Source: Blepharisma stoltei ATCC 30299 (Eukaryota > Protista > Ciliophora). From it: a DNA stretch of 64,000 nucleotides. The position numbers and the translations under genes were made by a program. A model generated the notes under the pieces. It was not told the DNA's origin. It saw only the letters and a list, made by a program, of their open reading frames with translations, and ran no database searches. The stretch lies in the NCBI GenBank assembly GCA_965603825.1, contig CBFDEM010000027.1, forward strand, positions 310,001 through 374,000. Reading direction: 5' to 3'. Shown here one piece after another: positions 1 to 64,000 of the stretch (position 1 is its first letter; each line of letters begins with the position of its first letter).

Positions 1-441
1 AATACCCTCAAAGACAAATTAATTTCGGACCTTAAAGAAGAAATCCAAATTGGCGATAGAGTTAGAGCTAAATTAGAACAAGAAAGAGACCACTGGCAAG
101 AAGAGCACGAAAAGAAGTGCCGAGAAGTTGAGCTTATCACAAAATCGCGGGATCATTGTGAAAAACATATTGCTATATTAGTAAAAGACAAAGATAGACT
201 ATTAAGCAGAAGGGAAGAGCCTTCTACAGTTTTATCACAAAAACATGCATATTATGATTATGTGGAGTCCCAACAGCTCCCTGAGCCTAAGCCAAATAAT
301 TCTTGGGGCAATGTCGAAAATCTTCGGCTGAAGAACTTGCTTGACGAAGAAAAAAAGCTCAACAAAGAAAAGGAGCAGCAAATAGAAAAACTGCAGAAGG
401 AAAACTGGAATCTTATAAATCGGTTAAGAAATAAGAAATAA
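1..441 (+). CDS. 3' part of a coiled-coil protein (5'-truncated by window edge)
   Basis: Frame 1 open from base 1 (NTLKDKLISDLKEEIQ...KLQKENWNLINRLRNKK) to TAA 439-441; E/K/Q-rich heptads. Confidence 0.75.
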   Translation, partial: NTLKDKLISDLKEEIQIGDRVRAKLEQERDHWQEEHEKKCREVELITKSRDHCEKHIAILVKDKDRLLSRREEPSTVLSQKHAYYDYVESQQLPEPKPNNSWGNVENLRLKNLLDEEKKLNKEKEQQIEKLQKENWNLINRLRNKK

Positions 442-447
442 TTTAAG

Positions 448-888
448 ATGGACAGATCTGAGTCAACAGAAGCACTTTTCCAAGTCTTGGGGTCTCAAAA
501 GCAAAGAATGAAGTCTTATGAGCAGTCAATCAGAGACTCGAACAAATCAATTGAAAACTATGTAATTGAACAAGTAAAGCACAAGCGAGAAATCCAAGAA
601 TCAGTTGCAAGAAATCCTTTTAAGTTGCATGGAGAAGCTGGTGAAACAGTCTCCAGAATCTTAAACCTTCTAGACTGATGGAAAACCAATCAGCAAGAAG
701 AGCAGAAAGAGCTTCTATCTGATGTCGAAATAAATTTGCAAGAAGCTGACGAAATCCTGAACAAACTAAAAGACGAAGTCAACTCCAGGAAAATTTATGG
801 AGGTTCTAAAGTGCCTTCCAGAATAAAAAATAAGCTGAAAGAGATGAATCAGAAAGCTAGACAAAAAAGCGTCAATAAAATTCCATAA
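448..888 (+). CDS. Hypothetical helical protein, 146 aa (TGA=Trp at 676-678)
   Basis: ORF 448-678 continues through TGA (LLD-W-WKTNQQEEQ...) to TAA 886-888. Confidence 0.65.
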
Positions 889-909
889 TTGTAAGAGTTT
901 ATAATAATT

Positions 910-2292
910 ATGAAATGCACATTTAAAGGTAAAATTGAGCGATATTCTCAAGCTTTACACTCCAAGACGTGGGAACTGTTTGACAAGGTTTCAGGGAATG
1001 AATATGTCTGGGGAAATATTGTGAGAAGGGCAAAGTATTGAAGAGAATGGGATGTAAAGGTGGGGAACTCAGCTGCACAAAAGTTATTAAAAGTAGGGAA
1101 AAATCCTTTCGATCTTCTGCATTTAGGGATCTATGGCGTTAAAACGGGGCAGGCGAAATACCTGGAGAAAATGCAAAATGAATGAAAGACAGTAGGCCCA
1201 ATGATCGGGATAGATGAAATGGTAGCCTTGGAAAAAGTCTTAATGCAAGAAGAAGGACAAGAAAACAGAAATATTATTAGAGCCCAGTATAAGCCTGAAT
1301 GAAAAGCACTAAACTATATCAAATATCTGAATCATCCAGATGTCTCGAATATTGAGATCTCTGAGAACAGCAGAGAAATCGCAATAGAAATTGAAGGGAG
1401 ATGAATAGTCCTTGTAGGCTGTACAGCAGACGAAATGCCTTTAAATCCTATTCTCAATCTAATCAATAGGTACAGAATCCAGGCTATATCTGTCCCCTTG
1501 CCCCACCCAGAAACTCTGATTTCTTCTGAAGAGGCTAGGCTTTATATTAACAAGTTAGTTGAGGACAGGTCAAGCTACAGAGAAGAGCCAGGAGTTCAAA
1601 TGATAGCAAAAAATCAATTTGGGCTGAAAATGAACGATATTTATTCCACAATGGTTCTTAGATCTTGCTCAATGAAGCAGAAAATATTACTATCTGCTCC
1701 ATCAAACGAAACCTTGATGACTTGGGCGACACAAATCCCTGATATCAAACAGTATTTTGATGAAGTCCGAGTTGCCACGTTTTTGGATTTATGTGAAGTT
1801 CTGGATTCAGTCGCTGAAAAAGGTTGCAATTTATGCACGAAATCTAAGAAAGTCCCAACTGAAAAGTTTGTTCACTCACTGCTATCATCTGATGAATTAA
1901 CTGAGCAGTATATGGACTATATGGCCTTCAAAATCCAAAGCTTCACGAATAAAGAAAACGTTCTTATTCTTCTACCAATTTATTTGCTGCATACATTTGC
2001 TAAGAAATTCTTGACCCCAGCTACAAATCCTTTGATCTTTCAGCAGAAAGTCAGTGCTGAAGAGCTTGCAATTGCTTCATTCTTATTTAATGATGAGTAA
2101 ATTTTATATAGAGAGCCAGTAGCTTCTAAGCAATTTTCCAAAGAAGAAATGAAGGAGTTTTTGGACATCAAAAAGCAGAGTGAAGAATTACTTCAGCCCT
2201 CTAGCTTTGATTTGTGGCCAAAAGAGATAAAGAAAGAAAACCAGTGCTTCGCCATTTATAGGTTCATTAAACAAAACACAAAATATGGGTAA
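910..2292 (+). CDS. Hypothetical protein, ~455 aa; exons 910-2096 and 2112-2292; four TGA=Trp
   Basis: ATG 910 is in frame with ORF 1435 through four TGAs; removing the 15-nt intron 2097-2111 extends the frame to TAA 2290-2292. Confidence 0.75.
2097..2111 (+). other. 15-nt spliceosomal intron
   Basis: GTAAATTTTATATAG; removal restores about 60 further open codons. Confidence 0.85.
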
Positions 2293-3099
2293 TTAACTAT
2301 TTATAATAAAGAATAAAAGAATTGATGATAGGCAGTATCCAAGGGAATGAGAATACCGAATAGTTCTTCCATTTCTCGGTTGAAGAGATCTCACGTTTCC
2401 ATTTTTAAACGCTGAGCTTCCATCCCATGTATCATTAAAATAATTCATCTGCTCAAAGCTCACTCCTTGCTCAGTTTCAAAAATATACCATAAGACATTT
2501 TCTTCACAGTCTGGCGTAGTCAATGATCCACTGTACATAAAATAATCATCACTTGGATCCACAATTCCCAGCAGGTTAACATTTGAGTCTGAAGGCAAAG
2601 TATTTGACATACCAGTAGAAGGTAAATTTTCTACATCGATGGCCTCGAGAAAGTAAGAATAATCTCCAGGACGAATCATCACAGAGACTACTGCTCGTTT
2701 GGGGAAATCGACTGTATAATCGCTGTCAGATATCGTATGATATATTTGAAGTTCCATTTGTGAGCTGTGTCCATTGAATTGATGCTCACTGGGCCGATGA
2801 AAAATGATATAATCAGTGAGGAATTTCCTGTCTAAACCGTCTGAGTCGGTAATAGTGATATATCCGAAATCGCTCTCTATGTAAATGTAATTCCCATTAT
2901 TAGAAACAGTTCTTGAGCTAGTTTTTCCGTAATAATAAACTTCCATTGAATATTTTGAGCCTAAAGAGCTTGCGCTGCTTTTCTTAATGTTAATTGGGGA
3001 CTGTTTGTTTCCAGAACTGCACGTGTCAGTCCAGTCTCCTCCATTGCTAGAGTAATCCCAAGCAAGTGTATAATAGAATAAAAAGATAAACCACTTCAT
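2293..3099 (-). CDS. Alpha-carbonic anhydrase family protein (probably acatalytic), signal peptide and hydrophobic C-terminus, 268 aa
   Basis: WDY...W...C...QSPINI, SEH, YSGSLTTPDCEENVLW, NVRSLQPRNGR motifs; true start likely MKWFIFLF (ATG at 3099). Confidence 0.9.
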   Translation of the reverse strand: MKWFIFLFYYTLAWDYSSNGGDWTDTCSSGNKQSPINIKKSSASSLGSKYSMEVYYYGKTSSRTVSNNGNYIYIESDFGYITITDSDGLDRKFLTDYIIFHRPSEHQFNGHSSQMELQIYHTISDSDYTVDFPKRAVVSVMIRPGDYSYFLEAIDVENLPSTGMSNTLPSDSNVNLLGIVDPSDDYFMYSGSLTTPDCEENVLWYIFETEQGVSFEQMNYFNDTWDGSSAFKNGNVRSLQPRNGRTIRYSHSLGYCLSSILLFFIINS

Positions 3100-3559
3100 T
3101 TTAATTTTTCTGATTTGAAGGAGCAGGATATAATATATTTGCCTATCATTTTTAGTCTCATAGCTTAAATTGTTTTGATAAAGCACTTATTCGATTTGCT
3201 ATAATGATGCTCATATTTCTTTGACTTAAGTTCATTTGATATCCTTTAGACTCATCATAGTCAAAAAGATATAAGACAAATAAATATAAACGATACTTAC
3301 ATATCAGTGAAATGTATATATTTGTCAATTCTCCTTAGAAAAAAGAATACATATAAAACGATAAAGAAGAGGTATTCGCCCTATGGAAAACTACAATAAT
3401 TCAAAAATGATAACTTAAGCTTAAAATCGAATTCATTAATTAAGGTATTTAAACAAAAATTTCAAATAGCAATAAAATTTTATAAGCTGAAATTAAAAGT
3501 AATGAATCTTTCTGTTGGATGTTAGAAAAAATGAGTAATAAGAATAATATAAATTGAAT

Positions 3560-3937
3560 ATGGATTCGCATATGTGCAGAAATTGTAAAGAGTTTTTTGG
3601 ATGCCAAGATGGGCTTTGCTCGAAATGCTTTAAATTAGAAAAACTGAAATCGGAAACGATCCGGGCTCTACCTGAGCTTATCTCAGCAGTTCCACCCCCT
3701 GTCGAAGAAACCAAACAGCCACCACCTCAGGTGATTCAAGATCCAGACAGATGCTGAACTTGCAAAAAGGTGGTTGGGCCTTTATCTTTCCAATGCAAGT
3801 GTCAGCACAACTTTTGCTCAAGACATCGAGTTCCTGAAGTCCATGGGTGCACTTTTGATCACCGCACTCTTGGAATTAGGAAACTCTCAGAAGATAATCC
3901 CCAGGTTGTTGCAGAGAAGTTTAACAAACTTAGATAA
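3560..3937 (+). CDS. A20/AN1 zinc-finger protein (SAP/ZFAND5-like), 125 aa
   Basis: N-terminal CRNC..FG...GLCSKC (A20) and, through TGA 3755-3757, RC-W-TCKKVVG..FQCKCQHNFCSRHRVPEVHGCTFDH (AN1). Confidence 0.93.
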
Positions 3938-4415
3938 TATATTTTTCTTTTCATCATCTCTATGCCAGCTTGAGTTATTTTAATTTCTAGAATTCTCTTT
4001 TATTAAGTGCTCAAAATAAAGCTTGAAGAAGTTTCATTTAATAAAGTTCTATAAGATAGAACATAAGTAACGCTTGTATAAAATTTAAATATCTTAGATT
4101 ATTTTAAAATCGGCATTTTTTATTAAATGATATATTTGGGCATTAGCTGTAAGAAATTTTACCCCTCTCTGAAATTTGAGCAGCTTAAAAGCACGAGTGA
4201 GTTATTTTAAATCTCTTTTAAAATAGAATTATATTGCGTTCTAATAAAAAATTTGAGGCAGAACTTAATCCCCATTAATTTGCAAAATTAATAGTGAACT
4301 TACCATTAATGCTAAATCACTATCAAATATCAAAATAATAAATCAAACCTCATATCATGCTCCAAATTGCAGAAATAAACTTCAGCATAATTCAATTTAT
4401 ATCAAATTATTAATA

Positions 4416-6413
4416 TTAGATTCTTAGTCTCCAATAAGCAAGAGTATCTTTTTGCGTGATTCTCCAGTCTCTTTCCTTTATAAATCCTTCGACCTCTTCA
4501 ACATTCTTTGCCTGCAAAACTTGCCCTATTTGTTTAAGTCTCACAAATCTCTGCCTTAAAGGCTTGTTAGTCATTCCTTGTAACTGAATAGATATTTCTC
4601 TTATATCTCTTGTAAACTGAAGAGCTCCAAGCTCATTGAACTTTTTATTCCCATTTTTCAAGTTATACTCAATCAATTCCACCAAAGTTTGTGTGATAAG
4701 GTCCAGAGTCATCTCAAACAGGTCAGTCATCATTTGATACCTCCATTGTTTCAGCTGTCCTTTTATTTCTTTAATGAGCTTTAATACAAAAGGATCATTC
4801 ACCTGATAATCTGCATAAGTTTCTTCAGACAATTCATAGCCAGCATGAAGAAATGGATTCAATAGGTTATTTACCTGCCCCTGGAATCCACTTACAGTTG
4901 ACTTAAGAATGTCTTGCTCTAGGATTCTTGCCTTTTCTGACGCATCAAAAATGGAGCTTAAGCAGTGCTTGAACATATCTACTTCATTCCCTTCCTCGCC
5001 ATATATTTTCTTGAATTTTTGTTCTACTTGAGCTGAAAGCTTTTTTGAGTAAGCTCGTGTGGTTTCTAGTAAATTTAGAGAAATTATTAGGCCTGCGTTT
5101 GCTGTGGTAAATTGGCTTGAGAGAGACGCACTGCCTGAAATTCCATATCGGGAGCCTGGAATCTTTTTACTCAATTGGTCAATGATATCTTCAGATAGTA
5201 AGCCACCGATATGGTTTAATATAGCACAAACTGAGTTTATATTAAGAGTAGCAAGTCCTCTCTGCTCACATTTTTGTATAATAAAAAAGATTTCATCAAG
5301 AACTTCAAAGTTCGAGCCTGAAGTCAAATTATCCTTGGCTTGGTATGACTGCTCAATGTATGCTTGAATATTCAATTTTCCTAAAGAGTTTTTGACTGAG
5401 TTCATCATATAGTAAGTCTCTAGTGAAATATAAATATCAGCTAGTTCTTGGATTTTTGATTTTAGTCCAGAAATCCTTAAAAGCCCAGTCTCGTTGCTAA
5501 TTCCTGGCTGAGGCTGAAAATTTTGTGCTTTTGAAACAACTCCTTTTCCTATTTTATTGATATGCGTTTCAAAGCTTTCACTATGCTTCAAAATTTTTGC
5601 GATATCTTCGCACAATGAATCTGCTTGAGCAGGAGTAAAATTGGGGTTCCGAATAATCTGTGTTGTTATATGCAATCCTTTTTCAGATAAAAATTGATTA
5701 TAAATTCTAACAGCTTGCTGATCAGACTCCCTCTGCAAGGACTGTAATAAATCAATGACTCCTAAGTTCCCAAATTCCTTTTGCACAGCTTCTTGATGAG
5801 TATCAAAAACCTTAACAGTGCATCTGAAAATCCTCACAAGTACTTCTTCATGCTTTACTTCTGCGTCTTTTCCAAGCAACTCTACTGCAGCTTTGATTTG
5901 AGAAATCAAACTTGCGTTGATATATTGAATGTATCTATCAATTCCTTCGCGTCCTAATCCAAGTGGCAAAAACAGGCCAGCATACATTTCTATTTTTCCT
6001 TTATCATTTTCAGCTATTGCTTCCCCGAATTTCTTTTGAACTGTAGAGCATAGCTCTGATTTAAGCCTTTCAAGCTCTTCTACTTCAGATATATGGTAAG
6101 GGATTGTAGTTTCGTTGAGCTCTCCGCAGATGCGAGATGCAATTGATAATTGCCCTTCTCTCATCGCTGATTTTAGGCCAGACAATTTTTCTTGAAAGGT
6201 TAGGATTTGGTCAACTTTGTCGAGAATTTTAATAGCATTGGATTTCTGAGTCTCTAGAACTCTAACTGGGCCGCTTACTTGAGAAATTGTATCTGCTACG
6301 TCTTTCAACTTTATCATTAGATTTTGGTAGTTGCTTGTGAGAACTTTTGCTCTTTCAGAAAGTTCAGGGTAATTGAAAGTGAGGCCTGTTAAAATTCCAT
6401 TTAAAGAATCCAT
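4416..6413 (-). CDS. COG4: Conserved oligomeric Golgi complex subunit 4
   Basis: LFLPLG..EGIDRY, DEIFFIIQKC..R, YELSEE.YADYQVNDPFV and KFNELGALQF.RD.R motifs typical of COG4; 665 aa. Confidence 0.85.
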   Translation of the reverse strand: MDSLNGILTGLTFNYPELSERAKVLTSNYQNLMIKLKDVADTISQVSGPVRVLETQKSNAIKILDKVDQILTFQEKLSGLKSAMREGQLSIASRICGELNETTIPYHISEVEELERLKSELCSTVQKKFGEAIAENDKGKIEMYAGLFLPLGLGREGIDRYIQYINASLISQIKAAVELLGKDAEVKHEEVLVRIFRCTVKVFDTHQEAVQKEFGNLGVIDLLQSLQRESDQQAVRIYNQFLSEKGLHITTQIIRNPNFTPAQADSLCEDIAKILKHSESFETHINKIGKGVVSKAQNFQPQPGISNETGLLRISGLKSKIQELADIYISLETYYMMNSVKNSLGKLNIQAYIEQSYQAKDNLTSGSNFEVLDEIFFIIQKCEQRGLATLNINSVCAILNHIGGLLSEDIIDQLSKKIPGSRYGISGSASLSSQFTTANAGLIISLNLLETTRAYSKKLSAQVEQKFKKIYGEEGNEVDMFKHCLSSIFDASEKARILEQDILKSTVSGFQGQVNNLLNPFLHAGYELSEETYADYQVNDPFVLKLIKEIKGQLKQWRYQMMTDLFEMTLDLITQTLVELIEYNLKNGNKKFNELGALQFTRDIREISIQLQGMTNKPLRQRFVRLKQIGQVLQAKNVEEVEGFIKERDWRITQKDTLAYWRLRI

Positions 6414-6715
6414 TTAGATGCAAATATTTTTTATTTCGATAAGAATTGTTACAAATTTTAATTATTAATTGGAGAAAGAAGAAGGTAATTTGTATTTACA
6501 GTTAAGTAACTTTAAATGAACCTATTAAAATAAAAATATTTTTTATTTGCAATAGCTTTGCTTATGCAAAAAATAAATGTTTTTAAATTTCTTCATCAAT
6601 TATATCCAAGCATTCGGCAAACAAGTACATAGTGGCATAAGCAATTCAACTTCCAATCATTATGCTAATTTTAATGCCATTTTTTATATAATTTATCGGA
6701 TTAGAATATTTAAAA

Positions 6716-7747
6716 ATGCCTAGTAACAGAAGAGATCAAGAAACAACAAAAAGAAGTTCAATTGACAGACCGAGCCGATTACCACATAAAAAATTGAAAA
6801 TTGACCCAGAAATTTCATTTTTAACTAAAGAGGAAGAATATCACTTGAGAGAATACGAAGCCATCAGAGCTGAGTATATTGAATTCAATCTCTCAAATTA
6901 CATAATAAACATTCTTTCTAAAGCTACTCAGAATGCAGCATTCCAAAATTTAGATGAAAAGAAGAATACTATGAAGCTTATGATTTCAACTGCGAAAGAT
7001 CTTGCTCTGAACGAAATGGAGTGTGCGTTATGAACAATTTATTTGCAAAAAATCAACTGAAAAAATGAGTGTAGTTCAAGCTCTTTAGACTTGATTTACA
7101 CAGCATATGCGTCTAAATCACTTCTAAATGAAAATTTGAAACCGTTTAGTTTGCATTTGGAGAAGATATCAGAAAATTTTTTGAAAAATTATGAGGATTG
7201 GTATAATTCTCATAAACAGTTTTTCAAAGTCGATTCAATGGAAATAAATTGCCGATTCAAGGAATACAGTAAGCCTTGTTTTGGCGAAGAAACTGGTATT
7301 TTTGACTACAATAATTGTGTAGATGATATCCTTCAAAGTGCAGGTGGTTATTCGTCTCGAGACGAAGATACTACACAATCAGAGGAAGATCAAAGAGTTC
7401 TAACCCTAAGGGAAATGACTCCAAGTTACCTGTTTGAAGAAAAAGAAGAGTCAATTACACCAATAAATCCTATAGTCTTTCTTGATACCCTATCTCCAAC
7501 ATTATTAGATGATATCAGCAAGGAGAAAAGTCCTGGGACTTTTAATATTTTTGTAAGCATCCCACTCTTAAAGAGTGAGTCAAGCAATATTTCAGAATTT
7601 CAAATGTCCAATGATGAAACTCCTGATTATGGGACCATTTCAAGAGCTAATTCAAATTCAACTCCAGTATACACATCAAAATTCCCCTCGATCAACAACC
7701 TAGTTTCGATAAAAACAGCGTTTGAAGATGGATTTCCTGATTTTTAA
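6716..7747 (+). CDS. Hypothetical protein, 343 aa (two TGA=Trp)
   Basis: ORFs 6716-7033 and 7091-7747 are in the same frame, joined through TGA 7031 and TGA 7058; ends TAA. Confidence 0.75.
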
Positions 7748-8010
7748 CAATAATTGTAGAGTGAATCTGATGAAATCTAATTTATGTAATTAAATTTCGA
7801 AAATAATTTTTAAAAAAACTAAATGAATATGAATTCGGAATTCACAAACATTTTCCCGCAAATAATTAGTCAAAAAACTGTTCAGATAACGAATATAAAA
7901 ATTGAGATTATAATTTTCAATAATAAAATCCCTATTTGTTAACAAAATTAATTGAGAATTTAAAATAGCATAATATTTGAGAGATAAGTGGTGCTCAAAT
8001 TAAGTATTAC

Positions 8011-8595
8011 TTAGCAGCATGATTTTTTCTTCTTAGTTTTTGATATCACAAAAGTTTGTTTAGCAGCTGGCGTTGGTAATTTATTATCTCTTGTGAGCTG
8101 TTGTATTAAAATGTCAAACAATTGATTGACATTTTCCCCAGTATATGCTGAGCACTCTATAAACGGAATTCCTAGCTGACTTGCAAGTTTTTTCCCCTGA
8201 TCATAAGAAACCTGTCTATTTAATGAGTCACTTTTGTTTCCACAAAGTACAATTGCTGAAGTCCCATCTGTATTTTTATTATAATCATCAAGAAAAGTTT
8301 GAATCTTCTCAAACGAAAAAAGGCTTGTAATATCATAAACGAGAATAGCAGCATTACACCCATTATAATAAAGTCGATTTATATGATGGAATCTCTCTTG
8401 TCCAGCTGTATCCCAGATCATCAGCTTAAAAAATTGTCCGTTGTAATTATGCAATTTGGTTTTGAAATCGACCCCAATTGTTGTCATGTAGTTAGAAGAA
8501 AAGACACAGTTCTCTTCAGTCGCTCTGATTAGCAAGCAGGTCTTCCCAACCCCATAACTTCCTAAGGTGATGACCTTGTACGACGGAAATTCCAT
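8011..8595 (-). CDS. Rab-family small GTPase (Rab1/Rab8-like)
   Basis: GSYGVGKT, TIGVDFK, WDTAGQERF, GNKSD, ECSA motifs; C-terminal polybasic stretch + CC prenylation motif. Confidence 0.95.
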   Translation of the reverse strand: MEFPSYKVITLGSYGVGKTCLLIRATEENCVFSSNYMTTIGVDFKTKLHNYNGQFFKLMIWDTAGQERFHHINRLYYNGCNAAILVYDITSLFSFEKIQTFLDDYNKNTDGTSAIVLCGNKSDSLNRQVSYDQGKKLASQLGIPFIECSAYTGENVNQLFDILIQQLTRDNKLPTPAAKQTFVISKTKKKKSCC

Positions 8596-8713
8596 TACAA
8601 GTGATTTATTTCAACATAAAAGATCATTTTCTTAATTATTCCACACATTTTTTGTGTTAATAAAGTCTTAAATTTGAATTAAACGATTATTATTAAGCAA
8701 TGCCTGATGATGG

Positions 8714-9310
8714 TTAAAGCCAGATTTCTAATGAATTTTGTCTTTTTTCCATCCTGACTTTGATGCTTCTTTCTTTGTTTTCCTGTCTGAGTTCGTCCAC
8801 AAACTCTTCGCTCAAATTTTGGATCTCTGACCACGTGCTCTTTTTCTGGGCTTTTCTATCTCCTAAAGGAGATGCCTTCTTTACGACGCCTCTTTGCTTG
8901 TTCAGTTCAACAGCTTTTATTCGCAGCTCTTCAAGTGCTTGGCTGACTTGCTCGTTTTCCGCGCCCAACTTTTCTCTAAGTTGATTCAACTTAGCTTGGT
9001 CGTGGCTGAGCTTGGCCCTTAATTCATTAAGTTCCATGCGTTGTTGCTGAACAGCTAGTTTTTCTTTTTTAAGAATTTCCTCTTCGCTGTTTAACGACTT
9101 TTCTTGATTTTTGAGCGTCTCTGATAGTTTTATCATAGCCATCCTGTCTTTAGCCAACTTCAGCTTTTGTTCTTTGGCATTTCTGACCATGTCCCGTAAT
9201 TTGGATTTGTTCTCTGGCATGTTGTAGTTAGTAGGACTAGGAATGGCAATGTCAAGCTCAGTTCCAGAGATGATTACTTCGTAATTCGGTAACACATTAA
9301 GCCTGTACAT
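8714..9310 (-). CDS. Coiled-coil hypothetical protein, 198 aa
   Basis: Intact ATG-TAA ORF, heptad-rich. Confidence 0.7.
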   Translation of the reverse strand: MYRLNVLPNYEVIISGTELDIAIPSPTNYNMPENKSKLRDMVRNAKEQKLKLAKDRMAMIKLSETLKNQEKSLNSEEEILKKEKLAVQQQRMELNELRAKLSHDQAKLNQLREKLGAENEQVSQALEELRIKAVELNKQRGVVKKASPLGDRKAQKKSTWSEIQNLSEEFVDELRQENKERSIKVRMEKRQNSLEIWL

Positions 9311-9671
9311 TATTTTATAATTATTAAGACTTACCTCCCATAGAAACTAATGGAGCCAATCTTTGGTGACTTTTTAGTTTAAATAGGTTAATAAAAATAA
9401 AAATCAGGCAGTATAATCATGACTATCCAGATTTATCCGGCTTAAAAATTTAAAAAGTTCTAAAATTTCAATAGATTATCTGTAGGCTAATAGTTTTAAT
9501 ATCGTATTAGTAAGGATGACGATTATGCATATGAAAAAAATGTGTTATCATTTTTGTTTTAAATTAGCTCAGAAATTACAAATTCAAATTTTAATCAAAA
9601 ATAACTTTAGAGATTGAGAAAATATTTTCTCAGTTTGAAGCAGAGATTAAGCAGGTAAATAATTTTATAAA

Positions 9672-11993
9672 TTAGCTTGATTTTAACAGATTCCTGGGAC
9701 TTCTATAAAAGGTTGAAGGGCGCGTTGGCTCTTTACTTAATTCTTCTCTGCTCATTCCTCGAGCTGAAATTGAGTTTCAAGGCTTATTATACTGTTTAAA
9801 TAGCAGTGGCGCTTCTTGCAAGCTGCTTTTTAGTCTGTTTCCAGCTTTTCTCTCGCTATATCGAATATTTGAAATTTTCCTATCAATTCCTTTAACCTCA
9901 TTAAGGATTTCTTGAGGTGAAAGAGACTCAAAGATGATGCTATTTTTCTTCGTGTTTGCTTTGCTTGAATTTCGAGTATCCGCATCCTCACTTTCATTTA
10001 GCTTGTCTTTCTCAATATTGGATAGTTGAACAGGCATAAAATTTTTCATGCGTTTTAAAGCTGCTTCTTCATCAGTTAGCTTCACTTCTAGCTTTGACTG
10101 AGACTTTGTCATCTCGGCTGGCTTATAAATGGGGATTAGGTCTATATCTTGTTCAGACGGGACAGCTTTTGACTTGAATTTCTCTTTTATCAGCGTTGGG
10201 ATTCGATTTGGCTTTCTTGTGAATAGCTTTTCATCTTGAAAAGAGGATTCTGAATATGAATAATTAAGCTCATTTAAATTTGATTTTAATCTTGTGTATA
10301 AAAATGTAAGTGAATTGAATAGTTTCCCTAACTGTCTTTGAAACTTTGAATGGCCAAGTTCAGTCAAGTTGCAAATGATCAGAAATGGGTCTATTATTGT
10401 GTCTTTCTTTAATTTAAAAAACTCTTCTAGAGATTTGACATCAACAAAGTAACTAATAAATGGCTGTTTTTTTAATAATTTCCCTATCCTTTTTTTCTCA
10501 GCCTCATCATCAATAAAATTTCCTAGACAATCAATAAAATGAGTGATTCGCAATGACATGTATGGCAAAACTTCTTTTGTGAACCTTTTCATCGACATTC
10601 CTTCCGGAGAATTTTCAGGAATCTCGATATAAGCGTTTGCCTCTTCTTTTGGAGGATTTTTACTGGTATTTTCATTGTTTCTTTTCCTTCAAAATCCTTT
10701 TTGAAGCTCTTCTATTATTTCATATGCATTGATAAAGGCTCTTTCTTTGGTAAAAGTAATTGCATCTGAGCTTGAATTCATATTTTTAATATGTTTAAAG
10801 GACGTTATTGATAAATTCAACATCAATAAATAGAACCTCAATAAATTGTCTTCAGATTCAGCTACATCTTCAGTCAGGGAGGTTAAAATCTTCATATCTT
10901 CTAAGGAAGATTTTAACTGATTATAAGTTTCCGTTACATTAATTTCTGCTAGCAAAATATTATCATTTTCCTTTACCAATTCATGAAGATTTCCATCTAA
11001 ATTTGCAAGTTCCTGTTGCCTTTCAAGAAACTCATACGTAAGTTCTTGGAATCTAGAGCTTAGGGATGCATCTTGATATATAAAAAACTTATACATACCA
11101 GCTAAATGGTCAGCTGTCTCATACGTCAGCTGCTGGCACTGGGGTTTTTCGTGCCTTTCCATGATTTCGTTAATGATTCTCATGTTTTCTTTGTAAGATT
11201 TATAAGTATTTTCCAGTACTCTTTTTTCCTCTTTCTCCACTTCATATTTTTCTATTTGGCTTTCCAGTGCTTGCATATAATTATCCCTAAGTGTTTTCTG
11301 ATCAGTTCATTTCATAAGATTAAAGCTTATCCTTTCAATCAATTTTTCGATTTCCTCTTTTACTTCTTCTAATTTTTGTTTTTTTTGGTTGAACTGAGAA
11401 GAGAACTCATGTCTCCTTTTCTGCATTTCCTGTTCAAAAATCATCGTTTCTTTTTGACCCAGGATCAAGTTGCTAATTGCTTTCCTTTTCGAAAGAATTG
11501 AAGCAGTGTGGCTTTTCGTCACTCGGTGGTGAGCTTCATTTAAGTGTTGGATTCTCTCCTGCCATATTAAATTCGTTTTTTTCTCTTTCGCTAGCAGCGC
11601 TTCAACCCTGATTTTTTCTTGTTCAGCGTCTTCGCTCATTTCTTCTATTTTTTTCAGCTGTTCCAGGACATCATCTTTGCTGGGGATGATAGAGAAAGTG
11701 CTTGATGCACTCCTTACTGAAATGGAATCTGAATAGGTAGTGATAAACATGTTTTTCCCAGAATGATAAGAATTTATGCTATTTCATGAGCGGTTGTCTA
11801 CCTCAGATTTGAGTTTCGTCAGTTTTGCTTCTTTTTCCACATTTGACGCAATAAGTTTGTTCAGAATCCGTTTTAATTTGAGCTGATCCGTAAATGAGAC
11901 TTTTTCGTGCTTGTCAGCTTCCAAGAGATAATTGCTATAGTCAGCTTCTAATTCAGCTTTAGTTTCTTTAGCTACAACTGCAAGAGATTTCAT
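9672..11993 (-). CDS. Coiled-coil hypothetical protein, 773 aa (four TGA=Trp)
   Basis: Track ORFs 11784-11993, 11307-11750, 10689-11276 and 9777-10598 share one frame and each ends in TGA; first true stop is TAA 9672-9674. Confidence 0.8.
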
Positions 11994-12061
11994 ATAAGTG
12001 TTTAATGTGAGAAAATGGTTTTATCTAAAATATCACGTAAACTGTTACAATAAATTGTAAA

Positions 12062-12250
12062 ATGGGATGCGGAGCTTCTAAGTGTGGGGTAAAAAAATTC
12101 AAAACTTCGGAATTGCTGTTTGAAGACCAAAATAGTAAAAAATTTGCGGCAGGGGTGACGATTCAAGATGAAAAGCAGGATGAAATCGTCATTGAAGACT
12201 TAAGTATAATACATTCACAAAGGATTAATACAAATCCTTCTACTCAGTAG
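12062..12250 (+). CDS. Small predicted myristoylated/palmitoylated protein, 62 aa
   Basis: MGCGASKCG N-terminus; AT-rich context before ATG; TAG stop. Confidence 0.6.
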   Translation: MGCGASKCGVKKFKTSELLFEDQNSKKFAAGVTIQDEKQDEIVIEDLSIIHSQRINTNPSTQ

Positions 12251-12637
12251 CGTGGAAAACCCGACAAATATCAAGTAAACTATAATTAATTTTTCTGGCA
12301 AGGAATCTATTCTTTTCCTGAATTATTTTAAAAATATTCTGTTTTTTAAATTTTGAGATTGTTTATGAAATTCATAATCAATCAAAACCAAATTTAGAGG
12401 AAAGTTTTTCAATGAATTTTCTTCTATACTGACGAACAAATGGGAGATTCCGATTTATTTAAAAGATTCTCAACAGCTTTTATTTAGATGAATTTATAAA
12501 TATTTGGCATTTATATTATTTTATGAATTCTATAAAATTTGGCAAAGAGGTGTATAATATCAGTTAATTCATTCAACGTCTTAATTAAATCATATCAAGA
12601 AGCATATTTAATTATACTACAATTAATTAAATTACAT

Positions 12638-14806
12638 TTACTTTTGCTCTGGCCGCTTTGCCTTTAAAAACTTTCGATCTGGAAAAGCGCCCAAATTAAA
12701 AGTTCTTTGTGATGTATTAGGAAATGGATTCTCAAAGGGGTTTTTTATTTCTTGTGTAACACTTGCAACCCTACTCATATTGATATCAATATTAGGGATA
12801 GGAAAATTGGACTGAATTTGCTGATTTGATCTAGCTTGGGTGCTTTGGGATTGAGAGATTCCAAATTGAGGCTGATAAGCTATAGGAGCAACTGTAGGAG
12901 GCTGAGTAGTGTTTTGAATTAAAGGATCAAAAATTGAAGAACTTTGGTGGAAATTGCTTTTAAATGGCTTAGATGAAGATAATTGAGCAGCATCGGCTGA
13001 GGTGCGATATGAATTAGGCAGAGAATCTGAAAAAGATGTGATTAAAGGAGTATTATTTATTGACATAGGCTGGCTATATTGAATTGAGCCTGATGTTGAA
13101 GTAGCTGTTTTAAGGCTTTGAAATGGATTGATATCGACATTTAAAGAATTTGCTGGAGCTAAAGGAAGCTGGCTAAACGGGTTGGTTGAAAATGAGTTGT
13201 TCTGGCCACCAAAAACAAATAAAGGCTTTACATAATTTTTTTCATTATTTATATTGGCTGCAGATGAAAATGATGATAAAGGCAGTTTTGATAAAAATGG
13301 ATTTGAAGATGTTGTAGAAGAAATATCAAACTTTTGTAGCTGCCTTTTATCTTCCTCAATATTTGAATCTGCTTTATTGGCTTCTAATTTTTTATTAGTC
13401 TGCTCTGGCATCTTGAATAAATTTATTATTGGCTGATTTTTGGCTGCCTCATAAATTTTCGATTCAAAAGGATTCAAAACAGAATCATTCTTTATGAGCA
13501 ATTCAGATTTCCCAGGATGTTCAGCTGTTTTCTTGTCAGACTCTTTACTTTTCTCATCCTTATCAAAATTGGGAGTCGAATGCTCAGTTTTTACAGATTC
13601 CATCTCAACCTTTTCTTTTTCTTCATTTTCATTGATTTTTTCAAGTGCTTTATTATTATTTTTTACAAAAAATGAATTTGAATCATTCGAATTTTTTGTC
13701 GGAGAAACTGCATTTAATTCTTGAGATTGGCCACCAAAGCTTACTGCAGGTGATGAAGGCTCTTCAATATTTTGACTTCCAGCTTGCATGCTTGATTCTT
13801 CTGAAGACTTTTCTTTTTCTTCTTGTATATTTTCTAAGTGAATTGATTTAGCGTCCCCTAGTATCATTTCTACTGGCTTTTGTTTAGTTTCCCCTTTAAA
13901 AGATACTTCTGTGGATCTTTGTTTAGTTTCCTCTTTCCAATTTTTTTTTAGTTGCAATGTTGAATCGGGGTCGGGCGCCTGACTAGTTGACTGATTCTTA
14001 AAATCAGAGGATTGCACTTTGTTGAGATTCCAAATTTCTTTTTCTGTATCTTTTACGATTTTAGTCTTTGCTATGTTTTCGTCTTCCTTTATAAATTTGC
14101 TATTGTCATTTTTTTCTGGCTCGTCTTTAAAGTCGCAGGACTGAATTTTGTTAAAATTTTCTTTTTCAGCATCTTTGATGATTGTCACAGTCTTCACTAT
14201 TATTTCTTTTTCCTTTCTCATTATGCTATTGTTATTTTTTTCTGGCTCATTCTTGTTTTGCTTATCTGTTAACTTGATGTGCATTTTCCTTCATGGCGGA
14301 ATTTTAATTTTATTTTCAGGGATAATTGGCTTAAACGATTCTCTCTCTACTGCAGTCGATTGCTCAGAATTTATCACACTTAGCATTAAACTTTCTTCTT
14401 TTTTCAATCTTTTTGCTTGATAAGGCGTAATTTCTTCAAATGGCCGCTTTAACTCCGAATCTCTTATCTCGAATCTTCCTGGGGTGGGGGCTGAAGTTCC
14501 AGTATCTGTATGAAGAGGCTTTGGCTGAGATATACTATCTTCTATGAACTCAGAAATAGGATAAATTTTTTTCAAGCTTGAAAAGGCATCTCTTGAAATC
14601 ACTCCTATTTGGGCGGGGGGGAAAATATAGTTTCAAATGCTTGAACAAGCTGAACTTAAAGCAAATTTAGCACGTTTTATACCAAGTTTTAATATAGAAT
14701 AAGGTCCTTCGTTTTGTAAAAAAGCACCTTCTGCTGATTCTGCTAATCGTCGTGTAATTTCGCAGTGTGGAGGCGATAGAAATCTATAGCCAATTCTATG
14801 AGACAT
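12638..14806 (-). CDS. Putative Nup153/Nup1-like nuclear basket nucleoporin, 722 aa, largely disordered (two TGA=Trp)
   Basis: ATG 14806 (MSHRIGY), joined through TGA 14633 and 14291; bipartite NLS-like KRPF..AKRLKK, S/N/Q-rich C-half with FVFGG, QFG and six NPF, C-terminal FNLG...RKFLKAKR tail. Confidence 0.55.
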
Positions 14807-14869
14807 CTTAATTATAACTATGAAGAAAATGAGGGTAATTTTATATAAAAATTTATAAAAAGGAGGGAA

Positions 14870-16456
14870 ATGATGCTTGTCCAGGACTACAGATTCAAAC
14901 ATAGAAATGACAAATTTCTGCAAGGATTTAATGAAGAAGAAATGAAAATCAAGCACGAGAACTTTAATGTCGAGCTCAGAAGAAACAAGAGAGTTGAAAA
15001 AATGATGAAGAAAAGGAAAATAATATCAGAAAACGCTGCGGATAAAGAACAAGAAAATTTGTATAGGAGTGTAAGCCAAGATTTGCAGAGTTACTCTGCA
15101 GGACTTTCAGACAGGAATTTGAGTGATTTCGACAAGTTAAGCAGACTGACTGAAATAATTCATAGTGATCCGCCTATGAATGTGCTTGCAGCTGCTTTGA
15201 CAGCTATAAGGATCATGATATCTGTAGATAGCCCACCTGATATGGGGATTCTTATTCATTTGGATTTCCCTTTAAAGTGTATATCACTGCTCGACTATTC
15301 TAATGGTGCTGCTGTTGTAAGTGAAGCAGCTTGGACAATATGCAATATGGTTTCAGGTAAGCATGAATATGCTGAGGTTTTAGTAAATTTAAGTGTAATT
15401 CAAAGACTTATTAGGATTATTTCACCTGATTATCCATTAGTGTGTGAGCATGCAGTTTGGGCTATAAGTAACCTTTGTGGAGATTGTATAGAATTTGCTG
15501 AAGAAGTGCTAGAAAATGGGTATTTAGAAAAAATCATGAAAATTAAGCATATTTGGACTTCACAAAATATGGAGCTTGCATCATTGATTAATTGGAGCAT
15601 CCACAATATTTCATTAAGAGCAAAGGATCTGAATCCAATTGGTATCATAAATGTTATAGAGATTGTTAAAGAATTGATAGTAATTGACAATTTACAAATT
15701 TTTCATAGCTGCCTATGCGTTTTATCAAATATTGCGAACCTAGATAATGAGAAAATTCAATTAATTGTGGATAATGAGTTTCATATATATGGGTTTGAAG
15801 GACTGAAATCAAACCAAAATTGCATTATTTATGACAGTTTAAAGTTTCTTGGCATTATTTGCTCAGGAAATCATGATCAAACACAAGTAATTATTGATCT
15901 TGGGATCTTGGATATTATTGAAACTTTGATTGATAATGAGTGCAATCAGATAGATGATGAGATTTATTTTACTCTCGCCAATATCGCTGCAGGAAACAGC
16001 AGCCAGCTTGAACTATTGCAAAATCATAGAATTTTTAAGCGAGCTATAAAAGGTCTAGCTCATAATTCTCCGAAATCTCGAAAAGAAGCAAGTTTTCTAT
16101 TTTCAAACTTCTGCAAGCAAGCTAAAAATTTCAATAAATTAGAGCTTGTAGAGTTAAATATTTTTTCATCACTATCTCAGGCATTAGACTTTAATGATCC
16201 TGATATCACAAATAACTGTTTAGACATAATCTATCGCATCTTTACAGCATGAAATGCTGAAAAATACTACATAAACTATGATATCAAAGATTTATTTATT
16301 AGTGCAGGATGCTTAGCTAAGCTTGAAGCTTTAACAAACCATATGAATGAAAATATTTCTGCAATGTCTTTACACATCATCAAGGAGATCTTTGAAAATA
16401 ATGAGCCTGAAATAGTATTTGAAGGCGATTCAGTGTTTGACGATGTCATTAATTAA
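14870..16456 (+). CDS. Importin subunit alpha (divergent), 528 aa
   Basis: IBB (VELRRNKR...KKRK), ARM repeats (EAAWTICN, EHAVWAISN, LANIAAG); continues through TGA 16250 to GCLAKLEAL..H.NE and TAA 16454-16456. Confidence 0.9.
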
Positions 16457-16522
16457 CAATAATTATACTTATATAATAGAAAGTGATTTCCTTTATAGCC
16501 GCCAATAAGTAAATATTTTTAA

Positions 16523-17431
16523 ATGGAAAGTAAAAGTGAATACCTGCTCAAAAAAGAGGCTGAGCTGAGACGCATAAATGACGAACTTGAAGCTGAGTTT
16601 CAGCGAGCCCAAATGGAGCAAGACATTGATTACCCTTTGTCTGATAATAAGCCGTCAAAAGATATTCAAGATAGCTATGATTATGAAGAAGATGAAGTGG
16701 AAGATAAACAGGAAGAAGACTATAAGGAAGAAGAAGAAGAAGATTCAAAAGAAAAACAATTCGATACTGGATATTACCAGCCTCAAGAACTTGGAGCTTT
16801 ACAAGAAGATTTATCTGAAGCACAATCGATCATCAAATTTCAAAAAGCCCGAATCCAAGCTTTGCAGGAAGAACTCAACGAAGCAATGTCAACAATTAAT
16901 GACCAAGCTCAACAGATAGAAAACCTGCAAGGCTACAACCAAGCTGCCTCAGAAGATACCAAAAAACATTCTCAGCAGCTTCAAATCATGTCGCAAAATT
17001 TTGAAAAAATGAAAAAGCAGTTCAACGAAGCCCAGCAGAAAAATAATTTGCTTGAAAAACAAATAGTTGAGCTTGAAAAAGAAAACTCTCTGTTAAAAGC
17101 CAACGAAAAACGTTCCTCAAAGGATGCATCTTCTAGGGATGTAAGACTTAATAGACTGATTGAAGAGGTGGAAAGGTATAAAAATCAAATAAAAGAGCTA
17201 AAGGCTAATGAAGGAGACTCTAATGAAAAAAACCGAAAAGAAATAGAAAGGCTGAACCAAGACAATAAAAGATTAGAAAGGCAGAAGACTGAAATTTTGA
17301 CTGCGTTTAAAAAACAATTAAAACTGATTGATATTTTGAAGAGGCAAAAAATACATCTAGAAGGAGCAAGACTATTGGCATTTACTGAAGAAGAGTTTAT
17401 GAAAACTTTGGAGTTAGGTGATAAGCTTTAA
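16523..17431 (+). CDS. TEX9: TEX9-like coiled-coil protein
   Basis: RDVRLNR..EE.E.YK and C-terminal AFKKQLKLIDILKRQKIHLE.A.LL.FTEEEFMK.L signature. Confidence 0.85.
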   Translation: MESKSEYLLKKEAELRRINDELEAEFQRAQMEQDIDYPLSDNKPSKDIQDSYDYEEDEVEDKQEEDYKEEEEEDSKEKQFDTGYYQPQELGALQEDLSEAQSIIKFQKARIQALQEELNEAMSTINDQAQQIENLQGYNQAASEDTKKHSQQLQIMSQNFEKMKKQFNEAQQKNNLLEKQIVELEKENSLLKANEKRSSKDASSRDVRLNRLIEEVERYKNQIKELKANEGDSNEKNRKEIERLNQDNKRLERQKTEILTAFKKQLKLIDILKRQKIHLEGARLLAFTEEEFMKTLELGDKL

Positions 17432-17470
17432 TAACTTTAATTATAAGAAGATTAATCTGCGTATATGAAA

Positions 17471-18193
17471 TTATGCGTCACCTCTATTTTTCTTGCCCTT
17501 TGTTGCTAAGACCATACCTTTTGTAGGCTTCTTCGGCAAGATCTGTGTAGTTTGGGTGTTTTGGATGCTATTTTCAATCACTGTAGGGCTTGGTATGCTT
17601 GGAATTTCAGGCTTTGTCATATATTCTGGCTCTTCTTGAACGCTTCTTCTTTCTCTTTTTCTTTCTTTGTCTTCTACAGCTCTCTTTTTATCGAGCTCTG
17701 ACTGTTTTCTTTTTGCTAGCTCTTTAGCTTCCTGCATCATTGCTTTTTGTTTTTCCTTATGAAGCTTTTCTTCAGCACTTTCCATTTCGCAATAAGTCAG
17801 CATTTGGCCTAGTGTAATACTTTCCCTATAGCCTTGAGAAATCACATCATCGAATGCTCATACGATTTCGAACGAATTTTTCAAGATATTGCCTTCGTCC
17901 AATCCAAAGGGACAATAGTGCTGGATTATCTTAGATAGAAGACGAAGAGTTTCCAGATCTTCTACAATATTGCTGTCTTTAGATGTAGTGAGGACGAGAT
18001 ATAAATCTTCAAATGGGAGATAAACAAAGCGAGCAGACTCATTCTCTATGAAAGTGTGCTGGACATTTGGGTCTATCATACGGACAAATGAATTTAGGAG
18101 ACCTTCGATGTGTCCTTTAGAGATTTCAAGAAATTGCCTTGCGAGAAGAATTCTCCTATTCTTGGTGACTAGGCCAGCTGATATTACCACCAT
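17471..18193 (-). CDS. ARCN1: Coatomer delta subunit, short form (longin domain + helices, no mu-homology domain), 240 aa
   Basis: MVV.SA...RQF..I...IEGLL.SF, QHTFIE, SNIVEDLETLRLL, then TGA 17858-17860 followed by AFDDVIS.GYRE, EMES.EEK, KGMVL; TAA at 17471. Confidence 0.88.
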
Positions 18194-18524
18194 TTTAATT
18201 AGACAAAGGTAAAATATGAAGAATTGGAAAATTGTTCAAAAGAAGCCTTTATTTTGACGAATTAATATAGCAATTACTCTATTAATTTGAACTATGAAAT
18301 ATTGATTGTTAATTTTTTAATTTTATAAATGCATTATTAAATAAACTAAAAGTCTTTAAATGATTTAAAAATTAGGTATTATCTTCTTTATTATTCAGAT
18401 CAAAAGGATAATAATGCGATTAAATTAGTTCATGCAGTGAAATTAAAATATAACTATATTTAAGATCTAGAGAATATTTAGCTCTTTTTTATTTATTATT
18501 ATTTCTGATATTATTATAAAAAAT

Positions 18525-18911
18525 ATGTCAGACTGTTTAGATCTGTTGTCGCAGATTCGTGATCCTCGTAGTATTAGAAGAAGGAATCGAAATTTCAAGA
18601 AAAGGTGGAATTTCAAAGAATCTGTAATTAGAAATCAACATATTGAATACAGAAATCGCCAAAGAGCTAAAGCTGATGAAGCAAAAAAATCCTCGAAGCA
18701 AATAAAAAGAGAGCAAGATGAATTTCAAGCAATTCAAGATGCTTACAAAGCAAAGATTGCTTTGAGGGATCTTGAGAATCTTAAGAAAAAATTGGCAATA
18801 GAAGGAAGAGATAACAGCCAATTGAGAAAAATTAATATTATTGAAACCTTGGCAATAAGGAAAGAAGAGCTACAGAAGAAGTATATGAAATATTTAATTT
18901 CTGCTTATTAA
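18525..18911 (+). CDS. Basic helical hypothetical protein, 128 aa
   Basis: Intact ATG-TAA ORF between AT-rich spacers. Confidence 0.6.
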   Translation: MSDCLDLLSQIRDPRSIRRRNRNFKKRWNFKESVIRNQHIEYRNRQRAKADEAKKSSKQIKREQDEFQAIQDAYKAKIALRDLENLKKKLAIEGRDNSQLRKINIIETLAIRKEELQKKYMKYLISAY

Positions 18912-19129
18912 TCCTTATTAAAGATGAGGATTTATAGAAACTGTTAGCATCTGGCAGTGTTTTAATAACTGCCATAGTGTAAATAATCTAAGAATTATTT
19001 CTTTAATATTTGAATTTATCATAATTCCAGTATTGCTATTAATAACAATTGGGATTAGTCGTAACCTTTTCCTCCAATATTCAACAGAAAAGTATTTCAT
19101 TTAAAATCATCTCAAAATTTTAATTTAGA

Positions 19130-20629
19130 CTACATAAATTCAATGTGCATCTCAACGAGCTGAACTAGGCTCTTCAAATACGAGTCCAGTTTCTTTTCTT
19201 TGTCTTCATAAATATTCAATTTTTTCCTCAAATCTCGTCCTTCCAACTCAAGTTGGCTTGCTTTCGATTTTAGCTCTGAAATCGTTTTTTTGTGTTTTTC
19301 GATTTCTTCGTCCAAAACTTTTTGCTTTTCCTCAAGAGGGGTTAGTTTTTTAGGTGGCTTGGGGATTAAGCTCTGTACGTTCGGCACTGCAATCCATCCT
19401 TTTTTCTTCCATTTTTCTGTAGATATGTCTAAGGTTTTTTCTTCCTTATTAGGAAGAAGCATGCTGATACTCAAATTAGTAAGGACTTTGGTCTTATTTG
19501 GGTCATTTATTACTCCATCGAATGACAGGTCTAGATTAAAAGGAGAAATCGATCGAGAGTGTGAAGCTTTTTCATCAAAAGAAATATCACTTTGCCCGGG
19601 GGAATCTATATATAAGGTAGACGTATTTTTTGTGATTGCATGTGTAGCGTCTAAATGGTCTGAGTATTTTTCCACAAAAGTCATTCCTCTTCGGACTCTA
19701 TTGCATTTTGAATTCGATATGGAAATTATTTTTTTGGATTTCTCATTAGAAATTTGAGTTTTAAGTCTATTGATCTTTACATCAAAAGCATCAACATTAG
19801 ACCCTGAAGCGGCTTTTTGGAGTTCAAGAGTTTTTAATTGCTCTTGCAATTGATCAATATTGGAGTCGAATATATCTCCTTGAAAAGATGACCAGCCCCC
19901 TTTTGCACTTGAAATTGATATATCTGGGGTAGTTGATGCATTCCTATTAGGGGTCAAAGGATTTTCTAGAAGGAGCGACTTACTTTTACTCAGGGAAAAT
20001 TTTCTTGGAGAGTAATCCTCTTCTCAATTTCTAACATATGGGGATATCGGGGTAATTGGCCTTTCATCATTGATTTCTTTATGAGCAATGATATCAGCCA
20101 ATAAATTTGTGATTTGTTCCTTGAATTTATTTTGCTCTTCTTTCCTTTGATTCATGACCCTTTGATAGCACTCTTTTTGCCTGATAATTTTTAATTTTTC
20201 GTCTTTTATAAGGAGTGCTTCTTTCTTCAATTCTGCTTCTTTTTCATCAAGTAATTCATTTCTTTTAATTAAATCAAGCTCTTTTTCTGACAGTTCTGCA
20301 ATTTTTTGCTTATAATAAGCTTTAATTTCTTCAACTTCTTGGACAAGTCATTTTCTCATCAGGTCATAATCTTGCTTTGAATAAGAATTTATATCATAAT
20401 CAGCAGTATCTTGGGTACTCAAAACAGTGGTAAAGCTTGAGTTGAGATCTACAAATTCCCCATTATTTGCTTTACCGAAATCTGGTCGATCTGACACGTT
20501 TAAGTAAGATCCATTGGAACTCTTTGATAAATTAGATGGAGATAAGAGTTTTGGACTTGAAATTTTTAAAGATTTGTCATCGAAAATGAATCTTTGAGGA
20601 TCTTCGTTGAATAGCTTCTTTTTGGACAT
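19130..20629 (-). CDS. Coiled-coil hypothetical protein, 499 aa (two TGA=Trp)
   Basis: ORFs 20348-20629, 20024-20230 and 19130-19957 join in frame through TGAs; TAG stop. Confidence 0.8.
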
Positions 20630-21879
20630 AGATTTAAATATATGATAATGCTAGAATTATTATAAACTTCCAAATTATTAGGTAAAAGATCAGTTATTCG
20701 AAGAATTCAAAATACTAAATTAGGAGAATTAAAGCTGCTTATGAGTTGATATCAGAAATTTTTGTGCTGGATCAGTTAACGAATAGATTATAATTACTTG
20801 ATTACTGATAAATTTTAATAAAATTAAAAGAGTTCAGAATTATATAGGAAATTTTTAATCATAATTCAAATTTAAGAGCTATCGATGTTATTTTCTTAAA
20901 CTTCATTTTCTCAAAATTTATTTAGATTTAAAATTTCATATTAAATTTTGATTAAATTGATTGGACATTCATTTTTATATTAATTTTTAAAATTATCACG
21001 ATAGCATATTTTCCTGTATTGCTATTTACTGTTTTATTGCAGACTAAGTCTTGAATGACAGAATTGAACTTTTATTACTAAATAAATAATAAAAGAAGAG
21101 AAGAGATAGCAAGTGCATTAAGTATTTCACAGTTTTATATTAAATTATGTAAACTTTTTGAAGCTCTAACATATAATGTTATTGATCGTTTGAGTTGAAT
21201 GCACATTTCACTATATCATATATAGTTTAAATTTAATTGCAATAAATATTTTCATCATGTTATTAATTGCACTAAGAATAAGCAAAGTTAGTAGATTCCT
21301 ATTTATAAGAGTTTTCACTAATTTCCAATTTATAATAACAGTCTCTATTAAAGAATAAATAGTTGAAAATTTAATAGATAATTATTGTCTTTGGAAACGT
21401 AGCTTTTGGCAGTTAAACAAAATTTAAATATTAAATTTTGATTAAAGCCCATATTTTGTAAACGTTTTAAATTGGCATTCAATTATCAAATTGTCATTAA
21501 ACATTCTTTATATGGCTCAGTTAAGCCTAAAATTTTATATTTTTAATTGCATCTTGCTCATTGTTAAGGCGTTTGAAATATATGCCAATAATTAATTAAC
21601 TCTAAGCATTCTAATTATATAAAAGCTAAAAATTAATAATTTAAAACTAACAATATTTATTTTGTACATTTTGGAATCTTACGTTATTATTAACACAATT
21701 TGTTCATATTGTCTTTTGCAGCTATTTTCAACCCTTTTTTATTTTATCGGAAATGCCTTCTTACACTTGCTACTGCTCAATTCATATTTATTTTTCCTAT
21801 TCATTATGTTTTGTAAAGAATTATTATGCTTGTATATATCAATACCATCAGCTCTAAAAATGCATTACTATATATTAAA

Positions 21880-23022
21880 ATGGGTAAGTGCGTATCAAAA
21901 CCTAAAAAATCACGAAAATCTCTCCCCCAGCCAAAAAATGAAGAAGAAAAATTCATCTCAAATCCTAAAAAATCAGTATCTCCAGTTTCATCATGTTCTG
22001 ATCTAAAGTTGTCCCGTCATAAGCGAAACATTGAAAACCTAGAAACACAGGAAGACCAATCATCTGTTCATAAATCAATAAGTTCTTCATCTTTTCCTTT
22101 TTCATCCTTTGAAATGAGCTCAGGACTTCAAGAAAATCCTTCAATTCAAATATCTCATTTAAAAACTGGGTCAAAAATTTCAATGGATTTTAATCAGCTT
22201 TCAAAAGTCAGTACTGAGCATAAAATGCTAAAGAAAATTGCAAAAAGATTAAATGAATTAGTTAGAGCTTATCATCGTGAACGAAATTACTTTCCTTCTA
22301 TAGAATTATTGCAATTACAAAGCGAAATTTATTTGCATTTAGGGATGTATAGAGAATATAATACAAGTGTAGGGGATTTGATTTTAGCTGTAGTCATTGA
22401 TGGAGAAAATGCAATTGGGAGTAAGTTGCCTGTTTTGATTGAGCCTATTGATGAAAGGACAAAACTATTAGTTTCAGCTTGGAAGTTTTTTATTGGTAAT
22501 GAAAGGGAAATAGAGGAAGAAAATTTGAGGAATATTGGAGTTTTTGATATAGCGGATTTGATTGAAATGGCTGAGAAATTGGACACAGCGTGCATCAAAA
22601 CTGTAGAATTGCCAGAAGCATTAATAAATATTGGTCATATTTTTAGAATCTGATTAGGCTCTCCTGAAGAAGCTTTAAATTTTTATGAAGAAGCAATGAT
22701 GGTTGAGCCAGAAAATGCCTGCATTAACTTTTATCTTGGATTAACTTATAAAGCACTTAATGATTGAAAATCCGCTATAAGCCAGTATCAACTTGGAATT
22801 AACAAAAATCCTATGTACTGTGACTGCTATTTTAACCTTGGAAATATTTATTTAGAAGAAGAAAACAACCTAAAATTGGCTGAACAAAATTATTTAATTG
22901 CATTAGATTTATGCCATAGCCTAAATAACTGCTTAGTAACTCCTGATAAAATTAATTCAATGCTCGAAAAATTGTATATGCTAAATCACATATCAATTTC
23001 AGAAGAATCAGAAAAATCTTAA
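21880..23022 (+). CDS. N-acylated TPR-repeat protein, 380 aa (two TGA=Trp)
   Basis: MGKCVSK start; through TGA 22651 and 22765 gives TPR motifs (EALNFYEEA..VEP, FYLGLTY.AL.DW..AI..YQ..I..NP, YFNLGNIY). Confidence 0.8.
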
Positions 23023-23146
23023 TTGTTTATAATAATTAATTTTGGTCATTTATCTTTAATAATAATTATATTAGCATAGCAACAATAAAAAACAAAAAAG
23101 GTTTTGCTGAATTAAATGATTGATTTAATTAATTATATGAGAATAA

Positions 23147-24623
23147 TTAAAATATTGAGCACGAAAAACATTTGCAGTAAACTGTCTCAGTTTCAAGTTT
23201 CAATATTGTAGGGATAGGGCTAAAAGTTTCAGCTCTTGGGGTATATCTTTCCTCAGATGTGAAAGTCGAAAACATATTTTCGATTGCTGAGTTTAGAATA
23301 TATCTCTGAGCTGCTACAGACCTTTTGTCACTTAGCTCTTCATCAACTTCATTTGTATAAAAATATGGTTCGGACTTTCTGGTTTCTTGAGTATCCAAGG
23401 TGCTCGTTCTTCTATGCTCTTTATTGTTAGAAACTTCCTGAAAGCTTCTTAATTCTTCAAAAGAACTGAAAGATTCCTTGCTAAATCATAAATTATTCTG
23501 AATTCTCGAAGAAGACAGAGTGTTTGGATTTGTACTTTGGGTTTCATTAATAGGCTGGAGGCAAGAAGCATTATTTGAAGGGGTCTGATCCATTAAATCT
23601 GATTTAGAGTACTCAAAACTCAATGTCATACTAATAGATTCCGAGCATGATTTCAGCTCTTCTGTTAACTTTATTATTTCACCCCCATCTTCTTCCATAA
23701 ATTCTTTTGCATCTTGTTTTTCTTTTTCCTTTGGGTTTTTATTATTCATATCTTTTATATAGCTAATAGGAGATATTTCTTCAAAAATTTCTATTGTAGG
23801 CTCTTGTTTTGCTTTCGCCGTATAATTTTCACAATTTTCTAGTTTTTCTGCAGGCTTATGTACACTTGTGGATCTTTGCCTTTTGAAATTTTCAAATCTT
23901 TTGGCAAATTCTGGAGCTGATACAGAATTTTGCTTTTGAAAATTGTCATTTTTGGATTCAATTCAGCAGCAATTATCAATTAAATTTTTTCCTTCCTGCA
24001 AAAGTATAAGGATTTCCTTTGAGGATTTTTTTGAGTGCGAGTAGACAAATTTGTTAATGTCACTAATTAAACTGTAAATACAGGAATCATTATTTGCGAT
24101 TTTTTGTAAAAACGCTAAATTTTGGAAGTCACTTTTTATTGATAGCCTAAAAAATGATAAAGTTTGGTAGGATTTTGGATAGTTTCCAATTAGCTAAATA
24201 ATAATTTACTTTATAGGTTTCAGCACGATTGGTTTCAATAAAGTCATTTATGTCGTCATTAGTTTCAAAGTTTTCATTTTCTGTGTAAATGAAAATTACT
24301 CTGTTTTCTTCATAAAGCTTTATTAAAATTCTTAAATCGTCCAATAAAAGTAACCCTTTCTCTGATTTTGATTTATTTTCTTCTAAATCTTCTAAGGTTT
24401 CTACGGTACAAAAATTCTGCGATATTATATTTCTGAATAGCTTTTACTTTATGAATTTTTCAGCGAGAGTTTTATTGATTTCAATTTTATATTCCAAAGC
24501 TAATAAATCAAAAAGGTATATATCTTTGGTCAACTCTATGTTTAATTCGGAATTTATCCTTAAATCTTCAAAATTTTTTTCGTTAAATGTCTCAGGGCCA
24601 CAATCCTTTATTTCTCTTTTCAT
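23147..24623 (-). CDS. Hypothetical protein, ~481 aa, C-terminal CaaX (CKCFSCSIF); two tiny introns and two TGA=Trp
   Basis: ATG 24623; removing introns 24433-24447 (15 nt) and 24194-24209 (16 nt) gives one open frame to TAA 23147. Confidence 0.75.
24194..24209 (-). other. 16-nt spliceosomal intron
   Basis: GTAAATTATTATTTAG on minus strand; removal supplies the frame change needed for the long downstream exon. Confidence 0.85.
24433..24447 (-). other. 15-nt spliceosomal intron (CAG acceptor)
   Basis: GTAAAAGCTATTCAG; removes the in-frame TAA; TA at -7/-6 as in the other introns. Confidence 0.75.
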
Positions 24624-24925
24624 TTTTATTACTAACAATAAAAAGTTTTATATTAGCTTGTGATACTCTGAATGATTAATAGCAAAGGCTTATTAAAAAT
24701 AGATAAATTAATTTCCCTTTTATTAATTAGCAAAATCAGTTCTTAAATAATTCAAATTATAAACAAATTCGATGTCATAGCATATATGCATGTCAAACCT
24801 TTTTAAGCTAAAATATACCTATAATATAAAAGGTTAAGCATTAATTTGTCTTTGCACTATTAAAAAATTTTATGAAGCATCATGATATCATGCATAAAGC
24901 CTTATTAATTATAGCTATATATAAG

Positions 24926-25757
24926 TTATTTATTATGAGAATCAGCTTTAAACCGAGCGTTTTTATATGAATCCCTTATAAGTTTCAGTTTTTCTTTAAC
25001 TGAATAATATTTGTGGTTATCTGCGTTAAATCAAGAACTTCTCTTCAACAAAAAGGGTCCGTTTATTGAAAATGGAATTTCTGATGATGGTTTTATGTTA
25101 TTATTAATCGGCACGGAACTTCTCCTATTAACTCTTACATATCTTCCTTTTATTGGCGAATTTTCTGATTTTGAAGTCTCTAAAGATGCTGATTTATTGA
25201 CTGCGGAAAAAGTATTGCAGTTATCATCATTTTTTCTTATAAAATCATTAGGAGCCTCTACTAATTTATAATCTGAAGATCCTTTAGGACTGGAAGAACT
25301 TGTAATTATAATATTTGGAAGTTTTAGATTTGTAGAGTTAGATCGTTTGGATGTGCCAATTTTTTCTTCGGGATGAAGAGGTGGATTTGTGGCTCTTCGA
25401 GGCTTGCGTAAGTGGTCATTTTTATCCTCAGACGAATGAAAATAGGTTTGTATAAGACCATTATTTTCTATCCTAGCTAAATAAACATTTGAAGATGGTA
25501 TTAAATTTCCATCAATTTTAAACTCTTCTGATATGTGTGTTAAAGCAACAGAAGATGCTATTTCTTGTAAATGGAGAACAGCTTCTTTTGCTTTAAAATC
25601 GATACTTGGAATTTTCCTTTTCTTTTTTTGGTATGAAAACTATATAAAAATTTACCTCGTGGACTTCAACCAGGCTTTTAAATGTAACTTTACAATGTCG
25701 AAGGAGCTGATCTTTACAGCTTTCAAGCATCAAGTAATATAGCTTTTCTTCAACCAT
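24926..25757 (-). CDS. Hypothetical Ser-rich protein, ~271 aa, absent from the ORF track
   Basis: ATG 25757 (MVEEKLYYL), 16-nt intron 25640-25655, one TGA=Trp (25031-25033), TAA 24926-24928. Confidence 0.75.
25640..25655 (-). other. 16-nt spliceosomal intron
   Basis: GTAAATTTTTATATAG; joins a 34-codon exon to a 714-nt open exon. Confidence 0.85.
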
Positions 25758-26316
25758 ATTTTCACGCTTTATTATAGGAGAATTATATTAATTCAATGCC
25801 TTTTTAGAATAATTTTATAAATAAGATGCAAAAGTTAGCATGACATAAATGCAACGCTTCAAAATAATTTATTAATAATAGACTCTTAAATTGAGCTATA
25901 AATCAATTCAAAAAAACAAAAAATTATAAATGATGGTAAAATGGATTTTTAAACAGGAGTGAATAAGAATTAAAATTCAGATAATTGATAGCAAAAAATT
26001 GGCTATTAAATTGCTGAATCATTAAATTTTAAGCTTAAAAATTAAAATAATTGATAACGAGAAAATTTATAGCAAGTTTATATTATGACTTTTCCTAATT
26101 TTCTGCGTTTTCATACTTTGTCAGCTATTATATAAAATTTCCTTATAGATTGTCTTGCTATTATATAGTAATTTTAATTATTTTCAACTGCTTTTCTTTG
26201 ATGTTTAAATTAAAATGATTATATTGATTCTTGATAAGTGTATGAAGTTGGTGGTAAATTCAAAAACTGCAGTTTTAAATTTGGTTTTATTTTATCTGAC
26301 TAAAAGTATAAAAAAT

Positions 26317-26541
26317 ATGGGAGTATGCGTAGTAAAACAATCAGCTAAAACCAATTTAGCTATTGCAGTAACTGATGCAAATGACTCAGTTGAGGTTCAA
26401 GAGCAGAGACGAAGGCTGCTTATTGTCAAAGCCAAAAGAGCTCCTTCTTTGAAACTTGATCAGAATGCACTATACAATCGGCGAAGGGTGAGTCACGAAA
26501 TTACAGGACTAGAGCTATCTCAAATTAGTGCTCTAAAATAG
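26317..26541 (+). CDS. Small predicted N-acylated protein, 74 aa
   Basis: MGVCVVKQ start inside track ORF 26215-26541; coding-like composition begins here; TAG stop. Confidence 0.55.
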   Translation: MGVCVVKQSAKTNLAIAVTDANDSVEVQEQRRRLLIVKAKRAPSLKLDQNALYNRRRVSHEITGLELSQISALK

Positions 26542-27137
26542 AATGCTCATATATATATATAATAAATAGTGTATAAACCTGAATTAAGATCAGTTTTTTT
26601 AAAAAATACCTAAAGATTTAGTTTTCACGAGTCCATAGTTTTTTATTATACCACCAAAAAATAAATAATTGATTCGGAATAAAGATTTAAATATTGTCTT
26701 TAGTTAAGGGATTTTTTAAATGATACCTAAAAATTCTTCAGAAATTAGAATTCATCATATTGAATTTTATTTTGGGAAGAATTATAATAAACAATATTTC
26801 TTGAGAGATTAGAAAAATATTTTCTTCTATTCCAAAAAAAACGAAATAATCTTGAAATTAGAAATAGTTAGATTTAAAACTAAAAAAAATAAATTCAAAG
26901 ATTAATGATAAAAAGGATATATTGGATCTTTTAAATTAAATGAAGACAAATTTTGATTTATATTTGTGTCTTGCATGTGTGGGCTAAAATTAAATAGCAT
27001 TTTAATGAATTGGACAAATTTCAAGCTTTTGAGTCATGAGACTTTTATGAAAAACTATTAAAAAAGATATTGCTAAGTTAATCCATGATATGAGATGAAA
27101 AATTAAAAATATTAATTAGCATTACTATAAATTGATA

Positions 27138-28631
27138 TTATAAATGTAAAAAGTTCGTTGCAGAAGGTGGATAGGAAGGCTTAGGCTTTCCTATAAAGAA
27201 CCCTCCAGACTTAACAGGGATTTTCCTTTTAAATTCAACATCGAAATTATTGTGTTTTATAAATGATACTGGTGATGAATCTTTTGCGTATATTCTTTCT
27301 AAACTAGGAGTACGTCTTCCCGCATTTTTCCGAGGAAGAAAGTTTTGTGCTGTTTTACTTTCAGCTATAGCTTCTTCTTTAAGCCTTTTATATTCAAGGA
27401 GTGTCATAGGCTTTATTGATTTTCTTTTCTTTTCCGGGCATGGAGATGGAGATGGGGTTGGAGTTCTTATTCTTATTTTAGTATGGTCATACGTGATATT
27501 GACTTTTTGATTATCCCTATAAGATTCATTTATAGACCCTGGTGCAGGTGTGATTGATCTAATGATTTTTTCTCTTCTTGATGCTGGACGAATTTCGTTA
27601 AGAAAATCAATATTCTCAAGTACATTTGGCCTTGAGCTTTCCTTCAAAATTATTCTACTCATTAGATACTTCACACTTTCTTCAGCTTTGATGCGAGTAT
27701 AAAAATCGCTACGAGATATAGCTAAAACTTCAGCTATTGAAGAATGGCAAGTACAAGAGCACTGCCGAACCGTATCATTAAGAATCTCTTCATCACCAAA
27801 GATTTCGCCAGTCGCTAATATTGCTATTTTCGCTTCAAATTTGTGAGGAGAATTTATCATTTCTTTCCTCTGCAATCCCTGTTTATTGTAAGTAATTTTT
27901 TCAGAAACTGGGAGACCAATTTTTTTAAATAATTCAAACTCTCCTCATTTTACAATGTAAACATAATCAGCATGGTCTCCTTGCTTGTATACAATATTTT
28001 TCCTTTTGTATTGCTTTGGCTTAAAATAATAGGTAAGCCTAGCTAATGATCTTTTATTTCATTTTCGAAATAATGGCAAAGACTGTAAAAAATCAATGAG
28101 ATGATCAAGCTTCCTTGCTTCAGCCTTGCCAAGGATTCTTAAATAATCTTCTTTTTCAAGCACAGCCAAAAAACAATTAGAAATGCATTGAATAGTTGCA
28201 GCTCTTGGCTGATTTTTTATAAGTGCAAGTTCTCCAAACGCCATCCCAGAATGCAGCTGCGCAACTTCTAATAAATTGCTATCAGGCTCATTTAATTTTG
28301 CTGGCGTTAATACTCTTACACTTCCATCAATAATGATATAAAATTTGCTTCCAGTTTCCCCAAAATGACAAACATAATCTCCAGCAGATATAAATTCATA
28401 TCCAATAAATTGGCAAATTTGCGAATGAATTTCATCACCCCTTTCCTCTATTTGTTTAATAAAAAATTTTATATTTTTCGTCAAATTTTGTAAAGTTGAA
28501 ATTTGTTTAGGAGTCCTTTGATATGGAGGTGTTAGAAGCAAAGGTACAAGTAATTGAAGAATTGAGCCTTCAGGAATTGGATTAACTTTTGATAATAATA
28601 GAGAAATTGAATGCCTTCTTTCGTGTGACAT
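27138..28631 (-). CDS. Tandem cyclic-nucleotide-binding domain protein, 497 aa (two TGA=Trp)
   Basis: GETGSKFYIIIDG..., FGELALIKNQPRAATI; second CNBD (YKQGD.AD.VYIVK-W-GEF, GEIFGDEE..RQCSC) after the TGAs. Confidence 0.88.
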
Positions 28632-29078
28632 AAGATATAATGATTTAATTAATAATCTGTGATTAATATTTAAATTTTGTTATTTTAGGTGAGTGAATTT
28701 TTCAATTAATTTTAAGTAATTTTTTTCTTTTAAGCTAAAAATATAATAGTTAAGAAGAAAGTTTAATAATCTTTTATAAAAAATCAATCATGCTTATGTT
28801 GCATGTTAAATCAAAGTTTTCTAATAAATAATTACTAATTTGATAATTAATCATTGTTAAAATATAACAATCTTCATGTACTTTGATAATTTAATAAAAT
28901 TCTTGTAAAAATATATAGATAAATATAATATTTTTTTGCAACTTTTATCAATCTAGTCATCCTTAAATAAAATGATCCTATTTTATATTGCACCATTCTT
29001 AATTTATTACTTTATATTGCTTCCAAAGACCATTTTAAACTATTCGTTTTATAAGCAATTACAGCATAATTTAAATAA

Positions 29079-29429
29079 TTAAGTTAATTTTGGCTTGATC
29101 TCGCCTGACTCCAAACCTTTTCGAAGCTCAGGCACTCCTCCTAAATATTTCCCATTGATGAATATATAAGGGGGAAATTTTTTTTCAGTTAACTCTGCTA
29201 ATGCGCAATGAACCTGATTATCATCGTTTAATTTGTCAAGCTCGAAATACTCAAATGCAATTGAATGCTTTCTCATCAAATTTTTTGCTTCTATTGATTT
29301 TTCATCTTTTGACTTGGAATAAATAACAACATCATATTCCTTTATTTGATCATTCACTACTTGTAAAAAAGGATTTTCAAATTCTTGAATTTCTTCATGA
29401 CGATCTTGTCCAGAGCAATGGCAGCCCAT
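29079..29429 (-). CDS. Glutaredoxin-fold protein without active-site cysteines, N-acylated
   Basis: VVIYSKS....S.EAK.L, YFELD, PYIFINGKYLGG; MGCHCSG N-terminus. Confidence 0.8.
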   Translation of the reverse strand: MGCHCSGQDRHEEIQEFENPFLQVVNDQIKEYDVVIYSKSKDEKSIEAKNLMRKHSIAFEYFELDKLNDDNQVHCALAELTEKKFPPYIFINGKYLGGVPELRKGLESGEIKPKLT

Positions 29430-29671
29430 ATTGAAAATTTTATATAAAATTTTCGTGTTTTATAAATATATTGAAATATGTATTGGCTTGTAAAAAAAAA
29501 TGATTTTCGTGGAAAGCTTCATATTGAAGAACTGCTAGATTGAGAAATTCAAATTGGTAATACATTTAGGTGCTCTTTTGGTAGTTGAATTTTAAGAAAT
29601 TAGCTGCAAATATGGCTCTGGCAGCAGATAAGTATTAAGCCATATCAAAATTCCAATTATAATAATTTATT

Positions 29672-29783
29672 TTATATGAAGAGATTTAGCCAAAGATGAA
29701 AATCATGTGAAAAAGCCGAGATCTGAAAACAATCTGATGATAAACAATAATGATCCTTGATCTGCACTGCTTGACCTGATTAT
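29672..29783 (+). ncRNA. Tandem box C/D guide RNA(s), putative U2 snRNA 2'-O-methylation guide (scaRNA9/mgU2-19/30-like)
   Basis: Unit 1: C ATGAAGA 29676-82, D' ATGA 29696-99, degenerate C' ~29705-11, D CTGA 29723-26. Unit 2: C TGATGA 29735-40, D' ATGA 29750-53, C' TTGATCT 29757-63, D CTGA 29776-79. Guides TTTAGCCAAAG, GCCGAGA and TGCTTGA are complementary to the conserved U2 5' end. Confidence 0.7.
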
Positions 29784-29830
29784 TTATTATATTCTTAATT
29801 ATATCTAACTGTTAGCTTATGCTTCAAATT

Positions 29831-31156
29831 CTAAGATATAGGAAAAACATTGACATCAGAAACTTTGCAAACCATTTCAAGTAAATATTTGCGTGACGGA
29901 TCCAATGAAGCTGGTGCCAAGCTCGGCATGCTTTCTAATGGCATCATTAATTGCAAGTAGTTTAAGTTTGGTTGCGTCTGCACATCATCCCAATATGCTT
30001 GCACTGATGGGCAAAATACACTCGTCATTGCTCCTTTTTGGATCTCTTGTGTCATCGCTTTCATGCAGGGATCATTCGGCCCTGCAAGTGCTCGCAGATG
30101 TGGTGTAGTGTGGGTCTTATCAATTCTGTTTTTCCTTATTTCTAGTAAATTGTTCGAAAATTTGGGCTCATTTTTTTCAGCTGGCAAAAACTGCTCTAAA
30201 TTGATGCCGATTTCCTCAAGAGTTTTATGTGCGGTTTGTGCTAAACTTACACCTTCGTTGTTTTTATATTCATTTAGGTCAAAATTTTCGATAAGACGCC
30301 TTGCAGGTGGCAAAGTGGTAGAATTTTGGTCTGCTTGGATAGTGTTAACGACCATCATGACAGAAATGACGGTTGCAAGCGCTAAGGTAGCTCCTTTAGC
30401 AACTTTTGAAAAATAAGGCTGCTCGTCTTTCCCCATGTGTATCTGAACAAGCTGATTTTTCAAGTACGTATTCTCAGCTTGAATTTGTTTTAATCTGTAT
30501 TTTAAGCTGTTATTTTGTTCAGCTAGGAGCTTATTTTCCTCCTCCAATTGGCTGACGAAGGCCTTTTTCCTGTCCCTGCTTTGTTGTGCAGAAATTCTGT
30601 TTCTTATCATTTGTTGTAGTTTTCTTCGCTCGTTTTCTGGCATGTCTTTGTTTTCAGCCAGCATTTCTTGTTCTTCTTTAAGTTTCCTTACTGCTTCACT
30701 TTCATTTGCCCTCCGTTTTGCATGCTCTCTTTTAATGACTCTTTTTGATTTATCTGATGCATTTTTGTAGTTTTTTAAGTCTTCGACGTTTAGGTTTCTA
30801 CATTCTTCACATACAGTCATAGACGAAAGGACTGGGGCGTTGTCATTGCGCTTGCGTTTTTTTCTGATCTGTGAAGGGTCCTCAAGCTTTACGATGTTTT
30901 TTTGGCAAATCGAGCATAAAGCTGTAGGAGTGGAGTCTGCTGGGATGTAGTCTAAGGAAGATTTGGAAGAAAAGTCTGAAGAGAAAAAGTTTTCAGTAAG
31001 CTCGAGATCTAAACCCAAGTCTGTGTCTGCATGAAGCCAGTCCATATTCAGATCTTCATTTTCGAGCGGTGATACAGTCGTTGAAACCTTTTCTTCATAA
31101 AATGAAGAGGATTCAGACATGCAATATTGAAAACCTTTTGTATCAAAATCTTCCAT
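29831..31156 (-). CDS. Membrane-tethered bZIP transcription factor (ATF6/CREB3/bZIP28-like)
   Basis: Acidic N-terminus, basic region RNRISAQQSRDRKK + leucine zipper, hydrophobic GATLALATVISVMMVV, then RRLI; TAG stop. Confidence 0.8.
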   Translation of the reverse strand: MEDFDTKGFQYCMSESSSFYEEKVSTTVSPLENEDLNMDWLHADTDLGLDLELTENFFSSDFSSKSSLDYIPADSTPTALCSICQKNIVKLEDPSQIRKKRKRNDNAPVLSSMTVCEECRNLNVEDLKNYKNASDKSKRVIKREHAKRRANESEAVRKLKEEQEMLAENKDMPENERRKLQQMIRNRISAQQSRDRKKAFVSQLEEENKLLAEQNNSLKYRLKQIQAENTYLKNQLVQIHMGKDEQPYFSKVAKGATLALATVISVMMVVNTIQADQNSTTLPPARRLIENFDLNEYKNNEGVSLAQTAHKTLEEIGINLEQFLPAEKNEPKFSNNLLEIRKNRIDKTHTTPHLRALAGPNDPCMKAMTQEIQKGAMTSVFCPSVQAYWDDVQTQPNLNYLQLMMPLESMPSLAPASLDPSRKYLLEMVCKVSDVNVFPIS

Positions 31157-31334
31157 TTATTAATTATAAGAAAAAATCGCTTTATTTGAATAGCTAACGC
31201 AATTTAAATGTGAGATATTTATAAACACCAATCAATTCTTATAACTTTTCAAACTGTAAAGAGATTTATCCAGTTAAACATCGAATAACATTATTCTTAA
31301 CCTTTAAACTTCTAATAATAATTTTTCACAACTA

Positions 31335-32756
31335 ATGTCACTAATCGGCACTTTTATTCCAAAGAAAAAACGACAAGCACTAGTAAAAGATCTCCGCTCA
31401 ACTCACTTCTCTTTCGGCTACCGCTCCAATTCAACTTTTGAAAATCCTAACAAATCTTTTACAATTTCTCAATCTCAAGAAAAATTAATTCCAATTTCTC
31501 AAGAATCAAGTGTAAATCTTGGACGCAGTAAAAGTGTCACAAAAAGTGTTTCAGCTGCAGCTTTTACTCCTAAAACACCTTCAAAAATAATAAAAAATTT
31601 TCAAGAAATTCAAAATAACACACACCACTTTACTCTAGGCAATTATTCAGGAGAAAATAACATAGAGGAAGCTGGAAAAAGTCCTTGCTCGCCGTTCAAT
31701 ACAAGCTTTGAAATTGAAGCCGCAAAAAGCCATATAAGAAACGAAAACAACAGTTCTGTTGTTTTGGGGAATAATTATATTAAGCCTATTTCAATTTTCC
31801 AATCGGATTTTGCTGATAAAAAATTTGAGAAAAATAAAAATTTACTTGAAGATTTTAAGAAATTTATGGATAAAAATCATTTTGAGGTAGGAAAAGAAAA
31901 ATGAGAATACACTACAAGTATGACTGATATGAACAAAGACATTTCAGCTGGGGTAAAAGCAGATATTTTGAGGCTAAACGAAAATATTTATATAGGAGGA
32001 GTTAAGTTAAAGCCAGAATTATACAAAACGAGTCAGAAAAACGATTTTCAAGGTAAAATTAATGAGACACCTAACCCATCTTTTTCACATAAGGATATTT
32101 TTTCTAACAGTTTTAAACTGGGATATCACAAAAAATCATCAAGATCTTCAAATTTCGAATCTGTTCCAATTGATCTATCATTTCAAACTGAAAATTATAT
32201 AAAAAATAAACAAAAATGTGGAAAATCGCATGTAAAGCTGGGAATAGACTCTATAAATTTAAACAGCACTTATGCTCAAACTCACAGCTTATTAAGCACT
32301 TCTCAAACAACTCCAGCAGGAAATGGAAAATCAAGTGTTTTGCTAGGCACTGACCCTTCTGCCTTTGCTTCTCTTTATTCCAGCTCTTTTCATCCTAAAA
32401 GTTGCTGTCAAGTAGAAAACCCAAACATAAAGCCTAAAACCTTTAGCCATATCACCCTTGGAGCTTCTCCCAATAATTCCCAATATATGACTGTAAATAA
32501 AAGTTACACTCGATTGACAGGTATTTCTAATAATAATACTCTAAAAATAGAAGATCAAAAGAAGGGATCCCATTTTCAATTTGGAAACGACCCGATAAAA
32601 TATGAAACCACAAATAATCTCGATTTTAATATAAAAATAACCAAGCCTGAAATTTCAATTTTCCAAAGAAAAAACATTGAAAAAAGCAAGAAACCAGGAG
32701 ATTTTGAGACTGTTAACCAAAAAGCTTATAAATGGATAACTCCAGTACCTGAGTAA
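31335..32756 (+). CDS. Repeat protein with (S/T)H(F/I/V)x(L/F)G motifs, TEX45/SAXO5-like, 473 aa (TGA=Trp at 31902)
   Basis: Two track ORFs join through TGA; recurring THFSFG, HHFTLG, NHFEVG, SHVKLG, SHITLG, SHFQFG. Confidence 0.6.
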
Positions 32757-32785
32757 TAAATAAATGTATTATTTTTTAATAAATT

Positions 32786-33592
32786 ATGGACTATAAGAAG
32801 TTTTTAATAAGAGCAAGTAAAAGCGAAAGGGGCTCTTTAAGCCCTGACCAATGTGATGTTAAAGATTTAGATGAAGATATCGTGAATTGTTTAGCGAAAA
32901 TTAAAGAAACGAAGGAAAATATGAAGAAGCTTGTAAAAAGCATTGACAATTTCTCCAAGGTGAAAAGCCCACATTTCACAAAAACTGAAAAATATTTAAC
33001 AGGAAAACAGATGATCTATAAGAAAAAATACGAATTAAATGATTTTCATAGAATCCAAAGAGAAAAATACATTCTTGGCCTTATAAAAGACAACGACCCT
33101 GGCAAGAAAAAATATATTTATACATCAATGCTATATGATTTAGATATAAGAAATGCTTTAAAACAAAACAAGCGAGATTTCGGCTATACTCAAAGAGAAA
33201 ATCCTGTCATTTATAAAACTAGCTCAATAGAAAATTTTCACACAATACCTAAGAATAGCCCGGAACGTTTTAAACATGATTTAAATGATTTGGTGTCCAA
33301 AAATCTAAATAAAATTCTTTATAATTACACTTATTATAATTCCCCAAAGCAACAGAAGAAAATTGAAATGAAAAAAGTTGAAGAAGGTCTACAAAATAAT
33401 AGGCTTGGGCCTATAATGCACTTAAAAGCTGCCAGCATGTGCACAAGTCCAGTGGGAGAAAAAATAATTATAAGGAAAAAGAAAAAAATAAGAAGATTTA
33501 CAGTGAACATCAGAGATGAGGTAATAAAAAACAACGATGAGCTGTCAAACTTGAAAAAGCAATATTCCAAACTTTTGATTATGAAAAATTAG
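32786..33592 (+). CDS. Basic hypothetical protein, 268 aa
   Basis: Intact ATG-TAG ORF. Confidence 0.7.
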   Translation: MDYKKFLIRASKSERGSLSPDQCDVKDLDEDIVNCLAKIKETKENMKKLVKSIDNFSKVKSPHFTKTEKYLTGKQMIYKKKYELNDFHRIQREKYILGLIKDNDPGKKKYIYTSMLYDLDIRNALKQNKRDFGYTQRENPVIYKTSSIENFHTIPKNSPERFKHDLNDLVSKNLNKILYNYTYYNSPKQQKKIEMKKVEEGLQNNRLGPIMHLKAASMCTSPVGEKIIIRKKKKIRRFTVNIRDEVIKNNDELSNLKKQYSKLLIMKN

Positions 33593-34421
33593 ATAAAATA
33601 ATAGAATTTTTATAAATTTGATAACGAATTATTTTTTTGCTTTAGCCTGATTTAATATGTGCTTTTTATAGCTAAAAAATTAATGAAATAATAAGCTGTT
33701 TAATTGATTCTCAATAGCTTTATATTAGATTAGTTAAATTAAGAAGAGAAAAGAATATTTAATCTTAATTATATATATTTTATGAACTGAACTATTTTTA
33801 GACTAAATATTTTAAGAAGCATAGAGTGAAAATTGATGAATGAAAGCTTAATTATAATTCTTAAAATAGCTGACTTGTTGAAAGATGATTGATATAATGC
33901 TAGGCCCATAATGATGCTCTCATGTGGCTCTTTAGCTTTGCTGCAGATCCATATTTAAAGGCAGCTTCTTTAACGACTGAATTACTTTAAGTTAATTCTC
34001 AGCTCGAAGAGCTGGCAAACGAAGCTAACAACAGAACTTTCAAGTCCCATCCTAAGCCAATTAATCCCCAGGCGGAGGTGTATACGGTTCCTTTATATTT
34101 ATAGTTTGAGAATTGTTGCGTTTCGTCCTTAATAGCAACTAGAATAAATTTCTATGTAAAATATATATCATGATAAAGGTGGCGATTTAATTACTAGCAA
34201 AACTTGCTAAAATAAATCAAATAAAATACTATCATAATTTTCTGAAATTTGAGATCTAACAAAAATTTTCTTTTTATCTTGCTATTTCATAAAATAAACT
34301 TCGTAAATTAGCTCTTGTTCTTTTTAGTTCTTCAAATATTCTCTTTTTCTGTTGATTTCTTTCTCAAAAATCTCCATTACATTGACTTATTTCCGAAAAT
34401 GGAATCCCATTTATAAAAATA

Positions 34422-37400
34422 ATGTTACCAGCAAAAGGCAATAGTACTGACGTCTTTTCACGCTCAAGCTTTCAAATCGAAGGTGAAATTCATTACAAAT
34501 ACGCTGAGTTCACCCTCAAAAGCACTTACAAAAACCTTTCTTCTAATGCAATCGAAGGAGAAATCATTATTCCGATCATTTCTGATTTTCAGCTATACAA
34601 CTTCTTGTGCAAGATTGATGGGAAAAGCTGCGACACTAGCCTAGTAGAAAATACTCCTCCACTAAAGACTTATGATAATGCAGCCATTGATCAAAAAAAC
34701 AAATATATCTTGCAGCAATTAGAAAAAAGCGATTTATATTTATTTAATCTTGGACTCATCGAACCAAACTCAGAAATCTCATATGAAATTTCATATGCTT
34801 GCAAAACTGAAGAGCAGCTAGTAGAAAATACTTTTAAATTAAAAATTCCTCATGAATTTTTCCAACACGTTGATGAAGAAGATAAAGAAATCCTTTCAGG
34901 GAGATTTGTTATAAAGAATCCATTGTCAGATCAAACAGAAACTCATGACTTAGAAATCGGCAACTATATTGTTCTAGACAACAAGCATTATGCAGCAGCA
35001 TTACAAAATATTGATAGAAAGCAAGACTTAGAAATTACTTATTATTATGAAACCCCAAAAGTACCTTTTGTAATTGTACAAGAAGATCCTAGGACTAATA
35101 GGCATGCTTTTCATTTGTCATACACCCCTGATAAAAGCTTAACGAATCTTAGTGGATGGGAACAAAAAGGTGAATTTGTGTTGATCCTTGACAGATCAGG
35201 CTCTATGTCTGGCGCAAGAATTAAACTTGCCAGAGAAGCAGCTGCTTTATTCATCCGTTCTCTTCCAGAAGACTCATTTTTTAACATTGTTAGCTTTGGC
35301 TCCTCTTACAACAAAATGTATAATGAAAATAAGAAATATGACTCTTGCACAGTAGAAGAGGCTACTAGAACAGTAATTCAATATGATGCTAATATGGGAG
35401 GAACAAACATCTACGACCCTATCAAATTTGTATTAGAATCTCCAAGAAAGCCAGGATATCCATTGAGTATCTTTTTATTGACTGATGGAGACGTTGAGAG
35501 AAGAGACCAAGTTTTAAATATAATTAAAGACAAAAGAGATGGGGCTAGAATCAGCACAATTGGCATTGGAAATGATTATGAAATTTTAATAAATCAAGCT
35601 GCAAAAGAAGGAAATGGAGTTGCATATAGAATCAAAACTGAAAATGAAATTAAACCAGCTGTTATTGGCTCACTTAAGCAATCTTTAATTCCTGCTCTTA
35701 CCAATATCCAACTTTCAGATTACAGCAAATTTGATTTTGTAAACCCAAGCACTCCTTTCCACATATATGCTGGAAGCTCTATTGATATTGCTGGTATATG
35801 GAAGGCAGGAGTATTCCCTGAGAAAATTTATTTCCAATATTATAGCGAAATTATAGGAGTCAATGAAAATGTTGACATTGAAATAAACCAGGATGAGATT
35901 GTTAGTCACAGTGCAATAATAGCAATTGAAGGGAAAAATTGGACTGGATCTCTTGGTGGCAATAATGAAAGGATGAATCTAAAAGTAATCGATTATCTTG
36001 GAATTCCAGGTCTAGTAAAATACCTGAAAAAGCCTGCTAGTGTATTTGGAACCGGTGGATTATTTGGAAATACAGCTTTTCAGGGTGGGCTATTTGGAAA
36101 CACAGCAAATCAAGGAGGACTATTTGGAAACACAGCAAATCAGGGTGGGCTATTTGGAAATGCACAAAATCAAGGTGGGTTATTTGGAAATACAACCAAT
36201 CAAGGAGGAATGTTTGGAAATACAGCAAATACTGGAGGATTGTTTGGAAATGCAGTAATACCACCTAGAGCTGCTTCAAGAGTTAAAAGGGCAGTAAAAC
36301 CTAAAGTTGCTCGAGCTAAAAAACCTCAGCCTCAAGCAAAACAGCAAGATCCTCAAAGTCCAGCTACAGCACGGACACTCCGAAGCTCAAAGAAAGTACC
36401 TGAAGCAGCCATTCCTACACCAGCAACAAAAAGACGAAGAGTTGCTCAGAAAAAACTAATAAAACAAGCCATGAAAATCGATCAATTTATGATTCCAAAA
36501 AATAAAATACAAAGAATTGTCAGAGATTTTTCTGATGATGTAGTTCCCAATATGAGAATCAAACAAGATGCTTACAAAGCATTCCAAGAAGCTGCGGAGG
36601 CATATTTAATTGAAGTCTTTACAATGTCAAATGATGTTGCTGATGATAATAAAAGAATTACTGTAAGAGATGTAGATATACAAGAAGCAATCAAAAAAAT
36701 TGATAATGAAAAAATGGATATTGAAGAAGAAGAAGAAAAGAAGCCAAAAGGTAGAGGGAAAAAGCAAGCAGTCGTAAAAGAAGAGAGCGAAAGTGAAGAA
36801 GAGCAACCATCACGAAGAACACGATCTGGTAGAAAATTCTCTGAAAAGAAAATTGAACCAAAAAAAGTAAAGAAACAAGCTAAGACACCTTTTAAAGTAG
36901 CTAAAAAAGAAGAAAGTGAAGAAGAAATGCCAACAAGAGTTACAAGGTCGGGGAAAAAAATCTCAGCAAATCAAACTCAAGTGAAGAAGCAAACCAAACC
37001 TAAAAAAGAGATAGATAAGGAAGAATCTCAAAATATCACAGCAAAATCACCTAAAAAGCCTCAAAGAAAAATAGACGTCACTGTATTTCCACAAAAAAGA
37101 GGAAGAGGTAAAAATGACAACCCTGACCCACCAACCAAAAAAATAAAAAATCCTAATGATATTAACACTGCAAGTGAGCAGACAACTCAGCCACAAACAC
37201 CAATAAGCCCGCCAGCATATACACCATGCTCAAATCCGTGCATTGATGTTGGATATGAAGTCGAAAAACTGATGCATTTACAAAAGATTGATGGACATTG
37301 GAGTTCATCATCTGATCTATCTGATATTATCAATAATTTGGTTTGTTCTAAAATTGATATAACAAATATGAATGACAAAAGAACAACTGCATTGGTTGTA

Positions 37401-37517
37401 GCTGTTTTAGATGAAAGATGTCATGACTACATATGCTTGTGGGATTTAGTTGCAGTAAAGGCAAGAAGATGGATGGGGAAGAATAAGCAAAGCGAAATGA
37501 AGCTTGCTGATTTTTAA
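34422..37517 (+). CDS. VIT-vWA (VWA5A/PARP4-type) protein with GLFG repeats and a histone H3-like fold, 1031 aa
   Basis: VIT (Y.N....IE...I.P....L..F...IDG), vWA MIDAS DRSGSM, GGT.I, LLTDG; GGLFGN repeats; H3-like IPK..IQRIVRD..FQEAAEAYL..RITV..DIQ; C-terminal LQ..DG.W...WDLV..KA..W. Confidence 0.88.
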   Translation: MLPAKGNSTDVFSRSSFQIEGEIHYKYAEFTLKSTYKNLSSNAIEGEIIIPIISDFQLYNFLCKIDGKSCDTSLVENTPPLKTYDNAAIDQKNKYILQQLEKSDLYLFNLGLIEPNSEISYEISYACKTEEQLVENTFKLKIPHEFFQHVDEEDKEILSGRFVIKNPLSDQTETHDLEIGNYIVLDNKHYAAALQNIDRKQDLEITYYYETPKVPFVIVQEDPRTNRHAFHLSYTPDKSLTNLSGWEQKGEFVLILDRSGSMSGARIKLAREAAALFIRSLPEDSFFNIVSFGSSYNKMYNENKKYDSCTVEEATRTVIQYDANMGGTNIYDPIKFVLESPRKPGYPLSIFLLTDGDVERRDQVLNIIKDKRDGARISTIGIGNDYEILINQAAKEGNGVAYRIKTENEIKPAVIGSLKQSLIPALTNIQLSDYSKFDFVNPSTPFHIYAGSSIDIAGIWKAGVFPEKIYFQYYSEIIGVNENVDIEINQDEIVSHSAIIAIEGKNWTGSLGGNNERMNLKVIDYLGIPGLVKYLKKPASVFGTGGLFGNTAFQGGLFGNTANQGGLFGNTANQGGLFGNAQNQGGLFGNTTNQGGMFGNTANTGGLFGNAVIPPRAASRVKRAVKPKVARAKKPQPQAKQQDPQSPATARTLRSSKKVPEAAIPTPATKRRRVAQKKLIKQAMKIDQFMIPKNKIQRIVRDFSDDVVPNMRIKQDAYKAFQEAAEAYLIEVFTMSNDVADDNKRITVRDVDIQEAIKKIDNEKMDIEEEEEKKPKGRGKKQAVVKEESESEEEQPSRRTRSGRKFSEKKIEPKKVKKQAKTPFKVAKKEESEEEMPTRVTRSGKKISANQTQVKKQTKPKKEIDKEESQNITAKSPKKPQRKIDVTVFPQKRGRGKNDNPDPPTKKIKNPNDINTASEQTTQPQTPISPPAYTPCSNPCIDVGYEVEKLMHLQKIDGHWSSSSDLSDIINNLVCSKIDITNMNDKRTTALVVAVLDERCHDYICLWDLVAVKARRWMGKNKQSEMKLADF
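36054..36254 (+). repeat. 30-nt coding tandem repeat encoding seven GG(L/M)FGN units (10-aa period)
   Basis: GGLFGNTAFQ GGLFGNTANQ GGLFGNTANQ GGLFGNAQNQ GGLFGNTTNQ GGMFGNTANT GGLFGNA, with synonymous variation between copies. Confidence 0.95.
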
Positions 37518-37642
37518 TATAATAAATAATATCTTATCAATTAAATAATTTGGTGATATATAAATTATGAATCTGAATTATTAAGAATTTTATCAATTTC
37601 ACATTATTTTTAACCAATAAAAAATGTAAATGATTAAGATCG

Positions 37643-40078
37643 TTATAAGTTTTCTTCATCGCTATTTTCTTCTTTACTTTGCAAAAGCTTATCAAGGTTA
37701 ATAGGAACTCCTTTTCCCGGATTTGATTTTCGGCTTATAAAATTAAGTCCTTTTCCAGTCAGCAAGTTATGCTTAGTAAAATCATCAGTAGTTTTTTCTT
37801 TAGTGTTGAACGCACATGCTCTTTCTTTTTCAATTAAAGTTTTTTCTTGTGCCATCATTTCATTCCTCTTCAAATGCACATCATATTCCAGCTTATTTAA
37901 ACTTTCTTCTTTAGCCTTAAGCATTTCATGCTCTTTTTTTAAGTTAATTTGAGCTTCCTTAATTTTTTCTTTTTCTGTATTTATTTCAATTTCTTTTTTC
38001 TTTAATTCTTCTGTTTTTTCTTCAATTTCCCTGTTTTCTATTTCTAAATTAGAGATCATGATGTTTATGCCATTTTCCCTTTGTTGGACTAGGCTTAGCT
38101 TTTCTTGGCATTCCTCTAATACCTCCTTTTTGATAGCTTCCTTCATTTGTCTTCTATCTCGTGAAAGAATAGCTTCAAGGTCAATATTTTTCTTTTTAGA
38201 GTCTTCTAATAGTTGCTTTAATGATATAATTTCCGATTGTAATGCATTTATTTCGGTATCATCTTTTTGGAAAAGCATTTTTTCTTCAAGTTCAGATTTT
38301 TGCTTTTTAATTGTGTCTTGATAAGCAGAAATATAACTATCAGATTCTTTTAGATGATTTATGTAGCTTTCTATTTCGAGCTTTTGTGTCTCGATAATAT
38401 TTTTGAGATCCTTTTCATAATTTTCAAACTCTTCTGTTTTTTCTTGCTCTTTTCTAAAATATTTATTTTCAATTTCTTTTTCTACAGCCTCATAGTAATT
38501 TTTTTTGAAATTTTCAAAATCTGCCTCTTTTTGCTTTAAATCAAGCTTCATATTTTCATATAATTCGCTTTTGCTTTTCAAGACTTCAAGCTTATTTTCA
38601 TAATCTTTTTGCAGAAATTCTTTTTCTATATCAAGATCTTTTGCTTTCTTTTCATAGATCTGAATTTTATTTTCACCATTTTCTTTTAGCTCCTCTGCTT
38701 TTTTCATTTGTTCTGATATTTTCTCTTTCATGAAATTATTTTCTTCCTCTTGCTGCTTTTGATAAATCTCAAACTCTTCTTTTTCTGCTACGAATGATTC
38801 TTTGGATTTTTCTAATAAAAATCTTTGTCGATCTAATTCGATATCCTTTTCGTTGATTTTCTTTTCTTTTTCGCTCAAAGAAAACTCAATAAGCTTTATT
38901 TCACTTAATTTTTTATCAATATCTTTTTGTTTCATCATATACTCAGTGTCATTTTTTTCTTTTATTGAAATTAAATCAAATTCTTTTTGGCTATTTTTTT
39001 TCTCTTTTTTTCTTATAAGCTTTTCTTTTTCTGCTACTTCTCTTTCCTTTTCAGAAATTTTTCTATCAATCTCATCAAATCTTTTTTCCCTTTCATTTAG
39101 TTTTTCTTCTCTATATTCAATCATTTTTTCTCTCTCCATGATTTTTCGTTCTCGCTCTTTTAAATCCTGCTCCTTTTCATAACAATTTTTTTCTCTTTCC
39201 CTGATTTCTTTTTCAGTTTCTTTTTGATTTTCTTTTATTTCTGTTTCCATTTCATTTATTCTCATGTCAAGCTCATTTAATTCACTTTCTTTGATTTTCA
39301 ATTCGGTTTCTTTCATTTTTACTATTTTTTCTCTTTCTTTCAGCTCTTTTTCAGTATCTTCTAATCTTTCTTCTTTTTCTATGGCCTTATTTTTATTTTC
39401 CAGATTTTCTTCAAACATTTTATTCGCTTGATCTTGCCTTTCTTTAATTTTCTTTTCTTTTTCTTTAAGCAATGCATCATATTTTGCTAAAAATTTTTCT
39501 GTTTCTGCTAGTTTGATTTTTGCTCTTTTGATTTCTTCATATTCGATTTCCATGCTGTTTTTCATTTCTTCTAAAATTTCTTTCCCTTTTTTAGCTGATC
39601 ATGACTCTGTGGATGATGAATTCAAACTTAAAGCGATTTTATTTAAATTCTCTTTGGTTTTTTCAATATCATTTTTTTCTATGAGCAGCTTATCGACAGC
39701 CTTTTGTATATATTTGATAGTATTTTCAAATGACTCTTCATCTATATTAAAAGAAAAGCTGCCATCGATTCTTTGAATTTCTCCTTCAACCCTCTTTACT
39801 AGTCTCTCATCAAATGTTCTTGAGCTTTGGTTTATCAATAAATCCTCGAGAATGCTGCAATCTCTTTCAGTTTTTTTGTACATCATATCCAAACTTGCCT
39901 GCTCATATGTAGGAATATTGTTCATGACTAAATGTGGAACTCGCGGCTTTGGAACTGTGCTTGATAGAGTTCTTGGAGTTAGAAAAACTCGAGGCGAATT
40001 TCGTTTAGAATTAAATGCCGAATTTCTTCGGTTTACAAAGTCTGCTGATCCATGTGTTCGAATTGGAGAGTCTGTCAT
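37643..40078 (-). CDS. Long E/K-rich coiled-coil protein, 811 aa (TGA=Trp at 39599)
   Basis: ORFs 39599-40078 and 37643-39565 join in frame via TGA. Confidence 0.8.
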
Positions 40079-40355
40079 ATTTTAAGAAAAATTATTACAT
40101 TTAAATGAATATAAATTTATTTTAATCAAGTTTAGCAAAAAGGAGATTTGGTTTCTCCCTGCAAACTTCTATGACGTATAAACTTGGCTATTACGTATTT
40201 TCAACTTTCAAATATTTTAATTTTAAAATCTAAATAAAATCTTTTATTAAAAATTGAAAAGTTTATTTTTAATTAGCTTAAATAAGCTTTCTAATATTAA
40301 AAATCTTTAATATTTAGTATTTTACAATAAAATTTTAGAATTTTATAATTTCTAA

Positions 40356-42557
40356 ATGGAAAGACTTGACATTGGGATCCCTAGAGGATACTGGTCAACA
40401 ATAAACTGCAAAGGAGATCTGCCTCGACCAAAAAGCGGCCATTCAGCTGTACAGTACAAAGGTCGAGAAATGTATGTTTTTGGTGGATTTGATGGAAACA
40501 CAGTCTTAAATGAGCTTGGGTGTCTAGATCTCTATACACAAACATGAACAAAACTTCATGAAGAATCCAGTCCAGGCCCTAATATGCCTTCACCAAGATG
40601 CTCTCATGCAGCTGCTATTAATAAGCAAACTGGTTGTATGTATATTTTTGGAGGTAGTGGGCAGCATTTTGGATATTCTAATAAAGCTGATTTGTTCAAA
40701 TATACCATTAGTACTAAGGCGTGAAATGAAGTTTTATGTATTGGAGAAGCTCCAAGTGCAAGATATGGACATTCTATGCAATGCATTAATGGTAATTTGC
40801 TTATTTTTGGCGGATCAGATGGGTTCAAATTTTTCGGTGATTTGTATTTACTTGACTTAAGCAATCTTATCTGGCAAAAAGTAAAAACAAAAGGCACTTC
40901 TCCACCTATAAGATACAAACACAGCGCTTTATGCTATGGAGATAAAATGCTGATTATTGGCGGAGGAGATACTACTTCCCATTATGGCGATGTTTGAACA
41001 TTAGATTCTACTTTTACATGGTCTCAAATTTCTAATAATATTGTTCCTTCAGGAAGATCATGCCACACAGCAGAAATCTGCGGAAATGAGATTTACTTAT
41101 TTGGAGGAGGCCTTGAAAAACGATATGCCGATCTATGAAAATACTGCTTAACAAAAAATGAATGAACCGAAGTGGCTCAAAGAGGCCCTGCACAGCCACC
41201 AAGAAATTTTCACTCATCTGTACTATGTGATGAATATATTGTTTTATTCGGAGGAAATTTAAACCAAGATACAAATAATAGGTCAAATGATACTTTAGTC
41301 TATAGGCTAGCTGACTATTTACCTGTTTATAGATCGCCTCTATTGCAATTGGAAGAATGGTTAGATAGACCTGGCACTCATGCTGACACAAGGTTGATTT
41401 TTGAAGATGGCGAATTATATTCTCAGCAGTCCTTATTGAAATTTAGAGTGCCTTTGCTTCATCAATTTATTGAGCAATTTGGAAACCAAAAATTAATAAG
41501 AGTTCCTTGCAGTATCAAAATAGGAAGAGCTTTATGCAGTTTTATATATAAAGATGAGCTTGATATGACATTAAATACAACAGATGCTTTGAATCTCCTA
41601 TCAATCGCGACGAAATATGGAATTTCATCATTAATGACCAAGATAATTTTATATTTATTTTATAATGTATCTCATGAAAATGTTATAGAAGTTACAAACT
41701 GTCTTAGTCAAAATAGTATAGGCGGTATTTTGCATAGAAATGAACTTAGAGCTAATAGAGCTAAATATATTCACGAGCAAGGGCATAGGCCAGAATTATC
41801 AAGTATGATAGCTTCTGAAAATTTAGAAAAGCTCACAGAAAAACTATATTTTTCTTATATAAAATATATAGTAGAATTTTTTGAGGATTTGCAAAGGAAA
41901 AGAATTTATTCGCCACAAAAAGTTGAAAGCATTGTCAATATAGACGTGCAAAACCAATTAAAAAAGAAAAAAGATAAAAAAGTTAAAGAAGAAGGTAAAT
42001 TTTTGATATTTGATGAAGAGAATAGCTTGTATAACAGTTTGGAGCTTTTACATAATGATGATCAATCAAAAGATCTTACATTAATAGCAGAGGGAGGAGA
42101 AATAAAGGTGCATTCTTTTATGATGGTTTCTGGGAGCATCTTTTTTAGATCATTAATATTAAACCCATTTGCAGAGTCTCAAGAAAATCAAATTCAAATT
42201 GATACTGTCCCTATAGAAGCTTTAATCCCGTTAACAAAATACATTTATTTAGGGTCTCAAGGAATAAAAGAAATTTCTATAGAAGAGCAGTCACAATTAG
42301 TCCCTTATGCTGATTATCTTCAGCTTACAAATCCAGATTTAAAAGATATTATAGGCGCTTCAATTGATGATATAATATCAAAGGAAAATGTTTTTGAGTA
42401 CTTAAATATTGCGCATCAAATGCAAGCTGCAGTGATGAAGAAGAAAATCATAGAGTATTTCATTGAAAATTATGCAGAGTTTGTAGAAAGAGAAGAAATG
42501 TCAGCTCTTCCTGTGGAAATTTTAGTAGAGCTTCATAGATGGAGAGCCAAAATATAA
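40356..42557 (+). CDS. Kelch-repeat + two BTB domain protein (LZTR1-like), 733 aa (five TGA=Trp)
   Basis: P..R.GH, YVFGG and W motifs of about six Kelch blades; TGAs at 40545, 40722, 40995, 41136 and 41163 sit at Kelch Trp positions; BTBs ADTRLIF.. and KDLTL...IKVH...S.FFR.L...F.ES. Confidence 0.9.
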
Positions 42558-42942
42558 AATAAATCATTAAGATAATAATAATTAAAAAAACAAACTGCTA
42601 ATCCTTTAGTGAGAGAACAGTAATCAAAAATATTCTTGAGTTTTGAGAAAATTCACCTTTCAATGGCAATAATATTTTTTATATAAATATTTGCTATGCT
42701 ACTAATAATTATCATAAAAAACTATACAAAAATTTGTAACCCATAAAGAGATTAAAATTAGATTTAAAAACTTTATATAGAATTTGAGATATTAAGATTT
42801 TAAAAAATCGAGAAAAAAAATTACGAAAATTATATATATAATTTTTTAAGCCCTGCAAGCAAACAAATTTTTATTGAATGTATAATGGGCAGCAGTTATA
42901 ACAAAAGATAATAAAAGCAGTAGAATTAAAATTAATTGTCAA

Positions 42943-44976
42943 TTATAAACATGTTAATAACTGATAGACTGCTTGCGTTTTTTCTGATAATTCTCGCTTC
43001 TTTAATTCAACTTCATAGTCAATTTTAGTTTCTTTTTCGAGCAGAAACTCTTCTTTTTTCTTGATTTGATCTAATTTTTTCAATAGCAAAAACTGGTCCC
43101 TTTCTATTTCTTTTTGCTTTAACTCTAAATTTTGCTTCAAATTTTGTATGAAAATCAACTCTTTCTGTACCATCGGTATCAGTTGATTGGCATCAGGCTG
43201 CTTCATCCATGTCTTATGAAGCCTCATTTCTTTGTCAAAAATTTCTTTTTCTTTTTCTTCTAATCTAATTTCTTTAAGCCTTAAATGTTTTTTAAGGTTT
43301 TCTATCTCTGAATCTATTGCAAGGTTAGAATTCTTTATAATTTTTGGATTTGGGATTGGAGGTTTGACATTTAAATTTGCCTCAGAAACTGAATTAATAA
43401 GTTTATCATGAGGTAGAGGTTTAGGCGACTTGTCTAAATTTTCCAATTTATGGAATATTTTGGTATTATCAGATATAGGCTCTGGGGTAATGGATGAAAT
43501 CATAGGCATTTTTGGTGCAGGAGATGCTTTTCTGATGTCACGAGTTTCAAACTGCTTTTCCATACTATGTATTGCATTTTTTATAGAGTTTGAATGTACC
43601 TGGAAATTATTCAAAGCCTTAGCAGAGCGTAAATTTGATATCTGGGTTTTTATGCGATTTATTTTTATCACCACAGAATCAGCGTTTTCAGGGATTGTGC
43701 CTTGCAATAAAGCTTGGGCTTTTTGAAGCTCTTCATATAATGCTTGAGCATTTTCATCAGTAATTGGATCTGGAGTGCTATCTCTTAAGTCCAAATAACT
43801 TTTTTCTGTTTTATGACGGCCTTTAATAGTTCTTAGTCATTCTCCTGAAGGCTCTCTGCTGTGCTGAATAAAGGTGGATTTAATCTCATCCTTTATTTTT
43901 ACTTGTTTTTCTTCAAAGATCCTTTTTTCTTCATTAAATTTGCTGATATCTTTTTCCAACTCTGCTGTTTTAATTTTTATTAAATTAGCTTGTTGTTGAA
44001 ATAAATCAGTCTGCTGTAATAGTTGATTTAGTTTTTTATTATATTGATTTTTTATGACTTGGACCTCATTAATTTGCCATTCCAGCTCTTCTTTTATTTT
44101 TTCATTTTTTTTGAGTTTTTGGAGATCTAAGTGAAAAGCCGGCCTTTCGGTTTTAGAGAAAAGATCAAGTGTACTTTTAGTTAGCTCCAAAGAGTTTTCA
44201 CTATTGAAGCTTGCAGAATAGTCATCAAATGATCTCTCGTAAGTCTCTGTAATGCTATTTTTCAACGCTTTTCCAAAATCAAACACATCTTCAGGGATTA
44301 AACTTTTTCTTTTTAATTCTTCTATTTCATTTTCCAACTGACTTATACAGGCTTGTTCTAACGATATACTTTTTTGATTTGTTAAAGTTTTAACAGAAAG
44401 ATGGTTCAGAATTTCTTGAGTCAAATTTGACTTATCAGGAATAATTAGATCGAGATGTTCAATAGAAACATTCATAGAAATTTCCCCAAATTTTAACTCT
44501 CCGTGATAGACTTTATTTGTTTCTGTATCATCAATAATTTGCTTAGCATCTGAAATTAGTTTGTAAATATCATTGAGAGAGCATTTTATTTCATACCGAA
44601 ACTTATTTTCTTCTAGATTTTCATATTCAAGCTCTTCAATAGCTCTCATTTCATGAGATCTATAGTCTTCTAAAGTCATTGATACCCTATCCAAATTCAA
44701 AATTAGTCCTTCAATATTATCCAAAATTTCTTCATCTTGGACTGTATCACATACTCATTCACGATCGCTTGCGATTAAGTCAGGCTCACTTTCTAATGAC
44801 ATCATATAAGTGCAATTTCTTTTTGAGCGCGGCTTAAAATCGGAATATCCTTCAAACGATCTCTCTTTATCTGACTGGATGCCAATCATCATGGACTGTA
44901 TTGTCGAATTTAATCTATCTATTTGAAGATCAAGGGTATCATTGTCAAGCTTATAGTTTTTTCCATCAGACTTCAT
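42943..44976 (-). CDS. Coiled-coil hypothetical protein, 677 aa (two TGA=Trp)
   Basis: Three track ORFs in one frame joined at TGA 44755 and 43837. Confidence 0.8.
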
Positions 44977-45115
44977 ATTAAAATTTAACTGAAAAACAGC
45001 TTTAAGAAAATATGCCTAATGATAGTAAAATCTTTTTATAATTAATGAGGATTAATTTTATCTTGAGCAGTATAAACTCTGAAATCTTAAATTTAGTAAT
45101 TTTATATTAAATATA

Positions 45116-46243
45116 ATGGTAGAAGCCGAATTATCTCCAGCTGAAATTGAAAGGTATCATAGGCAGATTCTATTAAGAGAATTTGGTCTTGAAGGACAGA
45201 AAAAACTAAAATCTGCAAAAGTTCTTGTAATTGGAGCTGGAGGACTTGGATCTCCATTACTTTTATATTTAGCTGGTGCAGGGATTGGAACAATTGGAAT
45301 AGTTGATGGCGACGTAGTCGAGACCATTAATCTTCATCGTCAAATTATTCATTCTTCTAACAATTTAAAGATAAATAAAGCAGAAAGTGCAAGGCGATTA
45401 TTGCAAGAATTAAACCCAGAAATTAAGTTGGAAATTTATACACAATGGCTAACTGGAGAATCAAGTGCCAGTATTGTTCCAGGATATGACATTATTGTTA
45501 TTGCGACTGATAACGTAGAAAGCCGATATCTAATAAGTGATTTAGGAGTTTATTATAAGAAACCTGTGATATCAGGTAGTGCGCTTAGGTGGGAAGGTCA
45601 GCTTACTGTATTTTCTCCATCTCCTTGCATAAGATGTTTATTCCCCCAGCCAACACCTCGGCATGCTTGGTCTAAAGCATCAGACATAGGAGTTTTAGGC
45701 CCGATCCCAGGCGTAATCGGCACTCTTCAAGCTATAGAAACAATCAAACTCATCCTTGGGCTACCTGTATTGTCTCGAAAGCTCCTAATGTACGATGGTT
45801 TATCTTGCCAATTTAAACTCTTTCAGCTAAGAGACACAAGTCCCACCTGCCCAGCTTGTAGTGGCCAAATAAATCCTCACACCTTCAACTATGCTGAATT
45901 TCTGGGACAAATTCCAGCTATCCCAAGCATCCCAGACAAGGAAATAAATTGCGCAGAATTAAAAAGATTAATAGAACTAAAAAGAGTGCAAATTATTGAT
46001 GTGAGAAATTCGAATCATTTCAATATTTGCCATATAGAAAACTCAATTCATATTCCAATTCACGATGTAGAAAATTCAAGTGAAATTTTCAGTTCAAATG
46101 AGCCTTTAGTGTTTGTGTGCAAAACTGGAGCAGATTCAGCTAGAGCTGTAGAGAAAGTTGAAGCAAGAGGAATAGAAGCAAGCTACTTGAAAGGTGGACT
46201 TGATGCATGGAAAGAAGCAGAACCGAGTTTTATTATATTTTAA
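45116..46243 (+). CDS. MOCS3: Adenylyltransferase/sulfurtransferase UBA4/MOCS3 (ThiF + rhodanese)
   Basis: ERY.RQ..L, VLVIGAGGLG, NLHRQ, CIRCLFP, CPAC; rhodanese IIDVR...CKTG.DS, GGL.AW. Confidence 0.93.
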   Translation: MVEAELSPAEIERYHRQILLREFGLEGQKKLKSAKVLVIGAGGLGSPLLLYLAGAGIGTIGIVDGDVVETINLHRQIIHSSNNLKINKAESARRLLQELNPEIKLEIYTQWLTGESSASIVPGYDIIVIATDNVESRYLISDLGVYYKKPVISGSALRWEGQLTVFSPSPCIRCLFPQPTPRHAWSKASDIGVLGPIPGVIGTLQAIETIKLILGLPVLSRKLLMYDGLSCQFKLFQLRDTSPTCPACSGQINPHTFNYAEFLGQIPAIPSIPDKEINCAELKRLIELKRVQIIDVRNSNHFNICHIENSIHIPIHDVENSSEIFSSNEPLVFVCKTGADSARAVEKVEARGIEASYLKGGLDAWKEAEPSFIIF

Positions 46244-46504
46244 TTCCGTCGTTTTTAATAAGAAAAATGGTTTATGACATATAAAATATTTTAAGCATGC
46301 ATATGTCAAAAGATTTCATAGAGCCAAAAAACTAAAGATCAGCTGGATTTTAAATGGGAGTAGGGTTTTACAAAAAGAATAAGAATATAAAAAAAAATTG
46401 ATACTTTATCTGATTTCACGAAATTTTAGGTAAACGCAATCCTTTGGAAGAAAAAATTTCTCTTTAGCAAATTTAAGCATTAATTATTATTAGCAAATAC
46501 ACAC

Positions 46505-46576
46505 GGCTCCATGGTGTAAGGGTTAGCACGTGAGCCTACGGAGCTTATAGTCGGGGTTCAATTCCCTGTGGAGTCG
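46505..46576 (+). tRNA. tRNA-Arg (anticodon ACG)
   Basis: Acceptor GGCTCCA/TGGAGTC, D-stem GTGT/GCAC, anticodon stem TGAGC/GCTTA with loop CT-ACG-GA (46538-40), T-arm CGGGG-TTCAATT-CCCTG, discriminator G. Confidence 0.95.
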
Positions 46577-46577
46577 C

Positions 46578-46582
46578 TTTTT
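46578..46582 (+). terminator. Pol III oligo-T terminator of tRNA-Arg
   Basis: TTTTT starting 2 nt after the discriminator base. Confidence 0.7.
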
Positions 46583-47340
46583 ATCTAAGATTCAAACAAG
46601 CAGCAATTTTAAAGAAAATTATTGAAGCCTTAAAAGAGCTAGTCACAGATGTCAACCTTGAAATCAACCCAGAAGGAATCGCTCTCCAAGCAATGGATGC
46701 CTCCCATGTTGCTCTCGTCACATTTTTCCTCCGAGCTTCTGATTTTGAAGAATATCAATGCCACAGAGCTCAAACACTAGGAATCTCTATCTCAAACCTA
46801 TCGAAAATAATTAAATGTGCCGATAATGATGATTCCATCACAATTCGTGCTGAAGACCAAGCCAGCGTCATTACTTTTATTTTTGAAGGGAAAAATGACG
46901 ATAAACTCAGTGAGTTTAATTTGAATCTATTGAGCTTGGATACTGAACATATGGGAATCCCTGAGCAAGAATATGCAGCTGTAATACAACTACCAAGCAG
47001 CGAATTCTGCAGAATTTGCAGAGAACTCAGTCAAATGAGCGATACTTTGAATGTTGATGTAAATAAAGAAAGGGTGGTTTTTAGTGTGAATGGGGATTCA
47101 GGAAGAGGCGCGATTTCGTTGAAACATAGACAGCTTGGAGAACAAAGGACAATTATTGATGTGACAAATGGAGTGAATGCAAGCTTTGCGCTGAGATATT
47201 TGAATTTGTTTAATAAAGCTTCAGTTTTAGGAAGTCAAGCAATCTTGTCAGTGTCAGAAGACTTGCCATTGATACTGAGATTTGACTTTGAGATAGGAGT
47301 GATGAAATATTATTTAGCTCCAAAAATAAATGACGAATAA
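46579..47340 (+). CDS. PCNA: Proliferating cell nuclear antigen; conserved N-terminus present but no in-frame ATG before 46693
   Basis: In-frame FYLRFKQAAILKKIIEALKELVTDVNLEINPEGIALQA precedes MDASHVALV; FALRYL..F.KA; YYLAPKI; TAA 47338-47340. Confidence 0.9.
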   Translation, partial: FYLRFKQAAILKKIIEALKELVTDVNLEINPEGIALQAMDASHVALVTFFLRASDFEEYQCHRAQTLGISISNLSKIIKCADNDDSITIRAEDQASVITFIFEGKNDDKLSEFNLNLLSLDTEHMGIPEQEYAAVIQLPSSEFCRICRELSQMSDTLNVDVNKERVVFSVNGDSGRGAISLKHRQLGEQRTIIDVTNGVNASFALRYLNLFNKASVLGSQAILSVSEDLPLILRFDFEIGVMKYYLAPKINDE

Positions 47341-47728
47341 CTTAATATATTTAAATATGTAATTTTTTACGAGGCAAATTATAGCCAGCAACCTTAAATA
47401 TCCTTATTACCATTATGATACCGATAATTTGGTTCTTTCCGAAATAGCTAACTTCAAAATCGAAAGTAGCAGATATAAAAACCAATAGAGAACAAAATGT
47501 GATGCAATAAAAAATTAAAATAATTTCGTGTAAAATCATCTTCCTTTGCTCAAAAATTATTAGATAGTGTAGACACTATAATTTTTATAAAAAAGAATAA
47601 AAATCATAATTGACTTTTTAGCCTATATTAATAAAATAGTTTATTAATTTATCAATATAATAAAATTAATTATCTGCTTTCTTTATGCGAAATAATTATC
47701 TTGATTTGTGTGATAAAGCTTCATTAAA

Positions 47729-48067
47729 TTATTCATAAGAATTAAACTTCGTTAATTCGTACCTTTGAAACATTGGCTTTTTTGTGAGGTTTGAAGTAAT
47801 CAAAAAAGCCAATTCGTTTTCAGTTCTATGGAAAGAAAAACAAGTCGATCGAGAAGTACTTGGTGATGAATCTCCGTCTTTTCTAGAAAAATTTGTCTTT
47901 TCACTTGCTCAGCTATTGTATTCATGAAATTCTACGGGTGAGCTTAGGCTGATATCGTTGAATCCGTCTTCACTTTTAAGCCTTTGAAACTCAGCTTGAG
48001 TTGTTATAGTTAGGTTTGAGGTAAAATTAAGCTCACCACGCTCAGTATTTGACTCACAGCAGCCCAT
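47729..48067 (-). CDS. Small N-acylated hypothetical protein, 112 aa, absent from the ORF track (one TGA=Trp)
   Basis: MGCCESNTERGEL... open through one TGA to TAA 47729-47731. Confidence 0.7.
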
Positions 48068-48412
48068 ATTAATATATGCAGTTATCTTATGAGAAAATTT
48101 TTTTGAATTTAAAAGCAGAAGAGGTGAAAGGGAATAAAGTTGACGAAAAGTAGAAATTGAACATTAAAATTTGAGAAATTTAATAAATTATGGTTTTAAT
48201 TGCTAAAATGCATTAAGGGTGTTATAAGCGTTAATTCTAAATTGTTTGTTTTTAATGGAAATAGAATTTTAAATTAGTTAATTTAATAAAATTGCTATCA
48301 AAAGCAGCAAAATGAGTGAGGTTTTTAAGGATTTAGCATTTTGATATAAATATGATTTTTAAAGTAGTTTTTGATTAGAAGTGACTTATAATAAAATAAT
48401 TTCTAAGAATTA

Positions 48413-49477
48413 TTAAGCAGTTGGATATGAAGGAGTCATGTTGATTCCACAAAGTCCTTTGCCAGTCTGGATTCCGATTCTGATATATCCTTCCTCTCCC
48501 CAGCTTGCGCCCCATGAGTTCTTGACAATCCAATAAGGAGGGCTATTAGTATTATCATATCCTACAATAAGGACACCGTGATCTAGATCAGTTCCGCAAT
48601 CTGCTGTTACAATTCCTCCAGTGTATGACTGCCATGCTCTTTGGTTAGCTTGGACTGCTACTGAAACCGGCTGCTGAGCTACAGCTTGCAATAGAGCGTT
48701 TGAGTTGTTAGGAGATACATTGCTATAAGTAGTAATTTTGGCAGCTATTTGCTTTTCAAGTGACGTATTGCATTGTCCGTTTTTGGCAGTATAAGGGTAA
48801 TTTGCTTCAGTAGTTAAGCCATTGGCAATAGCAAACTTGAAAGCGCTTGTCATAAGTCCACCATTGCAGCCTGCATTTCCATAAGAGGTTGAGCAATCAA
48901 CTAGCTCTTGCTCGGATAGAGAAACAAGGCTATGGCCGCCGAGGAACCAAGCTCCTTCAACTGCTCCTGTTGTGGAGAATGACCAACAGCTTCCACAGTC
49001 CCCTTGATTCTTAACTGCAGTTACTGCGCCTTTTTGTCTCCAATCTACAGTGCTTGGAATGCTAAGGTCTTCGTTTTCTTCAACGAATGGAGAAGCACTA
49101 TATTGAGGGAACTTGTAAGGAGTGTACTTGTTCTTGAATTCTTCTGAAGTCAGGTCAGAAAATTGATTAACTCCGAGAGACCATGATTTTTCTTGGGAGT
49201 TATGAACTCTAGCAAAAGCAGCATTGTCGCGGAAAATTTGGAATCTGGTATGATACTCTTCTGGGGTTGCATAAACCTTTTGGTATTTTGACATAAAGAC
49301 TTGGAACTCTTGTTCTTCCACTTCTAATTCATGTAGAATCAAAGCTGATGGGGAACGAGTATACGCGACAGCAACTGTTGCTATAACTCCAACAACAGCA
49401 AGAAGAGCTAATGCCTGAAAAGCAAGCTTCTTCTTTGAGGAGGTTACTTGGTTTGATGAGATATAAAGGCTATCCAT
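48413..49477 (-). CDS. Cathepsin L-like papain-family cysteine protease (signal anchor + I29 propeptide), 354 aa
   Basis: ERFNIN-like pro-region, GVNQFSD, QGDCGSCWSF, LDHGVL, WIVKNSWG; start likely MDSLY (49477). Confidence 0.96.
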   Translation of the reverse strand: MDSLYISSNQVTSSKKKLAFQALALLAVVGVIATVAVAYTRSPSALILHELEVEEQEFQVFMSKYQKVYATPEEYHTRFQIFRDNAAFARVHNSQEKSWSLGVNQFSDLTSEEFKNKYTPYKFPQYSASPFVEENEDLSIPSTVDWRQKGAVTAVKNQGDCGSCWSFSTTGAVEGAWFLGGHSLVSLSEQELVDCSTSYGNAGCNGGLMTSAFKFAIANGLTTEANYPYTAKNGQCNTSLEKQIAAKITTYSNVSPNNSNALLQAVAQQPVSVAVQANQRAWQSYTGGIVTADCGTDLDHGVLIVGYDNTNSPPYWIVKNSWGASWGEEGYIRIGIQTGKGLCGINMTPSYPTA

Positions 49478-49572
49478 ATTATTATATTTATGTCGCCCGA
49501 CTAATTTAATATAGGCATTAAGAGAATTCATGAGCCAATTTAACTAAAATTTTTAACGTATAAGGTTGGCTA

Positions 49573-49611
49573 AAAATGGTCAGAAAATGGTCAGAAAATG
49601 GTCAGAAAATG
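49573..49611. repeat. 11-bp tandem repeat (AAAATGGTCAG) x3.5 upstream of cathepsin L
   Basis: Three perfect copies plus AAAATG. Confidence 0.9.
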
Positions 49612-49948
49612 CTTGGATGATGAGAAAGTAACTCAAAAAAGTCCAAGATATCAAAATAAATATATTGGATCGCAGAAGCTCTTTATTTATATCAGAGGAA
49701 AATTAATAAAAACTAGGATTTTTTAATTTTGTTTAATTCAATGATTATGCCTACTTTTAAAATGTAAGTTATTTTTTTATTATTATATTTAGATTATTAA
49801 AAAGAGGTTGAGACCTTGGTATTTTTACTTCAAACAGTCCAAAGACTTTCAACATAATTAATTGAAAATAATTGTTTTGCAATGCAAAGGCTTTTCTATA
49901 TCCTTTCTATCTTAAATTTATAAAGCAATTAGAGAAATAAGAAATCTA

Positions 49949-51622
49949 TTAGTCAATATCTTCAAGACAGTCTGGGTTTGTGTAAATTTTCCAAAAATTG
50001 ACATCAGAAAAATTATTAACTTGATGTAGAGGCTCAACTTTCGGAAGTGTACTGGCTTCCTGCTTGTATTCATCTTCCTCTTGTATGATTAATTGATATT
50101 CACAATTGAAGTTCATATCTTGAAAAGCATCGCCCTCATTTTCATTATGAGTATGTTCAGTCATATCAAAGCTCATCATTCTTGATCTTCCTCCTAATAC
50201 TTTTGATTCAGTTTCATTCCTAAAAGAAATATAAGTTTTCATAAAATCTGTCCAGCCTTCTATATCTTCACTATCTTTCAAATTAGAGTTAATTAAGTTA
50301 GCTAGTCTTGTAACATATCCAAGAATTCCCATACGGAAATTTCCTTCATATTTTTTTCCAGATAAAGATATAAGAGTTTGTGGGACCTTCGCTTTTGTAA
50401 AAATCTATATAAAAATTACAGCTTGTCTGAGTGTTTCGTGATTGGAACTAAAAATGCACTGGATAAGCTTTTCGTATAGGTTATGAAGAATAGAGTTCCA
50501 AGGGTGATTTATAAATAGACTCTACATATATATTACTGTGATGCTTTCTAATATTGAGCTTTCTGCAATAGAATCAAGCAAGTCTTCATGGGCGAGTTTT
50601 ATTAAGGAAATTATGATTTCTATCACTTTAAGTTTGTTTTCCCCAACAGAAGTAATGGTCGTTTTATAAGTTGTATTCACTTTTACGCCGTTTTCTTTGC
50701 TTAAGCTTTCTTTGAATTTGTCTAGATTTAGTACTATGTAAGAAATCAATGGAGAAATCTCAGTATGCCCTTCCACTTCATCATCACAGGCTGTAATTTG
50801 ATTCACTAAAGCTTCTATAACAACTGCAGCTGACCTTGAAACTATGATATTATCTTGAAAAAGCATCTCAAAAATGTTACGAATTGCTTGCACATTATTT
50901 GAGAGATAAGATGAAATTTCATGAAAATTGGAATTCATTTGTTTCGAAGACAATAGATTTTTGAGTAAAATGCTGGCATTTGTAGAGGTCTCCGGCAAGC
51001 TTGAAGGAGAGATGATATTTAAAATCTGGTCAATTGTGGATAAAAGCTCATTTTTATAAGCAGGATTCCCATGATCTTCACAGCATAGTATTTTCTCCAC
51101 CAGTTCACATATGCTTTTACTGTATAAGTGGTTTAGCAGTTTTTTTCCGTGCTGATGCCCTTCATATAGAAAAGATAAGAGTTCATAGCTATTTCGACTA
51201 AGTAAGCATTGAATTACTCGAGAGAAGTACCCAGCAAGAAGTAAATTTAGTGAAGGAGTTTCTAAAAAGTTGAAAATTTGTTCAAGAAATTTGGGCTCGT
51301 TAAAAAATGCATCCAAAATTTCCACACACTCTAAGGAAAATAGTTCATTGACTACAAATGGATATTTATAGCAGGCTTTGGAGTTAGATAGGTCTGTGGG
51401 GTCTATTGTGATATATTGTATCATTTTTTCCACTTGATTTGGGATTAGGAACTCAAGCAAATGAGAGTTTTTGTTTCTGGTTTCGTAGATAAGCTCGTCT
51501 TCAAAGTCTAATAGTTCTTCAAGGGTAAGATCTTCTTTTTGGAGAAGAGCTTCAATTTCATGTGAGTTTTGCTTAGCTCGCAAGCTATTCAATAAGAGTC
51601 CTAAATTCATCATGACTTTCAT
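49949..51622 (-). CDS. SAPS-domain PP6 regulatory subunit (SIT4-associated protein family), ~547 aa, two 15-nt introns
   Basis: LTLEELLD.ED, YKYPFV..EL, LNLLLAGYFSRV; after splicing LFINHPWNSILHN and FRMG.LGYVT. Confidence 0.9.
50405..50419 (-). other. 15-nt spliceosomal intron
   Basis: GTAATTTTTATATAG; removes an in-frame TAG. Confidence 0.88.
50522..50536 (-). other. 15-nt spliceosomal intron
   Basis: GTAATATATATGTAG; removal yields the conserved SAPS PWNS.LH motif in frame. Confidence 0.92.
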
Positions 51623-51656
51623 ATCAATAATATCACAGTATACACAAAACTTATAA

Positions 51657-52364
51657 ATGAAGTCCTTGAGGATACGACAGATCCAGCATGTAAGGAGTAA
51701 AAGTTCTCTCGGATTTGTAAGCTCCAGTAATAAGAATAACTCAAGAACGCTTTCTCCAGGAAATAACGCAATATCTTCTCCTAAGACTTTAAGAATTGAA
51801 ATACATAAATTAACTACAAAACTTCCAGTAAAACCAGAGCCAAGAGGTGAGTTAGAAATTAAAATAACTTTGCCCGAAGTAAATATTCAAGCTTCACCAA
51901 AACGAGGTACTCAAAAAGATTCAGAAACTCAAATAAAAGAAGGAACCCATAATTATAAAGATGAGAAAAATTCAAAAACTGCATCCCAACTAGAAATAAG
52001 GAAACTTAATTTTGATCTAATTTACCCAATGGAAAGGTCTATATCAAATTCGTATATCCCTAACATTAGGGTAGGAAAATTTTACTTCAGATCTAAATCG
52101 TCGACAAAATCGAGAGGAAAAAGCATTAGCAATATACATATGTCTGAAAAATCAAGGAAAATTTCTATAAAAAATAATAAAAGAAGTAAAACGTTTGCAG
52201 AGTATGTAGCTGGATTGCAGCAAGGCTCAACTACCTGCTTGCCTTCACATCCTGATACTGCAGCGAAGAAGAATTTGAAATATAAGCTGATGGATGAAAT
52301 AGAGAGAAGCATATCATCAAGCTCAAGCCAGAGATCATTTATGTGGAATTTCAAGCCTAAATAG
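51657..52364 (+). CDS. Basic Ser-rich hypothetical protein, 235 aa
   Basis: Intact ATG-TAG ORF. Confidence 0.7.
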   Translation: MKSLRIRQIQHVRSKSSLGFVSSSNKNNSRTLSPGNNAISSPKTLRIEIHKLTTKLPVKPEPRGELEIKITLPEVNIQASPKRGTQKDSETQIKEGTHNYKDEKNSKTASQLEIRKLNFDLIYPMERSISNSYIPNIRVGKFYFRSKSSTKSRGKSISNIHMSEKSRKISIKNNKRSKTFAEYVAGLQQGSTTCLPSHPDTAAKKNLKYKLMDEIERSISSSSSQRSFMWNFKPK

Positions 52365-52772
52365 CTGTATTTTTATTCAAATAGCTTTCCTGTGCATGTA
52401 AATTTTCGCTTATTCAACTTTCTGATATGGTTAATGCATTAATTATAATTCAGTAAATGATAATTCACCTTTCTTATGCTTTACGATTAACTGGAAAAAA
52501 ATAATTTATGCTGCCTCAGCAAATACTAATTTGCAATTTTACAACCAATTTCAGCTCGTCCTTTGTCTTCTCTATGAGTGAAATTAATTTATTTTTACTT
52601 TTTCTTTTTCCAGAGTATTTCCTTAGCATTTCTAATAAAAATTACATTTTCTTTGTTTTATTTATTATTCTTTTAAAGTCGCGTTAATTCATCAAATTTT
52701 TGTAATTTAGCTAATTTTGGCCAGCAGAATATCCAAAGATTTTGTCCATTTTTCATCTCAGATATAATAAAA

Positions 52773-54032
52773 ATGTTGGCTAGGAAACTTCGACTTGATC
52801 ACATTCTTGACCAAATCCCAGGCAGACGTGTCCTTATTAGAGCAGATTTTAACGTTCCTCTAAAGAACGGCAAAGTCTCTGACACAACAAGAATCGTCGC
52901 GACCCTCCCAACAATAAATAAAGTGCTTGAGCACAACCCAAAAAGTGTTGTCTTAATGAGCCACTTAGGCAGGCCAGATGGTTTAGTAGAGGCAAAATCT
53001 TCTTTGAGACCAGTCGCTGCTGAATTGGAGACCCTTTTGGGAAGACCTGTAACCTTCCTTACAGACTGTGTAGGAGATGATGTGGTTAAGGCCTGCTCTG
53101 ATCCAGCACCAGGATCAATTATTTTGTTGGAGAATCTTAGATTCCACCCTGAAGAAGAAGGCACTGGAAAGGATGCAGCAGGCAATAAAGTGAAGCCTTC
53201 TAAAGAGGCTGTCGAAGCTTTCAGAGATACTTTGACATCACTTGGCGATATTTTCATTAATGATGCTTTTGGGACAGCTCATAGAGCTCACAGTTCAATG
53301 GCAGGAATTAAACTTCCAGTCAGAGCAGCTGGACTTCTCATGGGAAAAGAATTAGAATATTTCTCAAGAGCCTTAGAAAACCCTGAAAGGCCATTACTGG
53401 TTATCATGGGAGGTGCCAAAGTCAAAGACAAAATCCAGCTGATCACTAATCTCTTAAACCTTTGTGACGAAATGATCATTGGAGGAGGCATGGCTTTTAC
53501 TTTCAAGAAAAGACTAGAAAACATGGAAATTGGAAACTCCATTTTCGATGCTGAAGGCGCAGAAATTGTTGAAAGCATCATGAAGAAAGCTGAAGAAAAA
53601 GGCGTCCAAATTCACTTGCCAAGTGATTTTGTGTGCGGAGATAAATTCCAAGAAGGCTGCAACGTCCAAACTACAGCTGGATCAGTTCCAGAAGGATGGA
53701 TCGGTATGGATATTGGCCCAGAGTCTGCTGAAAGAATGGCAGAAGCAATTAGAAGAGCTAAAACGATTGTTTGGAATGGACCTCCTGGTGTATTCGAAAA
53801 CCCTGCTTTCAGAGCTGGATCTGTCAGATTCTTCCAAGAAATTATTGAAGGAACTGCTAATAGAGGACTAGTCAGCATTGTAGGTGGAGGTGATACTGCA
53901 GCCTTTGTCCAAAGCATGGGAGCAGACGCAGCAAGAATCAGCCATATCAGCACTGGAGGTGGAGCTTCACTGGAACTTATGGAAGGAAAAGAACTTCCTG
54001 GAGCACTTTTCTTATCAGATATCCAAGCTTAA
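52773..54032 (+). CDS. PGK: Phosphoglycerate kinase
   Basis: RADFNVP, SHLGRP, LLENLRFH, NDAFGTAHRAH, GGAKV.DK, WNGP.GVFE, HISTGGGASLE. Confidence 0.99.
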   Translation: MLARKLRLDHILDQIPGRRVLIRADFNVPLKNGKVSDTTRIVATLPTINKVLEHNPKSVVLMSHLGRPDGLVEAKSSLRPVAAELETLLGRPVTFLTDCVGDDVVKACSDPAPGSIILLENLRFHPEEEGTGKDAAGNKVKPSKEAVEAFRDTLTSLGDIFINDAFGTAHRAHSSMAGIKLPVRAAGLLMGKELEYFSRALENPERPLLVIMGGAKVKDKIQLITNLLNLCDEMIIGGGMAFTFKKRLENMEIGNSIFDAEGAEIVESIMKKAEEKGVQIHLPSDFVCGDKFQEGCNVQTTAGSVPEGWIGMDIGPESAERMAEAIRRAKTIVWNGPPGVFENPAFRAGSVRFFQEIIEGTANRGLVSIVGGGDTAAFVQSMGADAARISHISTGGGASLELMEGKELPGALFLSDIQA

Positions 54033-54458
54033 TTAATTAAAAGCGATCAATTTAATTAAATTTCATAGATTATCTTATAAGGTAATACAAATGTATAATC
54101 TGAGATTTGCAATCTATTTTTGAATAATGTTAGGCAGGAAAAGTCTACTATAGATAATAAAAATGTCCCACTTATAGTTATATTTTCAAGATACCATAAA
54201 TCTTCATTTTATGACTCAGAAAACATGATTCTATCTTCTCAAAAACTTTCTTATATTACCTAAAATGAATAAAGCTTATATTTTCTAATAATTTCTGTTT
54301 AATTTTCATTTTTTATATTCTAGAGCATCCACTTTTCTATTTGATAAAATCTACTTTTATCAGTCTTTATATTTTTCTAGATAGTTTTTTATTTTTCTTA
54401 TAGATTTTTTATCCAAAAACAAGTCGAATTAATTTTATTTATCCATATCATTTTCGAA

Positions 54459-55769
54459 ATGCCACCTAAAAATACTCAAGGATCATCAAAAAGACTCTAT
54501 GACCTCAACTTACAAATTCACTACATAAAAGCCTCCCTGAAGCAATTAGCTCTCGTAAAAGTCCGAGCAAAAATAGGCTTCCAAAAGCAAGAAACCCAAG
54601 CAATGCAATATGATTCCTCTAAATCTCAAGTCATTTTTGAGTATCCCATCACCTTACAAGATATCTCAATGAAAGAGAAAAGTGGAACTTACCAAAAGAA
54701 ATCAGTATTTCTAATAGTCTTCGAAATTGACGGAAAATCATCGAAAAAATTAGGCAAGGCTAAACTTGAATTTTCTGAACTCGCGAGGTCAGAAAAACCT
54801 ATAAATAAGCTAGAAATCCCGATAGAAAAATGCAGTGACCCTAATGCAAAAGTCTGCATAACTGCAGAACTTTTGCATAATGAAAGAAATACCAGAGGCT
54901 TCGCAAGCAGTGATTTTATAGTTGGAGGAATTTCAGACTTTGATTACAGCTCAATTGATAGGGAAACTGGCTCTCAGTCAGTTCTTATCCGTGAAGAAGC
55001 TGAAGAAGAGGAAGAAATATATCCTTCTAAAACTCATAGAAGAAGTGTCATTGTGTATGAAAAGCCTCCAAATATTGATGACTTATTAGGGGGAAATGCA
55101 GAATCAGAAACAGTGGGAACTAGTGGGGAACCAGAAGCAAGGAGCATGGAGTCTGATAAAGACAGCATTTTAACGAAAAGTTCTACTTCAGAGCTGCCTG
55201 AGATAAAAAATGTTGATATTCCAGAAGTCCCTAAATCTCTTCCTGCATTTCAAAGTCCTGCAATAGACATTCCAGAAGCTCCAAAAGCTCCTTCAGACTT
55301 TGAAAGGCTAACAATAGATATTTCAGAAACTTCAAAAGCTTCTTCTACCTTCCAAAGGCCAACAATAGATATTTCAGAAGCTTCAAAAGCTCTCCCTATC
55401 TTCCAAAGGCCAACAATAGATATTCCAACAAGAAGGAGATCAACGCTAGGAAGAACAAGGCAGGGCTCTGATCCTGAAGCTTATAAAGAGTTCCCAATTG
55501 AAGCTTCATCTCCAAGGAATTTATATATGGCTATTGCTAGAGATAATGCAATACACCCAAAAGAGTCAAAAATTGAGTCTGAGAGTTCAAGTTCAGATGA
55601 GGAGCCTATTTTTCTCAGTGAGGAAGAAATAGCGAAAAAGCTTCCCGTAAAAGATATGGGGGACACCAAGCCAAATGAAAAATCAAAAGCTGAGGAAATG
55701 GTTGCTAAAGAAAATCAGTCAGGATTAAGTGAGAGAACTGGGACATGCGCGAAGTGCACGCTTCTATAA
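54459..55769 (+). CDS. NT-C2 (EEIG1/EHBP1-type) domain protein with internal repeats and C-terminal CaaX (CTLL)
   Basis: N-terminal beta-rich domain with YQKK..FL.V...KKLGKAKLEFSE; disordered middle; CAKCTLL end. Confidence 0.7.
   Translation: MPPKNTQGSSKRLYDLNLQIHYIKASLKQLALVKVRAKIGFQKQETQAMQYDSSKSQVIFEYPITLQDISMKEKSGTYQKKSVFLIVFEIDGKSSKKLGKAKLEFSELARSEKPINKLEIPIEKCSDPNAKVCITAELLHNERNTRGFASSDFIVGGISDFDYSSIDRETGSQSVLIREEAEEEEEIYPSKTHRRSVIVYEKPPNIDDLLGGNAESETVGTSGEPEARSMESDKDSILTKSSTSELPEIKNVDIPEVPKSLPAFQSPAIDIPEAPKAPSDFERLTIDISETSKASSTFQRPTIDISEASKALPIFQRPTIDIPTRRRSTLGRTRQGSDPEAYKEFPIEASSPRNLYMAIARDNAIHPKESKIESESSSSDEEPIFLSEEEIAKKLPVKDMGDTKPNEKSKAEEMVAKENQSGLSERTGTCAKCTLL
55212..55427 (+). 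repeat. 51-nt (17-aa) coding tandem repeat, ~4.2 copies
   Basis: VDIPEVPKSLPAFQSPA / IDIPEAPKAPSDFERLT / IDISETSKASSTFQRPT / IDISEASKALPIFQRPT / IDIP. Confidence 0.9.
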
Positions 55770-55920
55770 GTTTATTATATGTGTTATAAATTCAATTGAA
55801 GATAACTAGGATAAATATTTCTATTTACTACTTTAAGAGATAATTATACTTATTAAATCATAAACCATTAAGAAATAAAAGAAAGTAATATAAATTTCAA
55901 GTGATTTACATAGAAAAATG

Positions 55921-56523
55921 CTACTCTATTTTAAACCTTGAAGAGTCAGGTATAATCCTTTCAAGCGATTTTATAACTTTGTGTTTGGATAGCTTCGGTA
56001 AAGCAGCCAAAGAATAAATTGCATTACTGTGAGGAGACCTGCTCAAAATTTCTTGTCTAAATCTTTCGCCTTGATGCAACCTCTCTACTTAAATTTTACT
56101 TTCTTCGTTCATTTGATGCACAATTGTAGGAGTTAATGATTCTCTTAATTCTTCTAATTTTTCAGGGGTCAAGTCTCTGTGCTTAAAATGGATAAGCTCG
56201 TTTACAATTTCTCTCCTATAATGGTTCATCATTGCAAGCTGGTATGGCATATTTTGGTCTTCAAACGTTAAAAAATCTTGCTTGGCTCTTCCTTTGTGAG
56301 AGCTTAAATCTCTTTTTAGAAGTTTTCTTCGATTTTGTCTGATTTTCTGAGCTAATTTGTCGACTTCATCATGCAGCTTGTTTTGACAATTGATAAATCC
56401 TGGCTCTGGAGAGTAATTAAGAGGGCTTATAGAAATTGATGGCTTTTTGAAGTTATCAAGCTTTACAGAACGGATAGTTGATTTAGAATTCCTGCTAGTT
56501 AGGACTTCCCTGGATTTATACAT
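55921..56523 (-). CDS. Basic hypothetical protein, ~195 aa, one 15-nt intron
   Basis: Track ORF ends inside intron 56085-56099; spliced frame continues to TAG 55921-55923. Confidence 0.75.
56085..56099 (-). other. 15-nt spliceosomal intron
   Basis: GTAAAATTTAAGTAG; matches the consensus and removes an in-frame TAA. Confidence 0.82.
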
Positions 56524-56834
56524 ATTTCAATATCATAATCATAACGTCAAATATTATTTAAATTTAATCATTTTATAAATCCTTGATTAAGCAAAAATCA
56601 AATCTGTCTCAAATCATTACAAAGACTCGCACTGAAGCTATAAATACTGCTAATTCTCTTGTGTACTTCACTGTTAGCTGAAATTGCTTGAATTCTTATT
56701 CCGTCGTATAATTCCTTTAGCATAACTGTAGGCTTTAAATATCTCTGAGCTTAATATATAAATGATTTTTCTAATAATTCATATAATTTTAAGGTAAATC
56801 CAATAAACAAATAAAAAAGTACAACATAAAAATC

Positions 56835-58589
56835 ATGGGATGCATATCTTCAAAAACTCACACATTAATAGTAGATTATGAAGGAACTAAAAAAGAAAAA
56901 GCAGGAGGATACACTGACTATTTGCAAGCAAGAAAATGGATATCAAATGAGTTTCCTCATCTAAGATCTCAAGCTTTTCTGTTACAAACAATGGATAAAC
57001 CTCCAATGACGATAAAAAACTCCCAAGATTTTACAAACGCTTTACGGTTGAATCCAAAAGTCTTAAAATTAAAAATTACTTTAGAAAGACCCCAAATCTT
57101 AAGTACTGATCCTATAAGCAAACTTTCCCAAGCAGTTGTAAAGATTAAAAATGCAGCTGGCCATATAGAAGGAACAGGAGTGCTCATATCAGAAACCCTG
57201 CTTCTTGCCAGCAGCGAAATCCTAAAAGATGATCTTTGCCTAGAAAATTACAGTGTTATGTTTTATGATTCACGATCAACTACAGTTCCATTCGACTTGA
57301 ACAGATTTTATCACAAATTTGGAGTAAATGAGGAAAATTATTTTGCTTTGGCACAGTTGAGCTGGTGCAGACAATTAGATGTATTATTGCACGATGTCAA
57401 GCCTGTCCCTTTAGAGTTAGAACCATCTTCTAGACGAGGAACAAAAGCTGATATTTTGTATTACCTAAAAACAAATCCGTCATTGAATAGAAGGACTGTA
57501 GGCTACAATATAGAAAGAGATAAAATAAGCCTAGGAGATATTTTATTAGGGGAAGGAGCTCAGGGCGCCCCAATTTTTGATGAAAATTGCAAGCTGCTTG
57601 GATTTTTTTCGACAAAAATTAATGCAGGAATTTCGGTTAAAGCTGTAACTGAGGAACTCAAAAAGTTGTATAAGAAAGGAAATCATGGGGTAGATGATCA
57701 AATTGAATATGCTTTTAAAAATTCTAATTTAGATCTTCCTGAGCAAGATTTTCAATTGCCAGAAGAAGAACCAACGAATTTATATCTTGAAAGTGCTTGC
57801 TACTTGGATTATAAAAATGAAAGTCTGAATTATCAGCATTTTACAGAAACAAAAATTAGAAAAATTTATAATTGTCCTGCTGATAAAGGGTCCTGTGCTG
57901 TAGTCACGCCTATTGGGATTATTATTACTGGAAAAAGTCTTTCTGGAGACACAAATAAAGCCTGAATTTATGATAACGCTTTTTCTGAACTACCAAACAC
58001 ATATGATAGCCATGAGTACCATTGCTCAGTTATGCATGATAGCTCTCTCTATGTTATTTCTGGGAGAAATTCGATGTCAATTGAAATTTTTGACCTTAGC
58101 AAGCGTCAATGGACAAGGCTTACAAATTTCAGTAAAAATCTCTACAAAGCTTCTTGTACATCAATTAACAGAAGAATTTATATTTGTGGAGGAATTAAAG
58201 GAGAAAAAATATCTCATTCTATATATTCACTAGAGGGAAGACAGCTGATTAAACATGCTTTTAAGATGCCTGCATTTATTTATGGAGGAGGGCTGCTAAA
58301 TTTAAGCTCAAATCTTGTCATCTACTTTGGAGGGGTTATCGGGCTGGAAGATACATACAAAGAAAAAAATCTCAAATCTTTCATGATTAATATAGATAAT
58401 GGGAGTATTTTAGAAGGGAAGAACTTAGAAGAGTCAATGGAATTCTATACAATTCAACCCTATTATAGGAAAAAAGAAGCAATTATATTTTCTACTAAAG
58501 GTAAGTTATTGAGATACGACATCAAAAAAGCTAAGTTTTTTTATTTCAGTATTCAGCTTGAAGAGGCAGAGGACTATAGCGTTGATTAA
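56835..58589 (+). CDS. N-acylated protein with degenerate trypsin-like domain and C-terminal Kelch-like repeats, 584 aa (TGA=Trp at 57963)
   Basis: MGCISSK; AVVKI...GTGVLIS..LL, FALAQL, G.QGAPIFD..LLG; LYVISG, RQW, IYICGG, IYFGG. Confidence 0.75.
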
Positions 58590-58680
58590 TACATATGGCG
58601 TTATTAATTATTTCTTGCATATTGCTATATCTATTTAAACTAAGAAATCCATATTAATCACTCAATTCTAGAATTATAAA

Positions 58681-60405
58681 ATGAGTAGTGCTCAAGCATT
58701 GGAGTGGAAAGAAAGAGGCAACACCGCATTTCAACAAAAAAATTACCAAGAAGCGATCGAATGCTTCACAAAAGCGCTTGAATTCTCTCCAAACGACCAC
58801 GTGTTTTATTCAAATCGTTCAGCATGCTATGCCAGCTTAGAGCAATATGACAAAGCATTGGAAGATGCAGTCAAATGTGTTCAGCTAAAGCCTGATTGGG
58901 TGAGAGGATACACGCGTAAAGGTCTTGCAGAGTTCTATCTTGGGAAATATAAAGAATCGGCAGAAACCTACAAAAAAGGACTAGAAATCGAGCCTGGGAA
59001 TGCTCAGCTTACAGAGGGGTTGCAAAGAGCAGAACAGGAGCTAAATAAGTCGTCAAACCCAATGGCGAATCTGTTTGTTGGGGAAAATTTGGCAAAGTTA
59101 ATGACCCATCCGAAAACCAGGGGATACTTCCAACAGCAAGATTTTATCCAGATGCTAACTTTGGTACAGAATAATCCTAATATGATGCAGATGCTTTTAC
59201 AAGATCAAAGGGTTATGGACTGTCTTGGAGTATTAATAGGCTTCGACACTAGCGCCCAGCAAGGAGAGCATGAAGATTCTCATCCTCACGACCATCCCCA
59301 CGACCATCCTCATGACCACTCTCATGACCATTCTCATGATCACCATCACCACGAAGAGCACAAAGAAGCTCCAAAGAAAGCTGAAGAAAAGAAGGCTGAA
59401 AAGCATGAAGCTCCTAAAGATCCTAATCGAAAATTAACAGCTGAAGAAGAAAAAGAGCTTGGAAACGCTCTCTTCAAAAACAAAAAGTACGAAGAAGCAC
59501 TTGAACACTATATCAAAGCGTTAGAAATAAACCCAGACGAAATCACCTACATTAATAACAAAGCAGCCTGTTATTTCTCAATGGGACAGTTCGAAAAAGC
59601 TATTGAACTCTGTGATGAAGCTTTAGCAAAGGGAAGAGAGGTTGGAGCTGATCTAAGCAAAACTGCCAGGGCACTTTCAAGAAAAGGACTAGCTTTGGTG
59701 CAGTTAGGGAGACTAGAGGAAGGAATTGAGCAGATTAAAAGGTCTTTAATGGACTTCCACGACGATAAGTTGAAATTCACACTTAGAGATCTTGAAAAGC
59801 AAAAAAAGAAAAAGGATGAACTTGCATATATTAACCCTGAAATTGCGGAAACTCACAATAACCAAGCAAATGAGCTTTTCAAGAATGGAAACTTCCCAGG
59901 AGCCCTCGTAGAATATGAAGAAGCAGTCAAGCGAAACCCGACTTTCGCCAAATATTACTCAAACCGTGCAGCTTGCTATATAAAGCTTTTGGAATTTCCA
60001 AGGGCTTTGGCTGATGTCAACAAAGCTGTTGAGTTAGATCCAAAGTTCACCAGAGCGTGGATCAGGAAAGGAAATGTCCACTATAACATGAAAGAATACC
60101 ATAAAGCTTTGGAAGCTTATGAAGAAGCAGAAAAGCTTGACCCTAATAATGACGAATGCAAGGAAGGGCTACAAAAGACTATGGCTGCTATACAAAGCGA
60201 ATCAAGTGGAGTCCCAGATGAAGAAAGAATCAGGCATGCAATGGCTGACCCAGAAATCCAAAATATTCTTAAAGACCCTCAGATGAGCCAGGTGCTCAAA
60301 GATATCAGTGAAAACCCAATGTCAGCTGGGAAATATATGACAGATCCGAAGATTAGAAACGCAATTAATAAGCTGATAGCTGCAGGCGTTATCAGAACTG
60401 GATAA
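58681..60405 (+). CDS. STI1: Hsp70/Hsp90 organizing protein STI1/HOP
   Basis: TPR1 (KERGN, YSNRSA), DP1, TPR2A, TPR2B, DP2 (AMADPEIQ.IL.DP, KLIAAG). Confidence 0.97.
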   Translation: MSSAQALEWKERGNTAFQQKNYQEAIECFTKALEFSPNDHVFYSNRSACYASLEQYDKALEDAVKCVQLKPDWVRGYTRKGLAEFYLGKYKESAETYKKGLEIEPGNAQLTEGLQRAEQELNKSSNPMANLFVGENLAKLMTHPKTRGYFQQQDFIQMLTLVQNNPNMMQMLLQDQRVMDCLGVLIGFDTSAQQGEHEDSHPHDHPHDHPHDHSHDHSHDHHHHEEHKEAPKKAEEKKAEKHEAPKDPNRKLTAEEEKELGNALFKNKKYEEALEHYIKALEINPDEITYINNKAACYFSMGQFEKAIELCDEALAKGREVGADLSKTARALSRKGLALVQLGRLEEGIEQIKRSLMDFHDDKLKFTLRDLEKQKKKKDELAYINPEIAETHNNQANELFKNGNFPGALVEYEEAVKRNPTFAKYYSNRAACYIKLLEFPRALADVNKAVELDPKFTRAWIRKGNVHYNMKEYHKALEAYEEAEKLDPNNDECKEGLQKTMAAIQSESSGVPDEERIRHAMADPEIQNILKDPQMSQVLKDISENPMSAGKYMTDPKIRNAINKLIAAGVIRTG

Positions 60406-60431
60406 ATAACTAAGGAGAATAGCAACAAAAT

Positions 60432-61157
60432 TTATTTTTTACATTTACAGATTAAAGTACCTTCATTGTATGCTTTAATTTTCTGTCTGCGAGTCATCCT
60501 TGTTTCTGTATATAAAAGGCAAGGACATGGCAGAGGGGGTATCTTTTCTGTTTCCCGCCACCATTTTCGTGGTGCTTCCGGAGTCCTTTTCTTATGCTTT
60601 CGCGGCTTTTTTCTTTGGATATTTGATAAACCAAGGCTGATTTTTTTAATTTCATTTTGAAAATTTATTTGTTGATTTTTCATTTCTTCAGTCATGCATT
60701 GTAATTCATCTTTTAAGTGCTTTATTTCATTTTTATTTGTAGCTTCACTCAAAATATTATCAATTTTATCAATCATCTCACCCTTAATTTCTTTATACTC
60801 TTCTCTCGATTTTTCTGTCTCTTTTTGGTTATTTTGCACAAAGGCTTCAATCATCTGTAAAGTCATTTTCTGGTTATTATCAATGATCATCTTGAACATA
60901 TCGCAAATATCGCTTCTGAAGGAATTAAAATGATCTTGAGAAATGCTTGGAGGGCCCATTATTGTAGAATCACTGAAAACTGAGAGAGTGTCGTCATTTT
61001 GTGTAAGCTTTGTGTCACTAGATTGAGAAAAAGGATTTTGTCTAAAGCTTGAAAATTGTGAATTTTGGCTGCGAAATGGGGCGCCTGTGCTGGATTTCAT
61101 TTGGTTACAGAGCGGGGGGTGGAATCTCCCAAAGGAGCGTTGAGATGGGACACTCAT
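60432..61157 (-). CDS. Hypothetical protein, ~241 aa
   Basis: Open frame from MSVPSQR (61157) to TAA; low-complexity N-terminus, coiled coil, basic Cys-containing tail. Confidence 0.7.
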   Translation of the reverse strand: MSVPSQRSFGRFHPPLCNQMKSSTGAPFRSQNSQFSSFRQNPFSQSSDTKLTQNDDTLSVFSDSTIMGPPSISQDHFNSFRSDICDMFKMIIDNNQKMTLQMIEAFVQNNQKETEKSREEYKEIKGEMIDKIDNILSEATNKNEIKHLKDELQCMTEEMKNQQINFQNEIKKISLGLSNIQRKKPRKHKKRTPEAPRKWWRETEKIPPLPCPCLLYTETRMTRRQKIKAYNEGTLICKCKK

Positions 61158-61627
61158 TTTAAAATTAATATGGAGCAATTTACTAAATTAATCCTGCTAG
61201 TTATAATTAAAACAGTTGATCGATTTGCTATTATATCTCTTGCATTATTTTATTTATTTATCTATCATAAAATTATTTTTATTAACATCTAAAAATAATA
61301 TAAAATCTAATTATTCACGGCTATTAATTTGTAATATTTTCAATTAGGCAAATTTTTCTTTATAAATAACATAAAAATTCTCAACATTAAGCCGAAATAT
61401 AGATTTATTATCAACTTGGCATCGACTCTATATGAAATTTCAAGCAAAATCATATTCACCATTTTAAATTTGCTGAAACCAATTTACATCAGATGGACAA
61501 TATCTAAATTCAAATATTAATAATTTTTCTATTTTTAACCTACATATCTCTAATAGCTTCTTCAAACTTTCAAAATATTTCCTTTCTTAACCAAAACCTT
61601 TATAATAATCTCTATTCAAAACGTGAA

Positions 61628-63859
61628 ATGGTAAAAGATATACAGAGTTTAATTGGTTTCCTCAAAAAAAGAAATGATAGAAAAATTTTGCCCAAAATCC
61701 AAGAAGACACTGAAAGGCGTCATCTTTTCAATCTGGATTCCCAAAAATTTTCTGAAGAAGATATATCTAAGCCTGCTACAATATCTACTGATCCTAATGA
61801 GACATTTAAAAATCCAAATGAACTTCCTCCTTTAAAATATAAAGAAGTCTGGCAAAGAGCGAAGAGAAAGCTTATTATGAGTATTAGAATAAAAAGGTTA
61901 CTTAAAGATAAAGAAATTTATGGACCTTCTAGTGCACTTTTTATGGGGCGTGATGAACAGGTGGAAGCAGGGGATGCTTACTTTAGGAAAAAAGCATGCC
62001 TAATTTTGTCACATGAAGGTACAAGTCTGTCTGAGGAATCGCTTCCAAAGGGTATTATACATCCTGGCAGCAAATGCAAAGCATGCTGGGATATTTTTGT
62101 AGGAATAATTTTATTGTACACGGCAATAACTACCCCATTTGTATTAGCATTTGTTACAACCTCAGATTTTGATTTTTGATTCTGGATGGACTTTTTTATT
62201 GATCTTTCCTTTTTGTCTGACACAATAGTACAGCTTAATACAGCTTTTTATTCAAAAGAAGGAAAACTTATGTACACAAGGAAACAAATTTTTTGAAATT
62301 ATTTAAAAGGGTGGCTAATCATCGATGTTTTAGCATCAATTCCGCTCGGGATGATTGAAGCTTTAGTTTCAGTAGGATATCCAGGTGGTATCAATCATTT
62401 TATCAAATTTTTTAGGCTAAAATCATTGCCAAGGCTGTTTCGGCTGTCAAAGCTGACTAAATTTATGAAAAATAAGGAAGCAGCGAGCTATATAGAAAAC
62501 ATTCAAGGCGCTTTTAGCATAAACTACACGGCTATGAGGATGATAAGTGCTATTTCTGCCATAATTATATGCCTTCATATAGTGGCATGCTTATGATTTT
62601 ATACTGCAAAAGCAGATGATTTTTCGACTGACACATGGGTGTTCAGATACCATTATTTGGATAACGATATATGAACTCTCTACCTTACTTGTATATATTG
62701 AGGCACGGCTACTTTAGCAACGGTTGGCTATGGCGATATAGCTCCTTATTCAAATTCAGAAAAATTTTTAGCTATGTTTTGGATGGTATGTGGGGTCTAT
62801 TTTCTATCCTTTACAATTAGTTCTTTATCTACAATGCTTACCAAACAAGATCTTAAAAAAAATATAGTAGACTACAGGCTATCAGTTGCTGATGAATTTG
62901 TCAAAGAAGCAAGAATATCGGGAGAAATCAAGAAAAAAATGCAAAAAACTATAAGACAATTCACTGAGAAAAATGGATTTACATTTGATGAAAAAGAAGA
63001 ACTTATTAATGAGCTCCCAAAGCATTTGCGATATGAAATCGCAATGAATATGCATCATGGTGCTATTCGTTTATTTTCGTTTTTTACGCTAAAAGACTAT
63101 TCATTTATTGCGAGTATAGTTCCCTATTTACAGCCCTTATTAGTAGATGTTAATGAAATTATCTGCAATGTAGGTGAGGCTCCTCAGAATATTTATTTTA
63201 TTGTTAATGGTAAAGTAAGCTACATAAAAGACAAAGAAGGAATAGTCTATCGCACACTCCAACAAGGTCATTATTTTGGCGATATTGAACTTGTTAAGAA
63301 GGTCGCGAGAAAATACAAAATTGTTGCAAGCACTGATACATTTTTACTAATCATGGGCAAAAAAACAATAGAAAAAATCCAACTTGAATTTCCAACTGTT
63401 TGGAAAGAAATCGGGATGATTGCTGAAGAAAGGGACAGAAAAATCAAAAAAGCTTTAGCTGAAACGTTAGCTTTATATAAAGCAAATAAAGCGGGGAAAA
63501 TCCAAGACCTAAAAGCGGATGAGTTTAGGGAGCTTATTAATCAAGAAATCGGTGAAGAAAATTGTGAGACTGAAGACGAAGAAGGAAATTTTAAATTTTC
63601 TATAAGAATGAGGAATAAAGAAATTTTGAAGGTAAAAAAACAAATAAATAAAAATACAGAATGCTTAGAAAGAATTGAGCAGCTAATGGAGAAAATAATG
63701 CAAAAACAAAAAAAAATCCCGATATTGCCTTCTCCACCTGTGAATTATATAAGGAGGTCGCTTAGAGGAAGCCTGCCTCAAATTAATATAGGATCTATTT
63801 CAAGAAATCCTTTAATGGAGACGTCACCGAGCAATTTAACTGAAGACACTGCATCTTAG
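61628..63859 (+). CDS. Voltage-gated K+ channel with cyclic-nucleotide-binding domain (EAG/KCNH/Shaker-CNBD type), 743 aa (five TGA=Trp)
   Basis: IHP......WD, YLKGWL.ID, RL..L.RL.RL, HIVACL-W, Y-W..TLATVGYGDI.P selectivity filter, C-linker, YFGD CNBD; TAG stop. Confidence 0.93.
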
Positions 63860-63941
63860 TGCCTTTTTTGATTGTTGTCATAATAATTTCATTCACTTAA
63901 ATTTATAATAAACTGCATTATAAATTAAATTCTAGTTTTCT

Positions 63942-64000
63942 TTATAAGTTTTCCTTATTTGGATTCATCCAAGGATCTTCTAAAATTTGTTGGCATGTTG
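63942..64000 (-). CDS. C-terminal end of a gene extending beyond the window, possibly a protein kinase
   Basis: Minus frame reads TCQQILEDPWMNPNKENL*, resembling the kinase subdomain XI T..QIL.HPW motif. Confidence 0.45.
   Translation of the reverse strand, partial: TCQQILEDPWMNPNKENL

What the first reader, a model, noticed from the sequence alone, without database searches (positions are those of the whole stretch)
29672..29783. Hidden tandem box C/D RNA predicted to methylate U2 snRNA at G19 and A30
An intergenic ~105 nt carries two compact C-D'-C'-D units. Against the conserved U2 5' end (human numbering, ...UCUCGGCCUUUUGGCUAAGAUCAAGUG): the D' guide TTTAGCCAAAG (29685-95) pairs with 15-25 and its D+5 base faces G19. 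The unit-2 D guide TGCTTGA (29768-74) pairs with 27-33 and D+5 faces A30. Gm19 and Am30 are the pair guided by vertebrate scaRNA9 (mgU2-19/30), itself a double C/D RNA. In addition GCCGAGA (29715-21) pairs with 7-13 (D+5 = C10, one base from known Gm11, a discrepancy) and CTTGATCT (29756-63) pairs with 24-31. Four U2-complementary tracts in 100 nt are unlikely by chance. With 15-nt introns it cannot be intron-hosted, so it must be independently transcribed. The distal guide (GCACTG) fits canonical U2 poorly, which predicts either short pairing or a U2 diverged next to the branch-recognition sequence.
Basis: partly seen in the sequence, partly recalled or inferred. Interest (0 to 1): 0.85.

Follow-up and report, generated by a model that had tools for sequence, protein, structure and literature searches.

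The report
Conserved twin guide RNA for U2
This stretch between two genes of the ciliate Blepharisma stoltei holds a real, conserved pair of very small box C/D guide RNAs; the first almost certainly directs methylation of the splicing RNA U2 at G19, while the proposed second U2 site, A30, is better served by a sister gene on another contig.

Summary
Window 29676-29779 (+) carries two minimal box C/D units of 51 and 46 nt, joined by 7 nt.

The element is single-copy. It is a 74%-identical island in otherwise unalignable intergenic DNA when compared with a relative whose neighbouring protein is only 66% identical. In that comparison 35 of 37 box positions and 12 of 13 positions of the first guide are kept, while spacers and linkers drift.

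- **Unit 1, D' guide:** U2 G19 is the best target in both species (11 and 10 bp). No other such guide was found in the genome.
- **Unit 2, D guide:** it pairs with U2 A30 by only 5 Watson-Crick plus 2 G-U pairs. Its best match is the U1 stem-loop I loop (9 bp, A33).
- **U2 A30 guide elsewhere:** a 48-nt paralogue on contig 62 carries a clean 9-bp A30 guide. A third paralogue on contig 33 fits U5 G37.
- **CTTGATCT:** this is the C' box of unit 2, not a guide.
- **GCCGAGA:** this fits 5.8S C22 better than U2.

Expression was not shown. Earlier unchecked notes of this scan report other ~50-nt and tandem C/D units in this genome.

The parts
29676..29682 (+). Unit 1 box C (AUGAAGA; AUGACGA in the relative)
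   Evidence: 6 of 7 positions identical. Only position 5 varies; the GA dinucleotides are kept.
29683..29695 (+). Unit 1 D' guide, complementary to U2 15-25; fifth base before D' faces G19
   Evidence: 11 bp in the window and 10 bp in the relative, the top target in both; 12 of 13 positions identical; no other guide of this kind with a box C in the genome.
29696..29699 (+). Unit 1 box D' (AUGA)
   Evidence: 4 of 4 identical. All six units of the family use AUGA.
29700..29713 (+). Linker and degenerate C' (GUGAAAA 29707-13)
   Evidence: not conserved in sequence or length. In the relative the UGA lies 3 nt nearer to box D.
29714..29722 (+). Unit 1 D guide; the conserved core is CCGAGAU
   Evidence: 5.8S 18-26 (C22) gives 9 bp in the window and 7 in the relative; U2 7-13 (C10) gives 7 and 6; the conserved 7-mer finds an equal match in 23% of shuffles, so the target is unresolved.
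29723..29726 (+). Unit 1 box D (CUGA)
   Evidence: 4 of 4 identical.
29727..29733 (+). 7-nt linker between the units (12 nt in the relative)
29734..29740 (+). Unit 2 box C (CUGAUGA)
   Evidence: 7 of 7 identical.
29741..29749 (+). 9-nt spacer, probably not a guide
   Evidence: 3 of 9 identical; no target shared by the two species.
29750..29753 (+). Unit 2 box D' (AUGA)
   Evidence: 4 of 4 identical. Same in the paralogues.
29757..29763 (+).
   Evidence: CUGAUCU in the relative. CUGAUUG and CUGAUAG at the same place in paralogues that carry different guides.
29764..29775 (+). Unit 2 D guide (GCACUGCUUGAC)
   Evidence: U1 30-38 gives 9 Watson-Crick bp (A33); U2 27-33 gives 5 Watson-Crick + 2 G-U (A30). 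In the relative the guide pairs with U2 26-35 (10 bp), with the fifth base on A29.
29776..29779 (+). Unit 2 box D (CUGA)
   Evidence: 4 of 4 identical. Messenger contigs of the convergent bZIP gene end at 29782-29799.

Best explanation
Window 29676-29779 (+) is a single-copy gene for two minimal box C/D guide RNAs set head to tail (51 nt, 7-nt linker, 46 nt) in Blepharisma stoltei.

Each unit would fold its C/D and C'/D' boxes into kink-turns, bind the usual core proteins (Snu13, Nop56, Nop58, fibrillarin), and place the target nucleotide that pairs with the fifth guide base before D or D' in the methyltransferase site.

- **Unit 1:** its 13-nt D' guide pairs with U2 nucleotides 15-25 and directs 2'-O-methylation of G19.
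- **Unit 2:** it belongs to a three-gene family of 46-48-nt guides with one scaffold (C, 9 nt, AUGA, UCY, YUGAUNN, 12-14-nt guide, CUGA). Its sisters are aimed at U2 A30 (contig 62) and U5 G37 (contig 33).
- **Unit 2 guide:** in B. stoltei it has drifted from the ancestral U2 27-35 complement. It now fits the U1 stem-loop I loop best and U2 A30 only weakly.

Shown: sequence anatomy, conservation, complementarity, uniqueness. Inferred: transcription, processing, protein binding, methylation.
For: 1. Boxes and guides are in place. The native U2 is canonical.
2. An orthologous element lies next to the orthologous bZIP gene in a relative (L013:2879-2988, minus strand; neighbouring protein 66% identical).
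   - It is 74% identical (z = 11 against random window segments), while the upstream spacer aligns no better than shuffled sequence.
   - 35 of 37 box positions and 12 of 13 first-guide positions are kept, while spacers and linkers change in sequence and length.
3. In a box-constrained scan of rRNAs and snRNAs, U2 G19 is the top target of the D' guide in both species.
4. Of 40 motifs in the window of the form C-like box, 11-15 nt, NUGA, only this one has an snRNA duplex of 10 bp or more.
5. Genome-wide, 52 matches to the pattern for this guide core followed by NTGA were found, and the 43 sequences I inspected held no other G19 guide with a box C; the single look-alike lies in an open reading frame.
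6. Two paralogues share the scaffold. Their best or near-best snRNA targets are U2 A30 (9 bp) and U5 G37 (10 bp).
7. G19 and A30 of U2 are guide-directed sites in vertebrates, and their equivalents in plants and (A30 only) fungi (PMC7960923, PMC2685112, PMC2780460). That U5 G37 is a methylated site in human U5 is from my own memory.
Against: - No RNA was seen. The only runs holding part of the stretch are contigs that cover the convergent bZIP messenger and stop at 29782-29799.
- There is no snRNA-type upstream element (TCCCWTAA) within 250 nt.
- Terminal stems are weak and not conserved.
- Box C of unit 1 and both D' boxes are non-canonical.
- Only two species could be compared.
- Each guide match taken alone is only modestly improbable (2% of shuffles against snRNAs, 10% against all targets).
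- The fifth-base rule gives A29 in the relative but A30 in the window and in the contig-62 paralogue.
- The contig-62 guide also fits SSU rRNA A486 (10 bp).
Confidence: 0.7

Rival explanations
1. One reading: one twin RNA methylates U2 at both G19 and A30, as vertebrate scaRNA9 does.
For: - The fifth base of the unit 2 D guide faces A30.
- The two guide positions just 5' of CUUGA (opposite U2 U32 and G33) differ from the relative by transitions that keep pairing as G-U wobbles; the positions beyond them lose pairing.
- The relative's unit 2 guide is a perfect 10-mer to U2 26-35.
- All unit 2 boxes are intact.
Against: - There are only 7 bp with 2 G-U pairs in B. stoltei.
- The match to U1 is stronger (9 bp).
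- A separate gene has the clean A30 guide.
- The register in the relative points to A29.
Confidence: 0.25
2. Unit 2 was retargeted after duplication. It now methylates U1 A33 in the stem-loop I loop, using the heptamer GAUCAAG that U1 and U2 share.
For: - There are 9 contiguous Watson-Crick pairs with U1 30-38, from guide position 2 to 10, with the fifth base on A33.
- All four guide bases 5' of CUUGA differ from the relative's, and all four match U1.
- The boxes stay intact although a paralogue covers A30.
Against: - 1.5% of shuffles reach an equal snRNA match, and 14% reach one against all targets.
- To my knowledge no methylation is known in this U1 loop in any organism.
- The U1 of the relative is unknown.
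Confidence: 0.2
3. The unit 1 D guide is a working 5.8S rRNA guide (C22), which would make unit 1 a dual snRNA and rRNA guide like Neurospora CD29.
For: - There are 9 Watson-Crick pairs from guide position 1 in the window and 7 in the relative. This is the best target by the minimum over both species.
- 1% of shuffles reach the 9-mer match.
- CD29 guides U2 Am31 and 5.8S Am42 (PMC2780460).
Against: - The conserved core is only 7 nt, and 23% of shuffles match as well.
- In the relative only 6 nt separate the likely C' box from box D.
- No methylation is known to me at this 5.8S position.
Confidence: 0.25
4. The element is not an RNA gene. It is a conserved DNA element, such as a terminator or promoter piece of the flanking genes, that only looks like C/D boxes.
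For: - It lies 3-20 nt beyond the 3' ends of the bZIP messenger contigs.
- No RNA was seen.
- No Rfam family scores above its threshold.
Against: - Conservation follows the box and guide pattern exactly.
- Two unlinked paralogues with other neighbours share the scaffold but carry different guides that fit known snRNA sites.
Confidence: 0.04

Closest known systems
Vertebrate SCARNA9 (mgU2-19/30)
   Same: It has two box C/D domains on one gene. It is the guide for U2 Gm19 and Am30 (PMC7960923). Here the first domain is aimed at the same G19.
   Different: - There is no sequence homology (no Rfam match).
- This element is about 104 nt, whereas as I recall SCARNA9 is several hundred nt.
- It is intergenic.
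- The A30 guide at this locus is degenerate, and a separate gene holds the clean one.
- Cajal-body signals were not assessed.
Arabidopsis snoR127 (Gm20/U2) and snoR125 (Am31/U2)
   Same: They are box C/D guides for the G19 and A30 equivalents of U2, held on separate genes (PMC2685112). Likewise in B. stoltei the clean A30 guide is unlinked to the G19 guide.
   Different: The plant RNAs are 138 and 200 nt. These units are 46-51 nt.
Neurospora crassa CD29
   Same: It is a box C/D RNA that guides U2 Am31 and also a 5.8S site (PMC2780460). Unit 1 here pairs with U2 and has a possible 5.8S guide.
   Different: The U2 site differs (G19 here), and so does the 5.8S site. CD29 is 101 nt and intronic.
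Archaeal C/D sRNAs (from my own knowledge)
   Same: They are about 50 nt in total, with short fixed spacers and a C'/D' pair closed by a loop of a few nucleotides.
   Different: This is a eukaryotic nuclear gene with snRNA targets. One spacer is only 9 nt and seems not to guide.
Tetrahymena TtnuCD snoRNAs
   Same: They are ciliate box C/D RNAs, often clustered and mostly without a terminal stem. Some are predicted to guide U2, U4, U5 and U6 modification (PMC3273799).
   Different: The Tetrahymena upstream element AAACCCATAA has no clear counterpart here. The targets listed in that paper's supplement could not be read.

Membership tests
Box C/D guide RNA (snoRNA/scaRNA class) | Box C (RUGAUGA) near the 5' end and box D (CUGA) near the 3' end | tested here: met
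   Unit 2 is canonical. Unit 1 box C varies only at position 5. All boxes are conserved in the relative.
Box C/D guide RNA (snoRNA/scaRNA class) | Internal D' and C' boxes | tested here: met
   D' is AUGA in all six units. C' is clear in unit 2 and the paralogues and degenerate in unit 1.
Box C/D guide RNA (snoRNA/scaRNA class) | Short terminal stem joining the 5' and 3' ends | tested here: inconclusive
   Reading the flanks gives only 2-5 A-U pairs, not kept between species; the consensus fold predicts no stem joining the ends. Most Tetrahymena C/D RNAs also lack one (PMC3273799).
Box C/D guide RNA (snoRNA/scaRNA class) | Guide of about 9 bp or more next to D or D', with the target opposite the fifth base | tested here: met
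   Unit 1 D' guide: 11 and 10 bp to U2, on G19. Unit 2 D guide: 9 bp to U1 or 7 bp to U2.
Box C/D guide RNA (snoRNA/scaRNA class) | Stable RNA bound by fibrillarin, Nop56, Nop58 and Snu13 | tested here: inconclusive
   The runs available cover only the neighbouring messenger. Protein binding cannot be tested here.
SCARNA9 (mgU2-19/30) family | Sequence and structure homology to the family | tested here: not met
   No Rfam family scores above its threshold. Only weak matches to unrelated C/D families appear (E > 0.7).
SCARNA9 (mgU2-19/30) family | Guides for both U2 G19 and A30 on one RNA | tested here: inconclusive
   The G19 guide is strong. The A30 guide is 7 bp with 2 G-U here, and is a clean 10-mer shifted to A29 in the relative.
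SCARNA9 (mgU2-19/30) family | Cajal-body localisation signal | not tested
   No model for such signals in ciliates is available.

The most novel reading that the evidence does not exclude
A guide RNA changed its target from one spliceosomal RNA to another. After duplication of a U2 A30 guide, the tandem copy in B. stoltei was re-aimed at A33 in the U1 stem-loop I loop (from my own knowledge the U1-70K binding loop), through the heptamer GAUCAAG shared by U1 and U2. This would predict a U1 methylation not known elsewhere.
Probability: 0.18. Interest if true: 0.6.

Novelty: new member of a known kind. Interest (0 to 1): 0.45.

Why it matters
I found no snoRNA annotation for Blepharisma in the library searched.

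- These loci give the first concrete candidates for snRNA-directed methylation guides in a heterotrich ciliate, a group with 15-16-nt introns.
- They suggest that guided methylation of U2 G19 and A30, known in vertebrates with equivalent sites in plants and (A30 only) fungi, also reaches ciliates.
- The units are among the smallest eukaryotic C/D RNAs (46-51 nt). That makes them handy minimal substrates for work on how a eukaryotic C/D particle is built.
- The drifted unit 2 guide offers a testable case of target change after gene duplication.

Tried and rejected
- **Rfam:** only weak C/D matches on the region, none above threshold.
- **BLAST in the genome:** the element found only itself. The paralogues appeared only with box and guide patterns.
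- **RNA evidence:** four runs hold only contigs of the convergent bZIP messenger, ending at 29782-29799. This is uninformative for a small RNA without a poly(A) tail.
- **U2 pseudogene on the minus strand:** rejected, because the tracts are not colinear with U2.
- **Extra U2 tract 29705-14 (10 bp to U2 86-95):** not conserved in the relative.
- **U24-like tract 29759-69 (11 bp to LSU 1305-15):** not next to a box and not conserved.
- **snRNA promoter element TCCCWTAA:** none near the locus. Look-alikes at 29425-33 and 29637-46 are unconvincing.
- **Consensus fold:** no supported stem.
- **Synteny:** no element beside the bZIP homologues in Stentor, three metagenomic ciliate contigs, another Logan contig, or the B. 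stoltei paralogue.
- **Metagenome pattern scan:** one chance bacterial hit.
- **Pattern for an SSU A28 guide:** no match.
- **Look-alikes inside open reading frames:** L083, L090, L091, L094 and L043 were rejected.
- **Protein search with the contig-62 neighbour:** nothing found, so no orthologue of that paralogue could be fetched.
- **Supplement of PMC3273799:** not held.

Full report
**What is in the sequence.** Window 29660-29800 reads, on the + strand, as two compact box C/D units.

- Unit 1: box C AUGAAGA (29676-82), a 13-nt guide (29683-95), D' AUGA (29696-99), a linker with a degenerate C' (GUGAAAA, 29707-13), a 9-nt guide (29714-22) and box D CUGA (29723-26).
- A 7-nt linker follows.
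- Unit 2: box C CUGAUGA (29734-40), a 9-nt spacer, D' AUGA (29750-53), UCC, C' UUGAUCU (29757-63), a 12-nt guide (29764-75) and box D CUGA (29776-79).

The units are 51 and 46 nt long. The element lies between two minus-strand genes. One is a glutaredoxin gene that starts at 29429. The other is a bZIP gene whose stop codon is at 29831. A paralogue of the bZIP protein is named by its source as Blepharisma stoltei.

**The native targets.** I took these from the same genome:
- U2: L001:1501-1691 (160 bits), plus a variant with a different stem-loop I loop (L002)
- SSU and LSU rRNA and 5.8S (L005:1277-1419)
- U6, U5, U4 and U1

U2 is not diverged next to the branch-recognition sequence. All four complementary tracts exist as described.

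**Chance.** Complementarity alone is not compelling.
- Coverage of a 112-nt stretch by exact complements of U2 1-45 is highest here on the + strand. One other place in the 128 kb of both strands ties it.
- Composition-preserving shuffles of the first guide reach an equally good snRNA duplex in 2% of trials, and 10% when rRNAs are included.
- Of 40 motifs in the window of the form C-like box, 11-15 nt, NUGA, this is the only one with an snRNA duplex of 10 bp or more.

**Conservation.** A Logan contig (run SRR24908292) carries a bZIP protein 66% identical to the window's. Just past that gene, on the opposite strand as in the window, lies the same element (L013:2879-2988, minus strand).
- The C/D region is 74% identical (83 of 112 columns), with z = 11 against random window segments.
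- The upstream spacer aligns no better than shuffled sequence.
- Element by element: 35 of 37 box positions are identical, the first guide is identical at 12 of 13 positions, and the unit 1 D guide at 7 of 9.
- In contrast, the 9-nt spacer of unit 2 is identical at only 3 of 9 positions, and both linkers change in length (14 to 15 nt, 7 to 12 nt).

This is the pattern expected of a working C/D RNA and not of a DNA signal. Box C of unit 1 differs only at position 5 (A or C). From established knowledge of kink-turns, that is the position that tolerates change.

**Targets.** I scanned all rRNAs and snRNAs, requiring a continuous duplex that includes the fifth base before the box.

*Unit 1, D' guide.* U2 G19 is the best target in both species (11 and 10 bp). 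The runners-up are weaker or start only at the fifth base.

*Unit 1, D guide.* The conserved core CCGAGAU fits 5.8S 18-26 (C22) with 9 bp in the window and 7 in the relative. It fits U2 7-13 (C10) with 7 and 6 bp. The conserved 7-mer finds as good a match in 23% of shuffles. In the relative only 6 nt separate the likely C' box from box D. I leave this guide unresolved.

*Unit 2, 9-nt spacer.* It has no target shared by the two species.

*Unit 2, D guide.*
- In the window the best match is U1 30-38 (9 Watson-Crick bp, fifth base on A33). U2 27-33 gives only 5 Watson-Crick plus 2 G-U pairs (A30).
- In the relative the guide is a perfect 10-mer to U2 26-35, but the fifth base falls on A29.

Only UGAUCU is kept in the relative, and the paralogues have CUGAUUG and CUGAUAG there.

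**Paralogues.** A genome-wide pattern for a clean A30 guide next to CUGA gave 14 matches. One is a 48-nt C/D unit on contig 62 (L035:183-230) with the scaffold of unit 2. Its guide pairs with U2 27-35 by 9 Watson-Crick pairs, with the fifth base on A30. That guide also fits SSU A486 (10 bp, one G-U), so its target is not fully unambiguous.

A scaffold pattern then found a third member on contig 33 (L041:1483-1528, minus strand). Its guide pairs with the U5 loop I sequence (10 bp), with the fifth base on G37.

Looser scaffold patterns added only hits inside open reading frames with no good targets.

U2 G19 and A30 are guide-directed methylation sites in vertebrates, with equivalents in Arabidopsis and, for A30, in Neurospora (PMC7960923, PMC2685112, PMC2780460). 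That U5 G37 is methylated in human U5 is from my own memory. Each match alone is seen in about 2% of shuffles. Three independent guides that all land on such sites are very unlikely by chance.

A search for other G19 guides gave 52 matches to the guide-core pattern; I inspected 43 sequences. Only the window's has a box C in place. The one look-alike lies in an open coiled-coil reading frame.

**Most likely working.** The locus encodes two minimal C/D RNAs.
- Unit 1 directs U2 Gm19 through its D' guide.
- Unit 2 descends from a U2 A30 guide. In B. stoltei that job is most likely done by the contig-62 paralogue.
- The tandem copy keeps intact boxes, so it probably still works, either weakly on U2 A30, on U1 A33, or on both.

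Whether the two units stay joined or are cut apart is unknown. Transcription must start on the + strand within the spacer, because no + strand gene lies upstream. I found no clear promoter: the snRNA genes of this genome carry TCCC(A/T)TAA at about -55 to -65 and a TATA box at about -30, and neither is present here in that form.

**Gaps.**
- No RNA evidence. The four runs that hold part of the stretch give contigs of the convergent bZIP messenger that end at 29782-29799, 3-20 nt from box D of unit 2.
- Only two species could be compared. No syntenic copy was found beside bZIP homologues in Stentor or other ciliate contigs. One metagenome scan gave a chance hit.

**Comparison and novelty.** In function this is like vertebrate SCARNA9, Arabidopsis snoR127 and snoR125, and Neurospora CD29. 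It is not a sequence member of any Rfam family. Its size and geometry resemble archaeal sRNAs. Earlier unchecked notes of this scan describe other ~50-nt and tandem C/D units in this genome, so compactness and tandem layout seem to be the local norm. Tetrahymena snoRNAs were already predicted to guide U2, U4, U5 and U6 modification (PMC3273799). I rate it a new member of a known kind, of moderate interest.

Noticed in passing
L035:183-230 (G000:C62:679282-679329, +): A 48-nt box C/D unit, paralogue of unit 2. Its guide pairs with U2 27-35 (fifth base on A30) and also with SSU 482-491. It ends 43 nt before the ATG of a 330-aa ORF on the same strand.
   Followed up: partly
L041:1483-1528 minus strand (G000:C33:266613-266658): A 46-nt box C/D unit with the same scaffold. 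Its guide pairs with the U5 loop I sequence (10 bp), fifth base on G37. A run of seven T follows it.
   Followed up: partly
L001, L002, L007-L011, about 110 nt upstream and 50 nt downstream of each snRNA gene: All snRNA genes share an upstream element TCCC(A/T)TAA at about -55 to -65 and a TATA-like box near -30. U1, U2, U4 and U5 are followed by a CTTCAA(T)-like 3' box.
   Followed up: partly
L011:1501-1661: A second U1-like gene (55.9 bits, below the Rfam cut-off) with a changed 5' splice-site recognition sequence (AAUUACAAUG in place of ACUUACCUG). It has an intact upstream element, TATA box and 3' box, so it may be an expressed variant.
   Followed up: no
L002:1501-1692: A second U2 gene (127 bits) whose stem-loop I loop reads CCAAA in place of UUUU. 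The G19 guide pairs with it by only 7 bp.
   Followed up: no
window 29612-29647: An 8-bp inverted repeat (ATATGGCT ... AGCCATAT) around a 20-nt loop, about 30 nt upstream of box C. It is not conserved in the relative.
   Followed up: partly
window 29681-29685 and 29718-29722: The motif GAGAU occurs just after box C and just before box D of unit 1 and is kept in the relative. The two copies could extend the kink-turn stem (G-C, A-U, tandem G-A, U-A). This would be another reason for the conservation of the CCGAGAU core.
   Followed up: no
window 29782-29799: Contigs of the convergent bZIP messenger end here, which gives a 3' untranslated region of about 35-50 nt that abuts the guide RNA gene on the other strand.
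   Followed up: partly

What the first reader, a model, noticed from the sequence alone, without database searches (positions are those of the whole stretch)
34422..37517. VIT-vWA protein fused to Nup98-type GLFG repeats and a histone H3-like fold
One uninterrupted ORF has a VWA5A/PARP4-type frame: VIT, vWA with intact DRSGS MIDAS, and the C-terminal LQ..DG.W / W.LV..KA..W domain. Its linker holds (i) seven GG(L/M)FGN repeats (36054-36254), (ii) a basic H3-tail-like stretch (ATARTLRSSKK, PATKRRRVA), and (iii) a segment at 36486-36692, FMIPKNKIQRIVRDFSDDVVPNMRIKQDAYKAFQEAAEAYLIEVFTMSNDVADDNKRITVRDVDIQEA, nearly colinear with H3 [68 protein letters not shown]. I know no protein with this architecture. 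GLFG repeats mark macronuclear Nup98 in Tetrahymena and drive condensates in NUP98 fusions. The protein could therefore be an H4-pairing giant histone variant or histone-chaperone mimic that tethers chromatin to pores or FG condensates (inference).
Basis: partly seen in the sequence, partly recalled or inferred. Interest (0 to 1): 0.92.

Follow-up and report, generated by a model that had tools for sequence, protein, structure and literature searches.

The report
VWA5A-like protein carrying histone H3 fold
A ciliate gene really does encode one protein that joins a VIT-vWA adhesion-type module, seven nuclear-pore-style GLFG repeats and a diverged histone H3 fold; the H3 fusion was already noted in the Blepharisma genome paper and has relatives in Stentor, but nobody knows what it does.

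Summary
Window 34422-37517(+) is one 1,031-codon ORF. Pfam finds VIT, vWA with an intact MIDAS, and Histone (PF00125, E=1e-14); PDB's best matches are H3. It also has seven GG(L/M)FGN repeats and a VWA5A-type C-terminal domain (CTD). It is not a chimera. A transcript-like contig spans vWA to the stop with no difference or splice. A paralogue on contig 23 and relatives elsewhere share the layout.

The architecture is not new. The genome matches Blepharisma stoltei, and that genome paper's SI (PMC9942806) already mentions two "longer histone H3's" with VIT and VWA_3 domains, function unknown. The scan also noted the contig-23 paralogue (s1-646630). I found further members: Stentor SteCoe_3795 and four unnamed proteins.

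New here:
- The GLFG array is conserved in a relative's cDNA.
- The fold is under purifying selection (dN/dS about 0.24).
- Pairing with the genome's own H4 is predicted (0.75; best control 0.00).
- The H3-H3' bundle residues and the αN helix have been lost.
- The H3 module is scattered across the VIT-vWA tree.

Best reading (about 50%): a nuclear VWA5A-like adaptor that holds H4 or chromatin through an H3-derived, non-nucleosomal fold. Function is untested.

The parts
34422..37517 (+). Complete single-exon CDS, 1,031 codons plus a TAA stop
   Evidence: Contig X1 record 7 covers 34941-37523 with 0 differences, 0 gaps and no joints.
34467..34796 (+). VIT domain (residues 16-125)
   Evidence: PF08487, E=7.1e-14. 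The AF2 model shows a β-sandwich with pLDDT about 80-90.
35172..35651 (+). vWA domain (residues 251-410). The MIDAS motif DRSGS is at residues 257-261 (35190-35204), with Thr328 and Asp355.
   Evidence: PF13768 E=3.5e-21 and PF00092 E=6e-12. The MIDAS columns are nearly invariant in family alignment A3. pLDDT is 85-95.
35652..36038 (+). Rest of the conserved VWA5A frame (hybrid-domain strands and helices, residues 411-539)
   Evidence: Aligns with paralogues and P0254 up to about residue 473-490. The AF2 model has strands at 425-487 and helices at 498-525.
36039..36257 (+). FG region (residues 540-612): SVFGT followed by seven GG(L/M)FGN repeats with a 10-residue period
   Evidence: TRF reports 36054-36255, period 30, 6.7 copies. 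PF13634 E=1.8e-5 but below the cut-off. Regex count. Unique in the genome. Conserved as five xLFGN repeats in relative L034. Disordered in the AF2 model.
36258..36470 (+). Basic, H3-tail/αN-derived stretch (residues 613-683) with NLS-like PATKRRRVAQKK
   Evidence: Aligns to the H3 K27-to-αN region through the better-preserved C23 paralogue. That it acts as an NLS is inference.
36471..36713 (+). H3-derived histone fold (residues 684-764): α1, L1, α2, L2, α3
   Evidence: PF00125 E=1e-14 / 4e-16. PDB H3 matches at E about 8e-11. AF2 helices at 693-707, 715-737 and 750-764. dN/dS about 0.24 against L034 and 92% identity to P0117. The predicted H4 interface covers residues 690-761.
36714..37235 (+). 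K/E/S-rich disordered linker (residues 765-938) with further NLS-like KRGRGK / PTKKIK motifs
   Evidence: pLDDT below 50. Least conserved part: 35% identity to L034, dN/dS about 0.47.
37236..37514 (+). VWA5A-type C-terminal domain (CTD, residues 939-1031), four helices
   Evidence: BLASTP to the P0254 CTD gives E=3e-9. The CTD profile hits 72 of 114 VIT-vWA proteins. pLDDT 80-90. dN/dS about 0.06.

Best explanation
The gene encodes an intracellular VWA5A-family protein: a VIT/vWA core with a working MIDAS site, then a long flexible loop, then the family's C-terminal domain (CTD). In an ancestor within heterotrich ciliates, most of a histone H3 was inserted in frame into that loop.

In this copy the H3 part has been reduced to the handshake fold (α1-α2-α3). 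It most likely still pairs with histone H4 and keeps the DNA-contacting arginines and lysines. It has lost the αN helix and the residues that let two H3 molecules form the tetramer. I therefore read it as a non-nucleosomal H3 stand-in. It would hold H4, or an H4-containing dimer on DNA, and so couple the vWA/VIT protein-binding module to histones or chromatin.

The GLFG repeats and several NLS-like basic motifs in the same loop would carry the protein into or through nuclear pores, or give it affinity for transport receptors and FG phases.

Shown here: the architecture, its transcription as one unit, its conservation, purifying selection on the fold, and loss of the tetramer residues. Predicted only: H4 pairing. 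Inferred: nuclear location, the role of the FG repeats, and any regulatory link to CTD-vWA docking.
For: - Architecture and domain significance.
- One continuous transcript-like contig from vWA to the stop, with coverage confined to gene bodies.
- Independent transcriptome relatives: P0117 (MMETSP) and the polyadenylated contig L034, which reads FG repeats + H3 fold + CTD in one frame.
- A paralogue on contig 23 with VIT-vWA-H3-CTD and a nearly intact αN (KKPFRLRPG...REIKKYQ).
- The fold and CTD are the most conserved parts. Identity is 92%/97% to P0117 and 59%/68% to L034, with dN/dS about 0.24 and 0.06. The linker is 35% identical to L034 with dN/dS about 0.47.
- H4 pairing model: median score 0.75 against 0.00 for the best of 3 controls. 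The runs share at least 77% of their contacts and the partner pLDDT is at least 75. The mark was reached by 51 of 78 solved complexes and 2 of 108 mismatched pairs.
- DNA-contact positions R69, R72, R83, K115, R116 and T118 are kept, while H113D, L126E and I130K are changed. The positions are read from the alignment; their structural roles come from my knowledge of nucleosome structure.
- The insert lies in the loop that is disordered in Dictyostelium Vwa1, between VITpt2 and the CTD (PMC10539598). The AF2 model agrees.
Against: - H3-H4 is heavily represented among solved structures, so the complex pass may show likeness rather than retained binding (caveat stated).
- The fold has only moderate confidence as a monomer (pLDDT about 50-59).
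- The genome paper reports the two VIT-VWA H3 proteins as the most weakly expressed H3-domain genes.
- There is no localisation, interaction or phenotype data for any family member.
- Relatives with an almost canonical H3 (Stentor, P0254, P0266, P0350) could be true nucleosomal proteins. That would make the 'non-nucleosomal' reading specific to Blepharisma.
- The FG segment is below Pfam's gathering score.
Confidence: 0.5

Rival explanations
1. It is a genuine nucleosomal H3 variant. The fold enters nucleosomes in place of H3 and displays the VIT-vWA module and CTD on chromatin, comparable to macroH2A carrying a macro domain.
For: - H3-type fold with L1/L2 DNA-contact residues kept.
- Predicted H4 handshake.
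- Relatives in Stentor, P0254, P0266 and P0350 keep C110, H113, D123, L126, I130 and much of the N-terminal tail, as expected if they still assemble like H3.
- The genome paper found no CenH3 in Blepharisma.
Against: - In this copy and its C23 paralogue the four-helix-bundle residues are changed to acidic or polar ones (H113D/N, L126E, I130K/D), and αN is degenerate in the window copy.
- 267 residues follow α3, whereas in canonical H3 the chain ends a few residues after α3 (my knowledge).
- There is no CenH3-style L1 insertion.
- Expression is very weak.
Confidence: 0.17
2. It is an H3 decoy that does not bind H4. The fold and tail remnant would act as a pseudo-substrate or bait for H3-recognising factors (chaperones, importins, modifiers), or simply as a structural or dimerising element of a cytoplasmic VWA5A-like adaptor.
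For: - Strong divergence from H3: 28% identity over the aligned region.
- Low monomer confidence.
- VWA5A-family proteins characterised so far are cytoplasmic adaptors: Dictyostelium Vwa1 with the F-box protein FbxwD (PMC10539598), and the BCSC-1 interactome (PMC12540739).
Against: - Purifying selection on the fold.
- The α2 core EAAEAY and the L2 KRxT motif are retained.
- High-scoring H4 model with zero-scoring controls.
- Several NLS-like motifs (inference).
Confidence: 0.15
3. It is primarily a nuclear-pore or FG-phase component. The GLFG array would anchor the protein in the pore's FG meshwork, and the histone fold would tether chromatin to pores.
For: - Seven regular GLFG repeats, conserved as xLFGN repeats in L034.
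- Blepharisma Nup98-type genes use S/GLFG repeats.
- Fungal VIT-vWA proteins P0086 and P0090 independently carry GLFG/SLFG repeats in the same loop.
Against: - No Nup98 autoproteolytic or GLEBS-type domain.
- PF13634 is below its cut-off.
- The C23 paralogue and all other H3-bearing relatives lack FG repeats, so FG is an add-on and not the core of the family.
- Seven repeats make a short FG domain (my knowledge).
Confidence: 0.08
4. It is an assembly or annotation artefact that joins a VIT-vWA gene to a histone gene.
For: None found. The idea rests only on how unusual the architecture is.
Against: - Uninterrupted ORF.
- A single contig in each of several runs spans the junctions without differences.
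- The same order of modules appears in a paralogue, in a polyadenylated cDNA contig of a relative, in Stentor, and in 27-kb contigs of other organisms.
- The family CTD follows the histone fold in the same frame.
Confidence: 0.01

Closest known systems
The two 'longer histone H3's' of Blepharisma stoltei (Singh et al. 2023, PNAS, SI Appendix; PMC9942806)
   Same: This is almost certainly one of those two genes. The genome matches: 41 Mb, 64 contigs, UGA read as Trp. The SI describes H3-domain proteins with VIT (PF08487) and VWA_3 (PF13768), role unknown, and weakest expression among H3-domain genes.
   Different: The SI calls the VIT/vWA part 'N-terminal domains' of a histone. It does not mention the GLFG repeats, the VWA5A-type CTD after the fold, relatives outside Blepharisma, or the loss of the tetramerisation residues.
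Contig-23 paralogue (L025, minus strand, about 867 aa; earlier scan note s1-646630)
   Same: VIT-vWA-H3 fold-basic linker-CTD. It is 40-42% identical in the frame and 36-42% in the fold. It shares the derived IPK.K and QEA motifs and the L126E change.
   Different: It has no FG repeats. Its αN is almost intact (KKPFRLRPG...REIKKYQNSTDLL), and it is 39% identical to canonical H3 against 28% for the window copy.
Stentor coeruleus SteCoe_3795 (OMJ93221.1 / A0A1R2CW74) and unnamed P0254, P0266, P0350
   Same: Same order of modules: VIT, vWA, H3, basic linker, CTD.
   Different: Their H3 modules are near-canonical, with the tail from about K4-K9 onward. C110, H113, D123, L126 and I130 are kept, and there are no GLFG repeats. 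They sit in different branches of the VIT-vWA tree.
Human VWA5A/BCSC-1 and Dictyostelium Vwa1 (intracellular VIT-vWFA-CTD proteins; PMC10539598, PMC12540739)
   Same: VIT, hybrid/vWA with MIDAS, a disordered loop, and a roughly 100-residue CTD. The CTD profile matches mollusc and sponge VWA5A-like proteins at E of 1e-10 to 1e-18.
   Different: Those proteins have no histone fold or FG repeats in the loop. Their known partners are cytoplasmic (the F-box protein FbxwD; STATs, CDC42). Their function is also poorly understood.
Nup98/Nup100/Nup116-type GLFG nucleoporins, including ciliate Nup98 paralogues
   Same: GLFG core with N/Q/T-rich spacers. Blepharisma Nup98-type genes use SLFG/GLFG.
   Different: It has no autoproteolytic domain (PF04096) and no GLEBS motif. 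It has only seven very regular repeats. PF13634 is below its cut-off.
Histone-fold fusion proteins such as macroH2A and CENP-T (from my own knowledge)
   Same: A histone fold joined to large non-histone parts that bring another activity to chromatin.
   Different: Here the fold is internal, H3-derived, and embedded in a VWA5A frame. No such combination has been functionally described.

Membership tests
VWA5A-type intracellular VIT-vWA-CTD proteins | N-terminal VIT domain | tested here: met
   PF08487, E=7.1e-14, residues 16-125
VWA5A-type intracellular VIT-vWA-CTD proteins | vWA domain with a complete MIDAS (DxSxS, Thr, Asp) | tested here: met
   PF13768, E=3.5e-21. D257, S259, S261, T328 and D355 sit in nearly invariant columns of A3.
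VWA5A-type intracellular VIT-vWA-CTD proteins | Conserved C-terminal domain of about 100 residues after a disordered loop | tested here: met
   The CTD HMM hits 72 of 114 relatives, including animal VWA5A-like proteins. BLASTP to the P0254 CTD gives E=3e-9. The AF2 model shows four helices with pLDDT 80-90.
VWA5A-type intracellular VIT-vWA-CTD proteins | No signal peptide (intracellular) | tested here: inconclusive
   The N-terminus MLPAKGNSTDVFSRSS has no hydrophobic stretch on inspection. No predictor was run.
Core histone H3 (nucleosomal) | Histone fold α1-L1-α2-L2-α3, closest to H3 | tested here: met
   PF00125 E=1e-14 / 4e-16. All the best PDB matches are H3. Helices at 693-707, 715-737 and 750-764.
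Core histone H3 (nucleosomal) | N-terminal tail (K4/K9/K27/K36 motifs) and αN helix | tested here: not met
   The tail and αN are unrecognisable in the window copy. They are traceable only through the C23 paralogue.
Core histone H3 (nucleosomal) | H3-H3' four-helix-bundle residues (C110, H113, D123, L126, I130) | tested here: not met
   C110V, H113D, L126E and I130K; only D123 is kept (alignment). The residue roles are from my knowledge of nucleosome structure.
Core histone H3 (nucleosomal) | Heterodimer with H4 | tested here: inconclusive
   The model supports binding (0.75 against 0.00 for the best of 3 controls). The mark was reached by 51 of 78 solved complexes and 2 of 108 mismatched pairs. 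The pass may come from memory of H3-H4 structures.
Core histone H3 (nucleosomal) | Chain ends shortly after α3 | tested here: not met
   267 residues follow α3.
CenH3 / CENP-A | Lengthened loop 1 and CATD-type divergence with retained tetramerisation | tested here: not met
   L1 has the same length as in H3, and the bundle residues are lost.
Nup98-type GLFG nucleoporin | GLFG repeat domain | tested here: inconclusive
   Seven GG(L/M)FGN repeats, but PF13634 scores 25.9 bits against a 32.2 cut-off.
Nup98-type GLFG nucleoporin | C-terminal autoproteolytic domain (PF04096) | tested here: not met
   No hit in this protein. Five other loci in the genome carry it.

The most novel reading that the evidence does not exclude
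Repeated in-frame pairing of histone H3 with VIT-vWA-CTD proteins across ciliates is a 'Rosetta stone' for the whole family. The pairing takes at least two different layouts and sits on scattered tree positions. On this reading, VWA5A/PARP4-type VIT-vWA modules are histone H3-H4 or chromatin-handling modules. Members with a canonical H3 (Stentor, P0254, P0266, P0350) would be built into nucleosomes and decorate chromatin with MIDAS domains. The Blepharisma GLFG-bearing copy would have specialised into an H4-escorting or pore-associated H3 mimic, possibly tied to nuclear dimorphism.
Probability: 0.2. Interest if true: 0.85.

Novelty: new variant of a known kind. Interest (0 to 1): 0.58.

Why it matters
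VWA5A/BCSC-1, PARP4 and their protist relatives are widespread, but their VIT-vWA-CTD unit has no agreed molecular function. A lineage in which this unit is repeatedly hard-wired to histone H3 gives a concrete and testable lead: histone or chromatin handling. For chromatin biology, it is a natural series running from near-canonical H3 inside a large protein (Stentor and others) to a stripped-down fold predicted to bind H4, with tetramerisation residues removed and GLFG repeats added (this gene). That series bears on how histone folds are re-used outside nucleosomes. For the scan, the main lesson is that the striking architecture is real but had already been noted, without follow-up, in the genome paper's supplement.

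Tried and rejected
- Assembly chimera or hidden introns: rejected. The transcript-like contig is continuous, read laying shows no joints, and a paralogue and orthologues share the layout.
- Uniqueness of the architecture: rejected. Two word-indexed searches with the window protein found no other VIT+vWA+histone protein. The exhaustive profile search and a search seeded with P0254 did. The first blanks were a sensitivity limit.
- Most long 'H3' hits (P0116, P0118, P0125 and others) are concatenated histone-cluster gene models and are not relevant.
- CenH3 reading: there is no L1 insertion and the bundle residues are lost.
- True Nup98 paralogue: no autoproteolytic domain.
- Neighbouring ORFs 32786-33592(+) and 37643-39565(-): no Pfam family, so no context clue.
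- The identity of the 'VWA domain-containing protein' that co-purified with Tetrahymena H2A (PMC6502085) could not be resolved, because no supplement is held. It stays a lead only.
- Single origin of the H3 insert: not supported by the VIT-vWA tree, where starred branches force at least 6 changes. I did not run an AU test or a tree of the H3 module, so recurrent capture, repeated loss and gene conversion remain open.
- Technical slips: a frame error, a term that was too short, a script bug, a pattern the tool does not accept, a pattern flooded by a 9-nt microsatellite because I mis-set the spacing (corrected), and one unanswered collection call.
- The FG-segment protein search of the genome found only the gene itself.
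Full report
**1. What is there**

Window 34422-37517(+) translates without interruption into 1,031 residues and ends at TAA. Only 12 more sense codons lie upstream in frame.

Pfam on the whole chain gives three significant domain types:
- VIT, residues 16-125, E=7e-14.
- VWA_3 / VWA / VWA_2, residues 251-410, E=3.5e-21.
- Histone PF00125, residues 648-758, E=1e-14 (55 bits; cut-off 26.4).

The excised histone segment scores E=4e-16, and its best solved relatives are all histone H3 (E about 8e-11). The MIDAS motif DRSGS (257-261) with Thr328 and Asp355 is intact and sits in nearly invariant family columns.

Residues 545-611 are seven GG(L/M)FGN units. At the DNA level this is 36054-36255, period 30, 6.7 copies. 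The FG segment is below Pfam's gathering score for PF13634 (25.9 against 32.2 bits). An array with this period occurs nowhere else in the genome.

The last roughly 93 residues are the C-terminal domain (CTD) of the VWA5A family. A profile built from this family's C-termini hits the C-termini of 72 of 114 VIT-vWA proteins, including mollusc and sponge 'VWA5A-like' proteins. BLASTP to the CTD of P0254 gives E=3e-9.

An AlphaFold2 model (mean pLDDT 64) shows the following:
- a confident VIT/vWA core (residues about 10-510);
- a disordered stretch at 512-690;
- helices at 693-707, 715-737 and 750-764, the histone-fold pattern, at moderate confidence;
- a disordered stretch at 764-935;
- a confident four-helix CTD.

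So the FG repeats, the H3 remnant and a K/E/S-rich stretch all lie in the loop that is disordered in Dictyostelium Vwa1, between the core and the CTD (PMC10539598).

**2. Organism and gene integrity**

The genome has 41.46 Mb in 64 contigs, and paralogues carry in-frame TGA at conserved Trp positions. This matches the published Blepharisma stoltei ATCC 30299 macronuclear assembly: 41 Mbp, 64 telomere-to-telomere sequences, UGA read as Trp, 15-16 bp introns (PMC9942806). The identification is an inference from these matches. The window is contig 27, 310001-374000.

Four runs from one study hold the stretch. Their kind is only guessed to be RNA. However, coverage is confined to gene bodies, is zero over the intergenic 33685-34275, and the contigs start and stop at the ORF ends. 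One contig (X1 record 7) covers 34941-37523 with no difference, gap or joint. It therefore crosses the vWA/FG, FG/histone and histone/CTD junctions. No intron is removed.

Minor contigs with 4-6 differences per roughly 130 bases are probably a second allele or strain. A short cross-match at 36720-36742 falls in the GAA repeat.

**3. Relatives**

Two word-indexed searches with the window protein found many VIT-vWA proteins but no other with a histone domain. That blank was a sensitivity limit. Other searches found the following.

- **Contig-23 paralogue.** The genome has a second gene on contig 23 (L025, minus strand, about 867 residues) with VIT-vWA-H3-CTD. Its H3 part keeps αN almost intact and is 39% identical to the genome's canonical H3, against 28% for the window copy. 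It has no FG repeats. Its tandem neighbour is an H3-less paralogue with a degenerate MIDAS.
- **Further family members.** An exhaustive profile search with the two fusion folds, followed by Pfam scans and a search seeded with P0254, found:
  - P0254 (850 aa, on a 27-kb gene-dense contig with 49% GC and the standard code);
  - P0266 (925 aa, named 'histone H3' by JGI);
  - P0350 (843 aa);
  - Stentor coeruleus SteCoe_3795 (930 aa, OMJ93221.1);
  - P0349 (873 aa, H3 at the extreme C-terminus, no CTD).
- **Close relatives of the window gene.** P0117 is an MMETSP transcript, 92% identical in the fold. L034 is a polyadenylated contig that also uses TGA for Trp. In one frame it reads the end of the vWA frame, five xLFGN repeats, a basic tail with GGVKKP, the fold, a basic linker and the CTD.

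**4. Prior art**

[quoted passage not shown] It adds that the role of this pair is unknown, that these are the most weakly expressed H3-domain proteins, and that no CenH3 was recognised.

Full-text searches found no functional study of such fusions. The scan itself had already noted the contig-23 paralogue (s1-646630).

So the VIT-vWA-H3 combination is not new. Not previously described, as far as I could find:
- the GLFG array;
- the CTD after the fold;
- the wider family;
- the state of the fold.

**5. State of the H3 module**

In the family alignment Stentor, P0350, P0254 and P0266 keep C110, H113, D123, L126 and I130 and long parts of the H3 tail. The Blepharisma copies, including P0117, share derived changes: IPK.K in place of VRKLPF, QEA in place of QLA, and L126E. 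They also have H113D/N and I130K/D. By my knowledge of nucleosome structure, these positions make the H3-H3' four-helix bundle.

The window copy keeps R69, R72, R83, K115, R116 and T118 (DNA-contact positions) and the α2 core EAAEAY. Its αN is unrecognisable.

The fold is under purifying selection. It is 92% identical to P0117 and 59% to L034, against 83% and 35% for the following linker. A rough Nei-Gojobori dN/dS against L034 gives about 0.24 for the fold, 0.06 for the CTD, 0.47 for the linker and 0.50 for the FG region. dS is near saturation, so these ratios are rough.

A complex model of residues 660-770 with the genome's own H4 (residues 20-105) passes the tool's mark:
- median score 0.75, against 0.00 for the best of 3 controls;
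- the runs agree in at least 77% of their contacts, and the partner pLDDT is at least 75;
- the mark was reached by 51 of 78 solved complexes and 2 of 108 mismatched pairs.

Because H3-H4 is abundantly solved, this pass shows likeness and may not show retained binding.

**6. Evolution**

In a maximum-likelihood tree of the VIT-vWA frame (30 rows), the ciliate-type proteins form one group, but the seven H3-bearing rows are scattered. Well-supported branches force at least 6 gains or losses.

Within Blepharisma the topology is (C44,(C27,(C23, C23-neighbour, C2a))). Together with the shared derived residues of the C27 and C23 folds, this implies an H3-bearing ancestor and later losses.

Elsewhere the H3 modules carry tail features typical of different H3 types: a heterotrich-like TPAGKTPKKHLA in P0350 and a generic PRKQLA.KAARKSAPATGG in P0349. 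P0349 also has a different layout. This suggests repeated capture or gene conversion. I did not test this further.

The loop is a general insertion site in the family. Fungal members P0086 and P0090 carry GLFG/SLFG repeats there. Mussel and other members carry ubiquitin or synaptobrevin domains.

**7. Interpretation**

The best-supported reading (about 0.5) is a nuclear VWA5A-like adaptor. Its H3-derived fold would hold H4, or an H4-containing dimer on DNA, without forming nucleosomal tetramers. That would couple the MIDAS/VIT protein-binding core to histones or chromatin. The GLFG repeats and NLS-like motifs would serve nuclear transport or FG-phase affinity.

Rivals:
- a true nucleosomal H3 variant (0.17);
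- an H3 decoy that does not bind H4 (0.15);
- a pore or FG-phase component that tethers chromatin (0.08);
- an artefact (0.01).

A Tetrahymena AP-MS study lists an unnamed 'VWA domain-containing protein' among H2A co-purifying proteins (PMC6502085). I could not establish which protein it is, so it is only a lead.

- Read laying was given 5,901 letters.
- Paralogues containing TGA (Trp in this organism) were given to the reference-based tools only as pieces without the TGA (for example L025:2260-4446:-). They were translated with the organism's own code inside scripts.

Noticed in passing
L025 (G000:C23:539500-548500), minus strand: There is a tandem pair of VIT-vWA-CTD genes. One carries the H3 fold (about 867 aa). 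Its neighbour (about 772 aa) has no histone fold and a degenerate MIDAS (DRNAS instead of DRSGS). In-frame TGA codons fall on conserved Trp positions.
   Followed up: partly
P0266 (JGI protein, 925 aa), H3-tail region: Inside its H3 tail, between a PRKHLSTKAAR stretch and GGVKKPHRF, sits GKSLGKVGAMKSVHR. This matches the Blepharisma H4 N-tail GKGLGKVGAKKRHRR at about 11 of 15 positions, so it looks like an H4-tail piece within an H3 tail.
   Followed up: no
P0086 (Byssothecium circinans) and P0090 (Fusarium sarcochroum): These fungal VIT-vWA-CTD proteins carry many GLFG/SLFG repeats (PF13634) in the same loop between the core and the CTD. FG insertion into this family's loop has therefore happened independently of the ciliate case.
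   Followed up: partly
P0349 and cluster members P0383-P0386: This is a VIT-vWA protein whose H3 module is at the extreme C-terminus with no CTD. It groups with a Tetrahymena VIT-vWA protein in the tree, so it is probably an independent H3 fusion with a different layout.
   Followed up: partly
L033 (Logan contig carrying P0254): The H3-bearing gene lies two genes from another VIT-vWA gene. It is directly followed by an IBR (RBR-type E3 ligase) gene, with a second IBR gene two genes further on. This is interesting because Dictyostelium Vwa1 partners with an E3 ligase subunit, but it may be chance.
   Followed up: no
G000:C3:486529-486782 and G000:C36:154229-154311: Long perfect 9-nt microsatellites (GGTCTTTTT)n, which would read GLF GLF... 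if translated.
   Followed up: no
L004, L005, L007-L009 and L028-L032 (several contigs): Canonical H3 and H4 genes sit in divergent head-to-head pairs about 200 bp apart. Two H4 loci (C52, C15) encode a longer N-terminal tail. L012 (C26) encodes an H3 variant with a divergent αN region.
   Followed up: partly
G000:C27:305244-305627, about 4.4 kb before the window start: A Nup98-type autoproteolytic domain (PF04096, 98 bits) lies close upstream of the window, on the same contig as this GLFG-bearing gene. Four further strong PF04096 loci (plus one weaker match) exist elsewhere in the genome.
   Followed up: partly
window 34844-34970, 35726-35784, 37865-37924: Minor contigs in the runs differ from the window at 4-6 positions per roughly 130 bases. 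They are probably a second allele or the other mating-type strain in the sample.
   Followed up: no

Follow-up and report, generated by a model that had tools for sequence, protein, structure and literature searches.

Introduction

Germline-limited genes that are expressed only during development are known from Oxytricha and Tetrahymena. The elimination of a promoter or gene start as an internal eliminated sequence (IES) has so far been an oddity of Paramecium mating-type genes. According to PMC7900874, which cites Singh et al. 2014, the mtA promoter is excised as an IES in Paramecium tetraurelia, P. octaurelia, P. decaurelia and P. dodecaurelia (mating type O). In P. sexaurelia, alternative IES boundaries delete coding sequence of mtA (PMC7900874).

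Blepharisma stoltei belongs to the heterotrichs, one of the earliest-branching ciliate classes. In the published macronuclear (MAC) genome of strain ATCC 30299, UGA encodes Trp, introns measure 15-16 bp and 25,711 genes were predicted, using a pipeline in which ncRNAs were hard-masked before gene prediction and every CDS was forced to an ATG start. Seah et al. (PMC9942856) described 40,000 IESs in this organism, with a median length of 255 bp, mostly TA-bound and 70% of them intragenic. They include a periodic 65-115 bp class, in which lengths of 72 and 110 bp form the peaks, and their terminal repeats are heterogeneous. For the same strain, 10,048 cryptic IESs were reported, which are minority events seen in ~5% of the reads (SI of PMC9942856).

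Here, a window of 64,000 nucleotides from B. stoltei ATCC 30299 was analysed (contig CBFDEM010000027.1, referred to as contig 27, of the macronuclear assembly GCA_965603825.1); positions given without a prefix refer to this window. It carries a gene for the DNA sliding clamp, PCNA, which has no start codon.

Organization of the PCNA Locus

The only tRNA gene found in the window is a tRNA-Arg(ACG) on the plus strand, placed at 46505-46577 by ARAGORN and at 46505-46576 by Rfam. The latter match, to RF00005, scores 54.9 bits against a gathering score of 29, the anticodon is ACG and a T-run is present downstream. This run of five T (T5, 46578-46582, plus strand) constitutes the Pol III terminator of the tRNA gene and, at the same time, the apparent “Phe2” codon of the PCNA frame. 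At position 46578, one RNA sample (X1) has an A throughout its cover, reducing T5 to T4, and two others (X2 and X3) have a T, which may reflect different strains or clones.

The PCNA frame is open from 46477 to 47340 and contains a single TGA (46531), inside the tRNA. Its translation reads ...GVAFYLRFKQAAILKK...MDASHV..., also given as ...GVAFYLRFKQAAILKKIIEALKEL...QAMDASHV.... Both domains of the family (PF00705 and PF02747) are present in the expected order (PCNA_N, 2.5e-43; PCNA_C, 1.2e-34), and the match begins at profile position 4. The MAC-retained part of the gene (46587-47340, plus strand) is made of the final base of codon 4, all of codons 5-254 and a TAA stop codon. The somatic form is devoid of codons 1-4 and of any start codon. 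The first in-frame ATG (46693-46695, plus strand), which lies in a G(-3)/G(+4) context, corresponds to the conserved Met40, and the recorded 215-aa model (P0002) begins there. Two other ATGs, at 46511 (ATG GTG TAA) and 46649, are both out of frame. Folding of the RNA over 46427-46700 did not reveal unusual stability (z = 0.98).

These data agree with the initial annotation, which had described a PCNA without start codon with a tRNA-Arg gene ending at the place of Met1 (ARAGORN, Rfam and a frame without in-frame ATG before 46693 all confirm it), a Phe2 codon within the Pol III T-run, a frame open through the tRNA back to 46477 by way of TGA, and an out-of-frame ATG at 46511. The missing start is real and specific, since six of the eight fetched paralogues have MFEA exactly where the window gene has GCT.

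A 112-Nucleotide Segment Missing from the MAC Assembly

The 215-aa product has an exact match in a second assembly, GCA_914767885.1, on contig CAJZBQ010000027.1 (locus L014). This contig measures 997,323 nt vs. 780,130 nt for the contig of the window, and is thus ~30% longer. Over 46230-46720, every base of the window is identical in the alignment with L014, except for 112 extra nt in the latter. Both this alignment and the megablast blocks place the insertion at 46586-46589, the somatic excision junction, where its exact position is made ambiguous by a direct repeat AA (46587-46588). The flanking sequences are ...GCTTTTTATCT on the left and AAGATTCAAAC... on the right.

The insert contains a GGGGCT motif, a 5' leader, an ATG and the first 11 coding bases, its 3' end reading ...GGGGCTTAATTATAAAAATAAAAA ATG TTC GAA GC. 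The resulting germline form is an ORF of 254 aa beginning with MFEARFKQAAILKK (MFEARFKQ), which is full length from residue 1 and has both domains. Its residues 1-254 align to solved PCNA structures, e.g., to residues 1-258 of 1axc (E 3e-73). A rearrangement junction was among the options of the initial annotation, which had also proposed a comparison with micronuclear sequence. Both proved pertinent: 46586-46589 is the point where the ATG-bearing segment is missing, and the germline-scaffold assembly carries the 112 nt that restore the start of PCNA. At the sequence level, the somatic gene is shown to be start-less because this segment of the other assembly is absent. The eliminated DNA belongs to the host gene itself: the last 18 nt of the segment align with the ATG region of the orthologous locus of a related species (L013), the remainder being without recognisable similarity.

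Judged by its structure, GCA_914767885.1 is probably the MAC+IES germline scaffold of Seah et al., given its ~30% longer contigs and its composition of MAC sequence with one insertion per ~0.9 kb. The published MAC reference is filed under a different number, GCA_905310155, and the “micronuclear genome” has a project of its own. In a comparison over 5.2 kb, the window matches the record at 100% identity, apart from six insertions of ~295, 80, 112, 578, 104 and 292 nt. Three of these (~578, 104 and 292 nt) lie inside the ORF of a cathepsin L-like gene (48413-49531, minus strand) and are ordinary intragenic IESs, whose removal restores a frame of 372 aa. Over six loci (~100 kb), 62 insertions were counted, or roughly one in every 0.9 kb of MAC sequence; many of them are TA-, TTA- or TAA-bound, and some are located in ORFs.

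The 112-nt segment resembles a Blepharisma IES in that the germline scaffold has it and the MAC does not, the flanks being identical in both. Its size falls in the 65-115 bp class, as does that of a 102-nt segment described below. A TA-containing terminal repeat is lacking at the window locus, which has AA instead; one further AA-bound insertion was found among those counted over the six loci. It is inferred from these features that the segment is eliminated during development.

A Second Start-Less PCNA and Control Loci

A second start-less PCNA paralogue was identified on contig 20 (G000:C20:541990-542724; L006:1339-1620). Its homology to PCNA starts at about residue 10, the position of Phe2 is occupied by a TAA, and the deposited model comprises 223 aa (P0159). 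A tRNA-Phe(GAA) is oriented head-to-head with it, 58 nt from the expected Met1. At the break, GCA_914767885.1 again carries a germline-only segment, in this case 102 nt long and TA-bound (L121:1825-1926). It supplies ...CCCCCATTATA ATG TTC GAA GCT TTA ATT TCA AAT GGT T (the ATG and nine codons), and the germline form is a 257-aa protein beginning with MFEALISNGLLAKK.

Among the 62 insertions, only the two PCNA segments carry an ATG that opens an ORF of 250 codons lacking an upstream in-frame ATG in the MAC. Removal of a start codon was found for none of the 60 other IES-like insertions of the six loci (~100 kb); the few others that were flagged are intragenic or have their ATG within the ambiguous repeat. 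Similarly, only the tRNA-Arg(ACG) of the window, out of 69 sampled B. stoltei tRNA genes, adjoins a long start-less ORF.

Another of the sampled tRNA genes, a tRNA-Arg(CCT) on contig 18 (G000:C18:162407-164879; L115:1201-1273), is followed by a gene whose ATG lies only 9 nt past the 3' end of the tRNA, in its T-run tail. This is a real gene, with a signal-peptide-like start, MIFLIAFIVSLTISSLAYA.... Unless its mRNA is almost leaderless, it must begin either inside the tRNA gene or before it.

The GGGGCT motif or its complement is located at most 40 nt upstream of the ATG in five out of ten PCNA genes, including both eliminated segments, against a background of 0.0025-0.01 per 40 nt. A GGGGCT(T)AAT-like motif is positioned 10-25 nt before the ATG in the near-identical pair L003/L004, in L005 and L008, and at L013:4975-5000, L014:2858-2883 and L121:1880-1898, the last of these, in the contig-20 segment, being inverted. 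L003 and L004 carry TTGGCGGG, which is E2F-site-like.

The tRNA-PCNA Neighbourhood

In the related species (L013), the same tRNA-Arg is located 372 nt upstream of the PCNA ATG, which is kept. MoeB and a methyltransferase are found further upstream, the latter (L013:3339-4335) being flanked by MoeB and the tRNA. The methyltransferase is missing from contig 27 of B. stoltei, whereas contig 30 has retained it. Contig 30 also holds a second, identical copy of the tRNA-Arg(ACG) (G000:C30:560026-560098), with 87/87 identical nt including 7 nt of flank on each side. The region around it (L009, G000:C30:558526-561598) is a paralogous copy of the block, in which the methyltransferase and tRNA are kept and MoeB and PCNA are lost. 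This pattern on contigs 27 and 30 is one of reciprocal gene loss after a block duplication. Just past the contig-30 tRNA, 15/15 nt match the germline 5' flank of PCNA, followed by GATTCAAAAT; this is a relic of the start region of a paralogous PCNA, without its ATG.

An evolutionary deletion of ~375 nt by microhomology (AAGATTCAAA) had been considered from L013 and the contig-30 copy. It was superseded by the 112-nt germline insert, as the germline spacer of B. stoltei is only ~110 nt long and the contig-30 similarity is accounted for by the PCNA relic. A general linkage of tRNA and PCNA was also rejected, the orthologous loci of the Stentor clade being without a tRNA. In an environmental, heterotrich-like sequence (JGI Ga0194116_10055073; L019:1488-1600), a PCNA with 62% identity and the start MFEARLGQ is separated by 22 nt from a tRNA-Asn(GTT) and its T6 run, which precede it on the same strand.

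PCNA Family and Selection

Nine PCNA paralogues are present in the B. stoltei genome (41,464,486 bases in 64 contigs), and the closest to the window gene is only 64% identical. Identity is higher with the Stentor-type clade (71-74%) and with P0001 (88%), the intact 254-aa orthologue of the related species, which starts with MFEARFRQ. In the maximum-likelihood tree, the window gene groups with P0001 and the Stentor clade with 99/96 support. Its terminal branch (0.068) is not accelerated when compared with that of P0001 (0.055), and is the shortest of the B. stoltei paralogues, except for those of L003/L004. As far as the tree goes, the window gene is the slowest-evolving PCNA paralogue.

Compared with the orthologue in L013, pN amounts to 0.111 for codons 5-39 and 0.091 for codons 40-254, with pS saturated at 0.80-0.83. 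A contig of a second organism, obtained from run X5, is ~95% identical over 46764-47306; 24 of the 25 listed differences are synonymous and one is non-synonymous. The pN constraint towards L013, together with these 24 synonymous changes, indicates that the ORF was under purifying selection until very recently. None of the marks of a pseudogene was found: 250 codons are open, the changes stand at 24:1 and the branch shows no acceleration. The X5 contig begins at 46764, past the N-terminus, and a search for the N-terminus of a closer sister species, using an N-terminal fragment and JGI metagenome loci, returned nothing above 74% identity.

The initial annotation had recommended counting paralogues and measuring selection; the nine paralogues and the 24:1 ratio are the outcome. 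Two of its suggestions do not withstand these data. The gene is not a recent 5'-truncated duplicate, as its best paralogue is 64% identical and it represents the sole orthologue of a PCNA clade that is conserved in heterotrichs. Nor is it a simple pseudogene beside a near-identical intact copy, given the same distance and the fact that the locus is transcribed.

Transcription

RNA contigs were obtained from four runs of one 2022 study by assembly at k=31, and such contigs show neither transcript ends nor strand. The runs are presumably RNA, since cover stops between genes, with none at 46248-46375 or beyond 47400. The contigs are colinear with the MAC sequence (46427-47362, plus-strand coordinates), span both the tRNA and the junction, and terminate 22 nt past the stop codon. 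They comprise 46439-47362 in X1 and 46427-46589, 46560-46670, 46641-46964 and 47032-47362 in X3. A contig of X2 has 76 foreign letters before 46498, which do not represent a real 5' end: they equal the sequence upstream of the identical tRNA copy on contig 30, indicating a chimera formed through the repeat.

The start-less somatic PCNA is transcribed at a moderate level; two other PCNA paralogues are more deeply covered. The IES-minus junction is present in the RNA contigs of three samples, and only the excised form was recovered, in an assembly at k=31 that would clip the ~30-40 nt distinctive of an IES-retaining mRNA. A spliced form linking an upstream ATG to PCNA was not found in the RNA contigs. 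Another PCNA homologue, BSTOLATCC_MAC1470, is named development-specific in the supplement of the genome paper.

In X3 only, a second RNA form lacks 53 nt (plus strand, between 46588 and 46642; 46588-46640, 46589-46641 and 46590-46642 are equivalent placements), with a depth of 13.5 vs. 16.8 for the colinear form. The missing stretch has no GT-AG ends, and its loss breaks the frame and brings the TAA at 46586-46588 immediately in front of the PCNA frame. On its left side, the break coincides with the excision junction. We infer an alternative right excision boundary, a reading that fits the 10,048 cryptic IESs and the alternative boundaries of P. sexaurelia (PMC7900874).

These contigs also bear on the list of options given in the initial annotation. 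Besides the rearrangement junction, the tRNA-overlapping transcript survived, as colinear contigs run from 46427 or 46439 through the tRNA to 47362; introns, a recent truncated duplicate, an assembly error and a 5' end supplied in trans found no support. GT-AG introns at 46516-46550 or 46516-46589, or other tiny introns that would rescue the ATG at 46511, are contradicted by RNA contigs that are colinear and unspliced across 46427-46670. An intron of 15 or 16 nt could not repair the frame either, the required intron size being 2 mod 3. An assembly error is at odds with the same junction in the RNA of three samples. Finally, a 5' exon encoded elsewhere in the MAC was rejected, because neither the 5' region nor the 31-mer after the junction has a second copy in the genome, with up to three mismatches allowed.

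Proposed Elimination of the PCNA Start and Alternative Explanations

Taken together, it is likely that this PCNA gene is intact in the germline and start-less in the MAC through IES-like elimination of the 112-bp segment, and excision would then act as an OFF switch. Situated between the terminator of the tRNA-Arg gene and codon 4/5 of PCNA, the segment would be removed from the somatic macronucleus in the manner of an IES. With it would go the promoter-proximal motif and the 5' leader, as well as the start codon and the first 11 coding bases. Somatic transcripts through the tRNA would then be unable to yield full-length PCNA, as their first AUGs belong to the 2-codon ORF in the tRNA and to the out-of-frame ATG at 46649. 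Conservation of the ORF would be maintained through the intact germline form. This conservation requires that the intact form is expressed somewhere, presumably where the segment remains, i.e., in the developing macronucleus before excision or in retaining copies or clones. In such a scheme, excision would switch PCNA off in a way comparable to mtA promoter excision in Paramecium. Two observations count against it: a clean OFF switch would not need moderate somatic transcription, and the segment is bound by AA where TA is usual for an IES.

Carried further, IES excision may be a built-in switch on two replication-clamp genes, with promoter and start placed on germline-limited DNA. Full-length protein would then be made only in retaining nuclei or lines, e.g., the developing macronucleus, and its expression would be self-ending; alternatively, the switch could underlie a heritable on/off polymorphism, like that of the Paramecium mating types. 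This extension is tentative. The same structure could have arisen by non-adaptive somatic loss, in which a cryptic or new excision, possibly epigenetic, became fixed in a small laboratory stock and was buffered by the seven intact paralogues. The presence of nine PCNA paralogues, two of the others with deeper RNA cover, the large number of cryptic IESs reported and the small effective population of a passaged stock would favour such a loss, as would the atypical AA-bound ends and a residual transcription that looks fortuitous. We nevertheless regard it as rather unlikely, though far from negligible: two separate PCNA genes lose exactly their promoter and ATG vs. 0/60 other IESs, their segments of 102 and 112 nt both fall in the precise periodic size class, and the gene concerned evolves most slowly among the paralogues, synonymous changes prevailing 24:1 without any acceleration of its rate.

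The other explanations attribute a product to the somatic gene or dispense with programmed excision, and all are improbable. A near full-length PCNA could be translated from the IES-minus mRNA by a non-AUG start, at the ATT triplet 46483-46491 or at ACG 46528, with UGA read as Trp. The frame is indeed open from 46477, transcripts cover 46427 onward, the in-frame ATT triplet lies 13-19 nt ahead of the tRNA fold and codons 5-39 are as constrained as the remainder of the gene, yet the intact germline start already accounts for this conservation, and an open frame across 33 codons is expected by chance in about 1 in 3 cases. Moreover, the first AUG opens the 2-codon ORF at 46511, and a TAA stands directly before the PCNA frame in the 53-nt-less RNA form and at the Phe2 position in the contig-20 gene. 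A literature search returned nothing specific on non-AUG initiation in ciliates. A start at Met40 (46693), giving an N-truncated, PCNA-like protein of 215 aa with a function of its own, is less probable still. It would use the first in-frame ATG, in its G(-3)/G(+4) context, and match the recorded product; this model, however, is what a pipeline with tRNA masking and forced ATG starts would deliver. Met40 is conserved in all PCNAs, and the out-of-frame ATG at 46649 comes before it. The initial annotation had held that such a start would drop essential residues; residues 1-39 align with the first strands and the inner helix of solved PCNA structures and are under the same constraint as the remaining ones. 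The faintest prospect is given to an allelic indel, in which the 112 nt segregate in a heterozygous germline and amitotic assortment has left the macronucleus with the deletion allele. This is compatible with the ends not being TA, and with IES prediction requiring only some insertion-bearing reads in a MIC-enriched library. It would demand the same coincidence at the second PCNA, with TA ends and a typical size. The left break is also shared by the 53-nt-less RNA form, which is what alternative boundaries of excision would produce.

Comparison with Known Systems

The “PCNA” models of 215 aa and 223 aa on deposit are artefacts that arise when the MAC alone is annotated with forced ATG starts. 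If elimination of promoter and start does act on two heterotrich clamp genes, this would suggest that exaptation of the elimination machinery for gene control is ancient or comes about easily, and soma and germline could differ in their usable core replication and repair genes. In the literature searched, no report of start-codon-removing IESs in Blepharisma was found, and the term “start codon” is absent from the paper of Seah et al. A genome-wide list of start-codon-containing IESs is computable from public data.

The closest described case is mtA. In both systems, the macronucleus loses a short promoter-region segment from a gene that is otherwise intact, so that the germline copy is whole and the somatic one disabled. 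An mtA-type segment would hold the promoter or TSS and the gene start; the B. stoltei segment contains the ATG and a PCNA-specific upstream motif. The B. stoltei gene differs in encoding a DNA sliding clamp instead of a mating-type protein, and its host is an early-branching heterotrich. In addition, the loss extends beyond the promoter region to the ATG and the first codons, it concerns two paralogues, and start-less transcripts persist. Alternative retained and excised states and maternal inheritance belong to the Paramecium case; the B. stoltei data consist of assemblies of one strain and of RNA contigs.

In the mtA gene of P. sexaurelia and in the cryptic IESs, excision boundaries can move into MAC-destined or coding DNA; the 53-nt-less form, which has its left break at the junction, would be comparable. 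In contrast to cryptic excisions, the excised PCNA form is the MAC consensus and the sole form in the RNA contigs. With the ordinary intragenic IESs of B. stoltei (PMC9942856), the PCNA segments share their restriction to the germline scaffold and the 65-115 bp class, and the contig-20 segment is TA-bound as well. Excision of ordinary IESs restores an ORF, whereas that of the PCNA segment destroys one. Furthermore, the PCNA segment holds sequence of its host gene (the ATG, codons 1-4 and the upstream motif), homologous to DNA that is retained in the MAC of the related species.

Finally, the germline-limited genes of Oxytricha and Tetrahymena resemble this PCNA in that function would be confined to nuclei that still contain the eliminated DNA, so that expression ends at elimination. 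They differ in extent: only the 5' end is germline-limited in B. stoltei PCNA, and >98% of its coding sequence is somatic and transcribed.
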